Positions 1 to 64,000 of a stretch of DNA of 64,000 nucleotides are shown here, piece by piece. The translations under genes and the position numbers were made by a program. Every line of letters starts with the position of its first letter. The stretch's first letter is position 1. The notes beneath the pieces are model-generated. The model was not told the DNA's origin. It saw only the letters and a program-made list of their open reading frames with translations, and ran no database searches. The stretch spans positions 44,981 to 108,980 of the forward strand of contig JAYRWX010000042.1 of NCBI GenBank assembly GCA_041917795.1. Reading direction: 5' to 3'. This DNA is from Verrucomicrobiales bacterium (lineage in GTDB: Bacteria; Verrucomicrobiota; Verrucomicrobiia; Verrucomicrobiales; DEV007).

Positions 1-466
1 TGACCTGGACGGAGGCGGAGTCGGCCGTGATCATCGGGATCATCAGCGGATTGAGGCGACCGGCCCCCCGTTGGTCCATGGCGTGCTGGTTATCCGTGTA
101 AGTCTGGATGCCGCCGGCTCCGGAGCCGATGATGACGCCGATGTCATTGTGGTTGGAATCGTCAATGACCAGCCCCGCGTGCGCGACGGCTTCGCGGGCG
201 GCGGCGACGGCGAAGTGCGAAAACCGGTCGGCGCGGCGCGCTTCCTTTGGCTCCATCACGGTGGTCGGATCGAAGCCCTTCACTTCGCCGGCGATGCGAG
301 CGGGCAGGTGATCGACGGGAACGAGGGTGACCGGGCCAATGCCTGAACGACCCTCCACGACCGCCCGCCAAGAGGTCTCGACATCAAGCCCGACCGGCGT
401 CACCGCTCCGAATCCGGTGACGACGACACGCTGCGGGAAGTAGGGGGTGGAGGAGCTGAAGTTCAA
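1..466 (-). CDS. fabF: 3-oxoacyl-[ACP] synthase II (KAS II), N-terminal ~155 codons; the rest lies beyond the window edge
   Basis: Hand translation of the minus strand gives (M)NFSSSTPYFPQRVVVTGFGAVTPVGLDVETSWRAVVEGRSGIGPVT...MEPKEARRADRFSHFAVAAAREAVAHAGL...GVIIGSGAGGIQTYTDNQHAMDQRGAGRLNPLMIPMITADSASVQV. This is the canonical KAS N-terminal half. It is absent from the ORF track because it is open at the window edge. TTG at 464-466 is the nearest plausible start, so the start is uncertain. Confidence 0.85.
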   Translation of the reverse strand, partial: MNFSSSTPYFPQRVVVTGFGAVTPVGLDVETSWRAVVEGRSGIGPVTLVPVDHLPARIAGEVKGFDPTTVMEPKEARRADRFSHFAVAAAREAVAHAGLVIDDSNHNDIGVIIGSGAGGIQTYTDNQHAMDQRGAGRLNPLMIPMITADSASVQV

Positions 467-560
467 TCGGCGGAGAGGAAAAAGGTCTGCCGCAAGAAGC
501 GGGACCCTCTCCTATAAGCGAGGCGTTGCGTGGCCGACAACCCGAATTTGCCCGAACCGA

Positions 561-1112
561 TTACTTCCGCAGCGTTCCCGATGTGACCGAAGAGGCCCAA
601 AGCACATTGCCGACCTGACGGTTCAGCAGAAAGCGGTCGGTGCGCTCCATCCTGAAACGGGCACGGCGTCCCTCGCCGCGCTTGGTGATTTTAAGGACCC
701 GGGAGCCGGTGTTTGTCATCACCTCCTGAAAATAGGAATCGTAGGCGATTTCGGAGTAAATGCCGACCACGCGGACCCGCCGAGAATTGCCCACGGCAGC
801 GCGGATGCTCAAAGGAAAGGTGCTGGCACCGGTAGGAGAGAGGACGGGGATCTCGCTCTTCAGAGGGATCCGCTCCGACCCGCTCATGCTGATCGGAGTC
901 GGCGGATCAAAGGTGGCTGCCAGCTTGTTGTAGAGGACGCTCTGGCCGCTGACGGTGCCGCGGTAGGTGCCCGCGAAGCCGAGTTTGCGCAGGTCCTTTG
1001 AAGTCAGTGGTTTGGCCGCCCCGGGGACAGGTACCAAAAGGGTGGTGGCAAGGGCCGCGGCGAGAAGGTACGGGGATGGTTTTGCAGAAGGGACAGAGAG
1101 ACAGCGGATCAT
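561..1112 (-). CDS. secreted hypothetical protein, paralog 1 of a tandem 3-gene family
   Basis: Part of ORF 561..1151. The internal ATG at 1110-1112 gives MIRCLSVPSAKPSPYLLAAALATTLLVPVPGAAKP, which is signal-peptide-like. It shares the motifs LRKLGFAGTYRG, GNSRRVRVV and ITKRGEGRRARF with the two downstream ORFs. Confidence 0.7.
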   Translation of the reverse strand: MIRCLSVPSAKPSPYLLAAALATTLLVPVPGAAKPLTSKDLRKLGFAGTYRGTVSGQSVLYNKLAATFDPPTPISMSGSERIPLKSEIPVLSPTGASTFPLSIRAAVGNSRRVRVVGIYSEIAYDSYFQEVMTNTGSRVLKITKRGEGRRARFRMERTDRFLLNRQVGNVLWASSVTSGTLRK

Positions 1113-1240
1113 GGTTGAGGTGATGCGTTGTAACCATTCAAAAATACACAAAAATCATAATATAGTCAAAAGGGAGGAGGCGAAAAAAAGGCAGGACGAG
1201 CCTTGTCGTCCTGCCTTGAAACAACGGGGCCGAGCTTCGA

Positions 1241-1783
1241 TTATTTCGTCAAAGTGCCGCCGATGCGCCAGAAGGCGCGCAGCACATTGCCGGACTGGCG
1301 CCGCACATCGAGGTTGTTCGAATAGCGCATCGTAAAACGCGCATTCCGGCCCTCGCCCCGCTTGGTGATGGTGAGGGTTTTCGCTCCCGATCCGACCATG
1401 ACCGCGCCGAAGAAGGTATCGGCGGAGGCACCGGAGTAGCGGGCGATGATGCGGACACGGCGGTCGTTGCCGGTCGCGGGTTGGGAGGTCAGGGCGAAGG
1501 AACTGGCGTTGGTAGGCCCGAGCACTTGGACGGATCTCCGTGCGGGGACGGGTTCGGTGATGTTCGTGCTGATTGCATAGGGTGCGTTGAAGGTGCCGGT
1601 GCCAAGGTTGAAAATTTGACCTTGTCCGCTAACGACGCCGCGGTAAGCGCCGGTAAACCCGGATCTGCGTAATTCGCGGGTGCTGAGTTGTTTTGCCGAA
1701 AGTTCGGCGGGAACAAAGGAGCCACCGATGAGGGCGGCCATGAGCATGGGGATGGTGAATCGATGGATCTGGGATGTGTTCAT
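1241..1783 (-). CDS. secreted hypothetical protein, paralog 2 of the tandem family
   Basis: 180-aa ORF with a hydrophobic N-terminus (IPMLMAALIGGSFVPAELSA). It carries the motifs LRRSGFTGAYRG, GNDRRVRII and ITKRGEGRNARF. Confidence 0.7.
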   Translation of the reverse strand: MNTSQIHRFTIPMLMAALIGGSFVPAELSAKQLSTRELRRSGFTGAYRGVVSGQGQIFNLGTGTFNAPYAISTNITEPVPARRSVQVLGPTNASSFALTSQPATGNDRRVRIIARYSGASADTFFGAVMVGSGAKTLTITKRGEGRNARFTMRYSNNLDVRRQSGNVLRAFWRIGGTLTK

Positions 1784-1876
1784 GTGGATTGCGAGAGGTG
1801 ACGAAGACTCATGATACTACAAAATCTGCAAAAGGGCGTCAAAGCGAATGGTTGGTTTCGAGGGCAACCAATTGCC

Positions 1877-2416
1877 TCATTTTTTCAGGTTCCCGCGGAC
1901 ATCCCAGTAGGCCCCAAGTGCATTTCCGGAGGTGCTCCGGACATCGAGTCTGTCGGAATAGGACATGAAGAATCGAGCGCGACGACCTTCGCCCCGTTTG
2001 GTGATCGATAGAATCCTCGAGCCGGAACCCGCGACGAGCACGTTGTTGAGCACCACGTCGATATCAGTGCCTGAGTAGGTCGAGATGATGCGGACACGCC
2101 GATCGTTACCTTTTGTACTCCCGGTACTTAGGAAAAAGGCGCTCCCGGTGCTGGGACCCACGACCGTATCGAGCAAGGGCACCGGAATCTTTTCGGTGTG
2201 GCGGGAACTGAATATGACAGGAATGAACGTCAAGCTTTCGGTGTCCAACACCGCTCCGCGATAGTTCACCGCCCCGAGGTAGGTGCCCGTGAAGCCCGCT
2301 TTGCGCAGATCGCGCATTGAATACGGTTTTGCCTCGACGAACCCAGCGATCAGGCAGAAGCAGATGAGCACCAGAAAACAGAATGGCTTCGAATTCTGGA
2401 AGGAAAGCCGGGTCAT
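1877..2416 (-). CDS. secreted hypothetical protein, paralog 3 of the tandem family
   Basis: 179-aa ORF with a hydrophobic N-terminus (FCFLVLICFCLIAGFVEA). It carries the motifs LRKAGFTGTYLG, GNDRRVRII and ITKRGEGRRARF. Confidence 0.7.
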   Translation of the reverse strand: MTRLSFQNSKPFCFLVLICFCLIAGFVEAKPYSMRDLRKAGFTGTYLGAVNYRGAVLDTESLTFIPVIFSSRHTEKIPVPLLDTVVGPSTGSAFFLSTGSTKGNDRRVRIISTYSGTDIDVVLNNVLVAGSGSRILSITKRGEGRRARFFMSYSDRLDVRSTSGNALGAYWDVRGNLKK

Positions 2417-2489
2417 GCGATTGCCGCAGACTAGCTGTGGTTAGGGCTCCCCGTCAAAGCAATTGCGGATGAATTCGGAGCGGTTGCGC

Positions 2490-4385
2490 TCAATCCCGTG
2501 AAAATTGCAATTGGTAGAGTTGCGAGTATTCGGGACAACGTTCCAGAAGGGTGGCATGCGGTGCCCGGTCGATTACTTTGCCGCGGGCCATCATGATGAT
2601 CTCATCGGAATCGAGGACGGTGGAGAGGCGGTGGGCGATGGCGATGACGGTCTTGCCCCTCGATAGCTCGGCCAGGGCCGACTGGATCGCCTTTTCGGAT
2701 TCGGAGTCGAGGGCCGAGGTGGCTTCGTCGAGGAAAAGGATGGGGGCGTCGCGCAAGAGGGCGCGGGCGATGGAGAGCCGCTGCTGCTGGCCGCCGGAGA
2801 GGGTGCAGCCCTTGTCCCCGAGGATGGTCTCGTAGCCCTGGGGCTGGGCGAGGATGAAGTCGTGGGCGTGGGCCAACCGGGCGGCGTGCTCGATTTCGGC
2901 ATCCGATGCTTCAAGATGGCCGAAGCGCAGGTTGTTGCGGATGGTGTCGTGGAAAAGGAAGGTCTCCTGACTGACCAGGCCGATGTTGTCGCGCAAGGAA
3001 CTCTGGGTGTAGTCGCGGACATCGCGTCCATCGACGAGGATACGGCCCTGCTCGATTTCGTAGAATCGCAAGATAAGGGACAGCAGGGTGGACTTGCCCG
3101 ATCCGCTCTGCCCGACGAGGGCATACTTCTTGCCTGGTTCGAACTTCAGCGAGATGCCCTCGACCGCGGCGGTTTCGCCGGTGTAGGAGAAGGTGACCTC
3201 TTTCAGCTCGATTTCGCCGCGACAATCGGAGAGGACGACGGCGTCGTCGCGGTCTCGCACGTCCGGCACGGCGTCGATGTATCCGAAGACCTTGAGCGCG
3301 GCGACATAGCATTTCTGCATCTGCACCTGCATGCGGCTGAGCATCTTCGCGTGCGGATAAATGCTGATGAGGCCCAGGTTGAGGGTGACGAAGGTCTCCG
3401 GTTTGATCTGGAAATACCAGGCGTAGACCATCCCGATGGCGATACCGAGGGCGCCGACGATCTCGACCATGGGACTGGCCATTTCCATGGCCTTGCGCCA
3501 GCGCATCACGAACTTGTTGATGCGGTAGCTGCCCTCATTGAAGCGATCACGCTGGAACTCCTCGCGTCCGTGGGCTTTAACGAGACGGATGCCGGAGAAA
3601 CTTTCGTGCAGGGTCACCATCAACCCCTCGGATTCCTTCTCCTCGCGGCCACCGGCCTTGCGGACCTTCCGGCTGATCATGGCGACGGGCACGATGCAAA
3701 GGGGGAATACAAAAAGCGCCCCGAAGGTGTAAAGCGGATCCATCATCACCACCATCGTGATGATCGAAAGGATGGCGACGGGGTGCTGGATCAGGGCACT
3801 GAGGAGCTGGCTGCCGGCATCGGCGGTGGTCTTGGTCTGGTTGGCGACGGTCTGGATCAGCTCGCCTTGCTTCACCGTGTTGTAGAAGGAAAGCGATTGC
3901 CGCATCAGGCTCGAGAAACTCTCATCGCGGAGGCGGTAGAGCACCTTCATGTTGATCCAGATCATGCAATACTGGTGCAGGAAGTAGAACACGCCGCGCA
4001 CCAGCATGAGGACGGGGATGCTCAGGCAGACGACGAGGACGAAGATCCATTCCTTATCCGCAGGCAGTTCCGGAGTGGGGATGGAAACATTGGCGAGGGC
4101 GGGTAGGTGGAGGTCCTTGAAGGGGTAATAGACCTCCTGAATCTCGTGCCCCTGCGAGGCTGGCAGCACAATGGTGAAGACCGATTTGAGGACGAGCAGC
4201 AGGAAGCCGTTGAAGGCACCGGCCAGGATGCCGAAGACGATCCCCCAGATGAGACGGGCTTTGAGGGGTTTGACGTAGCCGAGGAGCCGCCGGAAAACCG
4301 CGCGGCGGTCTTCCGCGAGATCGTCGGACGAGGCCGTGGCGAGATCGAGGGCACGGGTGGCCGCGGTGGGAGGGGGCTGGGACAT
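2490..4385 (-). CDS. msbA: ABC exporter, fused permease/ATPase (MsbA/lipid A export-like)
   Basis: The N-terminal half is a 6-TM type exporter domain. The C-terminal half has Walker A GQSGSGKST, signature LSGGQQQR and Walker B ILFLDEATSALD. The start is set at the ATG at 4383-4385 (MSQPPP...). The longer ORF to 4586 would overlap the divergent NusG-like gene. Confidence 0.85.
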   Translation of the reverse strand: MSQPPPTAATRALDLATASSDDLAEDRRAVFRRLLGYVKPLKARLIWGIVFGILAGAFNGFLLLVLKSVFTIVLPASQGHEIQEVYYPFKDLHLPALANVSIPTPELPADKEWIFVLVVCLSIPVLMLVRGVFYFLHQYCMIWINMKVLYRLRDESFSSLMRQSLSFYNTVKQGELIQTVANQTKTTADAGSQLLSALIQHPVAILSIITMVVMMDPLYTFGALFVFPLCIVPVAMISRKVRKAGGREEKESEGLMVTLHESFSGIRLVKAHGREEFQRDRFNEGSYRINKFVMRWRKAMEMASPMVEIVGALGIAIGMVYAWYFQIKPETFVTLNLGLISIYPHAKMLSRMQVQMQKCYVAALKVFGYIDAVPDVRDRDDAVVLSDCRGEIELKEVTFSYTGETAAVEGISLKFEPGKKYALVGQSGSGKSTLLSLILRFYEIEQGRILVDGRDVRDYTQSSLRDNIGLVSQETFLFHDTIRNNLRFGHLEASDAEIEHAARLAHAHDFILAQPQGYETILGDKGCTLSGGQQQRLSIARALLRDAPILFLDEATSALDSESEKAIQSALAELSRGKTVIAIAHRLSTVLDSDEIIMMARGKVIDRAPHATLLERCPEYSQLYQLQFSRD

Positions 4386-4503
4386 TCGCTCTTGGGGGAG
4401 GGGACACCTAAGGGAAGATCGGCCCTTTCGCAAGGTCGGGACGGCTCTCCGGACTTCGCCCTTTCCCGTCGCGCCGGGAGAGGTTAGCGTCGTCAAACCC
4501 GAA

Positions 4504-5058
4504 ATGTCCGAGTCCGAATCCGCACCTGATGCCGGCTGGTATTGCGTCCGCGCCCGCCCCAAGAGCGAGCACATCGCGGCCCGCAATCTCCAGCACTACG
4601 CGAACCTCGACGAGGTCTTTTGTCCGCGGATCCGCTTCGAAAAGCCGACGCGGCGGGGCAAAGTCTGGTTCATTGAGGCGCTGTTCCCCGGTTACTTTTT
4701 CGCCCGCTTCGACCTGACCACAGAACTGAGGACGATCAACGCCTCTCCCGGTGTTTCGGGGGTGCTTCATTTCGCGGACCAGTATCCCCGCCTCCACGAT
4801 CGACTCGTGAGCGAACTGAAGGCGGAGTTCCCGGCGGAGGATGCCGCGATCCGCGAGATCCGCCCCGAGATCGCTCCGGGAGACGAGGTGGTGATCACCG
4901 AGGGGCCGATGAAGGGCCTGCAGACCATCGTGACCCGGTTGACGGTCGGAGCCGACCGCGTCTCGGTGTTGCTGGAATGGCTCGGTCAGGAGCGCGAGGC
5001 CGAGGTCTCGATGCGAGCGGTGATGCGTCCAGGAGACATCCGGAGAGATCTCAGGTGA
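4504..5058 (+). CDS. NusG/RfaH-family transcription antitermination paralog (NGN + KOW)
   Basis: MSESESAPDAGWYCVRARPKSEHIAARNL...VFCPRIRFEK is NGN-like. GDEVVITEGPMKGLQTIVTRL is KOW-like. The start is set at the ATG at 4504, which is codon 57 of ORF 4336..5058. Confidence 0.7.
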   Translation: MSESESAPDAGWYCVRARPKSEHIAARNLQHYANLDEVFCPRIRFEKPTRRGKVWFIEALFPGYFFARFDLTTELRTINASPGVSGVLHFADQYPRLHDRLVSELKAEFPAEDAAIREIRPEIAPGDEVVITEGPMKGLQTIVTRLTVGADRVSVLLEWLGQEREAEVSMRAVMRPGDIRRDLR

Positions 5059-5067
5059 AACGAGGGA

Positions 5068-6042
5068 ATGCTGGCGAGTGACTTTGATTACGAACTGCCC
5101 GAGGAGCTGATCGCCCAGCATCCGCCGGAGCATCGCGGCGAGTCGCGGATGATGGTGATCGACCGCGCCTCGGGCACGATCCGACACGCTTCGTTTCGCG
5201 ATTTTCCAACCTTCCTGCAGCCAGAGGATCTTCTCGTGTTGAACAACACGCGGGTGGTTGCGGCCCGCTTTTTCACCGATGACGGACGCGGTGAGATCCT
5301 GCGGGTCGAGGCGCTTGATGAACACCGCTGGAAGTGCCTCGTGCGACCGGGAAAGCGCTTCCGTCCCGGGGCCGGCATCGTAATCGGGGGCTGCACCGGC
5401 CAAGTGGAATCGATCTGCGAGGAGGGCGGCGAGCGGATCATCGCGTTCGACCGTCCGCCCGATGAGGAGCAGTGCGGCCACCTCGCCCTACCGCCCTACA
5501 TCCGTCGTCCCGATGAGGTGAGGGATCGCGAGCGCTATCAGACCGTCTTCGCCAAGTCCGCCGGTGCCATCGCCGCACCGACCGCGGGATTGCACTTCTC
5601 CGAGGAGATGCTGGCCGCCCTGCCCCATGCCTTCGTCACCCTGCATGTCGGGATCGGAACCTTCCGTCCGGTCTCGGTGGAAAACATCGCCGATCACCAC
5701 ATGCACTCGGAGCGTTACGAGCTGACCCAGGCGACTGTGGAGGCGATCCGGGCAAGTCGGCGCACGATTGCCGTGGGCACGACCGTGGTCCGGGTGCTCG
5801 AGTCCTGCGCCCGTGATGGGGAATTGAAGGCTGGATCCGGTGAAACCGACATTTTCATCCATCCTCCGTATCAATTCCGGGTCGTCGAGGGCCTGCTCAC
5901 GAATTTTCACCTGCCCAAATCCACCCTGCTCATGCTGGTCAGTGCTTTGGCAGGTCGCGAATTGATCCTCGAGGCCTACCACGCGGCCGTCCGGGATCGT
6001 TATCGATTCTTCAGCTACGGGGACTGCATGTTGATCACGTGA
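5068..6042 (+). CDS. queA: S-adenosylmethionine:tRNA ribosyltransferase-isomerase
   Basis: The N-terminus SDFDYELPEELIAQHPPEHRGESRMMV and the C-terminus FFSYGDCMLI are both typical of QueA. The 324-aa length also fits. Confidence 0.92.
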   Translation: MLASDFDYELPEELIAQHPPEHRGESRMMVIDRASGTIRHASFRDFPTFLQPEDLLVLNNTRVVAARFFTDDGRGEILRVEALDEHRWKCLVRPGKRFRPGAGIVIGGCTGQVESICEEGGERIIAFDRPPDEEQCGHLALPPYIRRPDEVRDRERYQTVFAKSAGAIAAPTAGLHFSEEMLAALPHAFVTLHVGIGTFRPVSVENIADHHMHSERYELTQATVEAIRASRRTIAVGTTVVRVLESCARDGELKAGSGETDIFIHPPYQFRVVEGLLTNFHLPKSTLLMLVSALAGRELILEAYHAAVRDRYRFFSYGDCMLIT

Positions 6043-6147
6043 ACAAGGCTCGTCCGGGATTCCACTTGTTTCCGCTCCGAACTGCGGGAAACTAGGCGAC
6101 ACGAAACACCTGATCCGCACCCCCGTCGGATCCCCGGGAGAATTCCC

Positions 6148-7815
6148 ATGTTCCATTTCCTCTCGCAGAAGCGACTCCAAAGCCGTGGGTTCTCCAGTGG
6201 CCAGAAGCGCCGCAAGATCACGTCGACCGCCTGGACCGAACTGCTCCGGGCCGGGTGGCAGACGACCACGCTGCTGTTCATCTTTTTCGCGCTGCTGGTG
6301 ACGCTTTGGATCATCTTTTCCGCCAGCGATGATTCGATTTTCGTTGGGAATCCGCTGCAGGTCCTCGTGGTGGCGTCGGTCGTGTCGGCGACGCTGGTGG
6401 TGCATTGGCACGTGTCGCTGCCCCACACCTTCCGCCAGAATTCGCGCATCGCGCTGATGTTGCTCGTGATCGTCAGCCAGCTCATGCTGGTGAAGCTCAG
6501 CGAATACATCGCCTCGACCTTCGCGCCCGAGGGCGGCTTCCGCTTCCTCGTCGAACCCTATATTTTCGCGCCCGTCATGATCTCGCTGTTGGTGGGGCGC
6601 CGGCACGGCACCTTCGCGGTGATCTACTCGAGCCTTTTCGGTGCGATGGCGGTGCCCCGGGTGGAAGCTTTCCACTTCGTGATTTTCTCGATGATCTGCG
6701 GCTTCGTCGCAATTTACCTGACGAACAAGGTGCGCCGTCGCAGCCGCCTCGTCATGGCGGGCATCTACTCGGGCATCGCCTGTGTGTTGCTGGCGACGAC
6801 GCTGGGCCAGATCAGTTGGCCCTCGATCCCGTCGCCGGCCACGGAGTGGGAACTGGTCGCGAAACAGGTGCTCTCGGCCGTGCTCGTCTCGGGCCTGACC
6901 GCCGTGCTCGTGAGCGGGTTGCTGCCGGTGGTCGAGAGTGCCTTCCGCATCACCACCGACGTGTCCTGGCTCGAGCTGGCCGATCTGAATCATCCGCTCC
7001 TGAAGCAGATGACGATCGAGGCGCCCGGCACCTACCACCACAGCCTCGTCGTTGCGACCCTGGCCGAGACCGCCGCCGAGGCGATCGGGGCGAGCGCGGT
7101 GATGTGCCGCGTCTGTTCCTATTTTCACGACATCGGGAAGATGAAGAAGCCCGCTTACTTCATCGAGAACATCGGCGACGGGAACAACCCGCATGATGAC
7201 CTCACCCCGAACATGAGCGCGCTCGTCGTGATGGCCCATGTCAAGGATGGCGTCGACCTGGCGCTCAAGCACAAGCTCAACTCCGAGATCGTGAACGTGA
7301 TCATGGAGCACCACGGCACCACCCTGATCCGATATTTTTACCATCGCGCCCTGAAGCAGCGCGAGGAGGTCCAGAAACAGGTCGATGGGGGCAATGCACA
7401 CGAAGAGGACATCCCCGAGGTGAAGGAAGAGAGCTTCCGCTACGCCGGACCGAAGCCGCGCACTCGCGAAAGCGCGATCATCAGCCTCGCCGATTCGGTC
7501 GAGAGCGCTTCGCGCAGCCTCCAGAAGCCGACTCCGAAGAAGATCGATGAACTCATTGATGAGATCTTCAAGGAGCGTCTCAACGACGGTCAACTCGACG
7601 ATGCCGCGCTGACTTTGGCGGATCTCGCCACCATCAAGGCGAGTTTCAACTCGACCCTGCGGAGCATGATGCACACCCGCATCGTCTATCCGAAGCTGGA
7701 TGACTCCTCCACGGGAGGCTCCGAGAAGTCGAAAAGCAAGACGCGCAAGCTGGTGCCTCCGCCGACCGGGACTGGCGGCAAGGGAAGCACCGAAAACGCC
7801 ACGACCACTCCATGA
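6148..7815 (+). CDS. 7TM-receptor membrane protein with cytoplasmic HD/HDIG phosphohydrolase domain (PgpH/YqfF-like)
   Basis: It has multiple TM segments followed by HHSLVVATLAE...YFHDIGK...MAHVKDG...MEHHGT (HD domain). It sits immediately upstream of ybeY with an ATGA overlap, which is the classic arrangement. Confidence 0.85.
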   Translation: MFHFLSQKRLQSRGFSSGQKRRKITSTAWTELLRAGWQTTTLLFIFFALLVTLWIIFSASDDSIFVGNPLQVLVVASVVSATLVVHWHVSLPHTFRQNSRIALMLLVIVSQLMLVKLSEYIASTFAPEGGFRFLVEPYIFAPVMISLLVGRRHGTFAVIYSSLFGAMAVPRVEAFHFVIFSMICGFVAIYLTNKVRRRSRLVMAGIYSGIACVLLATTLGQISWPSIPSPATEWELVAKQVLSAVLVSGLTAVLVSGLLPVVESAFRITTDVSWLELADLNHPLLKQMTIEAPGTYHHSLVVATLAETAAEAIGASAVMCRVCSYFHDIGKMKKPAYFIENIGDGNNPHDDLTPNMSALVVMAHVKDGVDLALKHKLNSEIVNVIMEHHGTTLIRYFYHRALKQREEVQKQVDGGNAHEEDIPEVKEESFRYAGPKPRTRESAIISLADSVESASRSLQKPTPKKIDELIDEIFKERLNDGQLDDAALTLADLATIKASFNSTLRSMMHTRIVYPKLDDSSTGGSEKSKSKTRKLVPPPTGTGGKGSTENATTTP

Positions 7816-8273
7816 GCGGTCCCTCCCTGCCGCGGATCGGGCTTTATCCGCATGATGATGGAGGGAATCTCGATTTCGAACGGCTCCAGACCTTGGTGAA
7901 TCTGGCTCTGCCTTGGTGCCTGGCCTCGCCAGGGGCCGGTGAGCAGGGCTTGGCCGAACTGGAAGAGGTGGAAATCAACTTCGTCTCCGACGCGACGATT
8001 GCGGTGGTCCACGCCGATTTCATGGACGATCCCACGCCAACGGACGTGATCACTTTCCATCACGGCGAGATTTTCGTGAGCTGCGAGACCGCCCGCCGCG
8101 AAGGTCCGGGACATGGTCACGACGAGGAGGGTGAAGTGCTGCTCTACATGATTCACGGATTGCTCCACCTCAATGGACACACCGATGCCGGAGATGCCGA
8201 GCGCGAGCTGATGCACGGGATTCAGGAGACCATCCTCGCCCGCGTCCTTTCTCAGGGAGAGCCCGGGGTCTGA
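7812..8273 (+). CDS. ybeY: rRNA maturation endoribonuclease YbeY
   Basis: It has the zinc motif HGLLHLNGH, is 153 aa long, and shows synteny with the HD-domain protein. Confidence 0.9.
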   Translation: MSGPSLPRIGLYPHDDGGNLDFERLQTLVNLALPWCLASPGAGEQGLAELEEVEINFVSDATIAVVHADFMDDPTPTDVITFHHGEIFVSCETARREGPGHGHDEEGEVLLYMIHGLLHLNGHTDAGDAERELMHGIQETILARVLSQGEPGV

Positions 8274-9727
8274 AGGGCCCGTAAAGCCGCCCCGAGGTGC
8301 TCCGCCACCAGGGTCGAGGTCAAGGACTCGGAAGCGATCCCGCGCTCGCGGACCGCGATCTCCGCGGAGCGTCCCAGCAGCCAACTGCCGAGGCACGCGG
8401 CATCGTGCAGATCCAATCCTTGGGCGATCCAGGCCGCGCAGAGGCCGGACAGCACATCCCCCATGCCACCCGAGGCCATCCCGGGATGGCCCGTGCTGTT
8501 GAACTCGAGGGGACGTCCCGGCGAAGCGATGATCGTGCGCGCGCCTTTCAGGAGCAGGGTCAATCCGTGATCGTCGGAAAAGCGACGTGCCTGGGTGGCC
8601 CGGTCGAGGGCGCGCGATCCCTCCCACAGCCGAGCCATTTCCCCGGGATGTGGGGTCAACAGTCGGTTCGGGGGCAGTTCGGCGAGGCCGCCAGGCTCCG
8701 CGGCGAGGGCGTTGAGCGCGTCGGCATCGATCACAAGCGGCTGCGGTTGATGGATCAGGAAATCGAGCAAGCCTGGCAGAGGTTTCGGGCCCAAGCCCGG
8801 GCCGACGGCAAAAACATCGCCGTTCAGCGCCGCGACTTCGTCAAAATGATCAACACTCCGCACCATCACCTCGGGCGGGGCTTTTGTGGCGGTGAGGTCG
8901 TGGATTTCCGCGGGCACACAGAGCGTCACCAGGCCGGCTCCACCGTGAGAGGCGCCCAGCGCCGTGAGAATCGCAGCTCCGGTGTAGCCCCTTGATCCTG
9001 CCACGATCACGACGCGGCCCGCCTTCCCCTTGTGGGTGTCGAAATCCCGTCGCGGCAGGCGTGGGCGTAGGTTCGAGGGAAAAAGGACGCCCCGCGTGGC
9101 ATCGACTTCCGCGACCGGAATGTCGAGCGGGATCTCGACAAGCCGCCCCACCGCATTGGCCGCGGCATCCGAGACAAACCCCCGCTTTGGCAGAGTGATG
9201 CTGAGGGTGAAATCGGCCACGATCGCATCGGGACCGGCGAGGCCACTGTCGGCGTCGAAGCCCGAAGGCAGGTCGATCGCGAAGGTCGTGCCGTGCTCCC
9301 GCAAGCGCAGCGCATTCGCCTCCCGCGCGAGATCGCGGACCCGGCCCCTTAGTTCTCCTTTGGCCCCGATCCCGACGAGCCCATCGACGATCACGAGCGG
9401 CCGAGGGACAGGTCCCTGAGAAATCGGGACAGCCTCCGCCTCGAGCTCCCGCCATTTTTGGGCCGGCAATCCTCCGAGCTCCTCCATCGAAACGGCCGAG
9501 TGGAGGGACAAGTCCCAGCCGCCCCGGCGCAGCCACCGCGCGACCACGAGGGCGTCGCCTCCGTTGTTGCCTTTGCCCACGAAGATCGCGGCGCGGCCAG
9601 GTTGCGGAAAAAAATCAAGAATGGCTGCGGCGCAGAGCCGGCCCGCCTCGTCCATCCAGGGCTCGGCAGAGCGTCCGGCGAAAAAGGCCCGCTCCGCACT
9701 CGCGATGGCGTCGCAGCTCGCGAGCAT
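8252..9727 (-). CDS. nnr: bifunctional NAD(P)H-hydrate repair enzyme (epimerase/ADP-dependent dehydratase, YjeF)
   Basis: The N-terminal YjeF_N region reads FVGKGNNGGDALVVARWL. The C-terminal carbohydrate-kinase-like region reads GKAGRVVIVAGSRGYTGAA...GMASGGMGDVLSG. Confidence 0.9.
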   Translation of the reverse strand: MLASCDAIASAERAFFAGRSAEPWMDEAGRLCAAAILDFFPQPGRAAIFVGKGNNGGDALVVARWLRRGGWDLSLHSAVSMEELGGLPAQKWRELEAEAVPISQGPVPRPLVIVDGLVGIGAKGELRGRVRDLAREANALRLREHGTTFAIDLPSGFDADSGLAGPDAIVADFTLSITLPKRGFVSDAAANAVGRLVEIPLDIPVAEVDATRGVLFPSNLRPRLPRRDFDTHKGKAGRVVIVAGSRGYTGAAILTALGASHGGAGLVTLCVPAEIHDLTATKAPPEVMVRSVDHFDEVAALNGDVFAVGPGLGPKPLPGLLDFLIHQPQPLVIDADALNALAAEPGGLAELPPNRLLTPHPGEMARLWEGSRALDRATQARRFSDDHGLTLLLKGARTIIASPGRPLEFNSTGHPGMASGGMGDVLSGLCAAWIAQGLDLHDAACLGSWLLGRSAEIAVRERGIASESLTSTLVAEHLGAALRALQTPGSP

Positions 9728-9740
9728 GGCGGAACCGGCC

Positions 9741-10343
9741 TCAGCGGCAGTATTGCACCACCGCCCGCGCGATGCTGTCGGCGACGATTTGGCGGTAGAG
9801 TGGGTCGCACATCGCGCTGCGCTCTTCCTTGTTGCTCACGAATCCTCCCTCGACGAGCACCGCGGGATGTTTCGTGTTGCGGAGCACCGCGAAGTTCGCG
9901 GTCTTGACCCCGCGGTCGGTGGCTTTCGTGTTTTTGATCAACTCCTTCTGCACGAAGTTGGCGAGCTTTTCACTCTCGGAACTGCGGAAGAAGGTCTCGA
10001 TGCCGAGAGCAGCGGTGCGGTAACTCGAGTTGAAATGGACGCTGACAAAAATGGCGTTGCGGGCGCGGTTGGCGATCACGGACCGCTCGGAGAGGGCGAT
10101 GAACTCGTCCTTCGTCCGGGTCATGATGGTCTTGAAGCCCGCTTCCTGCAGGCTGCGTTCGAGACGTCGGGCGACATCGAGGTTGATGTGTTTCTCGTAA
10201 ACGTAGGAGTCGGCCGCACCCAGGTCGGCGCCGCCGTGGCCGGGATCGATGACGATGGTCTGGATCGCTCCCGCACTGCTTGCTCCCAGAAGGAAAGCCG
10301 TCAGCAACAGGGTCTTGAAACGAGGAAAACGCGCGGCGTTCAT
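9741..10343 (-). CDS. N-acetylmuramoyl-L-alanine amidase (Amidase_3)
   Basis: It has a signal peptide followed by IVIDPGHGGADLGA...FVSVHFNSS...TKHPAVLVEGGFVSN. Confidence 0.88.
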   Translation of the reverse strand: MNAARFPRFKTLLLTAFLLGASSAGAIQTIVIDPGHGGADLGAADSYVYEKHINLDVARRLERSLQEAGFKTIMTRTKDEFIALSERSVIANRARNAIFVSVHFNSSYRTAALGIETFFRSSESEKLANFVQKELIKNTKATDRGVKTANFAVLRNTKHPAVLVEGGFVSNKEERSAMCDPLYRQIVADSIARAVVQYCR

Positions 10344-10608
10344 GCGATGGGATCACGAAAGGTAGGGTCCGGGCAAAAACTTTCCACTAAAATTGAAAGA
10401 AATTTTAAATTTTTACCGTAATTAAAGGTTTTGACGGTCAAAATTTTGAGAAATGTGGACAAATTTGACCTTCGCAGCGGTTCCGGTCCGCAGTTCTGAA
10501 CGAAGAAGGCGTCGCTTTCTTAGAGGTCCTTCACCTTGACCGCTTGGGGAAGGGGCTTAGTGTCCCGGGCCGGGTCCGATCCGGTGCTATCGAATCCACC
10601 CCTTGCCC

Positions 10609-11313
10609 ATGCAAACCCCTACCCGTTTCCAGATCGCGTGTGTCCTTCTCGCGCTCTCCCCGCTGACGATGACCACCGCGACCCAGGCCCAGGATGCCAA
10701 AAAGCCCGAATCCCTCACCGAGCGCATCAGCTATTCCTATGGCCTGATGATTGCCCGCCAGCTCACCGATCGGGGCATCGAGGTCGATCTCGCTCAGTTC
10801 ACCGAGGCTTTCCGTTCCGTGCTCGAAAAGCGCGAGCCCGTCCTGAGCGAGGACGAGGTGACCGCCGCGTTCTCCGAAAACCAGAAAAACCTGGCGGAGA
10901 AGAATGCGACCGGTCCAGACCGGGTCAATCTGGATGCCGGCAAGGCGTTTCTCGCCGAGAATGGCAAGAAGGAAGGAATCACCACCACCGCCAGCGGTCT
11001 GCAATACGAAGTGATCAAGGCCGCCGAGGGACCCAAACCCAAAGCCACCGACGAGGTCACGGTGCACTACCACGGTACCCTCATCGACGGCAAGGTCTTC
11101 GATAGCAGCGTCGAGCGCGGCGAGCCCGCCACCTTCCCGCTCAACGGCGTCATCCCCGGTTGGACCGAAGGCGTCCAACTGATGCCGACCGGTTCGAAGT
11201 ATCGTTTCTTCATCCCCTACGACCTCGCCTATGGTGAACGCGGCGCCGGTGCCGACATCAAGCCCTACAGCACGCTGGTCTTCGAGGTCGAGCTGCTGAA
11301 GATCGGCGAGTGA
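10609..11313 (+). CDS. FKBP-type peptidyl-prolyl cis-trans isomerase (FkpA/Mip-like, exported)
   Basis: VTVHYHGTLIDGKVFDSSVERGEPATFPLNGVIPGWTEGVQLM...LVFEVELL. The ORF-track start at 10603 is a TTG, and the first ATG is at 10609. Confidence 0.9.
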   Translation: MQTPTRFQIACVLLALSPLTMTTATQAQDAKKPESLTERISYSYGLMIARQLTDRGIEVDLAQFTEAFRSVLEKREPVLSEDEVTAAFSENQKNLAEKNATGPDRVNLDAGKAFLAENGKKEGITTTASGLQYEVIKAAEGPKPKATDEVTVHYHGTLIDGKVFDSSVERGEPATFPLNGVIPGWTEGVQLMPTGSKYRFFIPYDLAYGERGAGADIKPYSTLVFEVELLKIGE

Positions 11314-11314
11314 T

Positions 11315-12106
11315 TCAAATCTCCACCATCGCGGGGATCGCGCTCTCCAGCAGGGCGAAGAGTTCCCGCGATGCGGATCGACCGACTTCCATCACCTCCT
11401 CGTGACTGAGCGGGGTGGGGGAGAGACCGGCTCCGTAGTTCGTCAGGCAGGAAAGAGCCACCACCCGCATGCCGAGGGCGCGGGCCTGGATGGCTTCGGG
11501 CACCGTCGACATGCCGACGGCGTCAGCCCCGAGGGTGCGCAGCATGCGGACCTCTGCCGGGGTCTCGTATTCGGGGCCGTTCACCCAGGCATAGACGCCT
11601 TCGGGAATGCGTTTTCCGCACACTTCGAGAGCCTCGGCCCGGATCAGATCTCGGAGTGCCCGGGAATACACCTCGCTCTGGTCGATGAAATCCGGGCCGC
11701 CGGTCAGGGGCGATTGCCGCGCGAAATTGAGGTGATCCGAAACCAGCATCCAGCCGCCTGGCCGCAGGTTCGCGTTCACGATCCCGGCGGCATTGGTCAG
11801 CACCACCGTGCCCACCGCCATCTCGCAGAAAAGTCGGATCAGCGCTGCCGCTTCGCGGGCGGTGCGGCCCTCGTAGACATGGACGCGGCCCTGGGCAACG
11901 ACGATCTCGACTCCGCCGATCTTTCCCACGTGCAAGATCCCGGCGTGGCCCGGCACTCCGCTGACCGGCAGCCCGGGAATCTCCACGTAGGGCACGGATC
12001 GAGCGCCTTCCAACAGATCAGCAAATCCTCCCAAGCCCGAGCCCAACACCAGTCCGATCCGGGGACGAAGCTTGCCCAAGGAGGCCGGGAGCGTGAATTC
12101 GGACAT
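11315..12106 (-). CDS. purine nucleoside phosphorylase (PunA family)
   Basis: IGLVLGSGLGGFADLL...GHAGILHVGKIGG...VVLTNAAGIVN...VGMSTVPE. Confidence 0.85.
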   Translation of the reverse strand: MSEFTLPASLGKLRPRIGLVLGSGLGGFADLLEGARSVPYVEIPGLPVSGVPGHAGILHVGKIGGVEIVVAQGRVHVYEGRTAREAAALIRLFCEMAVGTVVLTNAAGIVNANLRPGGWMLVSDHLNFARQSPLTGGPDFIDQSEVYSRALRDLIRAEALEVCGKRIPEGVYAWVNGPEYETPAEVRMLRTLGADAVGMSTVPEAIQARALGMRVVALSCLTNYGAGLSPTPLSHEEVMEVGRSASRELFALLESAIPAMVEI

Positions 12107-12109
12107 GCC

Positions 12110-13030
12110 TCAGTGTGGAACCGATCCGGTCACCGCGCAAATCTCGCGATGGAGCCGCTCCAGCTCCGGTGCCGCCACCTCGGTCGCTCGAGCCGCCCGC
12201 AACGGAGCCCCCCAGATCGCCTCAATCTCGACGGCCCGTCCCGCGAGGTGATCGACGAGGCTGGAAGGTTGGTAGGGTCCCATCTCGCGGGTGCCCGAGA
12301 GGTTCGCCTCGGCGAAGGAATCGGGGATCACGTGTCCCAGCGCCGCCGCGATTCGGATCACCTCGGCCATGAGGGCGCGGGTTCGTTCCACCAAAGCCGG
12401 GTCGTCAAGGATCTGCCGCGTGTCGAGCCCACCGGCGGCGATGGCGAGCCCGTTGAAGGGCACGTTCCAGACCAGCTTGCGCCAGCGCGCCAGGCCGAGG
12501 TCGGGCAGCACGCGGCAATCGAGGCCCGCCCGCAGAAACAGCTCCGACACCGGTCCGAGGACTTCGGGACGATTCCACGACCCCATCTCGACCTTGCCGT
12601 GGGCGAGGTGATGAATCACGCCCGGTGCCCCGCGGTTGATGCAAACAAAACAAAGGCCGCCGAGGATACCATGCCCAGGGAATTGCGATTCCAAATAGGC
12701 CTCGTTGCCGAGACCATTTTGCAGGGTCAGCAGCACCGTGCCGGGCTTCAGCAAGGGAGGCAACAGGTCGGGCAGATCGGCATTCGAAGTCGTCTTGATC
12801 GCGATCACGACCAGATCGACCGCCCCGATTTCCTCCGTCGTGGCAAAGGCCGAAACCGGCGCGAGGTGGAAGTCGCCCGCGACCGAGCGGACTTCGAGCC
12901 CGCGTTCGCGCACCGCCGCGAGATCGCGGCGCATCAGGAACGACACCTCCGCGACCCGGGCGAGGCGGGCACCGTAATAGGCACCGACCGAGCCGGATCC
13001 CACGATGGCGATGCGTCGGGGACTCCACAT
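12110..13030 (-). CDS. panE: 2-dehydropantoate 2-reductase
   Basis: It has the Rossmann motif IAIVGSGSVGAYYGARLA and an ApbA/PanE-like C-terminal domain. It is 306 aa long. Confidence 0.8.
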   Translation of the reverse strand: MWSPRRIAIVGSGSVGAYYGARLARVAEVSFLMRRDLAAVRERGLEVRSVAGDFHLAPVSAFATTEEIGAVDLVVIAIKTTSNADLPDLLPPLLKPGTVLLTLQNGLGNEAYLESQFPGHGILGGLCFVCINRGAPGVIHHLAHGKVEMGSWNRPEVLGPVSELFLRAGLDCRVLPDLGLARWRKLVWNVPFNGLAIAAGGLDTRQILDDPALVERTRALMAEVIRIAAALGHVIPDSFAEANLSGTREMGPYQPSSLVDHLAGRAVEIEAIWGAPLRAARATEVAAPELERLHREICAVTGSVPH

Positions 13031-13090
13031 TTTCCTCTCTGATACGCCCGGCGCGCGCCCCGGGCAAACGCCATTGCCTCAGCCCCCGGA

Positions 13091-15547
13091 ATGGAGCAGA
13101 CTCAAGAGGGTCTGGTCGCGGACCTGACCCTCTTCACTACTGCCTTCACCGTGCCACTCCGCCCCAAAATCCTCGCCTCCGCCGGGCTTGTCTTGCTGTT
13201 ATCTTCCTCGGCGGACGGTCAGGCCATGAAATCCGGGAAACTCGAAGCCATCGATCGCGAGATCCTCGCGGCCATCGCGCGCCAGGAAATCCCGGGGGCG
13301 GTGCTTTGGATCGAGTCGAAAGGAGAGTCCTATCACCGGGCTTACGGCGATCGCATGATCTCGCCCCAGCGCGAGCCGATGACGGAAGACACGATCTTCG
13401 ACCTCGCCAGCCTGACGAAGGTGATGGCGACGACGCCGGCGATTCTGAAGTTGGTCGGCGAGGGCAAGATCTCCCTCGACGACCGGGTGGTCGATCGTCT
13501 GCCGGAGTTTGGCAAAGGCGGGGTGCGGCCGGAGGCCGGCGATCCGAAGCCAATCGTCGCCGATCGCGAAACGATCACGGTGGCGCATCTCCTGACCCAT
13601 CGCAGCGGGCTGCCACCGGGCATTTTCCTCAGTGAAGGAGACCTCTACGGCTACACGAGTGGTGTGGAACGGGCCGCTACGGTGGGCCTGCTGGAAAAGC
13701 CCGATCACCATTTCCGTTACAGCGATGTGAACTTCATCCTGCTCGGCGAGATCGTGCGAAGGGCGTCCGGAATGCCGCTCGATCGCTACGTCGGGGAGCA
13801 CTTCTACGGGCCTCTGGGGATGAGCGACACCGGTTTTCGCCCCGATGATTCACTGCGGCCCCGGATCGCCCCGACGACCATGATTCCCGAATACGGTCTG
13901 CTCCGGGGCGAGGTCCACGATCCCACGGCCCGTCGCATGGGAGGCGTGGCCGGACACGCCGGCCTGTTCGGAACCGCGAAGGATGTCGCGGCTTACGTCC
14001 GCTTCTTCCTCTATCCTGACAAACAGCCAAGCCCCCTGCTCCCCGCCGATCTGATGCGCGAGGCGACCCGCAACCAACTCGCGGAGTCTTTCGGCATCGC
14101 CCGCGGGCTGGGTTGGGACATCAGCTCGTCCTTCTCCCACGAGCGTGGGGAAAAGTTCCCGATGGAGGGTTATGGACACACCGGCTGGACCGGCACCTCG
14201 ATCTGGGTCGATCCGGGCACGGAGACCTTCGTGATCCTGCTGACGAACCGCAACCATCCCACCGAGGCGGGACTGGTGAAACCCTTGCGCTTCCGTGTCG
14301 GCACCCTCGCCGCCGAGGCGGTCGGCTATACGAAGGTGATCCCGAATCCGGTCGTGCCCGCACCCGCGCCGTCGATCACGCCCACCGCCGCGGGTGATCC
14401 GGGCAGTGTCCGCAACGGCATCGACGTGCTCGAGCGCGAACGTTTCGCAGCTCTCGCCGGGCTCAAGGTCGGTCTGATCACCAACCAGACCGGCATCAAC
14501 CGCCTGCGGCGATCCACCATCGATCTGTTTGCCGAGTCGGCGGAGGTGGATCTGAGGGTGCTTTTCTCTCCCGAGCATGGTATCCGGGGCATGCTGGATC
14601 AGGAGGCGATCGATGACGAAGTCGACGCTGCGACCGGTCTGCCGGTTTACAGCCTCTACCAATCCGAAAAACGCAAGCCGACTCCGGAGCAGCTCGCGGG
14701 TCTCGACGCGCTCGTCTTCGACATCCAGGACATCGGTTGCCGCTTTTACACCTACGTCTCGACGATGGGTCTGGCGATGGAGGCCGCCAAGGAAGCAGGG
14801 ATCCGCTTCATCGTGCTCGACCGGGTCAATCCCATCGGCGGGGTCGTCGTGGATGGCCCGATCCGCGAGGGCGAGGGGAACGACTTCGTCGCTTTTCACG
14901 ACATCCCGGTCCAGCACGGCATGACCGCAGGGGAGTTGGCGACGATGTTCAACGCGGAGAGGAAAATCGGCGCCGATCTCACCGTGGTCCGCGTCGAGGG
15001 CTGGGATCCATCGATGCGTTTCGACGAGACCGGACTGCCTTGGGTCAATCCCTCGCCGAACATGCGCAGCCTGACCCAGGCGCTGCTCTATCCGGGCGTC
15101 GGGCTGATCGAGTTCACCAACGTCTCGGTCGGTCGCGGCACGCCGATGCCCTTTGAGCAGATTGGGGCACCGTGGATCAACGACGGCCGTCTCGCCCGCT
15201 TGCTGCGCGAGGCGAACCTGCCGGGTCTCGCGGTGGTGCCGACGCGATTCACGCCTGACGCCAGCGTCTATGCCGGCGAGGATTGCGCCGGAGTCCGTTT
15301 CCTGATCAGCGATCGCGACCGCTTCCGGCCACTCGATCTCGGGATCGCGCTGATGCGGGCGATCCAGGAGCTGAATCCCGATACCTTCGATCTCGGTGAA
15401 AAGGGCAACGTGCTGCTCCGGCACCCCGGCACGATCGGTGCGGTGGTGGAGGGCATCTCGATCGAGGAAATCCGAGCGGCCTGGCAGCCGGGGCTGGAGG
15501 CCTTCTTGAAACGTCGCGAAGCTTATCTATTGTATCCCCGGCCATGA
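13091..15547 (+). CDS. fusion protein: N-terminal serine hydrolase (beta-lactamase/PBP4*-like) plus C-terminal DUF1343 (NamZ-type exo-N-acetylmuramidase-like)
   Basis: The N-terminal half has the SxxK motif ([11 protein letters not shown]), and a signal-like segment [13 protein letters not shown] is present. The C-terminal half has [11 protein letters not shown]...[11 protein letters not shown]...[10 protein letters not shown]...[12 protein letters not shown], which is typical of DUF1343. Confidence 0.8.
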
Positions 15548-16254
15548 GCGAAGCATCGCCCTACTCCGTCGACCAATACGAGCGCCCCGTTCTGGATACC
15601 CCGAACGGAGCGAAGCGCATCCTCATGCACAGCTGCTGCGCGCCCTGCGCCGCCGAGGTGATGGATGCCCTTGCCGCTTCGAAGATTGAAACCACGATCT
15701 TTTTTTACAATCCCAACATCCATCCGCGCGACGAGTATGAGATCCGCAAGCAGGAGAACATCCGCTACGCGGAGAAGCTGGGGATGGCCTTCATCGACTG
15801 GGACTACAACGCAAAGGACTGGTTCGACCGCACCCAGGGCATGGAGCACGAGCCGGAGCGGGGGATCCGCTGCACCGCCTGTTTCGACATGCGCTTCGAG
15901 GTGACCGCCGACTACGCCGCCGAGCACGGTTTTGACCTGATCTCCAGCACCCTTGGCATCTCGCGCTGGAAGAACATGGACCAGATCAACGGCTGCGGCG
16001 AGCGGGCCGCGGCCCGGCATCCGGGCATGACCTACTGGACCTTCAACTGGAGGAAGCAGGGCGGTGCCCAGCGCATGATCGAGATCTCCAAGCGCGAGGA
16101 ATTTTATCAGCAGGAGTATTGCGGCTGCGTCTACAGCCTGCGCGACACCAATGCCTGGCGGGAATCGCACAATCGCCCGAAGATCACGCGCAAGGTCAAG
16201 TTCTACGGTCGCGACGCGGTCGTGGGCGGGGACGAAGGAGCGGAGACGGCCTGA
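15544..16254 (+). CDS. queH: epoxyqueuosine reductase QueH (DUF208)
   Basis: [11 protein letters not shown]...FFYNPNIHP...CTACFDMRF...EYCGCVYS are the conserved cysteine motifs of QueH. Confidence 0.88.
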
Positions 16255-16373
16255 AAATTCCGCCTTGAAAAGGCCCGGGCCGTGGCGACATTACCCGCCC
16301 TGCCCGCATCGTCTACCGGACTCGTCGATGGGGGCGCGACTCCTGAAGCCCAATCGCCGAGCGATCGCAAAAA

Positions 16374-16463
16374 GGAGGGATGGCTGAGCCCGGTTTAAGG
16401 CGCTCGATTCGAAATCGAGTGTAGGGAAACCTACCGTGGGTTCGAATCCCACTCCCTCCGCCA
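16374..16463 (+). tRNA. tRNA-Ser (anticodon CGA), CCA encoded
   Basis: The acceptor stem is GGAGGGA/TCCCTCC. The anticodon stem CTCGA/TCGAG has loop TTCGAAA. There is a long variable arm and the T-arm is GGGTTCGAATCCC. The discriminator is G and CCA lies at 16461-16463. Confidence 0.92.
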
Positions 16464-16510
16464 TTGGATTGGGCGAGGCCCAGCGAAGCGGGCCTCGCCC
16501 AATCCAATTT
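16464..16510 (+). terminator. strong hairpin directly after tRNA-Ser (18-bp stem, 8-nt loop) followed by TTT
   Basis: TTGGATTGGGCGAGGCCC-agcgaagc-GGGCCTCGCCCAATCCAA-TTT, read directly from the sequence. Confidence 0.7.
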
Positions 16511-16755
16511 CGGTGGAAAGGGTTCGAACGCCGTTCGATTCGAAGCGAGCGGATGCGAGCGGAGGTGAGCAAAGCGAACCGGCGTCCGTAGGACGAGCGA
16601 AGCGTCCAACGGCGGAGCGAAGCGCAGGCAATCCCACTCCCTCCTCGCCTCGTGAGGGGCCTGCCCGAGCCTTTCCGGTTGCGCGGGGGAGTTTTCTTGG
16701 AAAGACTGCGCGGTTCGATCGTTCCAGTTTTCACAGCCACGCCAGGGTGCCTGAT

Positions 16756-18198
16756 ATGCGGTTCACGACCTTGATCCTTTTCTCTCTATTGCTTTCGCCA
16801 GCGCCCCAGCTCGGGGCGGTGGAGTCGGCGAAGAAGGCTCCCGGGAAACGGCCGAACATCGTCCTGGTGATGTCCGACGACCAGGGCTGGGGCGATGTGG
16901 GTTACAACGGGCATCCCCATCTGAAAACCCCGCACCTCGACGAGGCGGCGGCGGCGGGGCTGCGGTTCGACCACTTTTACGCGGCGGCGCCTTCATGCTC
17001 GCCGACCCGGGCGAGTGTGCTGACGGGGCGTCACCCGAACCGCATGGGAGTCTTCAGCTGGGGCCATCCGATCCGCCCGCAGGAGCTGACGATCGCCGAA
17101 ATGCTGAAACAGGCCGGTTACGCCACCGCTCACTTCGGCAAGTGGCACCTCGGCTCCATCCGTGGCGACAGCCCGGTCAATCCGGGCGCGAACGGTTTTG
17201 ATCGCTGGATCAGCGCTACGAATTTCTTCGACATCGATCCCGAACTCAGCGATCAGGGCCGCGACAAAAAATTCACCGGCGAGGGCAGCATCGTGACGGC
17301 GGATCTGGCGATCGGGTGGATGCGGGAGAGGGCGGCGGAGCAGTTGCCCTTCCTCGCCGTCGTCTGGTTCGGATCGCCCCATTTCCCCCATCATGCCGCG
17401 CCCGAGTTCGAGGCGCTCTACCCGGACGCGCCGAAGAAGGAACGCGAATACTATGGGGAGATTTCCGGCCTGGACCAGGCCTTCGGCAACATCCGTGCCG
17501 CCCTCGGAGAAATGGGGGTACGCGAGAATACCGTGCTCTGGTTCTGTAGCGACAATGGAGCGATGCCGGTGGGCGACGTCGGTGATGCGCGGGGCGGGAA
17601 GCATGTGCTCTACGAGGGCGGTCTGCGCGTTCCGGCCTTTTTGGAGTGGCCCGCGGCGATCCCGACGGCGCGGACGACGCCGGTGCGGTGCGTGACTTCC
17701 GACATCTTCCCCACGGTGCTGGAAGTGGCGGGCGTGGCCGTCCCGACCGACCGGGCTCTCGATGGGATCAGCCTGATTCCTCTGTTCAAGGGCGGCATGG
17801 ATCTGCGACCGGCTCCCCTGGGATTCTGGAACGCGGGTGTGCCGGGGCATTTCACGAATCCGGCCGGGATCATGACCAAGGTCCTGCCGACGGACAACAA
17901 TTGGAGCGAACGCAAGGTCGAGCGTGTCACCCGGAAAGTGGAAAAGATCCCGAAGCAGCGCTTCATCTCCGATGCCTATCAGGGGCACTCGGCCTGGATC
18001 TCGGGGGACTGGAAACTGCACCGCATCTCCGGGGTGGAGGGCGAGAAGGCGCGCTACAGCCTCTACAACCTGACCACCGATCCGCGTGAGCAGCGGGATG
18101 TGGCGAAGGAATATCCGGAGATCACCACGGATCTCTCCGCCGAGCTGGAGCGCTGGCTCGAGAGCGTCGCGGCGAGCTATCGCGGGGCGGATTACTGA
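16756..18198 (+). CDS. arylsulfatase-family sulfatase (formylglycine-dependent), exported
   Basis: MRFTTLILFSLLLSPAPQLGA is a signal peptide. It also has NIVLVMSDDQGWGD and the CSPTR formylglycine motif. The start is set at the ATG at 16756. The ORF-track extension to 16513 runs through the tRNA terminator hairpin. Confidence 0.9.
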   Translation: MRFTTLILFSLLLSPAPQLGAVESAKKAPGKRPNIVLVMSDDQGWGDVGYNGHPHLKTPHLDEAAAAGLRFDHFYAAAPSCSPTRASVLTGRHPNRMGVFSWGHPIRPQELTIAEMLKQAGYATAHFGKWHLGSIRGDSPVNPGANGFDRWISATNFFDIDPELSDQGRDKKFTGEGSIVTADLAIGWMRERAAEQLPFLAVVWFGSPHFPHHAAPEFEALYPDAPKKEREYYGEISGLDQAFGNIRAALGEMGVRENTVLWFCSDNGAMPVGDVGDARGGKHVLYEGGLRVPAFLEWPAAIPTARTTPVRCVTSDIFPTVLEVAGVAVPTDRALDGISLIPLFKGGMDLRPAPLGFWNAGVPGHFTNPAGIMTKVLPTDNNWSERKVERVTRKVEKIPKQRFISDAYQGHSAWISGDWKLHRISGVEGEKARYSLYNLTTDPREQRDVAKEYPEITTDLSAELERWLESVAASYRGADY

Positions 18199-19397
18199 TC
18201 CGGTGCCTCCACCGAGACGCAGGCGAGTTGCCCGGCGGCGTTGCGGCAATAGATGCGTCCGTTCGCCAGGGTCGGAGCGGTCCAGCATTTGCCGTCCATG
18301 ATCTGTTGGCGGAGGCGCGGTTTGAATCCCGCGGGATCGGCGTCGAAGAGGGTCAGCATGCCATTGTCGAAAACGATCACCGTCTTGCCGGCGGCGATGA
18401 GCCCGCCGCTGCCGAAGCCGGGTTCGCTCCAGACGATCTTGCCGGTGGCGGCATCGACGCAGGTGAGCTCGGTGGGGCGGTGGGTGGTGCCATGGAGGGA
18501 ATAAACGTGGCCGCCGACGAGGACGCCGGGATTGAAATACCACTTCAGGTCCTTTTGTTCCCAGATCACCTCGGGCTTTTCACCGCGGGGCTCGATCAAC
18601 ACCGCGCCGCTGGCCGAGGAAAGGAGGATGCGGTTGCGGACCAACACCGGGTCGGCGGCATTGACGTCGCGGCTCGAGGTCCAGGGGAACTCGAAGGCCG
18701 CCTTTCCCGTGGCGCCATCGAAGCCGATGAGGCTCTTTGCGGTGAAAAAGAGCCGGTTCGCGGTCGGCCCGCCCGCCTCGTAGGGCACGATGGTGGCGTA
18801 TCCCGGGGTGTCGGGATGGGAGATCCAAAGGGTTTCGCCGGTATTGATGTCGAGCGCCATGCCGCCGCGGCCAACACTGAGCAGCAGCCGTTCGCCATCG
18901 ACGAAGGGAGAACCGGCAAAGCTCCACTCGGGGAGCTTCACCTGATGATCGGTCACGAGATCGCGGCTCCATTCCACCTTTCCCGATTTCAGGTGGATGC
19001 GATGGACATGGCCCTTTTTGCTCAGGGTGAATACCGCATCGCCCGAAACGGTGGGCGTGGCGCCGGGGCCACCTTCGTAATAGAGCGGGTCGAGCGGGCA
19101 GGGATAGGATCGCGACCAGCGTTCCCGGCCCCGGTCGACCGAGAGGCACCAGACCGTGTCCTGTTCGGCACCTGACAGGGTTCGGTTGCCCATGGTGAGG
19201 ACACGATCATCGGCGACGACGACGCTGCTGAAGCCGGTGCCGACCTCGGCGCGCCACAGCACGGGCAGCTCGGCGGGCAGATTGGCCGGAATCGTCTCGC
19301 TGCTGATGCCGTCGTAGGCCGGGCCACGCCATTGCGGCCAGTCCGCGGCCTTTAGAAACGGTGAAAGGAAGAGCAAGGCGATGAAGAGGGGTTTCAT
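18192..19397 (-). CDS. PQQ-like beta-propeller repeat protein (BamB/PQQ_2-like), exported
   Basis: MKPLFIALLFLSPFLKAADWPQWRGPAYDG is a typical N-terminus for this family. Repeated W/G beta-propeller blades follow. The start is set at the ATG at 19395-19397. Confidence 0.8.
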   Translation of the reverse strand: MKPLFIALLFLSPFLKAADWPQWRGPAYDGISSETIPANLPAELPVLWRAEVGTGFSSVVVADDRVLTMGNRTLSGAEQDTVWCLSVDRGRERWSRSYPCPLDPLYYEGGPGATPTVSGDAVFTLSKKGHVHRIHLKSGKVEWSRDLVTDHQVKLPEWSFAGSPFVDGERLLLSVGRGGMALDINTGETLWISHPDTPGYATIVPYEAGGPTANRLFFTAKSLIGFDGATGKAAFEFPWTSSRDVNAADPVLVRNRILLSSASGAVLIEPRGEKPEVIWEQKDLKWYFNPGVLVGGHVYSLHGTTHRPTELTCVDAATGKIVWSEPGFGSGGLIAAGKTVIVFDNGMLTLFDADPAGFKPRLRQQIMDGKCWTAPTLANGRIYCRNAAGQLACVSVEAPDQ

Positions 19398-19457
19398 GCG
19401 AGCCGTGATTCTCGCCCGGAAGCTCCCCGGCTTCAACGCCCGCTTTCCGGTGTCGGA

Positions 19458-21665
19458 TCAGACCGGTCGCAGCCGGAAGTAGACCGTGGCCAGCGGCGGC
19501 ACATCGACCTGGATCGAGTGCGGGCGACCGTGGGCATCCTGCTCGCGGGCGGGGATGCCGCCGGCCGAGCCGACGTTGGAACCGCCGTAGAGCGAGGAAT
19601 CGGTGTTGAGGATCTCCTCGTAAAAACCGCCGTTCGGGACACCGAGGCGGAAGCCGGGACGCGGCACGGGAGTGGCGTTGACGATGACGACGATGGTCTC
19701 TCCCCCGCGGCTGCGCCGGATGAAGGAAAAGAGGCTGTGCTTCGCGTCGTTGTGATCGATCCACTCGAATCCACCGGGCTCGTGGTCGAGTTCGTAGAGG
19801 GAGGCTTCGCTGGTGTAGAGCCGGTTCAGGTCGCGGACGAGGCGCTGGATCCCCTGGTGCTCGGGGAACTCCAGCAGGTGCCAGGGCAGGGAATGGCCAT
19901 GGGCCCACTCCTCGGACTGCCCGAAATCGAGACCTTGGAACAGCAGCTTCTTGCCGGGATGCGCGAACATCCACGCGAAGAACATCCGCACGTTCGCCAT
20001 CTGCTGCCAGCGGTCGCCGGGCATCTTCTGCACGATCGAGCCTTTGCCATGGACGACCTCGTCGTGGCTCAGCACGAGGATGTAGCTCTCGTGATAGGCA
20101 TAGATCATCGAGAAGGTCGCCTTGCCGTGGTGGTACTTCCGGTGGACCGGCTCCTGGCTCATGTAGGAGAGCGAGTCGTTCATCCAGCCCATGTTCCACT
20201 TGAAGCCGAAACCGAGACCACCCGTGTCGACCGGCTTGGAGACGCCGGGGAAGGCGGTCGATTCCTCGGCGATCACCATGATGCCCGGATTCTCCTCGTA
20301 GCAGATCTGGTTGAGCTGTTTCAGAAAGGCGATGGCCTCCAGGTTCTCGCGGCCGCCATATTGGTTCGGGATCCACTGCCCGTGCTGCCGCGAATAGTCG
20401 AGGTAGAGCATCGAGGCCACCGCATCGACGCGGAGCCCGTCGATGTGGTATTCCTGCAGCCAGAACATCGCGTTGCTGATCAGGAAATTCCGCACCTCGT
20501 TGCGGCCGTAGTTGAAAATCAGGGTGCCCCAGTCGGCGTGCTCGCCCTGGCGGGGGTCGGCGTGTTCATAAAGGGCGGTGCCGTCGAAGCGGGCGAGACC
20601 GTGCGCATCCTTGGGAAAGTGGGCCGGCACCCAGTCGAGGATGATGCCGATGCCGCGCTGGTGGCAGCGATCGACAAAGGTGCGGAATTCGTCGGGCGTG
20701 CCGAATCGGCTCGTCGGCGCGAAATAACCACAGCCCTGGTAGCCCCAGGATCCGTCGAAGGGATACTCCGCCACCGGCATCAGCTCGATGTGCGTGTAGC
20801 CCATGTCGGCGACGTATTCCACCAGGTCCTCGGCGAGCTCAAGGTAGCTGAAAAAGCGCCCGTCCTCCTCGTAATGGCGTTTCCACGAGCCGAGATGCAC
20901 CTCGTAGATCGACATGGGGCGGTGATAGAGGTCGCAGGCGGCGCGCTTTTGCATCCACTCTCCGTCGTTCCACTGATAGCGGCCGATGTCGTAGATGATG
21001 CTGGCGGTGGCAGTGCCGTGCTGGGAGAAAAAGGCGAAGGGATCGCTCTTCACGAAGAGGTTCCCGTCCGCACCCACGATCTCGAATTTGTAGTGGTCGC
21101 CGGTGTGGAGATGCGGCAGGAAGATCTCCCAGATCCCGTTGTGGTTGCGCATCGGGTGGACCCGCCCATCCCAGCCGTTGAAGTCACCGACCACGCTGAC
21201 CCGGCGCGCGTTCGGCGCCCAGACCGCGAAGGTCACGCCGTCGATCCCGCCGCATTGTTTGGGATGCGCCCCCATCGCCTTCCAGAGCCGGCGGTGGGTG
21301 CCCTCGCCGACAAAATAGACGTCCTGCTCGCCCAACACCGGGCCGAAGGAATAGGGATCGACCAGCGGCTCGGTCACCGTCTCGCCGAATTGGAAAATCA
21401 AGCGGTAGCCGAAGGGACCGTCCCGGTCGGGCAGCACGAGCTCGTAGAAACCATCGCGGTGGAGCTCGGACATCTCCAGCGTCTCACCGCCCTCGACCTG
21501 CACCTTCACGCCCGCGCTGTAGGGGCGGAAGACCCGCAGCACCATGCCCGGCCCGCCGGGATTCCGGTGCAGTCCGAGGAAGGAAAAAGGATCGCGATGA
21601 GAGGCCGAAACGATCTGGGTGACCTCCTGGGGGTTGGAGGTGCAAGTGCTTGGGGATGATGCCAT
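19458..21665 (-). CDS. glgB: 1,4-alpha-glucan branching enzyme
   Basis: It is 735 aa long and has [50 protein letters not shown] and [10 protein letters not shown], which are the GH13 conserved regions of GlgB. Confidence 0.95.
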
Positions 21666-21736
21666 CGCGGAGGAGTCTAGAGCAAAAAGTGAGATTTCGA
21701 AAGCGGGGTTCCGCGAATCGGGTAGCTTGGCTTAGC

Positions 21737-22978
21737 ATGTTCAGTGCCATGTCCCGGATTCCCCCCCGCTTTCATCCCGTCCCCTTCGCTTACCATCAGG
21801 AAGTTGAACTCGAAATCGAGTCGCTAACCAACCTCGGAAAGGGCGTCGGTCGACACGGCGACTGGGTCGTTTTCGTTTCGCATGCCCTGCCCGGCGAGCG
21901 CGTCGTCGCCCGCATTTTCCGCAACAGCCCCACCTACTCCGAGGCCGACCTCGCCGCCGTGATCCGGCCCTCCGAAAACCGGGTCGAGCCCCACTGCCCG
22001 CTCTTCGGCGAATGCGGCGGCTGCCAGTACCAGAACCTCGCCTACCCCGCCCAACTCGAGTGGAAACAGCGCCAGGTCGCCGAGCTGCTCCAGCGCATGG
22101 CCGGGATCGAGCATCCCGTCGCGCCGGTCATCCCCTCGCCCGTGCTCTACGGCTACCGGTCGAAGATCACCCCCCATTTCCAGAAGCCCGAAGGGGGAAA
22201 GATCGGCCCCATCGGCTTTCTCCGCGAAGGCCGCCGCCAGGAGATCCTCGACGTGCCGCGCTGCCCCATCGCCTCGGACTCCATCAACACCGAACTCGAA
22301 AAAGTCCGCCGCGAGGTCCGGGCCAACGCCCGCGCCTACAAGAAAGGCGCCACCCTGCTGCTGCGCGACTCGCGCGACGGCCGCGTCCGCACCGACCCCA
22401 CCGAGATGTGCGAGGAGCAGGTCGGCGACCTCGTCTTTTCCTTCCACGCCGGCGAGTTCTTCCAGAACAATCCCCACATCCTGCCCGCCTTCGCCGGCCA
22501 TGTCACCACCGAGGCCCGCGCCGGCGGTGCCCGCTACCTCGTCGACGCCTATTGCGGGTCCGGACTTTTTTGTCTCAGCGCCGCCTCCGACTTCACCGAG
22601 ACCCTCGGCATCGAGATCAGCGCCTCCTCCGTCGACTGGGCGAATCGCAACGCCAGGGACAACGGCATTGCAAATTGTCGATTCCTCCAGGGCGATGCCG
22701 CCGACCTCTTCGCCGGAGTCACCTTCCCCGCCTCCGAGACCGCGGTCGTCATCGATCCGCCGCGAAAGGGGAGCAGTCCCGATTTCCTGCGGCAGCTCGT
22801 CGCCTTCCGACCGCAGCGCATCGTCTATGTCAGCTGCGATCCCGCCACCCAGATCCGGGATTTGGAACACCTCCGCGACGACTACGAGATCCTGACCATC
22901 CAACCCTTCGACCTCTTTCCGCAAACCCGGCATTTGGAGGTGGTGGTGACCTTGGGGGCGAAGGCCGCGGTGGCGTGA
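21737..22978 (+). CDS. 23S rRNA/tRNA (uracil-C5)-methyltransferase, RlmD/TrmA family (TRAM + 4Fe-4S + SAM MTase)
   Basis: It has a TRAM-like N-terminus, the Cys cluster CPLFGECGGCQYQ, DAYCGSGLF (SAM motif I), and DPPRKG...YVSCDPAT. The start is set at the ATG at 21737. Confidence 0.85.
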   Translation: MFSAMSRIPPRFHPVPFAYHQEVELEIESLTNLGKGVGRHGDWVVFVSHALPGERVVARIFRNSPTYSEADLAAVIRPSENRVEPHCPLFGECGGCQYQNLAYPAQLEWKQRQVAELLQRMAGIEHPVAPVIPSPVLYGYRSKITPHFQKPEGGKIGPIGFLREGRRQEILDVPRCPIASDSINTELEKVRREVRANARAYKKGATLLLRDSRDGRVRTDPTEMCEEQVGDLVFSFHAGEFFQNNPHILPAFAGHVTTEARAGGARYLVDAYCGSGLFCLSAASDFTETLGIEISASSVDWANRNARDNGIANCRFLQGDAADLFAGVTFPASETAVVIDPPRKGSSPDFLRQLVAFRPQRIVYVSCDPATQIRDLEHLRDDYEILTIQPFDLFPQTRHLEVVVTLGAKAAVA

Positions 22979-23468
22979 GACACCAGTGGCCCCGGAGGGG
23001 CCCGAGAAGGTAGTGTTGGAGCGTAGCGGAACCACCGGACCACCGGACCACCACCCGGAAACGAATACCCGCCCCGGAGGGGCGGAAGAATCGGCCCGCA
23101 TCACCAGAGGCCCCGGAGGGGCCCGAGAAGGTAGCCGGTGGTGAAGCGCAGCGGAACCACCGGACCACCGGACCACCACCCGGAAACGAATACCCCGCCC
23201 CGGAGGGGCGGAAGAATCGGCCCGCATCACCAGAGGCCCCGGAGGGGCCAAAGAAGGTAGCCGGTGGTGAAGCGTCGCGGAACCACCGGACCACCGCCCG
23301 GAAACGAATACCCGCCCCGGAGGGGCGGAAGAATCGGCCCACATCACCAGAGGCCCCGGAGGGGCCCGAGAAGGTAGCCGGTGGTGAAGCGCAGCGGAAC
23401 CACCGGACCACCGGACCACCACCCGGAAACGAACACCCCGCCCCGGAGGGGCGGAAGAATCGGCCCGC
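22979..23468. repeat. tandem array of four ~117-126-bp composite REP-like units (periods 121, 126, 117 and 126 bp, measured between CACCAG landmarks)
   Basis: Each unit contains three hairpins. They are GGCCCC-gga-GGGGCC, CCGGTGGT-(13 nt)-ACCACCGG and CGCCCC-gga-GGGGCG. Each unit also has a CACCGGAC micro-repeat that is present twice in units 1, 2 and 4 and once in unit 3. A fifth unit begins at 23469 (ATCACCAGAG) and merges into the 3-prime end of the transposase gene. Confidence 0.9.
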
Positions 23469-23469
23469 A

Positions 23470-23916
23470 TCACCAGAGCCACTTCTCCTCGAACTCCACC
23501 ATCCCGCGCTTCAGAAACTCCAAATACTCCTCCTGAAAAGTTTTTGTCCGATGATGCGCCTCCTGAGTCAGGATGTAGGCCCTCGCGCTTTCAATTCCGG
23601 ACGCTCCGAGGGTGAAGGCGCCGTAGCCCTCCTGCCACGCGAATCCCTGCCAGCCGAGCTCTCTCCGGACCCAGGCCGATGATTCGCTCTTCAACTCCCG
23701 CAAGACTTTCGCGAGACGATGGGTCGGCTTCAATCCTGCGAGCACATGGACGTGGTCGCCGGTTCCGCCGACGGCGTGGGCAAGTCCGTCCAGTCCGCGA
23801 ATCGTGCCTCCGAGATATTCATGAACCCGCGAACGGGTTTCGGGTCCCAGCCAGGGCTCGCGATGTTTCGTGGAGAATACCAGATGGTAGTGCAGCGAGG
23901 TGTGCGTTGACGGCAT
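23470..23916 (-). CDS. IS200/IS605-family Y1 (HUH) transposase, REP-associated (RayT-like)
   Basis: MPSTHTSLHYHLVFSTKHREPWL... carries the HUH motif DHVHVL and the catalytic-Tyr motif AYILTQ. It is 148 aa from the ATG at 23914-23916. There is no tnpB partner, and REP-like units flank it in inverted orientation. Confidence 0.85.
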   Translation of the reverse strand: MPSTHTSLHYHLVFSTKHREPWLGPETRSRVHEYLGGTIRGLDGLAHAVGGTGDHVHVLAGLKPTHRLAKVLRELKSESSAWVRRELGWQGFAWQEGYGAFTLGASGIESARAYILTQEAHHRTKTFQEEYLEFLKRGMVEFEEKWLW

Positions 23917-23930
23917 TCGGGACGCTTCTC

Positions 23931-24025
23931 GCGCCCCTTCCGGGGCGCAACCGCTTCTTTGTGGCGTGGACCGGTGGTTCCGCTGCGCTCCACCACCGGC
24001 TACCTTCTTTCGTCCCTCCGGGACG
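23931..24025. repeat. single inverted REP-like unit upstream of the RayT-like gene
   Basis: The reverse complement of 23955-24025 aligns by eye with the array unit (CGTCCCGGAGGGACG...GAAGGTAGCCGGTGGTGGAGCGCAGCGGAACCACCGGTCC). Confidence 0.8.
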
Positions 24026-24257
24026 GTTCGCTGCGATGCCAGCATCCGCATGGAGTCTGGACATTTCCAACTCCTGCGGATCGAGCAGGGTTACCGTGTT
24101 GAATGACGATTTTGTCCCGCACCCATCGACGACGGTCTGCCAGGAAAATCCTTGTCAGGACGCGGGTTTTTTACGATTCTCCGGGGAAGTTCCTTCGGTG
24201 ATGTTGTTTGGCGGAGGGATTTGGAGCAAGAACTTTTGGAGCAAACAAATACGGAAA

Positions 24258-25160
24258 ATGCCCGAGAACGGAATTCGAAGCACATACTCTCAAAGCCCGT
24301 TCCAAATTCACATGTGTGATGATGAAGGTGTGATATCGACAGGTTCGGCCTTCTTATACGATTTTGAAGGCGACACGTTCATCATTACGAATTGGCACAA
24401 TTTTAGTGGACGGCACTTCTTGACCCGAGAGCCACTTTGTAAATCTCGCAGAACTTTTCCGCTCTTCATCAACGCAAAACTCGCCTCATTCATATTTAAA
24501 GGCGAGACTTTGGCAAACGGATCGTTCACCACTGCTGCAACACGTGTGGAAATATTCTGCGACCGCGAACCACTTTGGTATGAGCATCCGATTTTAGGAT
24601 CTAAGTGCGACCTGGTAGCGCTCCCCTTTCAGCGCCCAGATACGTGCCCGGAATTCATGAATACTCCGGTCAACAAAATTAGCAGAGATAGAATACCAAT
24701 TGAGCCGGGGGGTGTGGTGTTCATAATTGGATTTCCAAAGTCGATAAGTGTTGGGATAGGACTTCCAATTTGGAAGTCTGGTTATATCGCTTCTGAGCCG
24801 CATTTTGGAGTCACAATTGATGGTGAAATTTGCTCATACGGAGGGCTCGCCGGCGGAACGAATTTACCGGCATTTTTCATCGATTCGCTAACACGCGAGG
24901 GAATGTCGGGATCCCCCGTATTTGCTAAATATACCGGGGCTTGGGACCAGAGTGATCCGTACGCGGGGCTTGATTTCGATTCACCAGAGTTTTGGAAACG
25001 AAATGACGTTGTTCTTGGCGGCTCGGGAATGGAATTTATTGGGTGTTACAGCGGTCGAATAGGAGCTCGCGAAGAGGGAGCTGCCCTCGGTTTGTGTTGG
25101 CCTGTAAGCGTAATAAATGAGATATGTTCATCGAAATCACGGGCAAGCAACCCTCACTAA
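24258..25160 (+). CDS. trypsin-like (S1/chymotrypsin-fold) serine protease, no signal peptide
   Basis: The catalytic residues appear in canonical H-D-S order: ITNWHNF (His), KCDLVAL (Asp) and TREGMSGSPVF (GxSGxP Ser). The region is AT-richer, for example 26/60 G+C in line 24301-24360. The start is uncertain, with in-frame ATGs at 24201, 24258 and 24312. The ORF-track start at 23679 is antisense to the transposase. Confidence 0.75.
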   Translation: MPENGIRSTYSQSPFQIHMCDDEGVISTGSAFLYDFEGDTFIITNWHNFSGRHFLTREPLCKSRRTFPLFINAKLASFIFKGETLANGSFTTAATRVEIFCDREPLWYEHPILGSKCDLVALPFQRPDTCPEFMNTPVNKISRDRIPIEPGGVVFIIGFPKSISVGIGLPIWKSGYIASEPHFGVTIDGEICSYGGLAGGTNLPAFFIDSLTREGMSGSPVFAKYTGAWDQSDPYAGLDFDSPEFWKRNDVVLGGSGMEFIGCYSGRIGAREEGAALGLCWPVSVINEICSSKSRASNPH

Positions 25161-25424
25161 CAACTCTAACAGGTTGCGTCATGAAGGGGCTTGCACCCCT
25201 GATTCGCCGCGACATCCACCGTCCTCCCTACCCAACAGGGTCAGATCGAACATTCAACCCTGTTGAATCCCGTCCTTGGCCCGGTGTTGCGCCAAATTTC
25301 CACCGGAGTCGGGCGCCATCACCCCGCCCCTCCCGCCCTCCCATCCCGACATCTAGCTAGTCCGCCTCTAAAGAATCCCAAGAAAAGCTTCCTATCGTCG
25401 GGGGATTTTGCTAGACGCGTTTCC

Positions 25425-26000
25425 ATGCCGACGCCGTTGAAATGGAACTCGGGAGTGAAGTGGAATTCGTCCGCACCGGGTGCTGTATGGAATGGCACGG
25501 TCAACCCAATACAAAAAACCATGACCCAAGACCTGATCACCCTCGACATCTCCGCGGCCGACTGGACCGCCATCGACGCCGCCCTGACCGTGCTGGAGGA
25601 AAAACTCGCCCCCAAGCTGCTCGACCTGACCATCGACCAGCGCAAGGAGCTCACCAAGATGGGGAACAAGAGCGAGGCTTTCGCCCGCCAGACCCTGATC
25701 ACCGCCCGGACCAATGTCGGCAAGCTGCCCGCCGATGCCGCCGCCGATCTGACCACCGAGGAGGCCGACCTGGCCGCGCTCGAGGCGCTGCGTCCCCGGC
25801 TTGCCCGCCTGACGGCGCTCGCCGAAAAATCCGACGACACCGAGCTGGCGCTCGGCAGCGACATCATGGTGTTTGCCCTGACCGTCTACCGCATCCTCAA
25901 GGCGGTGGGGGCCGGCGGCGCCCTCGACGAACTGAAAGCCCAGATGGGTGCCCGTTTCCAACGCCGCGCCCAGCGCGACCCCGCCCCACCCTCCGCCTGA
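25425..26000 (+). CDS. hypothetical protein (helical, Ala/Leu/Asp-rich)
   Basis: This is the high-GC part of ORF 25263..26000, and the long overlapping minus-strand ORF looks like a Gly/Arg-rich antisense shadow. Candidate starts are at 25425 (MPTPLKWNSG...) and 25521 (MTQDLITLDIS...). No family was recognised. Confidence 0.5.
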   Translation: MPTPLKWNSGVKWNSSAPGAVWNGTVNPIQKTMTQDLITLDISAADWTAIDAALTVLEEKLAPKLLDLTIDQRKELTKMGNKSEAFARQTLITARTNVGKLPADAAADLTTEEADLAALEALRPRLARLTALAEKSDDTELALGSDIMVFALTVYRILKAVGAGGALDELKAQMGARFQRRAQRDPAPPSA

Positions 26001-26061
26001 TTCCGCGAAGGGGCGTCCGGAGCTCCGGTTCGTGCAAAATGCATTAAACGCAAGCCTCCGG

Positions 26062-26122
26062 CCCTTGCGCGCAAAGCCAAAAGCCACGCCAACGGAGCTC
26101 GGAGCCTTGCGCGCAAAGCCAA
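26062..26122. repeat. 19-bp perfect direct repeat CCTTGCGCGCAAAGCCAAA (26062-26080 and 26104-26122), each copy containing the 10-bp palindrome TTGCGCGCAA
   Basis: Read directly from the sequence. The copies are 42 bp apart start to start, in the gap between the two small ORFs. Confidence 0.85.
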
Positions 26123-26216
26123 AGATTCTCTGACTTCCGAGTTGCCTCCGATTCTCTCCGGCGATCTCCGCTGCGCCCCGATTCCGACTCCTGACTCCTA
26201 CCCCCCATCTCCGACC

Positions 26217-26489
26217 ATGTCCTTCGACCCCAATCTGCCCCAGGAAGGCACCGACCTCGATGCCGCCGAAATGCGGAGCCAACTGAACGGCCTCCGCGAA
26301 CTGATCGACGCCGTCCCCGGCGAGGTGACCAACGCCCAACTCGCCGCGGCGATCTTCGGGACGAGCAACAACAGCAATAGCGTCGCCACCCTCGACACCG
26401 CCCCGAACAATCCGCCGACGGTGGATGATTTCGAGATGATGCGCGGCAAGCTGAACGAACTGATCCTCGCGCTGCGGAGGAATCCTTAG
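26217..26489 (+). CDS. small hypothetical protein (90 aa)
   Basis: MSFDPNLPQEGTDLDAAEMRSQLNGLRELIDAVPGEV... The start is set at the ATG at 26217, which is codon 26 of ORF 26142..26489. No family was recognised. Confidence 0.45.
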   Translation: MSFDPNLPQEGTDLDAAEMRSQLNGLRELIDAVPGEVTNAQLAAAIFGTSNNSNSVATLDTAPNNPPTVDDFEMMRGKLNELILALRRNP

Positions 26490-26687
26490 CGCGCGCGGTC
26501 TGGGGCGGTTGGTGCTTGGTGCTTCGTCCTTCCACCGGCGGTCGGGGCTCGGTGGAGCGATGAGATCACCGGCTGGGTCGGCTCCAACGAGACTTTCGGC
26601 TTGATGGTGGTAGCGGGAGCGGGCAGGATTCGATTCGCCCACACTTTGGTGTGACTAAACAACGTTAGGCTGAATACTTAAATCATT

Positions 26688-27086
26688 ATGAGTCTTAATC
26701 CTCTCACCCTTCTCGAAAAGGCTATCAACGAACACGGTAGTTCCGTCATCCTTAAGGAACGCCTCGGTCTTGCTGCCGATCAGTTCAAGCAACTCGAGAA
26801 GGAAAATGGGGAACTTAAGAAGGAGAATGATGACCTTCGTGCAAAACTGGCCGAACTTACAGCCAAGCTTGAAGCCCAAACGATTCCCGAAAATTACATT
26901 AAGAAGAGGGGAGTCCTTTTCCTGCGGAACCCTGACGGGAAGATTGATCCTGACGCTTACTGTCCTACCTGCAAGTCTTCCATGTTCAGCCTCATGGGGG
27001 CGACACCGTTGAAATGTAAAAAATGCGGCGAGGTCGCTGGGATCACGGGGGCCGAAATTCCTGACATCATTGCTGCCATCCAATGA
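26688..27086 (+). CDS. coiled-coil plus C-terminal zinc-ribbon protein (132 aa)
   Basis: The heptad-rich segment is QFKQLEKENGELKKENDDLRAKLAELTAKLEA. It is followed by CPTC-(15 aa)-CKKC. The region is AT-richer, at 30/60 G+C in line 26761-26820. Confidence 0.65.
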   Translation: MSLNPLTLLEKAINEHGSSVILKERLGLAADQFKQLEKENGELKKENDDLRAKLAELTAKLEAQTIPENYIKKRGVLFLRNPDGKIDPDAYCPTCKSSMFSLMGATPLKCKKCGEVAGITGAEIPDIIAAIQ

Positions 27087-27168
27087 CCCCGCCGAACAAG
27101 ACGGCGGACTCAAGGGCTTACAGCCCTGAGTCGCTCGACGTTAACTGAAAACACTTTCCTGAAGCTGT

Positions 27169-27984
27169 ATGATTGAAGAGATTACGATTGATTCGTGGGA
27201 AGCCCTCAATTCCGCATTGTTTGCTGACACTGAGAATAAGCGCACTCATAGGTTCAGATCGAACTTCGCGTATCGAGGCGTGTCAAATAAAGACTACACT
27301 CTAAAGCCTGGAATTGCTCGACTTGTGCCTCCCTACCCAGGGATGGAAGAGAATCTTTTGAAGCAGTTCAAGAAGTATGCTGCACGGGACGTTGTTGAGC
27401 GAGACACTGATTGGCACTGGTTGACAGTTGCCCAGCATCACGGTCTGCCAACTCGACTTTTGGACTGGTCATACTCTCCGTTGATCGCAACGCATTTTGC
27501 CACGGCGAATCTTGTATCCAGAACCACGCCCGATGCTGCAATTTGGAAGGTGAATTTTGCCCAAGTTCATGAACTTCTGCAGGCCAAAGAAACAAAGGTT
27601 TTGAAGGAGTTTGGCTCAAAGATCTTCTCAATTGATGCCTTATGCGTCGGGATTCCTAGCCTCGATGCTCTAAACGGCCATTCCTCCTCATCGAGCGAAG
27701 TCGCTGTGTTCTTTGAACCCCCCTCGATTGATGACCGAATAATCAACCAATTCGCGTATTTTTCGGCGTTGAGTGACCCCTTTTTGGCTTTTGATGATTG
27801 GCTAGCTCTACCGAGTGTTAGCGCCAAGGTTGATGCGAAGAAGATCATTATTCCATCGGCACTCAAATGGGAGTTCCGAGACAAGCTTGATCAGTGCAAT
27901 ATTAATGAAAGAGTATTGATGCCGGGTCTAGATGGGCTTTGCGCATGGCTGAAGCGCCATTATACGCCGTTAGCAAAACCATAA
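27169..27984 (+). CDS. FRG-domain protein (271 aa)
   Basis: FAYRGVSNKDYTLKPGIAR carries the (F/Y)RG motif, and WLTVAQHHGLPTRLLDWSYSPLIATHFA is the second conserved FRG-domain block. The region is AT-richer, at 30/60 G+C in line 27301-27360. Confidence 0.75.
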   Translation: MIEEITIDSWEALNSALFADTENKRTHRFRSNFAYRGVSNKDYTLKPGIARLVPPYPGMEENLLKQFKKYAARDVVERDTDWHWLTVAQHHGLPTRLLDWSYSPLIATHFATANLVSRTTPDAAIWKVNFAQVHELLQAKETKVLKEFGSKIFSIDALCVGIPSLDALNGHSSSSSEVAVFFEPPSIDDRIINQFAYFSALSDPFLAFDDWLALPSVSAKVDAKKIIIPSALKWEFRDKLDQCNINERVLMPGLDGLCAWLKRHYTPLAKP

Positions 27985-28216
27985 CGCAGGTTCCAGACCG
28001 AAGTGCAAGGTCACCTGATTTTCGAAGAGTCCTGCCTGAGTCCTGAATCCTTGTCGCCTCCGGTGTCGGTGCTCAGGCATCCGGCCGCTCACAACGCCTG
28101 AACCGATCGACCGGGATCCCCGCCAGTCCCATCCCCGCCGCCACCCGCGCCAGCCAAGTTACCGCTTGCGTCGCCGCCGGTTCCGCAGCACTCTTGCCAC
28201 GTTCTTCCGGACATCC

Positions 28217-28287
28217 GCGGGTGTCGTTCAATGGTAGGACGCGAGCTTCCCAAGCTTGAGACCGGGGTTCGATTCCCCGTACCCGCA
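28217..28287 (+). tRNA. tRNA-Gly (anticodon CCC), CCA not encoded
   Basis: The acceptor stem is GCGGGTG/TACCCGC. The D-arm region reads TCGTTCAATGGTAGGACG and the anticodon loop is CTTCCCAAG. The T-arm is GGGGTTCGATTCCCC and the discriminator is A at 28287. Confidence 0.9.
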
Positions 28288-29243
28288 TGCCTTCGATCCC
28301 GCATTCGTATTCCTTCGATCCGACTTACGGGTACACGCTCGATCAGCTGCTCGCGGTCGACGCGCCGGAGCCTCCTCCGGGGTTCGAGGACTTCTGGAGA
28401 GCCCGCTACGATGCTGCGCTGGCGGTCGACCCGGCTCCGGCCCTGCGTGAGATCCCCGGGGGCACGCCGCGCTGGCGGGTGGCGGAACTGGGCTACCGCA
28501 CCACCGACGGCCAGCCGATCCGGGGTTGGGCCCTGCTGCCGCGCGAGGGCGAGGTGAAGCGGGGTTTCATCTGGGGCCACGGCTACGGGGGGATGGACGG
28601 GCCCTGGTTCGACCTGCCCTTCGCCGATGCGGTGATTTTTTTCCCCTGCATGCGGGGCATCTCGCAAAGCCGGCGTCCGGGGGTGGCGGCGGATCCGCTC
28701 GGGCACGTGCTCCATGGGATCGAGGACCGCGACCGCTACATCCACGGGGCCTGCGTCGAGGATCTCTGGCTGGCGGTGACGTCCCTGATCCAACTCTTTC
28801 CGCAGACGGCGGGGCGCATCGGTCTGCTCGGGATCAGCTTCGGCGGTGGCATCGGCATGCTGGCGCTGCCCTGGGATGATCGGATCGCGCGGGGCCACTT
28901 CGAGGTGCCGAGCTTCGGCCACCATCCCCTGCGTCTCACCCTGCCGACCCACGGCAGCGGTGCGGCGGTGGCGGTCTACGAAAAGCGCAAGGGAGGCGCG
29001 ATGGAGACGCTGCGCTATCACGATGCGGCGACGGCGGCACGCTTCACCCGGCAAGCGGTGCACATCGCTGCGGCGCTTTTCGATCCCTTCGTGGCTCCGC
29101 CGGGGCAATTCGCGATCTACAACGCGCTGCCCGGAGAGCGGAAGCTGTATCTGCTCGAGGCGGGACACCATGACTATCCGGCGGCGGCCCGGCAACGGGC
29201 GGAGGTCCTCGCGGAAGTTGACGATTTTTTTTCTGGCATGTGA
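28287..29243 (+). CDS. acetyl xylan esterase / cephalosporin-C deacetylase family (AXE1) alpha/beta hydrolase
   Basis: The N-terminus reads YSFDPTYGYTLDQLLAVDAPEPPPGFEDFWRARY, which is AXE1-like. The nucleophile elbow is GISFGGG. The ATG at 28287 shares its A with the tRNA-Gly discriminator. Confidence 0.75.
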   Translation: MPSIPHSYSFDPTYGYTLDQLLAVDAPEPPPGFEDFWRARYDAALAVDPAPALREIPGGTPRWRVAELGYRTTDGQPIRGWALLPREGEVKRGFIWGHGYGGMDGPWFDLPFADAVIFFPCMRGISQSRRPGVAADPLGHVLHGIEDRDRYIHGACVEDLWLAVTSLIQLFPQTAGRIGLLGISFGGGIGMLALPWDDRIARGHFEVPSFGHHPLRLTLPTHGSGAAVAVYEKRKGGAMETLRYHDAATAARFTRQAVHIAAALFDPFVAPPGQFAIYNALPGERKLYLLEAGHHDYPAAARQRAEVLAEVDDFFSGM

Positions 29244-29301
29244 CGTTCCGGAGGCTCTGGTGGTCCGGAACTCGCTAAGGTCAGCCACCTTCTGTTGGTC
29301 C

Positions 29302-30030
29302 ATGCACTACGAGAACCACCTCTGGTACAGCCCGAATGTCGGCCGCGATATGGGCCTGCGGGTGATCGGCTATGGGGGTGAGAAGGTGCTGGTCTTTCCC
29401 ACCCGCGACGGGAACTGCCGGGAATACGAAAACCTGAGGATGCACCACTGGCTTTCGGAAAAAATCGAGTCGGGTCAGCTCCAGCTGTTCTGCGTGGACA
29501 GCCTCGCCAGCGACAGCCTCTATGCCGACTGGATGCGGCCGGCCGACCGGATCCTGCGCCACATCTGCTACGAACGCTACATCCTCGACGAGGTGATGCC
29601 GCTGATGGAGTATCGCAATCCGCTCGGGATGACGACGGCCCACGGTCTGTCCCTCGGCGCCTACCATGCGGTCAACACGGCTTTCCGGCATCCGCATCGC
29701 TTCCAGAAGCTGCGTGCTTTTTCGGGGCGCTACGACCTGACTTTGCGGACGGAGGATTTCCGCGATCTTTTCGACGGTTATTACGACGACACGATCCGAT
29801 CACACAATCCCTCCCACTTCCTGCCCGTGTTGGATGATCCGGAACGGATCGAGGCCCTGCGGAAGATCGACATGATTTTCACGATCGGCCGCGAGGACCC
29901 CTTCCTCGAGGACAACCGGCACCTGAGCCGGGTGCTGTCGGAGAAGGGCATCCCGCATTCCCTGATCGAATGGGATGGACGGGCCCACGAGGGATACTCG
30001 TGGCGGAGGATGGCACCGCTTTACATCTGA
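29302..30030 (+). CDS. esterase-family alpha/beta hydrolase (esterase D / putative esterase type)
   Basis: HGLSLGAYHAVN is the GxSxG-type elbow. It also has FSGRYD and EWDGRAHEGYSW. The start is set at the ATG at 29302. Confidence 0.65.
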   Translation: MHYENHLWYSPNVGRDMGLRVIGYGGEKVLVFPTRDGNCREYENLRMHHWLSEKIESGQLQLFCVDSLASDSLYADWMRPADRILRHICYERYILDEVMPLMEYRNPLGMTTAHGLSLGAYHAVNTAFRHPHRFQKLRAFSGRYDLTLRTEDFRDLFDGYYDDTIRSHNPSHFLPVLDDPERIEALRKIDMIFTIGREDPFLEDNRHLSRVLSEKGIPHSLIEWDGRAHEGYSWRRMAPLYI

Positions 30031-30057
30031 ATCTCCATCCGCCACCTTCGCTCCGCC

Positions 30058-31794
30058 GTGGATCTGCCCGCCCTCGACTCTCCGCTTTACCTGATCGATG
30101 CGATCGGCCCGTTTTTTCCGGGCTACGACCGCTTCCGCATCAACTGGTCGAAGCTGCCGTGGATGCGATACCAGGAGATGGGCGCTTCCGAGCTGAGGGA
30201 AGCCTTCGGGCAGGTCCGTGAGGACATGCGCACGTTCTGCCGCAGTGTCGCCGCGATCGGATACAACGGGGTGACTCTCGACGACGTGCCGCATCTGGCG
30301 CGGCTCCGCTACTACGAGGAGCCCGTGCGGCTGCGGATCGAACTCTACCGCGCCGAATTCCGCGATCTGTTCCGCATCGTGCGGGAGGAAGGGCTCAATG
30401 TCTATCTGACGATGGACATCCTGACGATGACGCCCGAACTCGGGCGTCGTCTCGGCAAGAGCGAAAAACGGCAACGCGAATTCCTCGTCGAACTGCTGGA
30501 CGATTTCTTCACCGACTTCCCCGAGGTCGCCGGCGTGGTGCTGCGCATCGGGGAAAGCGACGGGCTCGACATCAAGGAGGATTTCCGGAGCGAACTCGTC
30601 CTGAAAAGTCCGGCGATGGTGAACCGCTGTCTCGCGGCGATCCTGCCGGTCTTCGAGAAACACCGCCGTCGATGCATCTTCCGCACCTGGACGGTGGGCG
30701 CGCACGAGGTCGGCGATCTCATCTGGCACCACGCCACCCTTGAGCGCACGGTCGCGGGTCTGACGAGCCCGGCCCTCGTCCTGTCGATGAAGTACGGCGA
30801 GTCCGACTTCTTCCGCTACCTTTCGCTGAATCGGAATTTCTTTGTCACCGGTCTGCCGAAGATCGTGGAGCTACAGACGAGGCGCGAATATGAGGGTTGC
30901 GGCGAATACCCCAGTTTCGTGGGGGGAGACTACGAGCAGATCGCCATCGAACTGCGCGATGCGCCGAACGTCGTCGGCATCTCGGTCTGGTGCCAGACGG
31001 GTGGATGGACGCCCTTCCGCCGGCTCGCCTTCATCGATGACAAAGCCGTGTGGACCGAGATCAACACCTTCGTGACCCTGCGGCTTTTCAAGCACGGCGA
31101 ACTCGTCGAGGAGGCGGTCTCGCGCCTGCCGCAAGCCCGAGACACCGCTGCATTGCTGGAACTGCTCCGTCTCTCCGAGGAGGTGGTGATCCAGTTGCTC
31201 TACCTGCCCGAATTTGCGAGGCAACGTTTCTTTTTCCGGCGCGTCCGCATCCCTCCGCTGCTCGGAGTTTACTGGCACCACATCTTCGTGGCCCACTCGC
31301 TGAAGCGCATGCTCGAGCACCTCGTCCCGGATGGGGAAGCCGTGATCCGCACGGGACACGCGGCCATGACGAAGATCCGACGCATGCGGTCGCTGGCACT
31401 GCGCTGCGACCTGCCCGAGGAGGACATCGAATACATGGAGTACACCTTCGGACTGATCGCTCTGGCCCGGGAGTATTTTTTCCGGCCCGACGACGACGAG
31501 ATCCGCGAGCGGCTCCGCAAGGCCAAGAAAGCCTACAAGAAACGTTACCCGCGCGGCAGCCGCTTCCGGTATTCGGTGAAGTATGATTTCAACCGCTTCA
31601 AGCTCGGTCCGCGTTCGATCGGTTTGCTGATGAAATACCTGGTTCGTCAGACGCCCGACTACCGGTTCATCGACCGCATCATCGGCATGCGCCTGCTTTC
31701 GCTGGTCTATTTTTTCCTGAAACGGTCGCGTCCGAAAATGGTGCCGAAAATCGCACGGAAGAGCGCGATGGGACTGGATGCGATTTTCAAGTGA
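30058..31794 (+). CDS. hypothetical protein, possibly a TIM-barrel glycoside-hydrolase-like enzyme (578 aa)
   Basis: It is a long intact ORF with good coding character. Blocks such as YNGVTLDDVPHL, VVLRIGESDG, SMKYGESDFF, ELQTRREYEG and GISVWCQTGGW are reminiscent of (beta/alpha)8 glycosidases. No family was confidently recognised. Confidence 0.55.
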   Translation: MDLPALDSPLYLIDAIGPFFPGYDRFRINWSKLPWMRYQEMGASELREAFGQVREDMRTFCRSVAAIGYNGVTLDDVPHLARLRYYEEPVRLRIELYRAEFRDLFRIVREEGLNVYLTMDILTMTPELGRRLGKSEKRQREFLVELLDDFFTDFPEVAGVVLRIGESDGLDIKEDFRSELVLKSPAMVNRCLAAILPVFEKHRRRCIFRTWTVGAHEVGDLIWHHATLERTVAGLTSPALVLSMKYGESDFFRYLSLNRNFFVTGLPKIVELQTRREYEGCGEYPSFVGGDYEQIAIELRDAPNVVGISVWCQTGGWTPFRRLAFIDDKAVWTEINTFVTLRLFKHGELVEEAVSRLPQARDTAALLELLRLSEEVVIQLLYLPEFARQRFFFRRVRIPPLLGVYWHHIFVAHSLKRMLEHLVPDGEAVIRTGHAAMTKIRRMRSLALRCDLPEEDIEYMEYTFGLIALAREYFFRPDDDEIRERLRKAKKAYKKRYPRGSRFRYSVKYDFNRFKLGPRSIGLLMKYLVRQTPDYRFIDRIIGMRLLSLVYFFLKRSRPKMVPKIARKSAMGLDAIFK

Positions 31795-31869
31795 AAAACG
31801 AAACCCCACCCCGGCCGGGAGGCAATGATCGGCGGGATGGGGCTCGAATCGGGAAGGAGATCCCGAAAG

Positions 31870-34200
<2,331 letters not shown>

Positions 34201-34229
34201 TTAGGGGGTTGGGATGATGAATGCGAGAA

Positions 34230-34306
34230 ACGCGTAACCTCCTACGCGTGGCGGGATTACGCATCCAATGCATAGTTGGAATCCTTGCAATGCGTCCGCT
34301 GCATTG
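34230..34306. promoter_or_regulatory. katG-oxyR divergent control region with operator-like inverted repeats
   Basis: ACGCGTA-n6-TACGCGT lies at 34230-34249. CAATGC half-sites lie at 34266-34271 and 34288-34293, and the inverted half-site GCATTG lies at 34301-34306. CAATGC-n7-GCATTG spans 34288-34306. Confidence 0.5.
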
Positions 34307-34318
34307 TAGTAGTGGATC

Positions 34319-35269
34319 GTGAGGACGGAGGTCGAGCTGCAGCAACTTGAGCAATTCGTGGTGGTGGCCCGGGTGCGCAATTTCACCCGCGCCGCGACGG
34401 AGTTGAACCTTTCGCAATCGGCCCTGAGCCGGTCGATCCAGAAGCTGGAGGAACAGATCGGTCAGCCGCTCTTCGAGCGGAAGCCGCGCGAGGTGGTGCT
34501 GACGGACGTGGGAGAGATCCTCCACGAGCGTGCCAAGGAGATCCTTTCGCTGGTCGAAGACACGTTTTCGCTGCTATCGGAGGCGGGTCGGCATGGGCGG
34601 ATCCGTCTGGGTGCCATTCCCACCATCGCACCTTACTTTCTGCCGGTGTTGCTGCGTGATTTTGCCGCGGCTCATCCCGAGATCTCGGTGATGGTGATGG
34701 AGGATACCACCGACAACCTGCTGAAGCGATGCAGCCATGGTGAGATCGATCTGGCCATCCTCGCCGCTCCCGTCAGCGCGCGGTTCCTCGAGGTGGAGGC
34801 GCTGTTTGACGAGGAACTGCTGCTGGTGGTCCCGGAAGGGCACGAACTGGCAACACGGCAGCAGATCACGCCTGAAGTGGTCGAGGAGTTTCCCTTCGTC
34901 ATGCTCAACGAGGCCCATTGTCTCGCGGAGAACATTGCCGTGTTCTGCCGCCAGCAATCCGTCCAGCCCGTCACCGTGGAGAGGATCAGCCAACTCGCCA
35001 TGGTGCAGGAACTGGTCTCGCTGGGACACGGGATCTCCATCATTCCGGCGATGGCGCACCGTCTCGACACGAGCGAACGCCGCGTCTATCGCTCCTTCAC
35101 CGGCGCGGTGCCCCACCGAACGATTGCGTTGGCGTGGAATCCGCACCGTTACCATAGCAAGTGGCTGCGGGCGCTGCTGGCGCACCTCAGGGAGTTCCGG
35201 GGCGCTGCGGGCGATGCCACGCTCTCGGTCAACGTGCCAGGCCGCCGTGGAAATCGGCGGGGCTCTTGA
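34319..35269 (+). CDS. oxyR: LysR-family hydrogen-peroxide-sensing regulator OxyR
   Basis: The HTH is FTRAATELNLSQSALSRSIQKLE. The redox Cys pair has canonical spacing (HCLAENIAVFC, cysteines 9 residues apart). The gene is divergent from katG and has a GTG start at 34319. Confidence 0.85.
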   Translation: MRTEVELQQLEQFVVVARVRNFTRAATELNLSQSALSRSIQKLEEQIGQPLFERKPREVVLTDVGEILHERAKEILSLVEDTFSLLSEAGRHGRIRLGAIPTIAPYFLPVLLRDFAAAHPEISVMVMEDTTDNLLKRCSHGEIDLAILAAPVSARFLEVEALFDEELLLVVPEGHELATRQQITPEVVEEFPFVMLNEAHCLAENIAVFCRQQSVQPVTVERISQLAMVQELVSLGHGISIIPAMAHRLDTSERRVYRSFTGAVPHRTIALAWNPHRYHSKWLRALLAHLREFRGAAGDATLSVNVPGRRGNRRGS

Positions 35270-35906
35270 TGATCTCGCGGATGTCGTCACCGAGCGGCGA
35301 AGGCGCCGCCGCCGTCTTCCAGGGATTTCCCTCCGCCTCGCAGAAACTCCGATCGCCGAACGCGAAAAAGTAGGAGGTCTGGTCGATCGCCCCATCCCGG
35401 AAACACCGGATCTGGAGCACCGCGCAGCCCTTTTCCGAGCGGAGTTCGGCGGGAGTGGTAATGGCGGCGAGTTCGCCATCGTGGGTCAAGGCGAGGAGTT
35501 TGTCTCCAGCCTCAAGTCTGAGGATGCGTTGCTCAAAGCGGTAATGACGGTGGACCTGGTGCCAGCAGGGCACCGAGTTCCATTCCAGCGTCGACAACTC
35601 GACATGGGAAATGGCCCCGGTGCAGGTGTCTTCGATCGAATCGAGATCTTGGCGAAGCATCACGTCGTGGGATTCCTGATAGGGAGCCGCCAGGATCAAG
35701 GTGTCGGCGAGGCGAGCCGCGGTGAGACGTCCGGAGCGTGTTGCGAGATTCCTGACTTGCTCGATCCGCTCGTCCAGGTTGGCGTCAACCGAGCCGTCAG
35801 GGATCCAATCGAGTGGGAGGGGTGGCAAGTGATGAATGGAGGAAGAAGATGAAGCCATGGGAGATGGACGCGTCAGGCCTGCCGACCATTCAAGTTGCGC
35901 CGACAA
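35229..35906 (-). CDS. hypothetical protein, downstream partner of the ParA-like gene
   Basis: 225-aa ORF in the same orientation, 95 bp after the P-loop gene. An alternative ATG lies at 35856-35858. No domain was recognised. Its 3-prime end overlaps the oxyR 3-prime end by 41 bp. Confidence 0.55.
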   Translation of the reverse strand: MSAQLEWSAGLTRPSPMASSSSSIHHLPPLPLDWIPDGSVDANLDERIEQVRNLATRSGRLTAARLADTLILAAPYQESHDVMLRQDLDSIEDTCTGAISHVELSTLEWNSVPCWHQVHRHYRFEQRILRLEAGDKLLALTHDGELAAITTPAELRSEKGCAVLQIRCFRDGAIDQTSYFFAFGDRSFCEAEGNPWKTAAAPSPLGDDIREIIKSPADFHGGLAR

Positions 35907-36001
35907 ACTATCACATCGGGTTCATCCGAGCGCAAAAAAAAGGCCCCCGTCTCCGGGGACCTTTCCTTACCTTGGTGAAATGGGATGTGGTGCGATGTTG
36001 C

Positions 36002-36709
36002 TCAGTAGTCCAGAGCCACCGAACCGGAGGCGTCGGGAATGAGCTGCCCGTTGCCGGCCGCAAGGGCCTGGGAAGCGCGTTCCAGCCACTGGGTCACCTG
36101 CACTTCGGCGAAGCGGGGCAACGAGGTGGGGTTGTTGAGCGCCTCGGGCATCTCGATGCCGGAATTGTCGAGGGCGGTATGCAATTCGCCGGAAATACCC
36201 GGGAAATCGATCTCTGTCGCCCCGAGGTAGCGGATCGCTTTCTCGGCCGGGCTGCCTTTCCACTTCACCTCATTGCGCTTGTCGCCGGGCAGGTGGACGA
36301 TAAGATAGTTGGCGAGGTCGGCGAAAATTTCCGCGAGGTCGGTGATCTCTTCATTGCAACGTTCGCTGCGGGTGTCGGGAATCACGAGGACCATTTCCGC
36401 ATCGATCTCGGCGAGGAGATTCTCAAGGTCTTCGGATTCGAAGAAGTCGCCCCAGTTGCGCGCGGCGCCCGTGTGGACGTCGAGCACCACTGCATCGTGC
36501 CGGTCGATGGCCGAGATGAGCTGGGAAACTTCGAATTGATCCTCCAGATCCCAGAACTCGCCCGGGAAGGAGTCCGTCATATCCATCTCGTTCGAGGTCA
36601 CAAGCAGGTGCCGGACTTCTTCGGTCTGGAGGTGGTGGGAGAGGGCCCGGGCCAGGGTGGACTTGCCAGAGCGCTCCAGGTCATTGACGACAACAATTAA
36701 TTTTTTCAT
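36002..36709 (-). CDS. divergent ParA/MinD-like (SIMIBI-class) P-loop NTPase
   Basis: MKKLIVVVNDLERSGKSTLA is a Walker A that lacks the KGG signature lysine. AVVLDVHTGA is hhhhDxxxG (Walker B/switch II-like), and MVLVIPDT also fits the family. It is 235 aa long. Confidence 0.65.
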   Translation of the reverse strand: MKKLIVVVNDLERSGKSTLARALSHHLQTEEVRHLLVTSNEMDMTDSFPGEFWDLEDQFEVSQLISAIDRHDAVVLDVHTGAARNWGDFFESEDLENLLAEIDAEMVLVIPDTRSERCNEEITDLAEIFADLANYLIVHLPGDKRNEVKWKGSPAEKAIRYLGATEIDFPGISGELHTALDNSGIEMPEALNNPTSLPRFAEVQVTQWLERASQALAAGNGQLIPDASGSVALDY

Positions 36710-37200
36710 GGCGAAATCAGACTCTCGGGTCGAGTATAAAAGCTATAAATATCAGCGCAAGACAAAATTTAAGAAATCCTAAGTTTTCGAGATTTTGAGC
36801 AAGGAGCGCCGACGGAGAGGGGTAGGGGAGGTTTTTTTGGGGTGAGAGGGGGTGAGTGTCAGTCAGGACCCCGGGGGGGCAGGTGACTGGTCTTGTCGGG
36901 AGAGACCTCCCGCTGATGAGGATGTTCAAAAATGAACCTCGGATCTCCGGGTCGGGGTTTTTTACGCGCGCCACGCCCCGCTGGTTGTTTCTTGCGCAAG
37001 TCGCGCAGGCTCTGAGCCCAAAACGGACCCCGAGACCCTCTCGGCCGGTCTCGGGGCCAACCTGTGGAGTGATGTGTCCGCCTTTTCTTTTGACCTCGGG
37101 GCAATCCTCTCTAGCTTAGCGCCGGTCGCCCCAAGACAGCGGGGCGATTCCGCTCCGGATCGCAAGTCTGCCTTCCGGTTTTTTGAGAAACACGATCTAA

Positions 37201-38208
<1,008 letters not shown>

Positions 38209-38246
38209 TCCCCGCCAGTTCTCTGTTGGTAATTTTCAGCAAAGGA

Positions 38247-38281
38247 GCGCCCCCGACCGCCCGGTTGGCGGGCGCTTTTTT
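38247..38281 (+). terminator. rho-independent terminator after gap
   Basis: GCGCCC-CCGACC-gcc-cGGTTGG-c-GGGCGC is followed by TTTTTT at 38276-38281. Confidence 0.75.
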
Positions 38282-38339
38282 CTGCCCCTCCCCGGACCCT
38301 GCACCTCTCATTTTTCACTTCCCAACGTTTCCTTCGAAG

Positions 38340-39542
38340 ATGTCCAAGCTCTCCATCCGCGACCTGCAACCCGCCGGCAAACGCGTCCTCATGCGCGTCG
38401 ATTTCAACGTGCCGCTCGACGACCAACTCCAGATCACCGACGACACCCGCATCACCGCCGCGGTGCCCTCGATCGAACACCTTTCCAAGGCCGGTGCCAA
38501 GGTCATCCTCATGTCCCACCTCGGTCGCCCCAAGGCCGCGCCGAATCCGAAGTATTCGCTGAAGCCCGCCGCCGACCGACTTGGCGAACTGATCGACGCA
38601 CCGGTCCACTTCGTCGAGGACTGCATCGGTGAGAAGGCCGAAGCCGCCGTCGCCGCGATGAAGGACGGCGAGGTCCTCCTCCTCGAAAATGTGCGCTTTT
38701 ATCCCGGCGAGGAGGCCAACGACGCCGATTTCTCCAAGCAGCTCGCCGCCCTCGGCGACATCTACGTGAACGACGCCTTCGGCACCGCCCACCGTGCCCA
38801 CGCCTCCACCGCCGGCGTGACCGAATTTCTCAGCCCCTGCGCCATGGGCTTCCTTGTCGAGAAGGAGCTCGAATACCTTGTCGACAAGCTTGAGAACCCC
38901 GCCCGCCCCTTCGTCGTGATCATGGGCGGAGCCAAAGTCTCCGACAAGATCGAGGTCCTCAACCGTCTCATGGGCAAAGCCGACGCCTTCATCATCGGAG
39001 GGGCCATGGCCAATACCTTTCGCCTCGCCCAGGGTTACCAGATCGGCAACAGCCTCGCCGAGCCTGACAAGACCGACCTCGCCCTCCAGATTCTCGACAA
39101 GGCCGAAAAGAGCGGCATCGAATTTCTCCTGCCCGTTGACACCCGCCACACCGCCGAGTTCGCCGACGACGCCCCGACCGAATGCACCGCCCCCTGGGGC
39201 GAGGGCGGGACGATCCCGCAGGGTCGCGAGGGCATTGATATCGGCGACAAGGCCATCGAGCAGTTTTCCAAAAAGATCTCCGAGGCCGGTACCATCGTCT
39301 GGAACGGCCCTATGGGTGTCTTTGAAAAACGCGGTTTCGACATCGGCACCCGTGCCGTTGGCAAGGCGATTGCTGACAACACCAAGGCGGTCAAAATCGT
39401 CGGCGGCGGAGACTCCGTCACCGCGGCCAATCAATTCGGTTTCGGCGAGAAAATGGATCACATGTCCACTGGTGGCGGCGCCTCCCTCGAGCTCCTCGAG
39501 GGCAAGGAACTCCCCGGCATCGCCGCCCTCGATGAGAAGTGA
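38340..39542 (+). CDS. pgk: phosphoglycerate kinase
   Basis: KRVLMRVDFNVPLDD, SHLGRPKA, and the C-terminal STGGGASLELLEG. The start is set at the ATG at 38340. Confidence 0.96.
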   Translation: MSKLSIRDLQPAGKRVLMRVDFNVPLDDQLQITDDTRITAAVPSIEHLSKAGAKVILMSHLGRPKAAPNPKYSLKPAADRLGELIDAPVHFVEDCIGEKAEAAVAAMKDGEVLLLENVRFYPGEEANDADFSKQLAALGDIYVNDAFGTAHRAHASTAGVTEFLSPCAMGFLVEKELEYLVDKLENPARPFVVIMGGAKVSDKIEVLNRLMGKADAFIIGGAMANTFRLAQGYQIGNSLAEPDKTDLALQILDKAEKSGIEFLLPVDTRHTAEFADDAPTECTAPWGEGGTIPQGREGIDIGDKAIEQFSKKISEAGTIVWNGPMGVFEKRGFDIGTRAVGKAIADNTKAVKIVGGGDSVTAANQFGFGEKMDHMSTGGGASLELLEGKELPGIAALDEK

Positions 39543-39575
39543 TTCGATCCACCCGTGACTCCTGACTCCTGACCC

Positions 39576-40349
39576 GTGACCCATTCCATGAGCCGTAAAA
39601 ACATCATCGCCGCCAACTGGAAGATGAACATGACGCCCTCCGAGACGGCGTCCTTCCTCGACACCTTCCTCCAGGCCTTCAACGAAGCGACCTCGGTCGA
39701 CATCGTCCTCGCCCCGCCCTTCGTTTCCCTGGCCAAGGCCCACGAGCGGATGGCCTCCCATCCGGCGGTCTGCCTCTCCGCACAAAACATGTCGCATGAG
39801 GCTTCCGGTGCCTTCACCGGCGAAATCAACGCGGCGATGCTGAAGGAAGTGGGCTGCCAGTTCGTCATCCTCGGCCACAGCGAGCGTCGCTCGCTTTACG
39901 GTGAAGACGACGTCGTCATCAACAAAAAGGTCCACGCCGCCCTCGCCGCTGGACTGCTGCCCATCCTCTGCATCGGCGAGTCGCTCGAGGAGCGCGACGG
40001 CGGCCAGCTCGAGTTCGTGCTCTCGCAACAGCTCGAGGGCAGCCTCGCCAATGTCGACGCCTCTCAGATGGGATCGATCGTGATTGCTTACGAACCCGTC
40101 TGGGCCATCGGCACCGGCCGCACCGCGTCTCCGGAGCAGGCTCAGGAAACGCAGGCCTACGTCCGCAGTGTCATTGAGCGCCTCTATGGTGCCGGCGTCG
40201 CCGAGGCCATCCGCATCCAATACGGTGGCAGCGTCAAACCCGGCAACGCCGCCGAGCTGATCGCCCAACCCGACATCGACGGTTTCCTCGTCGGTGGTGC
40301 CAGCCTCGATCCGAACAGCTTTGCCGACATCGTCCGCGCGGCCCTCTGA
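39576..40349 (+). CDS. tpiA: triosephosphate isomerase
   Basis: IIAANWKMN, ILGHSERR, AYEPVWAIGTG and GGASL. An alternative start at 39588 gives MSRKN. Confidence 0.95.
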   Translation: MTHSMSRKNIIAANWKMNMTPSETASFLDTFLQAFNEATSVDIVLAPPFVSLAKAHERMASHPAVCLSAQNMSHEASGAFTGEINAAMLKEVGCQFVILGHSERRSLYGEDDVVINKKVHAALAAGLLPILCIGESLEERDGGQLEFVLSQQLEGSLANVDASQMGSIVIAYEPVWAIGTGRTASPEQAQETQAYVRSVIERLYGAGVAEAIRIQYGGSVKPGNAAELIAQPDIDGFLVGGASLDPNSFADIVRAAL

Positions 40350-40442
40350 CCGGCTCGCACGTCCCCTCCAGCGGACTCACGGTTTGCGGTTTACCGAAAT
40401 CCCCGGCATAGTGGGCCACCCCTCTCGGGGAACCCCCTCGAC

Positions 40443-40919
40443 ATGATCGGCAAACCCGTGGTGCAAGTGGAAGTAAAGAGCGTGCTCGCGACCAGCGCGG
40501 GCTCGGCCATCTTCCTTGGAAACGATGAAAAGGTCTTCGTCATCTACGTCGACCATTCCGTCGGTTCGGCCATCAACATGTTCCTCCAAGGCACGCCGAA
40601 GCCTCGCCCGCAGACCCACGATCTCTTCGCCGACGTCCTCACCGCACTCGGCGCCCACGTCGAGCGGGTCGTGATCAACGACTTCACCGACACCGTCTTT
40701 TTCGCCCGCCTCATCATCGTCGCCGAAAACGAGCTCGAGGAGCGCAAGATCGTCGAAATCGACGCCCGTCCCAGCGACAGCATCGCCCTCGCGGTCCAGG
40801 CTGACGCGCCCATTTACGTCGCCGCCCACGTCTGGGACTCGGTCGAGGACATGTCCATCGTCCTCAAGAAGATGCAGGATGCCAACGGCGAGACGGGAGA
40901 GGGTTTCCCCGAGATCTGA
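40443..40919 (+). CDS. bifunctional nuclease family protein (DUF151/BFN)
   Basis: FLGNDEKVFVIYVD...PRPQTHDL...EIDARPSDSIALAV is typical of BFN domains. Confidence 0.8.
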   Translation: MIGKPVVQVEVKSVLATSAGSAIFLGNDEKVFVIYVDHSVGSAINMFLQGTPKPRPQTHDLFADVLTALGAHVERVVINDFTDTVFFARLIIVAENELEERKIVEIDARPSDSIALAVQADAPIYVAAHVWDSVEDMSIVLKKMQDANGETGEGFPEI

Positions 40920-40948
40920 ACCCTCTTGGGTCGCGCACCCGACCCTCT

Positions 40949-42178
40949 TCAGTCCAGCGTGTGGACGAAAAGACCGGAGCGCAGCTTCGGCTCGAACCAG
41001 GTCGACTTAGGCGGCATGATTTCGCCTGCGTCGGCGATGTCGATGAGCTGCTGAACCGTGGTCGGATACATTGAAAAAGCCACCGCCCAATCGCCGCTGT
41101 CGACGCGTTTCTCGAGCTCCGCGGTGCCGCGGATGCCACCGATGAAATCGATGCGCTCGTCGGTACGCGGATCGCCGATCCCGAGCATCGGCACGAGCAC
41201 ATGGTCCTGGAGGAAGGACACGTCGAGCCGGTCGATCGGATTCGAGGATTCGACTGGTTCCCACATCAGGGTGTGCCAGTGGCCGTCGATGTAGATGCAG
41301 ACCGACTCGGGCCCGTCCGGCACCTTCGCGCCGTTCGAATCGAGGCGGAACTCGTCAGCGAGCCGTTTCAGGAAACCGTCGGAGGACATGCCGTTGAGAT
41401 CCTTCACGACCCGGTTGTAAGGCAGGATCTTGAGCTGGCTCGCCGGGAACATCACTGCCATGAACCAGTTGTAGCTCTCGGTGCCCTGATGATCCGGATT
41501 GGCATCGCGGCGCTCCTTGCCGACGCGGGCGGCGCTGGCGCTGCGGTGATGCCCGTCGGCGACGTAGGAGAGCGGTACCTGCGCGAGTGCCTCAAGCACC
41601 GGCCCGGCGTCCTTTTCCGCGACGCGCCAGACGGTGTGATGGACCTTCACGTCATCCGTGAAGTCGATCGTCGGCTCGTGCTGGCGGGTCCAGTCGGTCA
41701 CGAAAGCGTCGATGACCGCTTCGTCCTTGTAGGTCAGGAAAACCGGACCAGTGTTCGCACTAAGCACGTCGGTGAGGCGGGTGCGGTCGTCCTCCTTCAC
41801 CTTCCGGGTTTTCTCGTGCTTGCGGATCAGGTCGTTCTCGTAGTCCTCGATGTGGCAGCAGAGCGTGATCCCGGTCTGGGCTCGGCCCTCCATGATCTGG
41901 CGATAGAGATAGATGCAGGGCTCCGGCTCGCGGAGGAAGCTGCCCTCGCGCTGCATCTTCTCGAAGTTCACCTTGGCGTGGGCGTAAACCTCCTCGCTGT
42001 AGGGATTGACATCGACGGGCAGTTCCAGCTCGGCGCGCTCGACGCGGAGGAAGCTGTGCGGTTTCCCCTCGGCGAGGGCGCGGGCCTCCTCGGTGTTGAT
42101 GACGTCGTAGGGCACCGAGGCCAGTTCGGCGGCAACAGCGGGTGCGGGGACGAGGGCGGGAAAGGCTTTGACTCTCAT
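40949..42178 (-). CDS. DUF1015 family protein
   Basis: MRVKAFPALVP...ASVPYDVINTEEAR is the characteristic DUF1015 N-terminus. The start is set at the ATG at 42176-42178. Confidence 0.8.
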   Translation of the reverse strand: MRVKAFPALVPAPAVAAELASVPYDVINTEEARALAEGKPHSFLRVERAELELPVDVNPYSEEVYAHAKVNFEKMQREGSFLREPEPCIYLYRQIMEGRAQTGITLCCHIEDYENDLIRKHEKTRKVKEDDRTRLTDVLSANTGPVFLTYKDEAVIDAFVTDWTRQHEPTIDFTDDVKVHHTVWRVAEKDAGPVLEALAQVPLSYVADGHHRSASAARVGKERRDANPDHQGTESYNWFMAVMFPASQLKILPYNRVVKDLNGMSSDGFLKRLADEFRLDSNGAKVPDGPESVCIYIDGHWHTLMWEPVESSNPIDRLDVSFLQDHVLVPMLGIGDPRTDERIDFIGGIRGTAELEKRVDSGDWAVAFSMYPTTVQQLIDIADAGEIMPPKSTWFEPKLRSGLFVHTLD

Positions 42179-42251
42179 GGGGAGGGTGATCTGGAATTGA
42201 GCCGAAACTGCTACACGCGGAGTCCGGGAGCACAAGGGGAGAATCGGGAAG

Positions 42252-42950
42252 CTAGGAGCTGGAATGTAGAATCTCGAGGACAACACCGGACTCCACCTCG
42301 GTCAGAGAATCCACGATCCGGGCGGCGCCCATGCCATCGAAGCTCTCGCGCGGATGGGTGGTGGTGACGACGAGGACCCGCATCCCGGCAGCGAGGGCGG
42401 CTTCGACCCCGACGTGGGCGTCCTCGATGACGAGACAGCGCGACGGATTGCGGTCGATCTTGCGGGCGGCCTCAAGGAAGACATCGGGGGCCGGCTTGCC
42501 GCGGGTGACATCCTCGGCGCCGGTGAGTTTGTCACCAAAAAAGCGGTCGAGACCGGTGGCGGCGAAGCAGACCTCGATGTTCTTGCGAGAGGTGGAGGAG
42601 CCGAGCGAAATCGGAATGCCGGCCTTGGCGAGAGATTCGAGGAGGGATACGACGCCAGGGAGCGGCTCGATTCCGTCCACGGCGATGAGTTCGCGGTAGA
42701 GTTGCTCCTTTCTCTCACCGAGGGCGTGGATCGTGGCATGATCGTCGGGCTCGGCCCAATGGAAGACATGGGGGATACACATGACGTTGCGCATGCCGAA
42801 GGACTCCTTGAACTGCTCCTTGGTGAGTGGCTTGCCGACCTCGGCGGCGAGCTGGAACCAGCTCCGCTCGTGTTGGTCGTGCGAATCGATGAGGACACCG
42901 TCGAGGTCGAAGACGACGCCGAGATCAGAGGCGGCAAGGGGTGAGGGCAT
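42252..42950 (-). CDS. HAD-IA family hydrolase (beta-phosphoglucomutase-like)
   Basis: It has VVFDLDGVLIDS (motif I), a GSST-type motif II region, KPAPDVF and IEDAHVGVEAA. Confidence 0.85.
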   Translation of the reverse strand: MPSPLAASDLGVVFDLDGVLIDSHDQHERSWFQLAAEVGKPLTKEQFKESFGMRNVMCIPHVFHWAEPDDHATIHALGERKEQLYRELIAVDGIEPLPGVVSLLESLAKAGIPISLGSSTSRKNIEVCFAATGLDRFFGDKLTGAEDVTRGKPAPDVFLEAARKIDRNPSRCLVIEDAHVGVEAALAAGMRVLVVTTTHPRESFDGMGAARIVDSLTEVESGVVLEILHSSS

Positions 42951-42995
42951 GGCGGTCGGAAAGGTCCGCCATGGGAGGCCGCGTGCAAGGCAATC

Positions 42996-45900
42996 TCATC
43001 TCGCCTGCAAACGCAGCCTCACCTGGTCGCGCTTGGTGGGATCGGATTCCGCGCGTCCTTGGAGATTCGCGTTGAGGGCGGTGCCGCGACCGGTGCGGCG
43101 CGACCGGATCTCGATGCGTCCGTCGGCGGGTGTGGCGGGATCCGGTATGCTCGCGTGGCCGGTGATGAGGTCGGCCGAGAGGTTGCCAAGGATGCGGTTG
43201 AAGTAAGTGATGCGAAAATCGCTGTTGCTTCCCGTTGCCCGCAGGAGCAATGGTCCGCGGCCGCCATCGTTTTCGACGAGCGCCCAATCCTTTGCCGCCC
43301 GACCGGGGCGCAGGGATCGGTTGATGGATTGGCCGGGACCATAATCGTCGTCGCCGACCAACTCGCGCAGGGAGGGTCCGATGCTGAGATCGGGTTGAAC
43401 GGGACCGGTCGGAGCCACGAGATGACGCAGCGGCGCACTCGCTTCGCTCTCGCCCGAATCGTTGATTCCGACGATCCAATAGGAGGCTGTCGTCCGGGCG
43501 GGAGATTCGTCCAAGAACCGCGGCTGCGTCGAAGTGCCGATCACGACTGCGAGGCTGAAATCGTTCGATGCCGATCGATGGATGCGGTACGAGAGGGTGC
43601 CCGGTGCATCAGTCCATTCGAGCAGAAGGCCCGATCCTGACCGGCTCAGGCGGAGGTCCCGGGGGCTCGCGGGTGGAGCGTTTTCCAAGCCCGAAAGCGG
43701 ACTGCCGTCGAGCTGGAGGAGGAAGGCGGAAAGCTGGACGCGCTCGGCGGAGCCGAGGGCCGCGATCCGTCGGTGGGGCGCGGCGGCCGCGAGCTTTTCC
43801 GGGGTGGAGACCTGGATCTCGTCGATCCCGATGCCGAGCCAACTCGGAGAGGTGGCGGTGAGCTGGACGGTATTGTTGGCTCCCGCCCGCAGGGGGACCT
43901 GGTCGATCCTGACAAACTGCCAGTTCACCTGTCGCCAGTCGGGCACGGTCTGCGCCACGGGCACGAAGTGGTCGGCTCCGTTGACCCGGACGCGGAGGAT
44001 GCCACTGGAGTAACCCAGGCTGTAGCGGACCGCGATCGATCCCAACCCGCCGGATCCGCCGTCGATGTCGGCGAGGGTCAGGGTGCCGCCATTCCAGATC
44101 TGCGCGAAGGCTTCTCCGCGGACGGTTTCGTCGGTATTGTAATAAGTCCACTCGGTCACGCGTTCGCCCTCACCATTGATGCTGCCACCCTCGGCGGGGA
44201 TCTGGCGTCCGCCAGCTGCAGTGAAGACTTCGGCAAGGCCCGCCGCGCTGCCGTCGTGGAGGTAGGGCGCGGATTCCCAGAGTCCGCGCAGGGTCGGGGT
44301 CTCGATGCCGGTGAGAAGCCCGCCGATGCGGGAGCCGGAGGTGGTACCCGTGGTACCGACATCGTGGAGGAGACCATCGGTCATCTCGGTGCCGGTGTGG
44401 CAGGTGGCGCAGGCCTCGCGCTCGAAGATGGCGGCACCGGCGATCGCGTCGTCGGTCATTGCGCCACCGGCGCGGCGGTACGGACTGCGTGGGATGGTGG
44501 AATGATCGAGGCTGCCGAGATAGGCGGCGAGGGCGTCGAGATCGGTGCTGAGCCCGCCCTTGGGCGCGCCCAAGGGGCTCGTTGCCGCGAATTGTGGATC
44601 GGTTAGGAAACCGGTCCCGCCGAAGTGGTGGCGGATGTCATGCTCGAAATCCTGGATCTCGTCGAAGTTGGCGGTCCAGTGGACGCGGCCCTGCCGGATG
44701 CCGGCCCGTCCGGTGAGCGAGGTGGTGTTGCGGAGCCCTTCGCCGCGGCCGGTGAAGTCCCAGGTGCGGCCATCGATTCCTCCGTCGGCATGGCAGGTCG
44801 CGCAAGAAAGGTAGCCCTCGGCGCTCATGCGTGGGTCGCCGGCATGGTGGAAGATTCGCTTGCCGCGCAGGATCGGTTCAGACAGCACTTCCCGTCCGGT
44901 GGTAGCGATGGATTGACGTGGAAAATCGGCGCGACCGGCTGCGAAGAATTCGTCGAGTTCGAAGACGCTGAGGTCGCGACCGAGATCGTTTTTCACGAAA
45001 AGGCGGCTCGTCACCGGGTCGAAAGCGAGGCCGCGGGGTGCGCTGCCGACCCGTTGTCGCGAGGCGAACCCACCGAAACCGGCGGAGCGCTCCACCTCGT
45101 AGCGGTCGAAGATGGCGAGGTCGTTGTTGCCTTGGAGGGTGACAAAGAAGTAGTCGTCGAGCGGACTGAAAACCACCGCGCTGGCCGAGTCGCTGTTGTC
45201 GAGGTCAATGGAGTCGATGGTCTGCCGGGTGGTGGTGTCGACGATGGTCAGCAGGTTTCGCACGGTGTTGTCCTGGTCGAGATCGGCGCCAACGAGAGGA
45301 CCCTTGTCGCTGTTCATCTTGTTCGAGGTGATCAGCAGTCGCGTGCCGTCTTTGCTGACGGCGAGGCCGGAGAGGTAATTGGGAGTGCCCTTGCCCTCGG
45401 CGGTGGAGTCGCGGTGGGCATTGTTGCCGAGCTTGTCGAGGCGGATGGTGGCGGTGAGGCTCATCGAGGAGGTGTCGACCTGCCAGACCTCACCGTGATG
45501 CGCCGCGGAGATGAATCTCGTGACGTAGAGGGTGCGGCCGTCGGGCGAGAGTGCCAGAGCGCGGGCCGACGGCCCGAGGGCGAGGCGCCCGGTGATCGAG
45601 CCCGTGAGCGTGTCGATACGGATGACCTCGCCGGTCCCTGACAAAGATACAAAAGCCGAGGGGCCGTCGATGACGAGACCATGGGGTGCATCGCCGTAAT
45701 CGAGCGGAATCGGGGCAAGAGTGGAGCCATCGGGTCGCACCCGGGCGATGCGGTCGTCTCCGCGGCAGGCGATCCAGACCTGGCCATCGGCATCGATCGC
45801 GAGGCTGCGGGGATCCTTCCCAACGGCCACCTCGAAGCGCCGCGCGAGGGTGTCGGTATGGATCGCGGTGACGGTGCCGTGATCGGGATTTACGGTCCAG

Positions 45901-47639
45901 ACCGTTCGGCGGGCCTCGTCGCAGTCGACCTCGCTGCTGCGTGGGGGAGTGCGGGTGGCGATCTCGTTGGTGACGGTGATGGTCATCACGGAGGTCGCGG
46001 TGAGGCCGGCCGAGTTGCGCACGTGGGCCTTTGCGAGAAAGCGTCCGCTCTGCGTGTAGGTATGGCTGGCCGAAGCCGAGGTGCTCCATGCGCTGCCCTC
46101 CCCGCCATCGCCGAAGTCGTAGCGATACTCCAGCGGGCCATGATCCGGATCGGAGGCGATGGTGCCGAGGGTGAGGTTTTGGTTGGGGCGGGCGGGATGG
46201 GCGGCGCTGGTGAAGCTTTGGATCTGCGGAGGCCGGTTACCGGAGACGGTGTCGCCGGTGGAGAAGAGAAAGCGGTATTCCTCCATCGCGTTGCCCGCCG
46301 CGTCCTTGATCCCGGCTCCGGTGAGGAGGACCTCGTAGGTGGTGTCGGCCAGCAGGTCCTGATCCGGAGTGAAAGTGAGGATGTCGTCGAAGGAAAAGAC
46401 CGCGCGCCCCGCGACCGGTGCCCCGCCCAAGGGACGCACCACCAGATTCGTCCCGGGACGAATCGTGGTGGTGTCGAGGGTCTCGTGGATCAAGAGTGAG
46501 ATCGATGCCCCGCGCGGATAGCGGGTTTGCCCGGGACGAGGCAGATGATAGCCGACGAAAGGTGGTCGTGTATCCGGTGCCGCCTGATGTGCCCAGATCG
46601 CGAGGCCCTGATGTTCGCCGATTCCGCCGGTGGCGAGCAAATTGCCGATGGGGAGCAGGAATTGGCTGGTGTCCACGTTTTTTCCCTCGGCGTCGAGCCG
46701 CAGGACGGAGCGGTGGGTGCGCATGTCGACCTTGTGGCTGCCGAGGAAGGCGTATTCGTCCTGGAACTGCACATACATCGTCTCGGCTCCTGGCAGGGGA
46801 ACGTCGCTGACGAGGCGCAGGTTCTCCGGGTCGGTGACCTCGACCACCCGCATGCCGGTGGTGGGCTCCTGATAGGGGAAGACAACGAAGAGCCGTCCTT
46901 CGCCACCCCAGAGTTCCGGCCAATAGCCGCCGGGCCCGCCGCTCTTCAGCACGTCAAGGAGGCGCGGCTGGCGCGGATCGCTGATGTCGTAGGTGGCGAC
47001 ACCGGTGCGGCTCTGATCGGAGGCGAAGATGAGAAGGTTCCCGACGATGAAAGGGTGTCCGATCACGCCCGTCTCGCCAATGTGGTTCCAACTCGCGAGT
47101 ACCTCGCCGTTTTTCCGGAGCACCGCCGGGTTCGCGATCTCGCCGGGATTGTAACTCCAATACGTGTTGATGTGCCAAGGCTGGAAGAGGTCGCCCCGAT
47201 CGTAGGGACCGCTCAGTCCGGGAGCCGTCGTGCGCTGGTTCACCCCCGGGGAGACCGCCCGGAAGGAAAAAGGGGAGTTCGAAGGCCAGTTGTCGCCGAG
47301 GCAGAGGTAATCCCCCATCGACAGGTAACCGTGGGCCATCACGGGGTGCTCGGTTTCGCCGTAGGTCTCGGCCACGGTGACGTTGGAAAGGTTCGAGAGA
47401 TTCCAGCGGCGCACCAGAAAGTCCGAGCCAGGCTGGCTCGAGGGCATCTCGGGCACCGTGTAAAGCCAGCCGTTATGGTAGGCGATCACCGCTGTGCGAC
47501 CCTGCTGGGGAGCGAGCAGGGGCGTCAGGAGGGCTCCCGCGGTCTGCGGGACATTGGGAAAACCCTGTCCGAGGAGCGGGGCCAGGGACGCGAGGAATTT
47601 CCCCGCCAGCACCAGCCAGGCCGCTCGATTAATTCTCAT
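42996..47639 (-). CDS. 1547-aa exported multidomain protein: N-terminal propeller-like region, Ig-like and PKD domains, YVTN-type beta-propeller, di-haem cytochrome c peroxidase-like module, CBM-like and Fn3-like C-terminal domains
   Basis: The signal peptide is MRINRAAWLVLAGKFLASLAPLLG. The PKD block is YRYDFGDGG...HTYTQSGRF. Two CxxCH motifs are present: CATCH at 44790-44804 and CATCH at 44397-44411. The Fn3-like block is PRDLRL...LEWTDAPGTLSYRIHRS. Confidence 0.8.
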   Translation of the reverse strand: MRINRAAWLVLAGKFLASLAPLLGQGFPNVPQTAGALLTPLLAPQQGRTAVIAYHNGWLYTVPEMPSSQPGSDFLVRRWNLSNLSNVTVAETYGETEHPVMAHGYLSMGDYLCLGDNWPSNSPFSFRAVSPGVNQRTTAPGLSGPYDRGDLFQPWHINTYWSYNPGEIANPAVLRKNGEVLASWNHIGETGVIGHPFIVGNLLIFASDQSRTGVATYDISDPRQPRLLDVLKSGGPGGYWPELWGGEGRLFVVFPYQEPTTGMRVVEVTDPENLRLVSDVPLPGAETMYVQFQDEYAFLGSHKVDMRTHRSVLRLDAEGKNVDTSQFLLPIGNLLATGGIGEHQGLAIWAHQAAPDTRPPFVGYHLPRPGQTRYPRGASISLLIHETLDTTTIRPGTNLVVRPLGGAPVAGRAVFSFDDILTFTPDQDLLADTTYEVLLTGAGIKDAAGNAMEEYRFLFSTGDTVSGNRPPQIQSFTSAAHPARPNQNLTLGTIASDPDHGPLEYRYDFGDGGEGSAWSTSASASHTYTQSGRFLAKAHVRNSAGLTATSVMTITVTNEIATRTPPRSSEVDCDEARRTVWTVNPDHGTVTAIHTDTLARRFEVAVGKDPRSLAIDADGQVWIACRGDDRIARVRPDGSTLAPIPLDYGDAPHGLVIDGPSAFVSLSGTGEVIRIDTLTGSITGRLALGPSARALALSPDGRTLYVTRFISAAHHGEVWQVDTSSMSLTATIRLDKLGNNAHRDSTAEGKGTPNYLSGLAVSKDGTRLLITSNKMNSDKGPLVGADLDQDNTVRNLLTIVDTTTRQTIDSIDLDNSDSASAVVFSPLDDYFFVTLQGNNDLAIFDRYEVERSAGFGGFASRQRVGSAPRGLAFDPVTSRLFVKNDLGRDLSVFELDEFFAAGRADFPRQSIATTGREVLSEPILRGKRIFHHAGDPRMSAEGYLSCATCHADGGIDGRTWDFTGRGEGLRNTTSLTGRAGIRQGRVHWTANFDEIQDFEHDIRHHFGGTGFLTDPQFAATSPLGAPKGGLSTDLDALAAYLGSLDHSTIPRSPYRRAGGAMTDDAIAGAAIFEREACATCHTGTEMTDGLLHDVGTTGTTSGSRIGGLLTGIETPTLRGLWESAPYLHDGSAAGLAEVFTAAGGRQIPAEGGSINGEGERVTEWTYYNTDETVRGEAFAQIWNGGTLTLADIDGGSGGLGSIAVRYSLGYSSGILRVRVNGADHFVPVAQTVPDWRQVNWQFVRIDQVPLRAGANNTVQLTATSPSWLGIGIDEIQVSTPEKLAAAAPHRRIAALGSAERVQLSAFLLQLDGSPLSGLENAPPASPRDLRLSRSGSGLLLEWTDAPGTLSYRIHRSASNDFSLAVVIGTSTQPRFLDESPARTTASYWIVGINDSGESEASAPLRHLVAPTGPVQPDLSIGPSLRELVGDDDYGPGQSINRSLRPGRAAKDWALVENDGGRGPLLLRATGSNSDFRITYFNRILGNLSADLITGHASIPDPATPADGRIEIRSRRTGRGTALNANLQGRAESDPTKRDQVRLRLQAR

Positions 47640-47754
47640 AATTATGATTTTTATCTTAAATATCGAATTTGTCCAATGGTCTCCTCGGATGACCTGTCCC
47701 CGAGAGGAAGAAGACGAGGATTAGGGGACAAAACGAATCTTTAAGAAAATTTAG

Positions 47755-47773
47755 ATTTCAGAATTTCTGAAAT
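47755..47773. promoter_or_regulatory. perfect 19-nt palindrome ATTTCAGAA-T-TTCTGAAAT in an AT-rich divergent intergenic region
   Basis: Read directly from the sequence. It lies 40 bp upstream of the start of the 47813 gene and 116 bp upstream of the start of the giant minus-strand gene. Confidence 0.5.
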
Positions 47774-47812
47774 TACTGCATAGTTCGCGAGACTTTCTGT
47801 CTGCTTGAACCG

Positions 47813-49918
47813 ATGGCCATTTGGCGACTCATGCTGATTATGATTTTTCTGGCCGCCTTGGTGCTGGCCGGAGTGATCGGCACATCAGCCGCCTCCGTAT
47901 TCGTTTGGCCGGCTTACGCGCTTTTCGGGGCGGCGGGTTTGCTATCCGCGGTCCTGCTCTTCCGCGAATCGGGATTTCGGCTCCCCGCTTGGGGAACCAT
48001 CGCGGTGTTCGCCTTGGTGGGATACCTCCTCGTCCGTGCCGCCCAATCTCCGGTCATCTATTTTGCTCGCGAGGACGCGGCACTAGCGGTCGGAGGCTTC
48101 CTCGTCTACGGCCTGTTCCTGCGTCTTTTTGATTCAACGCTTTCCCGTCGCCGCCTCTTCGATCTGCTCGCCGTGCTGGTCGTCCTAAATTTCGTGTATG
48201 CGGTGCTGCAGGCCACCGCAGGCCCGACTCTTTGGGTGCTGCCGGGTTACGAGCGGACCTTTCCCGAGCGGGTCGGTGGGCTATTCAATCATCCCGATCA
48301 CTTTGCGGGATTCGTCGCGATCCTGACTCCGCTCTGGTTCGCCGTGGCTTGCTTCTCGCGCCGCTCGAAAACGCAGCGGATCGCGGCGACGCTTCTTGGC
48401 GTCCTGTCCGCCGTCGTGGTTCTCGGCACCGGCAGCGGTGGCGGCATCCTCGCTCTTTTCGCGGGATGCGGGGTCTTTCTCGTGATCCTCGTCGGTCTCG
48501 GCTACCGCAAGCTGTCTCCGTCGGGGAAACAGTTGTGCCGCCGCACTCTGCTGATCGCCTCGGGATTGTTCCTCCTCATCTCGGTGGTGGCGTACCGGCC
48601 GCTGACCCGATTCGCGGATCGCGCGATCCTCTCGAAGGCCGGCGACCTTTACCTCCCTTCGGTCTGGGAATCGGGATGGCGCCAATTCCTCAATGCCCCG
48701 GCGATGGGAACGGGCAGCCGATCCTCGATCATCTATGGCCGCCTCTACCGTGATGAATCGCTCGATGCCGCCGCCGCCGAACCGGAATTCATTCACAACG
48801 AGTACCTGCAGGCTCTCGCCGACTATGGGATCGCCGGCCTCGCCCTTTTGTTGCTCGTGATCCTCACCCACCTCACAACCGGTGGCCGTTTTGTCAGGGC
48901 CTACGCTGGCTTCGCCCCTCCCCCGGGTTCGCTGCTGCCGAAGTCGGACCATCTCGCCCATGCCATCGGTGCTCTCGGGGCCATGGCGGGACTGGCGGCA
49001 CTCTCCTCCATTGATTTTGTCATGCATCTCCCGGTGTTCGTGGTGGTTGCCGCGGTGATGCTCGGCGTTTTGGCCGCTCCCGATCCGATGGCGACGGCGC
49101 TCCGCGCCCCGGAAAAGTCCCTCCTGCTCCCCTCGGGCGGACTGCACTTCGCGAGCCGGGCCTTCGTGACCGGGTTCGGACTCGCGCTGGCCGTGTTGGG
49201 TTCGATTTTTTCGCGCAGCGAGTATCATTACGAACTGGCCCGTCTTGCCTTCGAGGCCGACCGGGGCGGCTACCAGCACCTCACCCATCTCAAGAAGGCC
49301 CGGGAGCTGGATCCGGTGAACCCCTTCGCCCTCACTTTGAGCGCACATGCCCAGGTGGCCGGAATCCAACCCGACATGCCCGACCCGGCCCGCAAGCAAG
49401 CGCTCGCCCAGGCGGACAACTATTTCGCGAGGGCCCGCGAACTGTATCCCGAGGATGTCTTCGCGGCGATCGGACATGCCGCGGTCCTCGAGGAACTCGG
49501 GCGCGGCAGCGATGCCCTGACCCGGCTCCGCGAGGCGATGAGTGTCGCCCCTCTCTATGGAAACCTGATGCTCGCCGAAGCGGAGCACCACCTGCGGAAC
49601 GGTGACATCGGACACGCCGAGCAGATGTTCCGCAAGGCGTCCAACGCCGGAGCCTTTCGCGACACCTCCGCGGCACAGCGCGGGCTGTTGACCGTGACCG
49701 AGTGGAAACTGATCGCGGAAAAGGAAGGCATCGACTGGAAACCTTCGCCGGACATCCTCGAAGCGGCTCCCGTGCTCGCGGGCCCTGGAGGGTACCGATC
49801 CATGCCCGAGGTCAAGGTCGAGGAGCGTGAGGTCGCCGGGAAGTCCGATCCCGCTGCGCCATCGTCGGTGCCCGCGAAGGCGGAGAAGGTCGAAGAGAAG
49901 GTTCCCGTCGCCCCCTGA
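47813..49918 (+). CDS. O-antigen ligase/Wzy_C-family polytopic membrane protein with C-terminal TPR-like domain
   Basis: It has about 10 or more TM segments. The Wzy_C block is FIHNEYLQALADYGIAGLALLLL. The C-terminal 220 aa are helical-repeat (TPR-like) and end in a Pro/Ala/Glu/Lys-rich tail. Confidence 0.75.
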   Translation: MAIWRLMLIMIFLAALVLAGVIGTSAASVFVWPAYALFGAAGLLSAVLLFRESGFRLPAWGTIAVFALVGYLLVRAAQSPVIYFAREDAALAVGGFLVYGLFLRLFDSTLSRRRLFDLLAVLVVLNFVYAVLQATAGPTLWVLPGYERTFPERVGGLFNHPDHFAGFVAILTPLWFAVACFSRRSKTQRIAATLLGVLSAVVVLGTGSGGGILALFAGCGVFLVILVGLGYRKLSPSGKQLCRRTLLIASGLFLLISVVAYRPLTRFADRAILSKAGDLYLPSVWESGWRQFLNAPAMGTGSRSSIIYGRLYRDESLDAAAAEPEFIHNEYLQALADYGIAGLALLLLVILTHLTTGGRFVRAYAGFAPPPGSLLPKSDHLAHAIGALGAMAGLAALSSIDFVMHLPVFVVVAAVMLGVLAAPDPMATALRAPEKSLLLPSGGLHFASRAFVTGFGLALAVLGSIFSRSEYHYELARLAFEADRGGYQHLTHLKKARELDPVNPFALTLSAHAQVAGIQPDMPDPARKQALAQADNYFARARELYPEDVFAAIGHAAVLEELGRGSDALTRLREAMSVAPLYGNLMLAEAEHHLRNGDIGHAEQMFRKASNAGAFRDTSAAQRGLLTVTEWKLIAEKEGIDWKPSPDILEAAPVLAGPGGYRSMPEVKVEEREVAGKSDPAAPSSVPAKAEKVEEKVPVAP

Positions 49919-49922
49919 GCCT

Positions 49923-50906
49923 TCACACGTCGCGCGAGGACAGAAGCAATTGTTCGCCCTCGCGCGGGGCGATCACCCGCTTGGTGAGATCGAGGGCGTT
50001 TACCGCCTGGAGCAGGCGCTGGAGAGGTTCATCGCGATGCTCGTTGCTGAGCGGGAATGTGGCATGGTGCATTGGCACCATGCGATGGGCTTTCAAATCA
50101 AAGAAGGCCCGTAGCGCCTCCTCGGGATTCATGTGCACCTCGCGGCCGCTGGGGCAGTCGTAGGCGCCGATGGGCAGCAGGGCGGTGTGAATGTCGTAGC
50201 GCTCGCCGATTTCGGTGAATCCGTCAAAGTAGGCCGAGTCGCCCGAGTGGTAGACGGTATGTTCCGGCAGCTTCAGCACGTAGCCGCCGAATTCCTTGTG
50301 GTTGTCGTGGATGTAGCGCGCGCCCCAGTGGTGGGCGGGGGTGAAGTGGATGTCCGCATCGCGGAAACGGTAGTGCTCCCAATCCGTCATCTCGACGATC
50401 TCCCGGAGCGGGAGCTTTTTCAGCACGCTGGCGACGCCACGTGGCACCACCACGGTCTGACTGCCGTTGGCGATCCGTTTCAGGGTCATCCGGCAAAGGT
50501 GGTCGAAATGGGCGTGGGTGATCAGGACGAGGTCGATCGGCGGCAGGTGCTCGATGTCGATGCCCGGATCGCGATGGCGTTTCACCGGTCCCATCCATTT
50601 CGCCCAGACCGGATCGATCAGCGCGTTGAACTGCGGCGTGCGCACCAAAAAGCTGGCGTGGCCGATCCAGACGACCTCGATTTCGTGGGGAGCCAGCCCG
50701 GGAAAGACCGGGGGAAGACCGTGCCCGTTGCGTTCGCGTCTCCGGACCATCGCCGGCAGCAGGCTGCCGCTCAGGTAGCGGTAATTGCGCATCGCCCACC
50801 CTTTTTGCGGGAGGATGCCGACCCGGCGACCGTCGCTCAGGAAACGGGGCTTCTGCCGATGATTCGCGGAGGGCGGGGTCGGCGCTGAAGGGTCGGGCTC
50901 GGCCAT
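49923..50906 (-). CDS. MBL-fold metallo-hydrolase (NAPE-PLD/Zn-dependent hydrolase type)
   Basis: VVWIGHASFLV...LIDPVW...DLVLITHAHFDHL...HSGDS. Confidence 0.8.
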   Translation of the reverse strand: MAEPDPSAPTPPSANHRQKPRFLSDGRRVGILPQKGWAMRNYRYLSGSLLPAMVRRRERNGHGLPPVFPGLAPHEIEVVWIGHASFLVRTPQFNALIDPVWAKWMGPVKRHRDPGIDIEHLPPIDLVLITHAHFDHLCRMTLKRIANGSQTVVVPRGVASVLKKLPLREIVEMTDWEHYRFRDADIHFTPAHHWGARYIHDNHKEFGGYVLKLPEHTVYHSGDSAYFDGFTEIGERYDIHTALLPIGAYDCPSGREVHMNPEEALRAFFDLKAHRMVPMHHATFPLSNEHRDEPLQRLLQAVNALDLTKRVIAPREGEQLLLSSRDV

Positions 50907-51046
50907 TTTCGGAAAAGACAGCTCTCTAGTGTAGCGAAGTCCCGGCCTTCGGGCAAGTGAAGCGCCGCCCGCGACCCCGGAAAACCGCTTTTCCCGGCTC
51001 CGATCCGTGGTTTGGTGTGCGCTTCGCCCGCGAGGGCCCTGCCTGA

Positions 51047-52036
51047 ATGGAACTCGAAGAACTGGAACGATGCACGCGGGAGAACCTGCCCGACTGGAAA
51101 GACGCCGACCTCGAAGCCATCGTCATCGAAAAGGGCGGCTCGGGTCGGCTTTTCGTGCGCTACCTCGAGCGGAGCGGCGGCCGCAGCCTGATCGCGATGC
51201 AGTACACCAACGAGCGGGCCGACAATCCCCGCTTCGCCGCGATCACCGACTTCCTGCTCCGGCACGACATCCCCGCCCCGGCGATCGCCGCGCGACGCGA
51301 GGACCTGGGATTGTTGTGGGTCGAGGATCTCGGCGAGATTGATCTTGGTTCACTCGCCGGCAGTGATTGGAAAAGCTCGCGGCTGCCGGCCTACGAGCTC
51401 GCCCTGCGCGCCGTCTTTCCGCTGCATTGTTTGAACGAGGCTGAAGCCCCCGCCGACCTGCCCGAACTCGAGCTCTGTTTCGACCGCAAGCTCTACGAGT
51501 GGGAGCAGAATTATTTCCTGACCCACTTCGTCGAGCGATACCATCCTGCCACAGTCGCCGCGCATTTGCGGGCTCACTCCGCGTTGCCCGCACTCGCCGA
51601 TGAACTCGGCGGGCTGCCCCGTGCCCTCGTCCATCGCGACTTTCAAAGCACCAACGTGATGCTGCGCGGTGGCAAGTGTTACCTGATCGATTACCAAGGG
51701 CTGCGCTGGGGCCTTCCCGAGTATGACCTTGCCTCGATGATCTACGATCCCTACAGCGCCTTTACCGCCGCGGAGACGGCTGATCTGATCGACTGCTACT
51801 TCACCCTGAAGCGCGAGGCCGGGCACGGCGAGTCGCGCGAATCCTTCGAACGCCGCCTCACCCAGTGCGCCATGCAGCGTCTGATGCAGGCGCTCGGAGC
51901 CTACGGATTCCTCGGTGAAGTGAAGGGCAAGCGCGAGTTCCTCACCCACATTCCGGTGGCGCGGCAGCGGCTCCTCGATCTCGCGATGAAAGAGGGCGGA
52001 CTCGGCGTGCTGGTGGAATGTTTGGCGGAAAGTTAG
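51047..52036 (+). CDS. aminoglycoside-phosphotransferase-fold kinase, AmgK-like (anomeric MurNAc/GlcNAc kinase candidate)
   Basis: The APH catalytic block is LVHRDFQSTNVMLRGGKCYLIDYQG, followed by EYDLASMIYDPY. It is 329 aa long. Confidence 0.6.
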   Translation: MELEELERCTRENLPDWKDADLEAIVIEKGGSGRLFVRYLERSGGRSLIAMQYTNERADNPRFAAITDFLLRHDIPAPAIAARREDLGLLWVEDLGEIDLGSLAGSDWKSSRLPAYELALRAVFPLHCLNEAEAPADLPELELCFDRKLYEWEQNYFLTHFVERYHPATVAAHLRAHSALPALADELGGLPRALVHRDFQSTNVMLRGGKCYLIDYQGLRWGLPEYDLASMIYDPYSAFTAAETADLIDCYFTLKREAGHGESRESFERRLTQCAMQRLMQALGAYGFLGEVKGKREFLTHIPVARQRLLDLAMKEGGLGVLVECLAES

Positions 52037-53940
52037 GCCGATTCCGCCTGGGCCAGCACTTCGAGAAAAGGCACCTCGGCGAGGCTGCCGAAGCGGTCGT
52101 CGCGGGTGAGCCGGGCCCTGGTCGTCGCCGGACTGGAAAGCCCGCAGAAGAATCGCGCGAGTTGGCGCGGCTGGCGCAGAGCAGGATGGTTCTCCTTGCG
52201 CGCCTCGCGCAGCATCGCGGCATCGTCGAGGGAGAGCGTGGCCCGTTTCGCCGCGGGCAGACGGCCGCCGGTTTCCCCGAGGCAACTGCCGCAGGAACCG
52301 CACGGCGCGATCGCTTCTCCGAAGTGAGCGATCAGGGCTTGCGGCAGGCAGGTGCTCGTCTCGCAATAATCCACGACGAGATGGAGCCGGTCGATCTCGG
52401 CGGCCTCGCGCGACTCGAAGCGATCGATGAGGCGGGTGCTGACCGCGGCCACCGATCCTGCCTCGGCCTCGCCGCGTCGGTAGACCTGGACGAGCCCATG
52501 CGGACGCATCACCGCATCGCCCTGGTCGGCGAGGTCGGAAAGCGCGTCGCGCACTTCCGCCTCGGCGGACTCAGCCGCGGCCGCGGCAGCCTCGTAGGTG
52601 ATCCGGTGCCAGAGTCGGCCCTTTTCAGCGCTTTCAAAGACGCGGTTCAGGAGTGTTTTCCGGCCCGGGGAAAATCCGGCAAGCGCCTCGGCGAGCGGTC
52701 GCAGCAGGCGCACTTCGCAGCCCTGGTAGCGCGATCCTAACGGAACCAGAATCCCGTCCCGCTCTAGGTAGGTCAGGGCGGTTTCGACCACGGTCTGGCG
52801 GATGTCGCGCGATTGTGAGAGTTCGTAGCGCGACACCGCGAAGGTCTCACCGCGCATCAGGACGTGCTCGACGAGCGACTTGAGCGCGCTCGCGGTGGGT
52901 GTGTCGCCGTAGACAAAGTTCTCCAGCACGGTGAGATCGTCGCCGCAGGCGAGGATGATGCACTCGGCGGGTCGGCCATCGCGGCCCGCCCGCCCGGACT
53001 CCTGCACGTAGTTCTCCAGCGATTTGGGCAGATTGTAGTGGATCACCCGTCGCACATCGGCTTTGTCCACGCCCATCCCGAAGGCGATCGTGGCGACGAC
53101 GACGGGCAATTCGCCGCGCATGAAGGACTCCTGCACCTCGCTGCGGTCTTCGTCGCGCATCCCCGCATGGTAGGCCCGGGCCCGGATGCCAGCTCGCTGC
53201 AAGACTCCCGCAACCCGCTCGGAACTCTCCTGGAGCGTCACGTAGACAATCGCAGCTCCCGGATTTTCACCTAACAATTCCACCAATTCCCGATCACGTT
53301 TGGCCGCCTCGCAGCGTTTCACCTGGAAGCGCAGGTTCGGTCGAAAGAACGGCGTCTGGACCTGATCTTCGTCGGCGATTCCGAAGCGGTGGCGAATGTC
53401 GGCGGCCACCTGCGGCGTCGCGGTGGCGGTGAGAGCGAGGACACGCTCGGCTTTCAACTGCCGGGCGAGGTCGGGCAGACGCAGGTAATCGGGGCGGAAG
53501 TTGTGACCCCATTCCGAGAGGCAGTGCGCCTCGTCCACGGCGAAGAGCGCGATCCGGAGCGACTCGAGGCGGCGGCGGAAGGCCTCGTTCGCGAGCCGCT
53601 CGGGCGAGACGAAAAGCAGGCGGACCGAACCCTCTTGCATGCCCGAGTGCACCCTCTTCACTTCCTCGGGTGAGAGGGTCGAGTCGAGTCTCTCGGCGGG
53701 CAGACCGGCGGCGCGCAGCGTTTCGACCTGATCCTTCATCAGGGCGATCAGCGGCGAGACCACGAGGGTCAGCCCGTCGAGCAGCAACGCGGGCAATTGA
53801 TAACAAAGGCTCTTGCCCGCGCCGGTCGGGAAGAGGGCCAAAACGGAGCGTCCCGAGAGGAGCCGGTCGATGACCGCTTCCTGCCCGGGACGGAATGCCG
53901 AATGACCGAAATGGGATTCGAGCTCCTGCCGGAGGTTCAT
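52033..53940 (-). CDS. recQ: RecQ-family ATP-dependent DNA helicase
   Basis: FRPGQEAVI, FPTGAGKSLCYQLPA, DEAHCLSEWGHNFRPDY, ATIAFGMGVDK and QESGRAGRDG. Confidence 0.9.
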   Translation of the reverse strand: MNLRQELESHFGHSAFRPGQEAVIDRLLSGRSVLALFPTGAGKSLCYQLPALLLDGLTLVVSPLIALMKDQVETLRAAGLPAERLDSTLSPEEVKRVHSGMQEGSVRLLFVSPERLANEAFRRRLESLRIALFAVDEAHCLSEWGHNFRPDYLRLPDLARQLKAERVLALTATATPQVAADIRHRFGIADEDQVQTPFFRPNLRFQVKRCEAAKRDRELVELLGENPGAAIVYVTLQESSERVAGVLQRAGIRARAYHAGMRDEDRSEVQESFMRGELPVVVATIAFGMGVDKADVRRVIHYNLPKSLENYVQESGRAGRDGRPAECIILACGDDLTVLENFVYGDTPTASALKSLVEHVLMRGETFAVSRYELSQSRDIRQTVVETALTYLERDGILVPLGSRYQGCEVRLLRPLAEALAGFSPGRKTLLNRVFESAEKGRLWHRITYEAAAAAAESAEAEVRDALSDLADQGDAVMRPHGLVQVYRRGEAEAGSVAAVSTRLIDRFESREAAEIDRLHLVVDYCETSTCLPQALIAHFGEAIAPCGSCGSCLGETGGRLPAAKRATLSLDDAAMLREARKENHPALRQPRQLARFFCGLSSPATTRARLTRDDRFGSLAEVPFLEVLAQAESA

Positions 53941-53947
53941 TCGCGGA

Positions 53948-54685
53948 TCAGCCCGCGTCGGCGAAGCGGGCCGAGGCCCGATCCCAGTTCACCACATTCC
54001 ACCAGGCAGAGATGTATTCGGGACGGCGGTTTTGATAGTGCAGGTAGTAGGCGTGTTCCCAGACGTCGAGACCGAGGATGGGTGTGCCGAGTTCGGCATC
54101 GGGGACGAGACCGGTCATGAGCGGGTTGTCCTGGTTCGGGGTGCTGGTCACGGCGAGCTTGCCGTCTTTTTTGATCAGCCAGGCCCAGCCGGATCCGAAG
54201 CGTTTTGTGGCGGCTTCGCCGAACAGCTTCTTGAAATCATCCATCGATCCGAAGGCGGCGTCGATGGCCTTGGCCAGATCGCCCGAGGGTTTGCCCGCCT
54301 TGTCGGCCGGGGCGAGGGTTTCCCAGAAGAAGGTGTGGTTCCAATGGCCGCCGCCGTTGTTGCGGACCGTGGTTTGGAGCGCCTTGTCCTCGATCTTGGG
54401 AAGGCTGGCGATGAGGTCCTCGATGGACATCGCGGCGAGGTCGGCCTTCCCTTCCAGCGCGGTGTTGACGTTCTTGATGTAGGCCGCGTGGTGTTTGCCG
54501 TGGTGGATCTCCATCGTCATGGCATCGATGTGCGGCGCGAGCGCGTCGTAGGCGTAGGGCAACGGAGCCTGCTCGAAGGGCGCGGCGCGGAGGATGCGTC
54601 CGGGCATGAGCGCGGCCCCGACGGCGAGGGCTCCGGTGACGGCGAATTGGCGGCGGGAGAGGTGGTTTTCGGGAGTCATGGGCAT
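53948..54685 (-). CDS. sodB: Fe/Mn superoxide dismutase with twin-arginine signal peptide
   Basis: [18 protein letters not shown] is a Tat motif. SOD signatures are [17 protein letters not shown] and DVWEHAYYL. The start is set at the ATG at 54683-54685. Confidence 0.9.
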
Positions 54686-54815
54686 GGAAGGTTGGTTGGT
54701 TTTGCCAGGTGGACAGACCTGCGACAAACGCTGGCATGTTACGTTCGATTTCCCGGCACAGGAAAGCGAAATCGCGCTTTGGCAAAGCGGGCGGCTCTGG
54801 TCTAGGATCGGGCGA

Positions 54816-56894
54816 ATGTTCTGGCTGCGTTGGATCGTCTTTTCGGCGCCTCTCTGGTTGGGATTCGGCGGCGCCTGGTTGTTTGGCAGGGTCGCGGACT
54901 TCCAGTTGATGCGGGAGTCGGACGCGATCGTGCACGCGATCCACGAGCCGGTCGGTCCTCTCGCACCATTCGGCCCGGTCGATCCGGTGACCGACGAGAT
55001 CGCCGATCTGATCTTCGAACCCCTGCTGCGCCGCGACGAAAAGCTGCGGCTCCAGCCGAGCCTGCTGACCCGTTGGACCATCCGCACGGCGATCACGATC
55101 CGCTGCGAGAGCGAGGAGGCGGCGGGCGAAGCGGAGGCGCGCATCCGCGCGGGCGAGGCGCCGGCAAGAGGTCCGCGCCCCGTTGCGATCGAGCGGACCA
55201 GTGCCGCACTTTTTGTGGTCTACGACAGCGCCGCGGCGGATCTGGAGGAAATGCTGCTCTCGGCCCTACCCTCGGGTTTGCTCGGCGATCACCTCCTCAT
55301 CCGGGTGCGGGCGAGGCATTCGGCAGAGCGCTTGATTGATTCCTGGCTGGAAGGTTCGATCGAAAAGGCGGCAGTGGCGATGATCGAGGCGGTCGACGCC
55401 GGAGAAGTGCGGCTTTTTGTGACGGGCGATCCGGAGCGCTTGCTGAAGGAGCTGCGGCTCTTCCTCGAGGCGAACCCGGCGACCGATCCCCGGCTCGAGA
55501 TCGTCGGCAAACAATCGCACACGAGCGAGCGGGAACTGCTGCTCGATTTCCGCGATGGGGTGCGCTGGCACGATGGGACGGCTTTCACCGCGACGGATGT
55601 GGCTTTTTCTTGGAACGAGGCGATGCGGCCGGACTCGCCCCTGCCTCTGGCGCAGTCCTTCGATTACGTCGAATCGCTCGAGGTGATCTCGCCGCATCGG
55701 ATCCGGCTCCGTTGCCGTGACATCCCGGGATCGATGCTGGAGAGTTGGGAGCGTCTGCCTTTGCTGGCGGAACATCTTTGGCGCGGGCCGCTCGATGAGA
55801 ACCGGCGCGCGGAGCTGCTGCTGCGACCGGTGGGGCTGGGGCCCTACCGGCTCGAACGCCGGAGGAAGGATGGCGGTGTCGAACTGGTCGCGAACGAGGA
55901 TTCCTTCCGCGGGATTCCAGAGGAAAAGCGACTCCGCTGGCGGCAGTTCGCCTCGCTCGAGTCGACCCTTGATGCTTTGCGCGCGAAGGGGCTCGATGTG
56001 ATGGAGCCCGAGGAGCGTTTCCTCGAATGGGCCGCACGCAATCCGGGTGCGATGGAGGCCCTCCGTGATCGGCCGCGCTATCAGCAGGTGGTCATGTGGA
56101 ATCTCGACCGCGAGCCGCTCAAACGCGTCCAGGTGCGCCAGGCGCTGGCGCGGGCGGTCGATCTCGCGGCGATCCTGCGTGATACGGAGACCACCTTCGA
56201 GACGCCGGTGACCGGTCTCTTTCCGCCTGGGCTGCCTCTTGTCGCCGAGGAGATGCTCCTGCCTCTCCATGACCCCCGCGGGGCGGAGCGTCTGTTGGAA
56301 GGGGACGGTTTCCCGCTCGATCCGGCAAGCGGTTGGCACGTCGATGCGGAGGGCCGGTCGCTCGGTTTCGCGTTGGCGGTGGCGGAGGAGAACGGGGAGC
56401 ATCACCGTCTCGCCCAAGCCCTGGCGGAGCAATGGTCAGCGGTGGGGGTCGAGGTGCGCGTCGAACGTATGGCGTGGACCGAACTGGTTGCGCGATTGGC
56501 GCGGCGTGAGTTTGACGCGGCGATGGTGAGTTGGGAACTCTCTCCTTCGCGGGACCTGCGAGGGCTTTGGCATTCCAAGTCAGCCGAGCCCGGGGGAGGC
56601 AATCTCACCGGCCTGCGCGACGCGAAGGTGGACCGTCTCGTGGAATCTCTCCGCAATGAAAGTGATGCGGCCAAGCTGCCCGGGCTCGTCGCGGACCTGC
56701 AGAAGGCGATCGCCGCGACGCAGCCCTGCCTGTTTGTCTGCAACAGCGGCCGCATCGTGAATCTGCGGAAAGACGCGCTGGTCTTCGCACCGCCCGGCGT
56801 GGAGCCGGCCCCGATCCCGGTCGAGGCCGGCGGTCTCGAAGTCTCGCGTCCCTGGTGGCTGCGCCGGGCGACCCTGCCACCCGCCCAACCATGA
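54816..56894 (+). CDS. ABC substrate-binding protein, family 5 (Opp/Dpp-like), N-terminally membrane-anchored, with extra internal region
   Basis: The TM anchor is [23 protein letters not shown]. Family-5 blocks are [37 protein letters not shown] and GLGPYRL. The start is set at the ATG at 54816. Confidence 0.75.
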
Positions 56895-57748
56895 TCGTCC
56901 ACCTCTTACAACGGGCGCTCGTGGCGCTGATCCGGGTGGCGGTGGCCGCCCTGCTGATCCTCGTTCTGATCGAGTTGGGCGGCGGAGTGTTCGGTCAGGC
57001 GGATCGCCATGTGTGGGAAATCGATCTTGGTGCGCCCGTGCCGGAGGAGTTGGCTCCTTCGTCGCTTCCCTGGTCGGATTTGCTCGCGGCGCGGGTGGCG
57101 GCTTCAGCCAGGGTGATGCTGCTGGCTTCCGGTGCGGCGATCCTGACCGGTCTGAGCTGGGGGCTGCTGGGTGCGCGCTGGCGCCGCTTCGGCGGGGCCC
57201 GGTTGCTCGCGTCGCCCTTTGCTGCTTTCGCCTGTGTGCCGGGGTTCTGGTGGGTGATCGCGGTGGCGGTCTATTCCTATTTCCACTGGGGACGGCCCGG
57301 CTTCGCGAACGATCTCGTCGTCGAGGAGGGGCCCGATCTGCTGACCTGGTGGCATGCCGTGGTGCTCGCCCTGCCGGTGTTCGCGGTGGGCGCGGCCTGG
57401 CAGATCCGCGTGGTCGCGACGGTGATCGAGGGCGAAGCGGCGCGGCCCTGGGTGCGGACCTGGTTCGTGGAAGGTCGCAACGACGAGGAGATTTTTTATG
57501 GGCATTTGTTAGGGCAATCCTGGCGGACGGCCCTGGCGAAAACCGCGTCGGTGTGGCCGGCGATGCTGGGATCGCTGGTGGTGCTGGAGGCAGCCTTCCG
57601 TTTCGACGGGGTTGGTTCGCTGCTGGTGGAGTCGGTCCGTTTGTCCAGTCATCCGGGCATGATCCTCGCGGCCCTGACCCTGACCGTGGCCGCCGCGGTC
57701 GGCGCTTTTTTTGCCGAGGCGGTTACGCCACCCCTGGAATCACGATGA
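56891..57748 (+). CDS. ABC permease (DppB/OppB-like, divergent)
   Basis: [18 protein letters not shown] is a DppB-like N-terminus. It has multiple TM segments and a degenerate EAA-loop region, PWVRTWFVEGRNDEEIFYGHLL. An ATGA overlap links it to the previous gene. Confidence 0.7.
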   Translation: MIVHLLQRALVALIRVAVAALLILVLIELGGGVFGQADRHVWEIDLGAPVPEELAPSSLPWSDLLAARVAASARVMLLASGAAILTGLSWGLLGARWRRFGGARLLASPFAAFACVPGFWWVIAVAVYSYFHWGRPGFANDLVVEEGPDLLTWWHAVVLALPVFAVGAAWQIRVVATVIEGEAARPWVRTWFVEGRNDEEIFYGHLLGQSWRTALAKTASVWPAMLGSLVVLEAAFRFDGVGSLLVESVRLSSHPGMILAALTLTVAAAVGAFFAEAVTPPLESR

Positions 57749-58623
57749 ACCGACGCCATTCCAGAATCGGGGCGGGATTCGAGTCGCTGCGGGCGCGGCT
57801 CTGGCAGATGCGGCGGGTGCTGCTGCTGGCAGTGCCCTATGTGATCCTGTTAGGCTGGCTCTACGGGGCGGAGAGCGATGGCGACGTGCGTCCGGTCGAG
57901 CTCTACGAGTCCCGGGAGACCCCGCTCTGGGATGCGCCGAGCCGCGCACATTGGTTTGGCACCGCGGCGAACGGCGCCGATCTCTTCGAACTGAGCCGCC
58001 TGGCGATGGCCTCCTCGGTCTCCATCGCGGTGGTGACGGTGGGTGTCGGGATCGGGGTGGCTTTGCTTTTGGTGTCGCTCTTTCTTTTCGATGAAAGATC
58101 GAATCGCTTTACCTGGGTCGAAAGCGCCTCGCGGACTCTGGGCGTGTTGCCGGTGATGGTGGGACTGGTGCTGTTCCTCGGCACGGCGCAGGGCGGGGTG
58201 TTCCTCGAGATGGTCGCGCTCTCGATGGCGGTGGGCTTTCACCTCGCTCCGCTGCTGGCGGTCTGGTTCCGCGAGGAGGAAAGCGGGTTCCACATCCTCG
58301 CCTCGCGCCTCGCCGGACAGACGCGCGGCGAACTGGTGCGCAGACGCACCTTCCCGAAGGTGCTGCGGCGCTTGCCGGGGATCTTTGCGCTGTTGGTGCC
58401 CCAGGTTTTGCTGGTGGAGATGGCGCTCTCTTTCCTTGGTTTGACCGGCGAGCGGCTCGGGGTCGGAGCGATGGTGGCGCGGGGTCAGGATTACCTGATC
58501 GAGGCTCCGTGGATGACGATCTATCCGGGCGTTTTCGCGACGTCGATCGTGCTGATTTTTTCCCTGCTGGGCTGGCGCATTGCCGATGCCTTGAAAACGG
58601 GTCTGCTGCCCCGATTCGCCTGA
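57745..58623 (+). CDS. ABC permease (DppC/OppC-like, divergent)
   Basis: It has HWFGTAANGADLF (compare the DppC block HxLGTDxxGRD) and multiple TM segments. An ATGA overlap links it to the previous gene. Confidence 0.7.
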   Translation: MNRRHSRIGAGFESLRARLWQMRRVLLLAVPYVILLGWLYGAESDGDVRPVELYESRETPLWDAPSRAHWFGTAANGADLFELSRLAMASSVSIAVVTVGVGIGVALLLVSLFLFDERSNRFTWVESASRTLGVLPVMVGLVLFLGTAQGGVFLEMVALSMAVGFHLAPLLAVWFREEESGFHILASRLAGQTRGELVRRRTFPKVLRRLPGIFALLVPQVLLVEMALSFLGLTGERLGVGAMVARGQDYLIEAPWMTIYPGVFATSIVLIFSLLGWRIADALKTGLLPRFA

Positions 58624-58624
58624 T

Positions 58625-59506
58625 ATGAGCAACGACCCCGGATTCCTCAGCGTCGAAAACCTCACTCTCGAGGTGCCTGGCTTGCCCTCGGAGCGCCGGA
58701 TCGGTCTGCGCCGGATCGAGCTTTCCCTCGCGCCCGGCGAGATCCTCGCCTTGGCGGGAGAGGCCGGAAGCGGTGCGTCTTTGCTGCTGCAAATGATCGC
58801 CGGCATCGCCGATCCGCGGGTGAAGGTGTTGACGGGCGAACTTCGTTTCGAGGGTCGCACGCTGCTGAGCCGCCGCCGCGACGGAGTCGCGCTGCGGCGT
58901 GGACCGATCACGATCCTGTGCTCCATGGCGGCGGCCCCGGCCGATCCAGAGCGGCGGGTGCGCGATTGGTTGCGCGATCTCCGGCCAATGCGGCGCCCGG
59001 GCGGACAGGGATGGAGCGAGGCCTTTCTCGAGGTGGGTCTGTTGGAGCCCGAGACTCTCGTGAAACGCCGCCTCGTCGATCTGCCCTTGCTTGACCGGCA
59101 CCGGCTCGGCTTGGCCCGGGCGCTGATCCTTGGCTCGCGCCTGCTGCTTTGTGAAGAGGTGGAGAAAGACCTCGACCCGCTCGCATCGCAGCATTTCGGC
59201 GAGATCCTCCGGCGCATCCGCGACACGCATGGCATCGGCATCCTCGTGGCGGGCGGATCCATGCGCCGCCTCGCGCGCTACGCCGACCGGCTTGGCGTGT
59301 TGTTCGAGGGAGCCCTGCTCGAATTGGGCGAGGCCGCCGCAGTTCTTTCTGAGCCGCTGCATCGCTACACCGCGGAGTTCCGGGACTGTGAGGTGCCTCC
59401 ACTCGGGGTGCTGCCGGATTTTCCTCCCATCAGTCGCCGTGCGATCCGCGAAGCGGAGGAAGCGATGCCTCATCACCTCGGCGACGCCGCGGAACCGGCC
59501 GGGTAG
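58625..59506 (+). CDS. ABC nucleotide-binding-domain homolog with degenerate catalytic motifs
   Basis: The ABC fold is recognisable, but the Walker A reads GEAGSGAS, with Ala (GCG, 58775-58777) where the Lys should be. The signature region reads LPLLDRHR, the Walker B reads LLLCEE, and no H-loop His is present. Confidence 0.7.
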   Translation: MSNDPGFLSVENLTLEVPGLPSERRIGLRRIELSLAPGEILALAGEAGSGASLLLQMIAGIADPRVKVLTGELRFEGRTLLSRRRDGVALRRGPITILCSMAAAPADPERRVRDWLRDLRPMRRPGGQGWSEAFLEVGLLEPETLVKRRLVDLPLLDRHRLGLARALILGSRLLLCEEVEKDLDPLASQHFGEILRRIRDTHGIGILVAGGSMRRLARYADRLGVLFEGALLELGEAAAVLSEPLHRYTAEFRDCEVPPLGVLPDFPPISRRAIREAEEAMPHHLGDAAEPAG

Positions 59507-60456
59507 TCGAGCAGTGTAGCGGGGAGGGGAGATAACTCCGCGGGCAGCTCGCCGCCACGATGGAGGAGCGCCGCGAAGCCACCCACGCCGAGATCGACCT
59601 GTGGGAAAAGCCGATAGGCTGGCAGCGGGCTGAGCCGGGTGCGGTTCGGCTCGAGATGGGGCACGACGACCGCGGACCAGCCGGGCTCGGTTTTCAGAAA
59701 GCGCTCCACGACTCCTTCGTTTTCCCTCGGACTGAAGGTGCAGGTCGTGTAGAGCAGGAAACCGCCAGGGCAGATCAGCTTTGCGGCCTCGGCAAGGATG
59801 CGCGACTGGCGGCGGGCATTGCCTTTCACCGTGCCGGGGAAAAAGCAGCCGGGGTTTTCGATGCCCTTGGCGAGCAGGGATTGTCCGGAGCAGGGTGCGT
59901 CGACCAACGCGAGGTGGAAGGATTCCGCGGCGAGCGAAGCGAGCGCGCCGGGCTCCATCCGCTGGGTGAACACGCGATCGACCTGGCAGCGTGCGAGGTT
60001 GTGACGCAGCATGCCGAGCCTTTTCCCTTCGATCTCGTTCGCGAGCAGCAGGTCGGGGCGGAGCCAAACCGAGGCGAGCAGCGATTTTCCTCCCGGAGCC
60101 GCGCAGAGGTCGAGCACCCGCGGTGCTTCCGGCAAGGAGGCGCGGATGGTCAGCATCGCCGAGGCGGTGGCCACCGAGGAAAGATCCAGCGGATAGACCG
60201 ATCCGGCGGCGTAGGCGGCACTGTGTCCAACCTTGGTGCCGGCAGGCACGAGATCGATGCTTTCGGGCACCCAGGCAGGCAGGGCAGAGCGCGGCAGGGT
60301 CTCGATCGCGGAGGGATCGCGGGGACCGGTCCAGAGGATCGCGCCGGTTCGGGCGGCGGGGGCGACCAGGGCGCGGAGGAAACGCTCCTGCTCTCCGGCG
60401 TCTTCGGGGAACAGGCCTTCGGCCGCGCGAGACATCAGCGGGGTCGCGTCCTTCAT
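59473..60456 (-). CDS. RNA cytosine-C5 methyltransferase (RsmB/RsmF, NOL1/NOP2/Sun family)
   Basis: VLDLCAAPGGKS, DAPCSGQS and LLYTTCTFSPRENE. Confidence 0.85.
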   Translation of the reverse strand: MKDATPLMSRAAEGLFPEDAGEQERFLRALVAPAARTGAILWTGPRDPSAIETLPRSALPAWVPESIDLVPAGTKVGHSAAYAAGSVYPLDLSSVATASAMLTIRASLPEAPRVLDLCAAPGGKSLLASVWLRPDLLLANEIEGKRLGMLRHNLARCQVDRVFTQRMEPGALASLAAESFHLALVDAPCSGQSLLAKGIENPGCFFPGTVKGNARRQSRILAEAAKLICPGGFLLYTTCTFSPRENEGVVERFLKTEPGWSAVVVPHLEPNRTRLSPLPAYRLFPQVDLGVGGFAALLHRGGELPAELSPLPATLLDYPAGSAASPR

Positions 60457-60522
60457 CGCGACGCCTCCGCACTGGACATCGCGCCGTATTCGCCTATCGG
60501 AAACGCCCTTTTTGCACGGTTC

Positions 60523-61569
60523 ATGATCACGGAAGACTCAGTTCGGGAAAAGCTCAGGAAAGTCAACTACCCCGGCTTCAGCCGCGACATCGTTTCCTTC
60601 GGCCTGATCAAGCAGGTCATCGTCAGCGGCGCCGATATCACCGTGCTGGTCGGCCTCGCCACCCGCGATCCGAACATTCCCCGCCAGATCCACCAAGGCA
60701 TCGAGACTGCTCTCGCCGAGCTCGGCGGGTCGGGGAAAATCACGATCGACTTCGACATCAAGGATCCGCCGGAAGCCGCCGCCGCCAATCCGGCCTCGGC
60801 CCAGACTTCGATCCCGGGGATCAGGAAAGTCATCGCCGTGGCGAGTGGAAAAGGAGGTGTCGGCAAATCGACCATCGCGACGAATCTCGCGATCGCCCTT
60901 TCCCGCACCGGTGCCCGGGTCGGGCTCTGCGACTGCGACCTCTACGGTCCCAGCGTCGCCTTGATGCTCGGCGCGACCGACCAGCAGCCGATGGCCACGG
61001 AGCAAAACGAGATCATTCCGATCGAGGCCCAGGGGATCAAGGCGATCTCGATGGGTTTCCTGCTTTCCGAGGATTCGCCGGTGATCGTGCGCGGTCCGCT
61101 CGCGACCCGCTACACCCAGCAATTCCTGCGGCAATGCCTCTGGGGAGAGCTCGATTACCTCGTCCTCGATCTGCCTCCGGGCACCGGAGACATCCAGCTC
61201 ACCATCGTCCAGACCGTCGCGATCAGTGGCAGCGTCATCGTCACGACCCCGCAGGAAGTCGCCCTGATCGACGCCCGCAAGGCCGCCTCGATGTTCCAGA
61301 AGGTGAAAGTGCCCATCACGGGCATCATCGAGAACATGGCCTGGTTCGAATGCGATCACGGAACCCGTTACCCCATCTTCGGCGAGGGTGGTGGAGCGGC
61401 GGAGGCGGCTCGGCTCGGCGTGCCCTTGCTCGCCCAGATCCCTCTCGACATCGCCACCCGCGAGCGCGCCGATGCCGGGCGACCGGTGGCTGCTCTCGAT
61501 CCGGCCGAAAATGCCATCTCCGCGGCCTTCGCGCGGTTGGCCGAGACCCTGATCCAAACCCTCGCCTGA
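60523..61569 (+). CDS. apbC: Fe-S cluster carrier ATPase Mrp/ApbC
   Basis: The N-terminal domain is MIP18-like (VNYPGFSRDIVSFGLI). It also has VASGKGGVGKST, DLPPGTGD, and a motif region like the ENMS/CxxC region (IENMAWFECDHG). Confidence 0.9.
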   Translation: MITEDSVREKLRKVNYPGFSRDIVSFGLIKQVIVSGADITVLVGLATRDPNIPRQIHQGIETALAELGGSGKITIDFDIKDPPEAAAANPASAQTSIPGIRKVIAVASGKGGVGKSTIATNLAIALSRTGARVGLCDCDLYGPSVALMLGATDQQPMATEQNEIIPIEAQGIKAISMGFLLSEDSPVIVRGPLATRYTQQFLRQCLWGELDYLVLDLPPGTGDIQLTIVQTVAISGSVIVTTPQEVALIDARKAASMFQKVKVPITGIIENMAWFECDHGTRYPIFGEGGGAAEAARLGVPLLAQIPLDIATRERADAGRPVAALDPAENAISAAFARLAETLIQTLA

Positions 61570-61626
61570 TCCGCGTGGCAGCGGGGGCTTGACGAAGACC
61601 GTCGCGAAGTGCAAAAAGGGGCAGCA

Positions 61627-61812
61627 ATGAAACGCTCCATCCAACTCGTCGTCCTCCTGTCCCTGCTCGGGTCTTTCCTCGCCTCTTGTGCATCGACCCG
61701 GGGTCCGCGGGCGATGGGACGTCCCTACGCCTCCAGCCCGCTCGATGACCCGACCGGTGATTGGAATGTGATCAAGGCCAGCGGCGGCACCCGCATCAAA
61801 TACGGCCAGTGA
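61627..61812 (+). CDS. small lipoprotein (61 aa)
   Basis: MKRSIQLVVLLSLLGSFLASC contains the lipobox LASC. The start is set at the ATG at 61627 within ORF 61609..61812. Confidence 0.5.
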   Translation: MKRSIQLVVLLSLLGSFLASCASTRGPRAMGRPYASSPLDDPTGDWNVIKASGGTRIKYGQ

Positions 61813-61941
61813 TGAGGTCGGGCTCCAGCATCGCCGCTGTCCGAGCCCTCCCGCGAATCCGTCAGCTTTTTCAAACTTGCGCGCCCGAAATTAATGGGAT
61901 TAGGTCCCATTATCCGCTCGGGGACGTATTTGCTCCGAATT

Positions 61942-62424
61942 ATGAAAGGAAATCCAGAAGTCATCAACGCCCTCAATGCCGGGCTCACCATCGAGCTCAC
62001 GGCCATCAACCAGTACTTCATCTGCTCGAAGATGTGCAAGGATTGGGGGCTCAACGGTCTCGCCGCCCACTTTTACGAGGAGTCGATCGAGGAAATGAAG
62101 CATGCCGAGGAGGTCATCGACCGCATTCTCTTCCTCGAGGGAGTGCCGGAGATCGCGCGCTACGACAAGATCCTCGTCGGCACCGATCCGAAGCAGCAGA
62201 TCCAGGACAGTCTGACGCTCGAGACCAAGGGGGTCGCGACCTACAACGAGGGCATCCGTCTCTGTCTCGAGGTCGGCGATGCCGGCAGCCGAGACCTGAT
62301 GGAGCGGATGGTCGTCGAGTCAGAGCACAGCATCGACTGGGCCGAAACGCAGCTCGACCTGATCGAGCGCATCAGCTTGGAGCGCTATCTCGCCCAGCAG
62401 CTCGGCGAGTCGAAGGAGGATTGA
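61942..62424 (+). CDS. bfr: bacterioferritin
   Basis: MKGNPEVINALN...ELTAINQYF...EESIEEMKHAE...E..H..W shows Bfr di-iron ligands, and the haem-ligand Met context (IEEMKHA) is present. The start is set at the ATG at 61942. Confidence 0.92.
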   Translation: MKGNPEVINALNAGLTIELTAINQYFICSKMCKDWGLNGLAAHFYEESIEEMKHAEEVIDRILFLEGVPEIARYDKILVGTDPKQQIQDSLTLETKGVATYNEGIRLCLEVGDAGSRDLMERMVVESEHSIDWAETQLDLIERISLERYLAQQLGESKED

Positions 62425-62430
62425 AGCCGC

Positions 62431-62730
62431 ATGTCGCCGGATCCGGCCATCACCCTGCCCACCTGTCGCTTTCGCCAGCCTGGCGCGGAGGAGGGGCCGC
62501 TCTGCCACTGCACCGGGGTCACCGAGGCCACGGTGCAGGCGGCGGTGATGAGCGGAGTCGATTCCCTGATCGGCGTGATGACCGAGACGGGGGCCGGCAC
62601 CGGTTGCCGAGCCTGTCATTGCCGGATCAACCGGGTCCTCCAAGGCCTGCCAGCCAAGTGCGGTGGCCGTTTCGATCTCTGCCACCAGTGCGGCTGCATT
62701 GGGGCGATCTGTCGCTGCGAGGCGGCGTGA
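62431..62730 (+). CDS. bfd: bacterioferritin-associated ferredoxin (BFD-like [2Fe-2S]) with Cys-rich C-terminal extension
   Basis: The CHC...CRAC pattern matches BFD-like domains. The extra tail is CGGRFDLCHQCGCIGAICRC. It sits immediately downstream of bfr. Confidence 0.75.
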   Translation: MSPDPAITLPTCRFRQPGAEEGPLCHCTGVTEATVQAAVMSGVDSLIGVMTETGAGTGCRACHCRINRVLQGLPAKCGGRFDLCHQCGCIGAICRCEAA

Positions 62731-62743
62731 ACTTTTCTCCCTC

Positions 62744-63841
62744 ATGCGCCTGCTGCTGATCGCCGGCCTGCTCGCGGGCGGCGCGCTGCGCGCCCAGGAC
62801 CCGTTCGAGGCGAGCTACACGCCCCCCGAGGAGTTCGCGGATGATCTGGGCGACTTCCGCCCCGTGCTGCGCTTCGACGACGGCAGTCCGGTCAAAACGA
62901 AGGAAGACTGGGCTCGTCGCCGCGAGGAGATCCGCGCCTATTGGATGGAAAAGATGGGGGCTTGGCCCGACCTGATCGAGCATCCCGAGGTGGAGATCCT
63001 TGCGACCGAGCGTGTGGAGAGCCTCACCCGCCACCGGGTCCGCTTCCTCTGGACGCCGACGGAAAAGACGACCGCTTATTTGCTGATCCCTGACAAAACT
63101 ACCACGGAGAAGAGTCCGGCCGTGCTGACCGTCTATTACGAGCCCGAGACCGCCGTCGGGCTCGGCACGGAAGACCGCGACTTCGCGATCGCGCTGGCCC
63201 GCCGCGGCTTCGTCACCCTCTCGATTGGCACGACAGAGGCGAGTGCGGCGAAGACCTATTCGATTTACTGGCCTTCGCTCGAAGCGGCCGACGTCCAGCC
63301 GCTCTCGATGCTGGCCTACGCCGCGGCGAATGCGTGGCACGTCCTCGCCGCCCGTCCCGAGGTCGATTCCGCGCGCATCGGCGTGGTCGGCCATTCGTTC
63401 GGGGGGAAATGGGCGATGTTCGCTTCCTGCCTTTTCGACCGTTTCGCCTGCGCCGTCTGGAGCGATCCGGGGATCGTCTTCGACACGCGGCCGAGTGTGA
63501 ACTACTGGGAGCCGTGGTACCTCGGCTATTACCCGCAGCCGTGGCAGCGTCGCGGTATTCCCGATGCGGAAAACCCGGCCCGCGGCCTTTATCCCGAACT
63601 CCTCGCTGAGGGCCGCGACCTGCATGAACTGCACGCGCTGATGGCACCGCGGCCCTTCCTCGTTTCGGGTGGCAGCGAGGATTCTCCGTCGCGGTGGCGC
63701 GCGCTCAACCACAGCGTCGCGGTCAACCGTCTGCTTGGATTTGACAAGCGCGTCGCGATGCACAACCGACCCGATCACTCCCCCAATCCGCAGTCCAACG
63801 AGGTGATATACCGCTTCTTCGAAACGGCGCTGAGGCCCTGA
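62744..63841 (+). CDS. exported alpha/beta hydrolase (acetyl xylan esterase / dienelactone hydrolase-like)
   Basis: The signal peptide is MRLLLIAGLLAGGALRAQ and the nucleophile elbow is GHSFGGK. The start is set at the ATG at 62744. Confidence 0.65.
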   Translation: MRLLLIAGLLAGGALRAQDPFEASYTPPEEFADDLGDFRPVLRFDDGSPVKTKEDWARRREEIRAYWMEKMGAWPDLIEHPEVEILATERVESLTRHRVRFLWTPTEKTTAYLLIPDKTTTEKSPAVLTVYYEPETAVGLGTEDRDFAIALARRGFVTLSIGTTEASAAKTYSIYWPSLEAADVQPLSMLAYAAANAWHVLAARPEVDSARIGVVGHSFGGKWAMFASCLFDRFACAVWSDPGIVFDTRPSVNYWEPWYLGYYPQPWQRRGIPDAENPARGLYPELLAEGRDLHELHALMAPRPFLVSGGSEDSPSRWRALNHSVAVNRLLGFDKRVAMHNRPDHSPNPQSNEVIYRFFETALRP

Positions 63842-63846
63842 ATCCC

Positions 63847-64000
63847 TCAGGCCAGATAGGGATTGTGCCGCTTTTCCTCACCGATCGTCGTGGCCGGTCC
63901 ATGACCGGGCAGCACCAGGGTTTCATCCGGCAGCGGCCACAATTTTTCACGGATGCCCGAGATCAATTGCGCGTGATTGCCGTTGGGGAAATCGGTCCTC
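63847..64000 (-). CDS. MBL-fold hydrolase (GloB/hydroxyacylglutathione hydrolase-like), C-terminal fragment; the N-terminus lies beyond the window
   Basis: Minus-strand translation gives ...[50 protein letters not shown]. This is the typical C-terminus of GloB-like MBL proteins. Confidence 0.75.

Follow-up and report, generated by a model that had tools for sequence, protein, structure and literature searches.

Protease-based abortive-infection effectors include Lit and the trypsin-like domains of multi-domain defence proteins. For tRNA-linked defence islands and islets, the hallmark is a lineage-specific cluster of defence-type genes of foreign composition beside a tRNA gene, while phage "morons" are lone genes set between phage modules, and REP/RayT loci carry a Y1 HUH transposase between inversely oriented REP copies. 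The FRG domain has been assigned to the ADP-ribosyltransferase superfamily (PMC9503650), and the PDC systems, including PDC-S15, are candidate defence families (bioRxiv 10.1101/2024.01.29.577857). In this study, the DNA between the methyltransferase gene rlmD and tRNA-Gly(CCC) in a Verrucomicrobiales genome resembled each of these in part, and on balance we believe that it was built up step by step from at least four pieces unrelated to one another.

In the four closest relatives, whose rlmD proteins are 80-82% identical to that of the window (the whole 64-kb stretch analysed), tRNA-Gly(CCC) lies directly after rlmD at a distance of 85-115 bp. The corresponding spacer is ~5.2 kb here, and the extra DNA is therefore lineage-specific. 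A sequence-only reading had proposed an accessory segment at 24090-28060, and its absence from these four relatives, comparators of only ~80% identity, bears out the accessory character; the extent was too small, as the stretch that relatives lack spans 22979 to ~28155 and takes in the REP array, which is not found downstream of rlmD in relatives, and RayT. Because the comparators are only ~80% identical in rlmD and synteny past glgB-rlmD-tRNA is lost, the order and number of insertions are not reconstructable, and searches of genomes and metagenomes found no conspecific genome.

The composition of the segment is uneven. The G+C content is 0.480 at 24100-25165, 0.637 at 25166-26640 and 0.485 at 26641-28045, compared with 0.631 for the whole window. 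In a sliding-window scan of the 64 kb, 1-kb windows below 0.56 G+C were found only in the two AT-richer blocks, and the largest tetranucleotide distances fell in the same blocks. Only the protease, zinc-ribbon and FRG genes among the five have a foreign codon composition; their GC3 values (Table 1) lie below the 0.81-0.86 of host genes, and those of ORF2 and ORF3 are host-like. These scans agree with the sequence-only reading, whose four 60-nt G+C counts (26, 30, 30 and 40 of 60) were exact on recount, and whose list of five genes (a trypsin-like protease, two ORFs without family, a coiled-coil zinc-ribbon protein and an FRG-domain protein) also stood. It had further reported no integrase or recombinase. 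Profile searches found no recombinase, tyrosine and serine integrases included, in the segment or within ~10 kb of either side, but a Y1/HUH RayT transposase adjoins it on the left.

Table 1. Features between rlmD and tRNA-Gly(CCC), in window coordinates.
Feature	Position	Strand	GC3	Remarks
REP-like tandem array, four units of ~117-126 bp, a G+C-rich hairpin in each	22980..23480	-		Outside the 24090-28060 first proposed
RayT-type Y1/HUH transposase (IS200-like)	23470..23916	-		Pfam Y1_Tnp E=9e-22; NCBIfam transpos_IS200
Single inverted REP copy upstream of RayT	23966-24022			Inverted repeats I1-I4
Left 10-mer AATCCTTGTC	24147..24156	+		~100 bp upstream of protease start codon
Lone trypsin-like serine protease, 300 aa, intact H47/D118/S217	24258..25160	+	0.46	Pfam Trypsin_2; phrog_7688
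ORF2, widespread uncharacterised all-helical family, W-rich N-terminal extension	25425..26000	+	0.84	Alignment A2
Two 26-nt repeat units, each with perfect palindrome TTGCGCGCAA, 42 bp apart	26056..26123	.		
ORF3, family form without collagen-like repeats	26217..26489	+	0.85	
Coiled-coil protein with C-terminal CxxC...CxxC zinc ribbon, 132 aa	26688..27086	+	0.55	phrog_1244 E=2e-5
FRG-domain protein, 271 aa	27169..27984	+	0.50	Pfam FRG; PADLOC PDC-S15
Right 10-mer AATCCTTGTC	28046..28055	+		Loop of stable hairpin, ~60 nt past FRG stop codon
Non-ancestral spacer DNA, ~70% G+C, ~100 bp	28056..28156	.		No counterpart in relatives
tRNA-Gly(CCC)	28217..28287	+		Ancestral right-hand neighbour of rlmD

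Absence from relatives and atypical composition, which are among the marks of integrase-borne islands, are both seen here against comparators of only ~80% identity, and a lineage-specific, compositionally foreign cluster of defence type beside a tRNA gene is what tRNA-linked islands would lead one to expect. However, this segment is located 5' of the tRNA gene, towards its promoter, instead of at its 3' end, and has neither an integrase nor a tRNA-derived att repeat. The site is also not a recurrent hotspot among the 20 relatives sampled, none of which (0/20) showed a comparable G+C dip after rlmD. The earlier remark that the tRNA 3' end is not the junction holds, and the 10-mer at the segment edges is not tRNA sequence; no direct repeat originates from the 3' end of the tRNA.

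The family alignment backs a start of the protease at MPE, which the database gene call, of 374 aa, does not. The protein passes the Pfam Trypsin_2 gathering cut-off marginally (29.4 bits vs 27.6) and matches phrog_7688, whose function is unknown, at E=5e-19. The triad residues H47 (TNWH), D118 (CDxVA) and S217 (GMSGSP) stand in the canonical His-Asp-Ser motif order and are invariant in the 21 aligned sequences. The profile search gave no secretion-related family match, and the protein is predicted to be cytoplasmic. Members of the family are 55-64% identical across Bacteroidota, Gammaproteobacteria and the window genome. For example, one homologue stands alone in a lambda-like prophage of Pseudomonas chlororaphis, with a gpK-like tail gene on one side and a gpJ-like one on the other, as a "moron" would; another is a lone gene in a Bacteroidota lineage, and distant relatives occur on 72 plasmids. 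The intact triad, the lack of a secretion-family match and the presence of the family on mobile DNA recall the protease effectors of abortive infection, whereas the window protease lacks a sensor domain and a partner gene and is unrelated to Lit in sequence. The PADLOC match to PDC-S45 (E=2e-7) pairs residues 154-231 with profile positions 154-217 of 293 and covers only ~80 residues, not the full length.

The FRG gene product matches Pfam PF08867 with 92.7 bits (cut-off 25, E=2.7e-26), and PADLOC assigns it to the candidate family PDC-S15 by profile PDLC04938 over nearly the full length (residues 24-266 vs 59-271 of 276, E=2.4e-51). The motifs YRG, HHGLPTRLLDW, FFEPP and NQFAYFS, invariant in a 26-sequence alignment, are all present. 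The AlphaFold2 model (pLDDT 82) gave no significant Foldseek match, the best having E=0.16; the weak top matches included the ADP-ribosyltransferase toxins TreTu/TreX, cholera toxin, pertussis toxin and DarT1. A copy of 96% identity is found elsewhere behind a different, Sel1-like upstream gene, and 84 of the 103 differences between the two copies fall at third codon positions, which indicates purifying selection. Other homologues lie alone where two modules of a Mu-like phage meet, alone on a Spirosoma plasmid, and within a PLD/TIR/DUF4062 defence island of Verrucomicrobium sp. BvORR106. The gene was thus solitary in the other contexts examined, the defence island and the phage included, as is PDC-S15, but in the window the zinc-ribbon gene lies 82 bp upstream of it, an arrangement not seen beside the other FRG genes examined; no FRG-linked relatives of the zinc-ribbon protein were found. 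Unlike "morons" in phages, the window genes are chromosomal and have no phage genes around them.

Between the two AT-richer blocks, ORF2 and ORF3 had no family matches in profile searches. The AlphaFold2 model of ORF2 is confident (pLDDT 91.5), and no fold match to it was found in PDB or BFVD. In four other contexts ORF2 occurs without protease or FRG; in one of these a collagen gene of the ORF3 family follows ORF2. In that family, an N-module and a C-module enclose a middle part that varies and is often collagen-like. The two palindromic units that follow ORF2 resemble a remnant of the arrays with 21-bp period that lie downstream of ORF2 homologues at two other loci. In all other genomes sampled, the protease, the ORF2-ORF3 pair and FRG each occurred without the other two, and none of the fetched loci held two of the modules of the window.

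The sequence-only reading had taken the five genes for one unit with a candidate target-site duplication or att core at its ends. On this account, 24157-28045 (3.9 kb) is a mobile islet that entered by a single insertion, with a recombinase supplied in trans or since lost, and AATCCTTGTC is its scar. The two copies were confirmed where they had been reported, and they are the only ones in the 64-kb window, so that the 10-mer is not a frequent word there; both lie on the outer composition transitions, which favours a single insertion and speaks against coincidence. The chance of such a repeat is 0.013 under the most favourable null (120-bp junction windows), 0.029 from random pairs of 120-bp windows and 0.035 for whole junction regions, all of them uncorrected for orientation and for which of the four composition boundaries were picked. 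The chance of about one in a hundred given earlier was therefore understated, and p rises to ~0.05-0.2 once orientation and the six possible boundary pairings are allowed for. A 5-6-bp inverted match, (C)AGGAC at 24156-24161 against GTCCT(G) at 28040-28045 with a 1-nt offset, lies just inside the repeats, but it is too short to qualify as genuine terminal inverted repeats; inverted words between the two junction windows reach 7 nt at most. None of the five ORFs between the 10-mers matches a transposase (RayT is outside them), and no integrase is nearby. An exact search of the metagenome collection for the 24-mer of the empty site found nothing, and that collection also has no conspecific sequences. 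The right copy does not abut ancestral DNA, since ~100 bp of non-ancestral DNA separates it from the conserved upstream spacer of the tRNA, and the two copies sit in different structural settings. With the modules never together in the other loci sampled and the central third host-like in codon usage, we consider a single insertion highly improbable, and the 10-mer is more likely a coincidence than an insertion scar. The description as a small defence or accessory islet holds for the accessory character, the partly foreign composition and the FRG match to candidate PDC-S15, and fails for the single bracketed unit. An islet of protease, zinc-ribbon and FRG genes that was later split by ORF2-ORF3 would need two events instead of three or four. 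The nearly equal G+C of the two AT-richer blocks, their similar GC3 and the recurrence of ORF2-ORF3 as a pair in another genome agree with it, but similar G+C is weak evidence of a common donor, the protease and FRG modules were neighbours in no other sampled context, and the central block has no convincing ends or bracketing repeats, the best being a 9-mer expected by chance. We regard this course as unlikely.

A role of REP/RayT in the insertions was also considered, with REP hairpins or single-strand cleavage by RayT providing the substrate for cassette capture. The RayT unit, with inversely oriented REP hairpins on both sides as in described REP/RayT loci, adjoins the first foreign cassette and is itself absent at the site in relatives. 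However, such a role is suggested by adjacency only, the internal junctions and the right end have no REP copies or REP-like hairpins, and nothing ties RayT, a neighbour of the foreign cassettes and no part of them, to their acquisition. Because IS200/IS605-type enzymes, the RayT family among them, make no target-site duplication, such capture would also leave the 10-mer unexplained, and we give it hardly any credence. A different question is whether the cassettes serve immunity, or were acquired as selfish or phage-derived passengers of no benefit to the host, for example a prophage protease remnant, a toxin-like FRG gene or a tail-fibre-like ORF3. The PHROGs matched by the protease and FRG families are of unknown function, members of both families lie within phages or prophages, PDC-S15 is only a candidate defence family, and the collagen-like repeats frequent in the ORF3 family are common in phage fibre proteins. 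On the other hand, none of the five ORFs is disrupted, the catalytic triad of the protease is conserved, as are the motifs of FRG, the differences between the FRG copies indicate purifying selection, an FRG gene lies in a clear defence island of another Verrucomicrobium, and the segment has no other phage genes. The passenger reading therefore seems to us rather doubtful.

In this study, we propose that the accretion probably took place in at least four parts. The REP array with its RayT transposase would be one, and a single-gene cassette for the predicted cytoplasmic trypsin-like serine protease another; ORF2 with the repeat-less collagen-family ORF3, of host-like composition and with the vestigial repeat element between them, would form the third, and the low-G+C cassette of the small zinc-ribbon gene and the FRG-domain gene the fourth. 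The cassettes may have entered by illegitimate or short-homology recombination instead of a site-specific integrase, and the spacer upstream of the tRNA promoter would have been a permissive landing place. The protease and FRG proteins are likely stand-alone anti-phage effectors, comparable to the "moron"-like genes of prophages and plasmids. The protease would most likely cleave a host or phage protein when triggered by infection, and the FRG protein would most likely consume NAD+ or carry out ADP-ribosylation upon infection. We believe that the cassettes are small, horizontally acquired and probably defence-related, and that the segment is an ordinary patchwork of unrelated cassettes gathered by accretion.

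The window, a Verrucomicrobiales chromosome segment, has a G+C content of approximately 63% (0.631), and the sequence-only reading had picked out in it an AT-richer segment of five genes bracketed by a 10-bp direct repeat. Its compositional description was accurate. A recount of the four sampled 60-nt lines gave exactly 26, 30, 30 and 40 G+C, every 1-kb window of the 64 kb with less than 0.56 G+C fell in the two low blocks, and the largest tetranucleotide distances in the 64 kb were those of the same two blocks. The GC3 values of the protease, zinc-ribbon and FRG genes were 0.46, 0.55 and 0.50, respectively, and those of ORF2 and ORF3 were 0.84 and 0.85, compared with 0.81–0.86 in host genes. 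Codon composition divides the segment into a foreign part (protease, zinc-ribbon and FRG genes) and a host-like part (ORF2 and ORF3).

Coordinates and main properties of the features (window positions, unless another locus is named)
Feature	Position	Properties
Left low block	24100-25165	G+C 0.480
Central block	25166-26640	G+C 0.637
Right low block	26641-28045	G+C 0.485
Protease	24258-25160	Trypsin_2, 29.4 bits (cut-off 27.6); phrog_7688 matched over full length
ORF2	25425-26000	No family match in four libraries
ORF3	26217-26489	No family match in four libraries
Zinc-ribbon protein	26688-27086	Coiled coil and CxxC...CxxC; only coiled-coil matches and a weak phrog_1244 match
FRG protein	27169-27984	Pfam FRG, E=2.7e-26; PADLOC PDC-S15, E=2.4e-51
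21-bp-period array	L089 7616-7834	10.4 copies
21-bp-period array	L086 8659-9035	~18 units; long imperfect hairpin, z=-3.3

Relatives were located by a scan for rlmD, the left neighbour of the insert, which gave 80 loci. The closest rlmD proteins among species-representative genomes were 75–82% identical and came from Verrucomicrobiales and Akkermansiaceae MAGs, and synteny with relatives was confined to glgB-rlmD(-tRNA). In the four closest relatives that retain tRNA-Gly(CCC) after rlmD (L003, L005, L006 and L007), the tRNA lies 85–115 bp past the rlmD stop, whereas the distance in the window is 5.2 kb; therefore, the extra DNA also includes the REP array at 22980–23480 and the RayT transposase gene with its adjoining inverted REP. 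When the tRNA upstream regions were aligned, the conserved promoter-like spacer was discernible in the window only from approximately 28157, so that 28056–28155 is likewise non-ancestral. None of 20 relatives had a comparable G+C dip after rlmD, and a recurrent insertion hotspot at this position was rejected for this reason. The repeats flanking the central block or the entire 5.2-kb insert were only 7–10-mers, at chance level.

The 64 kb holds no REP copies besides those of the unit at 22980–24022, four in tandem downstream of RayT and one inverted upstream; relatives lack the whole unit at the corresponding site. The Rfam scan of 22500–28700 returned just the tRNA and, on the inverted REP, an Acido-Lenti-1 match that fell short of the threshold (25.1 bits; gathering score 37), and the scan for promoters and terminators showed no enrichment besides the REP hairpins. 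On the other side, homology with relatives also ends at the 3' end of tRNA-Gly (28287 onward). CCA is encoded after ...CCCGCA in L003, L006 and L007, and the window has TGC there. The axe ATG overlaps the final base of the tRNA in the window, an imperfect 22-nt direct repeat (28276–28297 and 28298–28319) spans the tRNA end, and the genes 3' of it (axe, an esterase and a 578-aa ORF) are missing from the relatives' loci. A second rearrangement or insertion could have occurred on this side.

The protease belongs to a family of approximately 300 aa whose members are 55–64% identical across phyla. In the alignment, the H47/D118/S217 triad was invariant across 21 homologues, and the catalytic motifs are intact. 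The public gene call is 374 aa long, starts near 24036 and runs through the RayT-proximal spacer; however, MPE is the protein start in 19 of the 21 aligned members, the window's among them, and the true start is therefore 24258. One homologue is a lone gene flanked by gpK-like and gpJ-like tail genes in a Pseudomonas chlororaphis prophage, and another is also solitary in one Bacteroidota lineage. Distant relatives are carried by 72 plasmids, the majority of them conjugative plasmids of Klebsiella; full-length relatives, 31% identical, were present on 66 Klebsiella plasmids. On one Klebsiella pneumoniae plasmid (L107, NZ_CP146997.1), the relative lies in an IS26-flanked accessory patch and adjoins a dGTP triphosphohydrolase gene; the dGTPase family has known anti-phage members.

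The PADLOC match of the FRG protein is to a candidate defence family, and PDC systems are defence candidates inferred through "guilt by embedding" (bioRxiv 10.1101/2024.01.29.577857). One paper (PMC9503650) assigns the Frg domain to the ADP-ribosyltransferase superfamily and suggests that it may serve as an NADase effector. Foldseek gave no significant PDB match for the structure model (pLDDT 82), and its best-ranked weak matches were enriched for ADP-ribosyltransferase toxins, which is consistent with the published assignment without confirming it. Homologues also stand alone elsewhere: in a Mu-like phage, on a Spirosoma plasmid and within a defence island (PLD/TIR/DUF4062) of Verrucomicrobium sp. 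BvORR106. A second copy encodes a protein 96% identical to that of the window (87.5% nucleotide identity, with 84 of 103 differences at third codon positions), where a Sel1-like gene replaces the zinc-ribbon gene upstream and the flanks are unrelated to the window's. The DNA homology between the window and L095, a locus from another genome or contig, coincides exactly with the FRG coding sequence. This was rejected as proof of a cassette boundary: with third positions already diverged by 31%, non-coding flanks could not be expected to align in any case. What can be used as evidence is the different gene upstream. Just 3' of the FRG stop (28020–28090), a hairpin GCCUGAG...CUCAGGC (-25.7 kcal/mol) carries no T-run and is thus not a canonical intrinsic terminator.

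The zinc-ribbon protein had no relatives in plasmids and phages, a search of viral contigs gave a single match to the coiled coil alone, and none of the tblastn matches adjoined an FRG homologue. A two-gene system of zinc-ribbon and FRG proteins is therefore not claimed, and this candidate was dropped. Viral contigs scanned with single FRG, protease and ORF2 sequences gave no matches.

ORF2 gave negative results in Pfam, NCBIfam, PADLOC, PHROGs and PDB sequence searches. Its core (25521–26000) has a confident all-helical AlphaFold2 model (pLDDT 91.5), to which Foldseek found no structural match in PDB and BFVD. The family is widespread, occurring in Verrucomicrobia-like contigs, Gemmataceae, Lysobacter and Rhodanobacter, and Verrucomicrobia-type members have an added W-rich N-terminal extension (MPxPLxWNSGxxWN). 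In another genome (L086/L087), the gene after the ORF2 homologue encodes a 253-aa protein with collagen repeats, which matches ORF3 at its N and C ends (L086 9287–10048). The ORF3 family comprises 647 representative clusters, and about half of the best 150 have at least six G-x-y repeats. Its members are built of a conserved N-module of ~35 aa and C-module of ~55 aa around a variable middle of 0–250 aa, which is often collagen-like; the window's ORF3 has no such repeats. Arrays with a 21-bp period and the core GCGCGCAA/GCGAAGC lie directly 3' of ORF2-family genes. The array appears vestigial in the window: the ORF2–ORF3 spacer (26056–26123) has just two units with GCGCGCAA, spaced 42 bp apart and each including the perfect palindrome TTGCGCGCAA, compared with at least 10 units in L089 and L086. 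There was no array at the homologous position in Lysobacter (L088), and the arrays had no match in Rfam.

The repeat AATCCTTGTC occurs in the window at 24147 and 28046, as had been reported, and nowhere else. The chance that the junction regions have a direct word of at least 10 nt in common was calculated, and it exceeded the earlier estimate of about one in a hundred: p was 0.013 for 120-bp junction windows under a first-order Markov null, 0.035 for the full junction regions of 206 bp and 232 bp and 0.029 for random 120-bp window pairs from the window sequence. Allowing either orientation roughly doubles p, and the four composition boundaries offer six possible pairings. These positions at two boundaries suit a single islet with a target-site duplication, which we consider very improbable. 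Several observations argue against a scar. The word shows no enrichment elsewhere, with 4 copies in the 1.55 Mb of loci, close to the number expected at random. The inverted match inside the copies is just 5–6 bp. The loop of the stable hairpin 3' of FRG (z=-2.35) contains the right copy, and no such structure encloses the left one. Neither the segment nor the ~10 kb around it holds an integrase or transposase. No fetched locus has the 10-mer beside any cargo gene. The empty-site 24-mer CCAGGAAAATCCTTGTCGCCTCCG (left flank, one 10-mer and right flank) had no match in the metagenome contigs, and this is uninformative because the collection includes no conspecifics. The search for conspecific sequences gave a single contig. 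In JGI metagenomes, scanning with axe reached only relatives 53–57% identical, and the exact look-up of the zinc-ribbon protein gave no match. For FRG and axe, the sole exact match was an 11-kb Logan contig (SRR26835159_45646; L001/L002), which is 100% identical to the window and begins at position 27105, within the 82-bp spacer between the zinc-ribbon and FRG genes. This start could be an assembly accident or could reflect polymorphic DNA 5' of FRG in that population.

Every recognisable module is found elsewhere without the others, and none of the fetched loci combines two of those present in the window. Together with the split in codon composition and an empirical chance of about 1–4% for the 10-mer, this does not bear out a single unit; a 10-bp repeat shared by two boundaries in composition does not count as evidence that there was one insertion event. 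A single low-G+C islet split later by ORF2–ORF3 would fit the two foreign blocks around a host-like centre, and in view of the separate occurrence of their genes we regard it as unlikely. RayT and its REPs belong to the same extra DNA, and with REP copies confined to their own unit we consider cassette capture promoted by RayT/REP extremely improbable.

We believe that the stepwise accretion of unrelated cassettes 5' of the tRNA promoter, the low-G+C ones probably being stand-alone anti-phage effectors, is the best-supported reading, and somewhat probable overall. The spacer upstream of the promoter would have gained the cassettes step by step, presumably by illegitimate recombination, and the two low-G+C cassettes would have been drawn from the phage and plasmid gene pool. 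The accessory, defence-flavoured character proposed earlier is supported by the lineage-specific presence, the foreign composition of three genes and the PDC-S15 match. In defence, the FRG protein may have an NAD+-directed activity and the protease would act by proteolysis. Given the intact catalytic motifs, we find it rather doubtful that the genes are acquired passengers with no defence role. We also considered, as a long shot, that ORF2, which has no detectable fold relatives, the 21-bp GCGCGCAA array and the ORF3-family protein form an undescribed widespread genetic system, whose place between two candidate defence cassettes could reflect a role in phage interaction; separately, on equally slim odds, the 10-mer could be a true scar, left by a non-autonomous element of 3.9 kb that was mobilised in trans. 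The ORF2/array/ORF3 module is the sole element of the region that might repay more work.

The comparison with relatives altered the extent of the accessory DNA, which now includes the RayT/REP unit and ~100 bp past the right repeat. The region is another instance of a known feature type, a routine case of small defence-type genes of the phage and plasmid pool gathering between genes of an uncultured verrucomicrobium, in a spacer that tolerates insertions. Two poorly studied candidate families, FRG/PDC-S15 and the solitary trypsin-like protease of phrog_7688 type, each gain one more genomic context from it, and if either protein were shown to be phage-protective, this would validate single-gene defence candidates.

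Follow-up and report, generated by a model that had tools for sequence, protein, structure and literature searches.

The window analysed here, a 64,000-nucleotide stretch of contig JAYRWX010000042.1 from a Verrucomicrobiales bacterium (GCA_041917795.1), carries two neighbouring genes on the plus strand. According to the ORF list ORF A (26688-27086) encodes a protein of 132 amino acids with a coiled coil and a four-cysteine zinc ribbon, while Pfam, PADLOC and phrog_4962 matches describe ORF B (27169-27984) as a 271-aa "bare" FRG-domain protein and a candidate of the PDC-S15 family. The two reading frames are separated by an 82-bp spacer (27087-27168) whose sequence holds a dispersed hairpin repeat. 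An earlier note on this DNA had described the co-oriented frames, their 82-bp distance and the coiled-coil, zinc-ribbon and FRG domains, and in all of this it agrees with the sequence, with our AlphaFold2 model and alignment, and with Pfam.

Both genes are located in a mosaic insertion of 5.2 kb (22979-28216), delimited by synteny between an RNA methyltransferase gene on its left (442 aa, 21650-22978) and a tRNA-Gly(CCC) on its right (28217-28287, plus strand, ARAGORN). In four genomes of the same genus (L122, L124, L127 and L128) the homologue of the methyltransferase gene lies 70-83 bp from the tRNA-Gly. This empty site identifies 22979-28216 as a strain-specific insertion, and thereby bears out the proposal that the genes sit on a horizontally acquired patch. 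Neither ORF was found in 30 related genomes searched with window positions 25200-28400, where the conserved part is the tRNA-Gly only. The insertion comprises a repeat array, an IS200/RAYT-type Y1 transposase gene (23470-24051, minus strand, Pfam Y1_Tnp), a gene for a Trypsin_2-like peptidase (24240-25160, Pfam Trypsin_2), two GC-rich ORFs, and ORF A and ORF B. With a GC content of 0.496 (ORF A) and 0.474 (ORF B) the two genes lie below the window (0.63) and the flanking core genes (0.65-0.68), and their common low GC had been taken as a sign of joint acquisition. This conclusion does not follow, since a GC content of 0.476 is also seen for the Trypsin_2 gene of the insertion and since both families are below the GC content of their hosts in several of the other sampled loci.

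About 50 bp of the spacer (27093-27142) fold into two hairpins (-27 kcal/mol, z=-2.6) without a T-tract. The element recurs in the genome at least 11 more times at 83-96% identity, is also copied in five related genomes, and bears no relation to the repeat array next to the RAYT gene. No terminator-like site was found in the 82-bp spacer, and one weak promoter-like match is present at 27145-27173. A role of the hairpins as a terminator was rejected, as there is neither a T-tract nor a terminator-like prediction and the element is a dispersed repeat instead. The spacer element is a native repeat between two foreign genes and is neutral on the question of co-transcription; its presence indicates that the junction has been remodelled within this lineage.

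Several further features of the insertion were observed. The Trypsin_2-like peptidase gives a weak match to PADLOC PDC-S45 (6.9e-8) and a match to phrog_7688 (5.8e-19), and may be another defence-type cargo gene. Directly upstream of ORF A lies a GC-rich ORF of 115 aa (26142-26489) that belongs to a multi-copy family, with at least 8 other copies in the same genome (76-91% nucleotide identity over about 180-400 bp) on contigs C5, C8, C19, C28 and C36; it has no match in Pfam, NCBIfam, PADLOC or PHROG. Exactly where the GC content falls before ORF A, at 26626-26639, the sequence GGATTCGATTCGCC agrees at 12 of 14 positions with the T-arm of the tRNA-Gly (28265-28278) 1.6 kb downstream. Classical integration at the 3' end of a tRNA would place such a repeat on the other side, and a match this short could be fortuitous; the sequence may be the degenerate relic of an att-like site or a coincidence. 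An integron-like cassette was also considered because of a core-like heptamer, GTTAGGC, upstream of ORF A; inspection by eye revealed neither an inverse core nor an attC-like structure, and no integrase was found.

ORF B, a minimal FRG protein

The FRG assignment of ORF B is upheld by the profile search, with a match to Pfam FRG (PF08867) at E=2.7e-26 and 92.7 bits (cut-off 25) over residues 32-114. Both blocks of the domain are present, Y35-R36-G37 and Q89-HHGLPTRLLDWS, and in an alignment of 17 sequences (ORF B and 16 homologues) the residues R36, G37, Q89, H90, P94, R96, D99 and W100 are invariant. The match to PADLOC PDC-S15 (PDLC04938) is stronger still and extends further, covering residues 24-266 and profile positions 59-271 of 276 (E=2.4e-51), and phrog_4962 is matched at E=8e-31. 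The C-terminal stretch of about 130 residues, which the earlier note could not assign, makes up the second, conserved half of the family domain: ORF B is conserved from end to end across the 16 homologues, and its C-terminal half harbours the invariant blocks FFEPPSxDxRIxNQ and IIPxxLKWExRDKLDQxNIxERV, the latter listed for ORF B in the form LKWEFRDKLDQ alongside FFEPP and RIxNQ. Because these blocks are invariant we count this half as part of the FRG domain, of which the 94-position Pfam model spans only a part. ORF B carries neither a fused sensor nor any other domain and thus represents the minimal FRG form. Judged by its sequence, it is a complete stand-alone member of a "bare FRG" family of about 260-285 aa and a new member of PDC-S15, catalogued by PADLOC as a single-gene defence candidate.

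The view that the FRG domain has no established function holds for experimental proof, as the literature searched contains no experimental validation of any PDC-S15 member; it does not hold for prediction, since the family is catalogued as PDC-S15 and predicted to be an effector of the ADP-ribosyltransferase superfamily. The Aravind group places Frg in this superfamily and describes it as a potential antiviral effector, perhaps with NADase activity (PMC9503650); the same article cites Burroughs and Aravind 2020 for the superfamily assignment. A cold-seep study has validated PDC candidates other than PDC-S15, and in a Pseudomonas aeruginosa phage model PDC-S15 is among the top predictors of infectivity (bioRxiv 10.64898/2026.02.22.706922).

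Sequence searches of the PDB retrieved no solved structure for either ORF. The AlphaFold2 model of ORF B (pLDDT 74.8, pTM 0.76) has no Foldseek match at E<0.1 in the PDB or BFVD; chains of cholera and pertussis toxin and PolyVal ADP-ribosyltransferases appear at E-values of 2.7-8 only, with TM-scores of about 0.2. The ADP-ribosyltransferase fold of ORF B is therefore a prediction from the literature that the fold searches neither support nor refute. Based on that literature and on the conserved residues, ORF B would form one ADP-ribosyltransferase-like domain and would use NAD+, for hydrolysis or for the ADP-ribosylation of a target. For catalysis the candidates are R36 in the YRG block, [ST]101-x-S103 following the HHGLPTRLLDW strand, and E183 in the FFEPP block, which could be mapped onto an R-S-E-type triad. 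In this way ORF B may act as an anti-phage effector.

Homologues of ORF B at 40-61% identity were collected from 18 loci (16 of them full-length) in a set with one genome per prokaryote species. None of the 18 has a relative of ORF A within 5 kb (tblastn). FRG homologues are also present on 65 plasmids, where 55 span at least 80% of ORF B and most are annotated as "FRG domain-containing protein"; in the three plasmids inspected the gene stands alone, with no neighbour of the ORF A type. Its surroundings there are metabolic genes on a Spirosoma plasmid and on plasmid 2 of Deinococcus deserti, and on a Brucella anthropi plasmid it adjoins SIR2 and an AAA ATPase. The genome studied here contains a second FRG gene on contig 8 (L120, 1099-1854, minus strand), again with no ORF A-like neighbour. 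It encodes 251 aa, belongs to a different subfamily and lies in divergent orientation to an ORF of 159 aa (2037-2516, plus strand) with no Pfam match. In Verrucomicrobium sp. BvORR106 (L003) an ORF of 1055 aa (5909-9076) lies directly downstream of the FRG homologue; by eye its N-terminus (PFRLFISSTTADL...) resembles TIR/DUF4062, and this neighbourhood could be a defence context.

ORF A and its modular family

The AlphaFold2 model of ORF A, built on 19 homologues (mean pLDDT 81), consists of a helix at residues 5-15, one long coiled-coil helix at 19-65, a beta-rich domain at 70-120 and a C-terminal helix. The coiled coil predicted earlier is thus present, with a length of about 47 residues instead of the proposed 60 or so. 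The beta-rich domain (pLDDT >90) holds the pairs C92-P-T-C95 and C110-K-K-C113, and these four zinc-ribbon cysteines are invariant or nearly so in the 19 homologues. Invariant positions of this alignment are E15, H16, G17, S18, I21, L22, C92, C95 and C110. The EHGS motif lies at the N-terminus (about residues 8-26), and the first 26 residues as a whole are almost invariant among otherwise diverse proteins.

For ORF A itself Pfam yields nothing above its curated cut-offs, and NCBIfam and PADLOC yield nothing significant; the sub-threshold matches are coiled-coil noise and one zinc-ribbon match. A Foldseek search with the model returned generic zinc ribbons only, at E>0.1. With a profile of 75 N-termini, on which the estimate of family size is based, we found 864 clusters at 50% identity among 1.84 billion proteins; 458 clusters reach E<=1e-10. 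The best 150 of the 864 are proteins of 48-233 aa, each with the motif at its N-terminus. In the family a coiled coil of varying length follows, and then an interchangeable C-terminal module. Most common is a winged helix (HTH_20 in 17, HTH_24 in 13 and HTH_5/ArsR in 10 of 122 members); other members end in at least three different Cys-rich ribbons, one being that of ORF A. PADLOC profiles give only weak matches to this family, to winged helices (Csa3/CasR/CARF3) and to coiled coils (LmuB/JetC), from which we conclude that it is uncatalogued there. The family is rare and sporadic: a search of 300 further genomes from the phylum did not turn up the motif, and tblastn with ORF A gave no match in collections of isolate phages or plasmids, with five viral contigs carrying the family. 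On one of these, an IMG/VR viral contig (L113, 3450-4396), a 137-aa gene of the ORF A type follows a gene for a 165-aa double-zinc-ribbon protein, and the two form a moron-like insert on the opposite strand between capsid-module genes.

From this architecture ORF A would be expected to dimerise through its coiled coil and to bind nucleic acid via the C-terminal zinc ribbon, where most relatives would employ a winged helix of the ArsR/HTH_20 type. The invariant EHGS motif would serve as a common surface for binding a partner or a signal. Its most likely role is that of a small DNA-binding regulator of the kind typical for variable islands rich in defence genes, and at most ORF A could affect transcription of any downstream gene, with no specificity for FRG. 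Since it belongs to a modular family that Pfam, NCBIfam and PADLOC do not list, ORF A is the gene with more novelty in this locus.

To characterize the neighbourhoods of the family we compared 75 distinct members, i.e. 74 others and ORF A of the window. An FRG gene is found next to none of the 74 other members, the window being the only locus with FRG downstream. At positions ±1 and ±2 of the 75 members 218 ORFs fall into 212 BLAST clusters, a figure based on naive ORF calling on short metagenome contigs. The closest homologue (81% amino acid identity) has nucleotide homology to window positions 26684-27086 only, i.e. the ORF itself; no FRG gene follows and the next gene is convergent. Other close homologues precede unknown genes of 156 aa and 341 aa or DUF2971, one precedes NA37 and a gene of 395 aa next to an MmeI-like restriction enzyme, and downstream genes can be missing altogether. 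The members L019, L022 and L023 stand alone. Different cargo can follow closely similar genes. Two zinc-ribbon genes with 93.5% nucleotide identity at one chromosomal site each have different cargo behind them: between L024 and L028 a conserved block comprises 250 bp upstream, the gene and 25 bp past its stop codon, and is followed by different genes. On the metagenome contig L024 a short hairpin motif, ..AGGG..CTGACCCTATTAA.., recurs in conserved form behind each of four successive genes (5402-5431, 6524-6548, 7418-7447 and 7739-7763). The genes between these motifs differ from those of the sister contig L028, which gives the region the look of a cassette array with a recurring inter-cassette site.

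The genes directly downstream (+1) include DUF2971/PDC-S31 (two or three times), PD-Lambda-5_B (E=7.8e-73), a Dam methylase, PIN_12, NA37 and an ABC/AAA_21 ATPase resembling PtuA/AriA; most are unknowns. When the +1 genes were compared with distal genes of the same loci, with families counted, ORFs at least three genes away matched a type III restriction enzyme (3.7e-193), HerA, PD-Lambda-1, a DRT reverse transcriptase, GajB and PtuA. Because the defence matches are at least as strong several genes away, the association is with defence-island DNA and not with the +1 gene. We also asked if FRG and DUF2971 might belong to one superfamily, which would make the cargo non-random; this was ruled out by hhalign (probability 0.1%).

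Pairing of the two genes

The earlier note had proposed ORF A and ORF B as a candidate two-gene module, and had named a lack of conserved linkage across genomes among the findings that would refute it. Seen from either side the two families are not linked (0/18 FRG loci and 0/74 ORF A-family loci), and the claim of a module is not borne out. The pairing of ORF A with ORF B is a one-off juxtaposition and not a dedicated two-gene system. We consider it probable, at roughly 65%, that the two are independent accessory genes, an FRG effector candidate and a regulator-like protein, brought side by side in a mosaic insertion. What speaks against independent genes is the co-oriented gene that many family members have close downstream, and that a bare FRG protein without a sensor of its own would suit a partner acting in trans.

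This last point is shared by the alternative that fares best, in which proteins of the ORF A family are generic sensors or regulators combined with interchangeable effectors, and ORF A controls the FRG effector, for instance through repression or activation until infection, the pair being functional here though unconserved. A co-oriented downstream gene is found for 48 members compared with 15 on the opposite strand (76% of 63 loci with a gene within 400 bp), at a median gap of 90 bp. With about three quarters of the members arranged in this way, an operon-type link to variable cargo is conceivable, and it would be consistent with the downstream defence candidates (PDC-S31, PD-Lambda-5_B, PIN_12 and the AAA_21/PtuA-like ATPase) and with the exchange of cargo directly behind the conserved block of L024 and L028. 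However, co-orientation of 76% and gaps of 90 bp are not obviously above what adjacent bacterial genes display in general, and the upstream neighbours of ORF A-family genes behave alike in orientation and spacing. The defence matches several genes away, which are at least as strong, point to an island association instead, some members stand alone, the nearest FRG homologues have no such partner, and the spacer in the window is filled by a dispersed genomic repeat. We therefore regard a combinatorial module of this kind as unlikely. The same low standing applies to the broader proposal that the EHGS family is an undescribed class of plug-in regulators or sensors of defence islands, placed before interchangeable cargo and here controlling a sensor-less FRG effector, an idea that we put forward as speculative.

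Less probable again is that neither gene takes part in defence, the bare FRG protein having another cellular role and ORF A being an ordinary regulator on a mobile element. The metabolic surroundings of several FRG homologues (Spirosoma plasmid, D. deserti plasmid 2) would agree with this, as would the lack of a validated PDC-S15 member in the literature searched. On the other hand, PADLOC lists the family as a defence candidate, one plasmid copy adjoins SIR2 and an AAA ATPase, PDC-S15 is a top predictor of phage infectivity in the P. aeruginosa model (bioRxiv 10.64898/2026.02.22.706922), and the sporadic distribution and low GC content weigh against such a role. A toxin-antitoxin pair, with ORF B as the FRG toxin and the upstream ORF A as its antitoxin, is highly improbable: the order of a small gene before a larger enzyme-like gene on foreign DNA, and an addiction-module domain (Unstab_antitox) in one downstream neighbour elsewhere, are outweighed by FRG homologues that stand alone in 18/18 loci and occur on 65 plasmids, which a constitutive toxin would not tolerate, by a C-terminal domain of ORF A that shows no co-variation with what lies downstream (unrelated cargo is found behind zinc-ribbon proteins that are almost identical), and by an 82-bp gap with hairpins and no overlap or coupling, so that ORF A and ORF B show neither the obligate pairing nor the tight coupling of type II systems.

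With independent accessory genes as the preferred reading, the direct importance of the locus is low, since the proposed two-gene defence system fails. Its components are of interest separately. ORF B is a clean, minimal FRG protein of 271 aa with all conserved blocks and hence a convenient construct for a first biochemical test of an FRG domain; it would allow a first examination of NAD+ use or ADP-ribosylation by FRG and of phage protection by PDC-S15. The ORF A family combines an almost invariant N-terminal motif of 20 residues with putative, swappable DNA-binding ends in defence-rich variable DNA. The family might represent a class of regulators of immune islands and merits a census.

Comparison with known systems

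With other PDC-S15 and Pfam FRG proteins ORF B has in common the strong model matches, the YRG and HHGLPTRLLDW[ST] motifs and the single-gene layout, while it differs in being minimal, its 271 aa consisting of the FRG domain only. As regards ADP-ribosyltransferase effectors such as the RES and cholera-toxin-like clades, the conserved motifs of ORF B could fit an R-S-E-type triad, yet neither sequence nor fold searches gave a significant match to a solved member.

ORF A is similar in build to YabA, in which a helical oligomerisation region at the N-terminus precedes a zinc domain at the C-terminus. This likeness is an analogy only, as the YabA match to ORF A reaches 19.6 bits (cut-off 142) in the coiled-coil region only and the zinc domains are unrelated. 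A further parallel is provided by ArsR/HTH_20 and the defence-linked winged-helix regulators of the Csa3/CasR type, since many relatives of ORF A end in such a winged helix, and these regulators resemble the ORF A family in their small size, likely dimeric state and location in defence-rich islands. In contrast to them, ORF A carries a zinc ribbon where they have a winged helix, and Pfam gives no HTH match for it; conversely, its EHGS motif and coiled coil are absent from the ArsR/HTH_20 and Csa3/CasR-like families. As relatives with the same motif do contain an HTH domain, it is the family scaffold that is common to these proteins and not the winged-helix domain.
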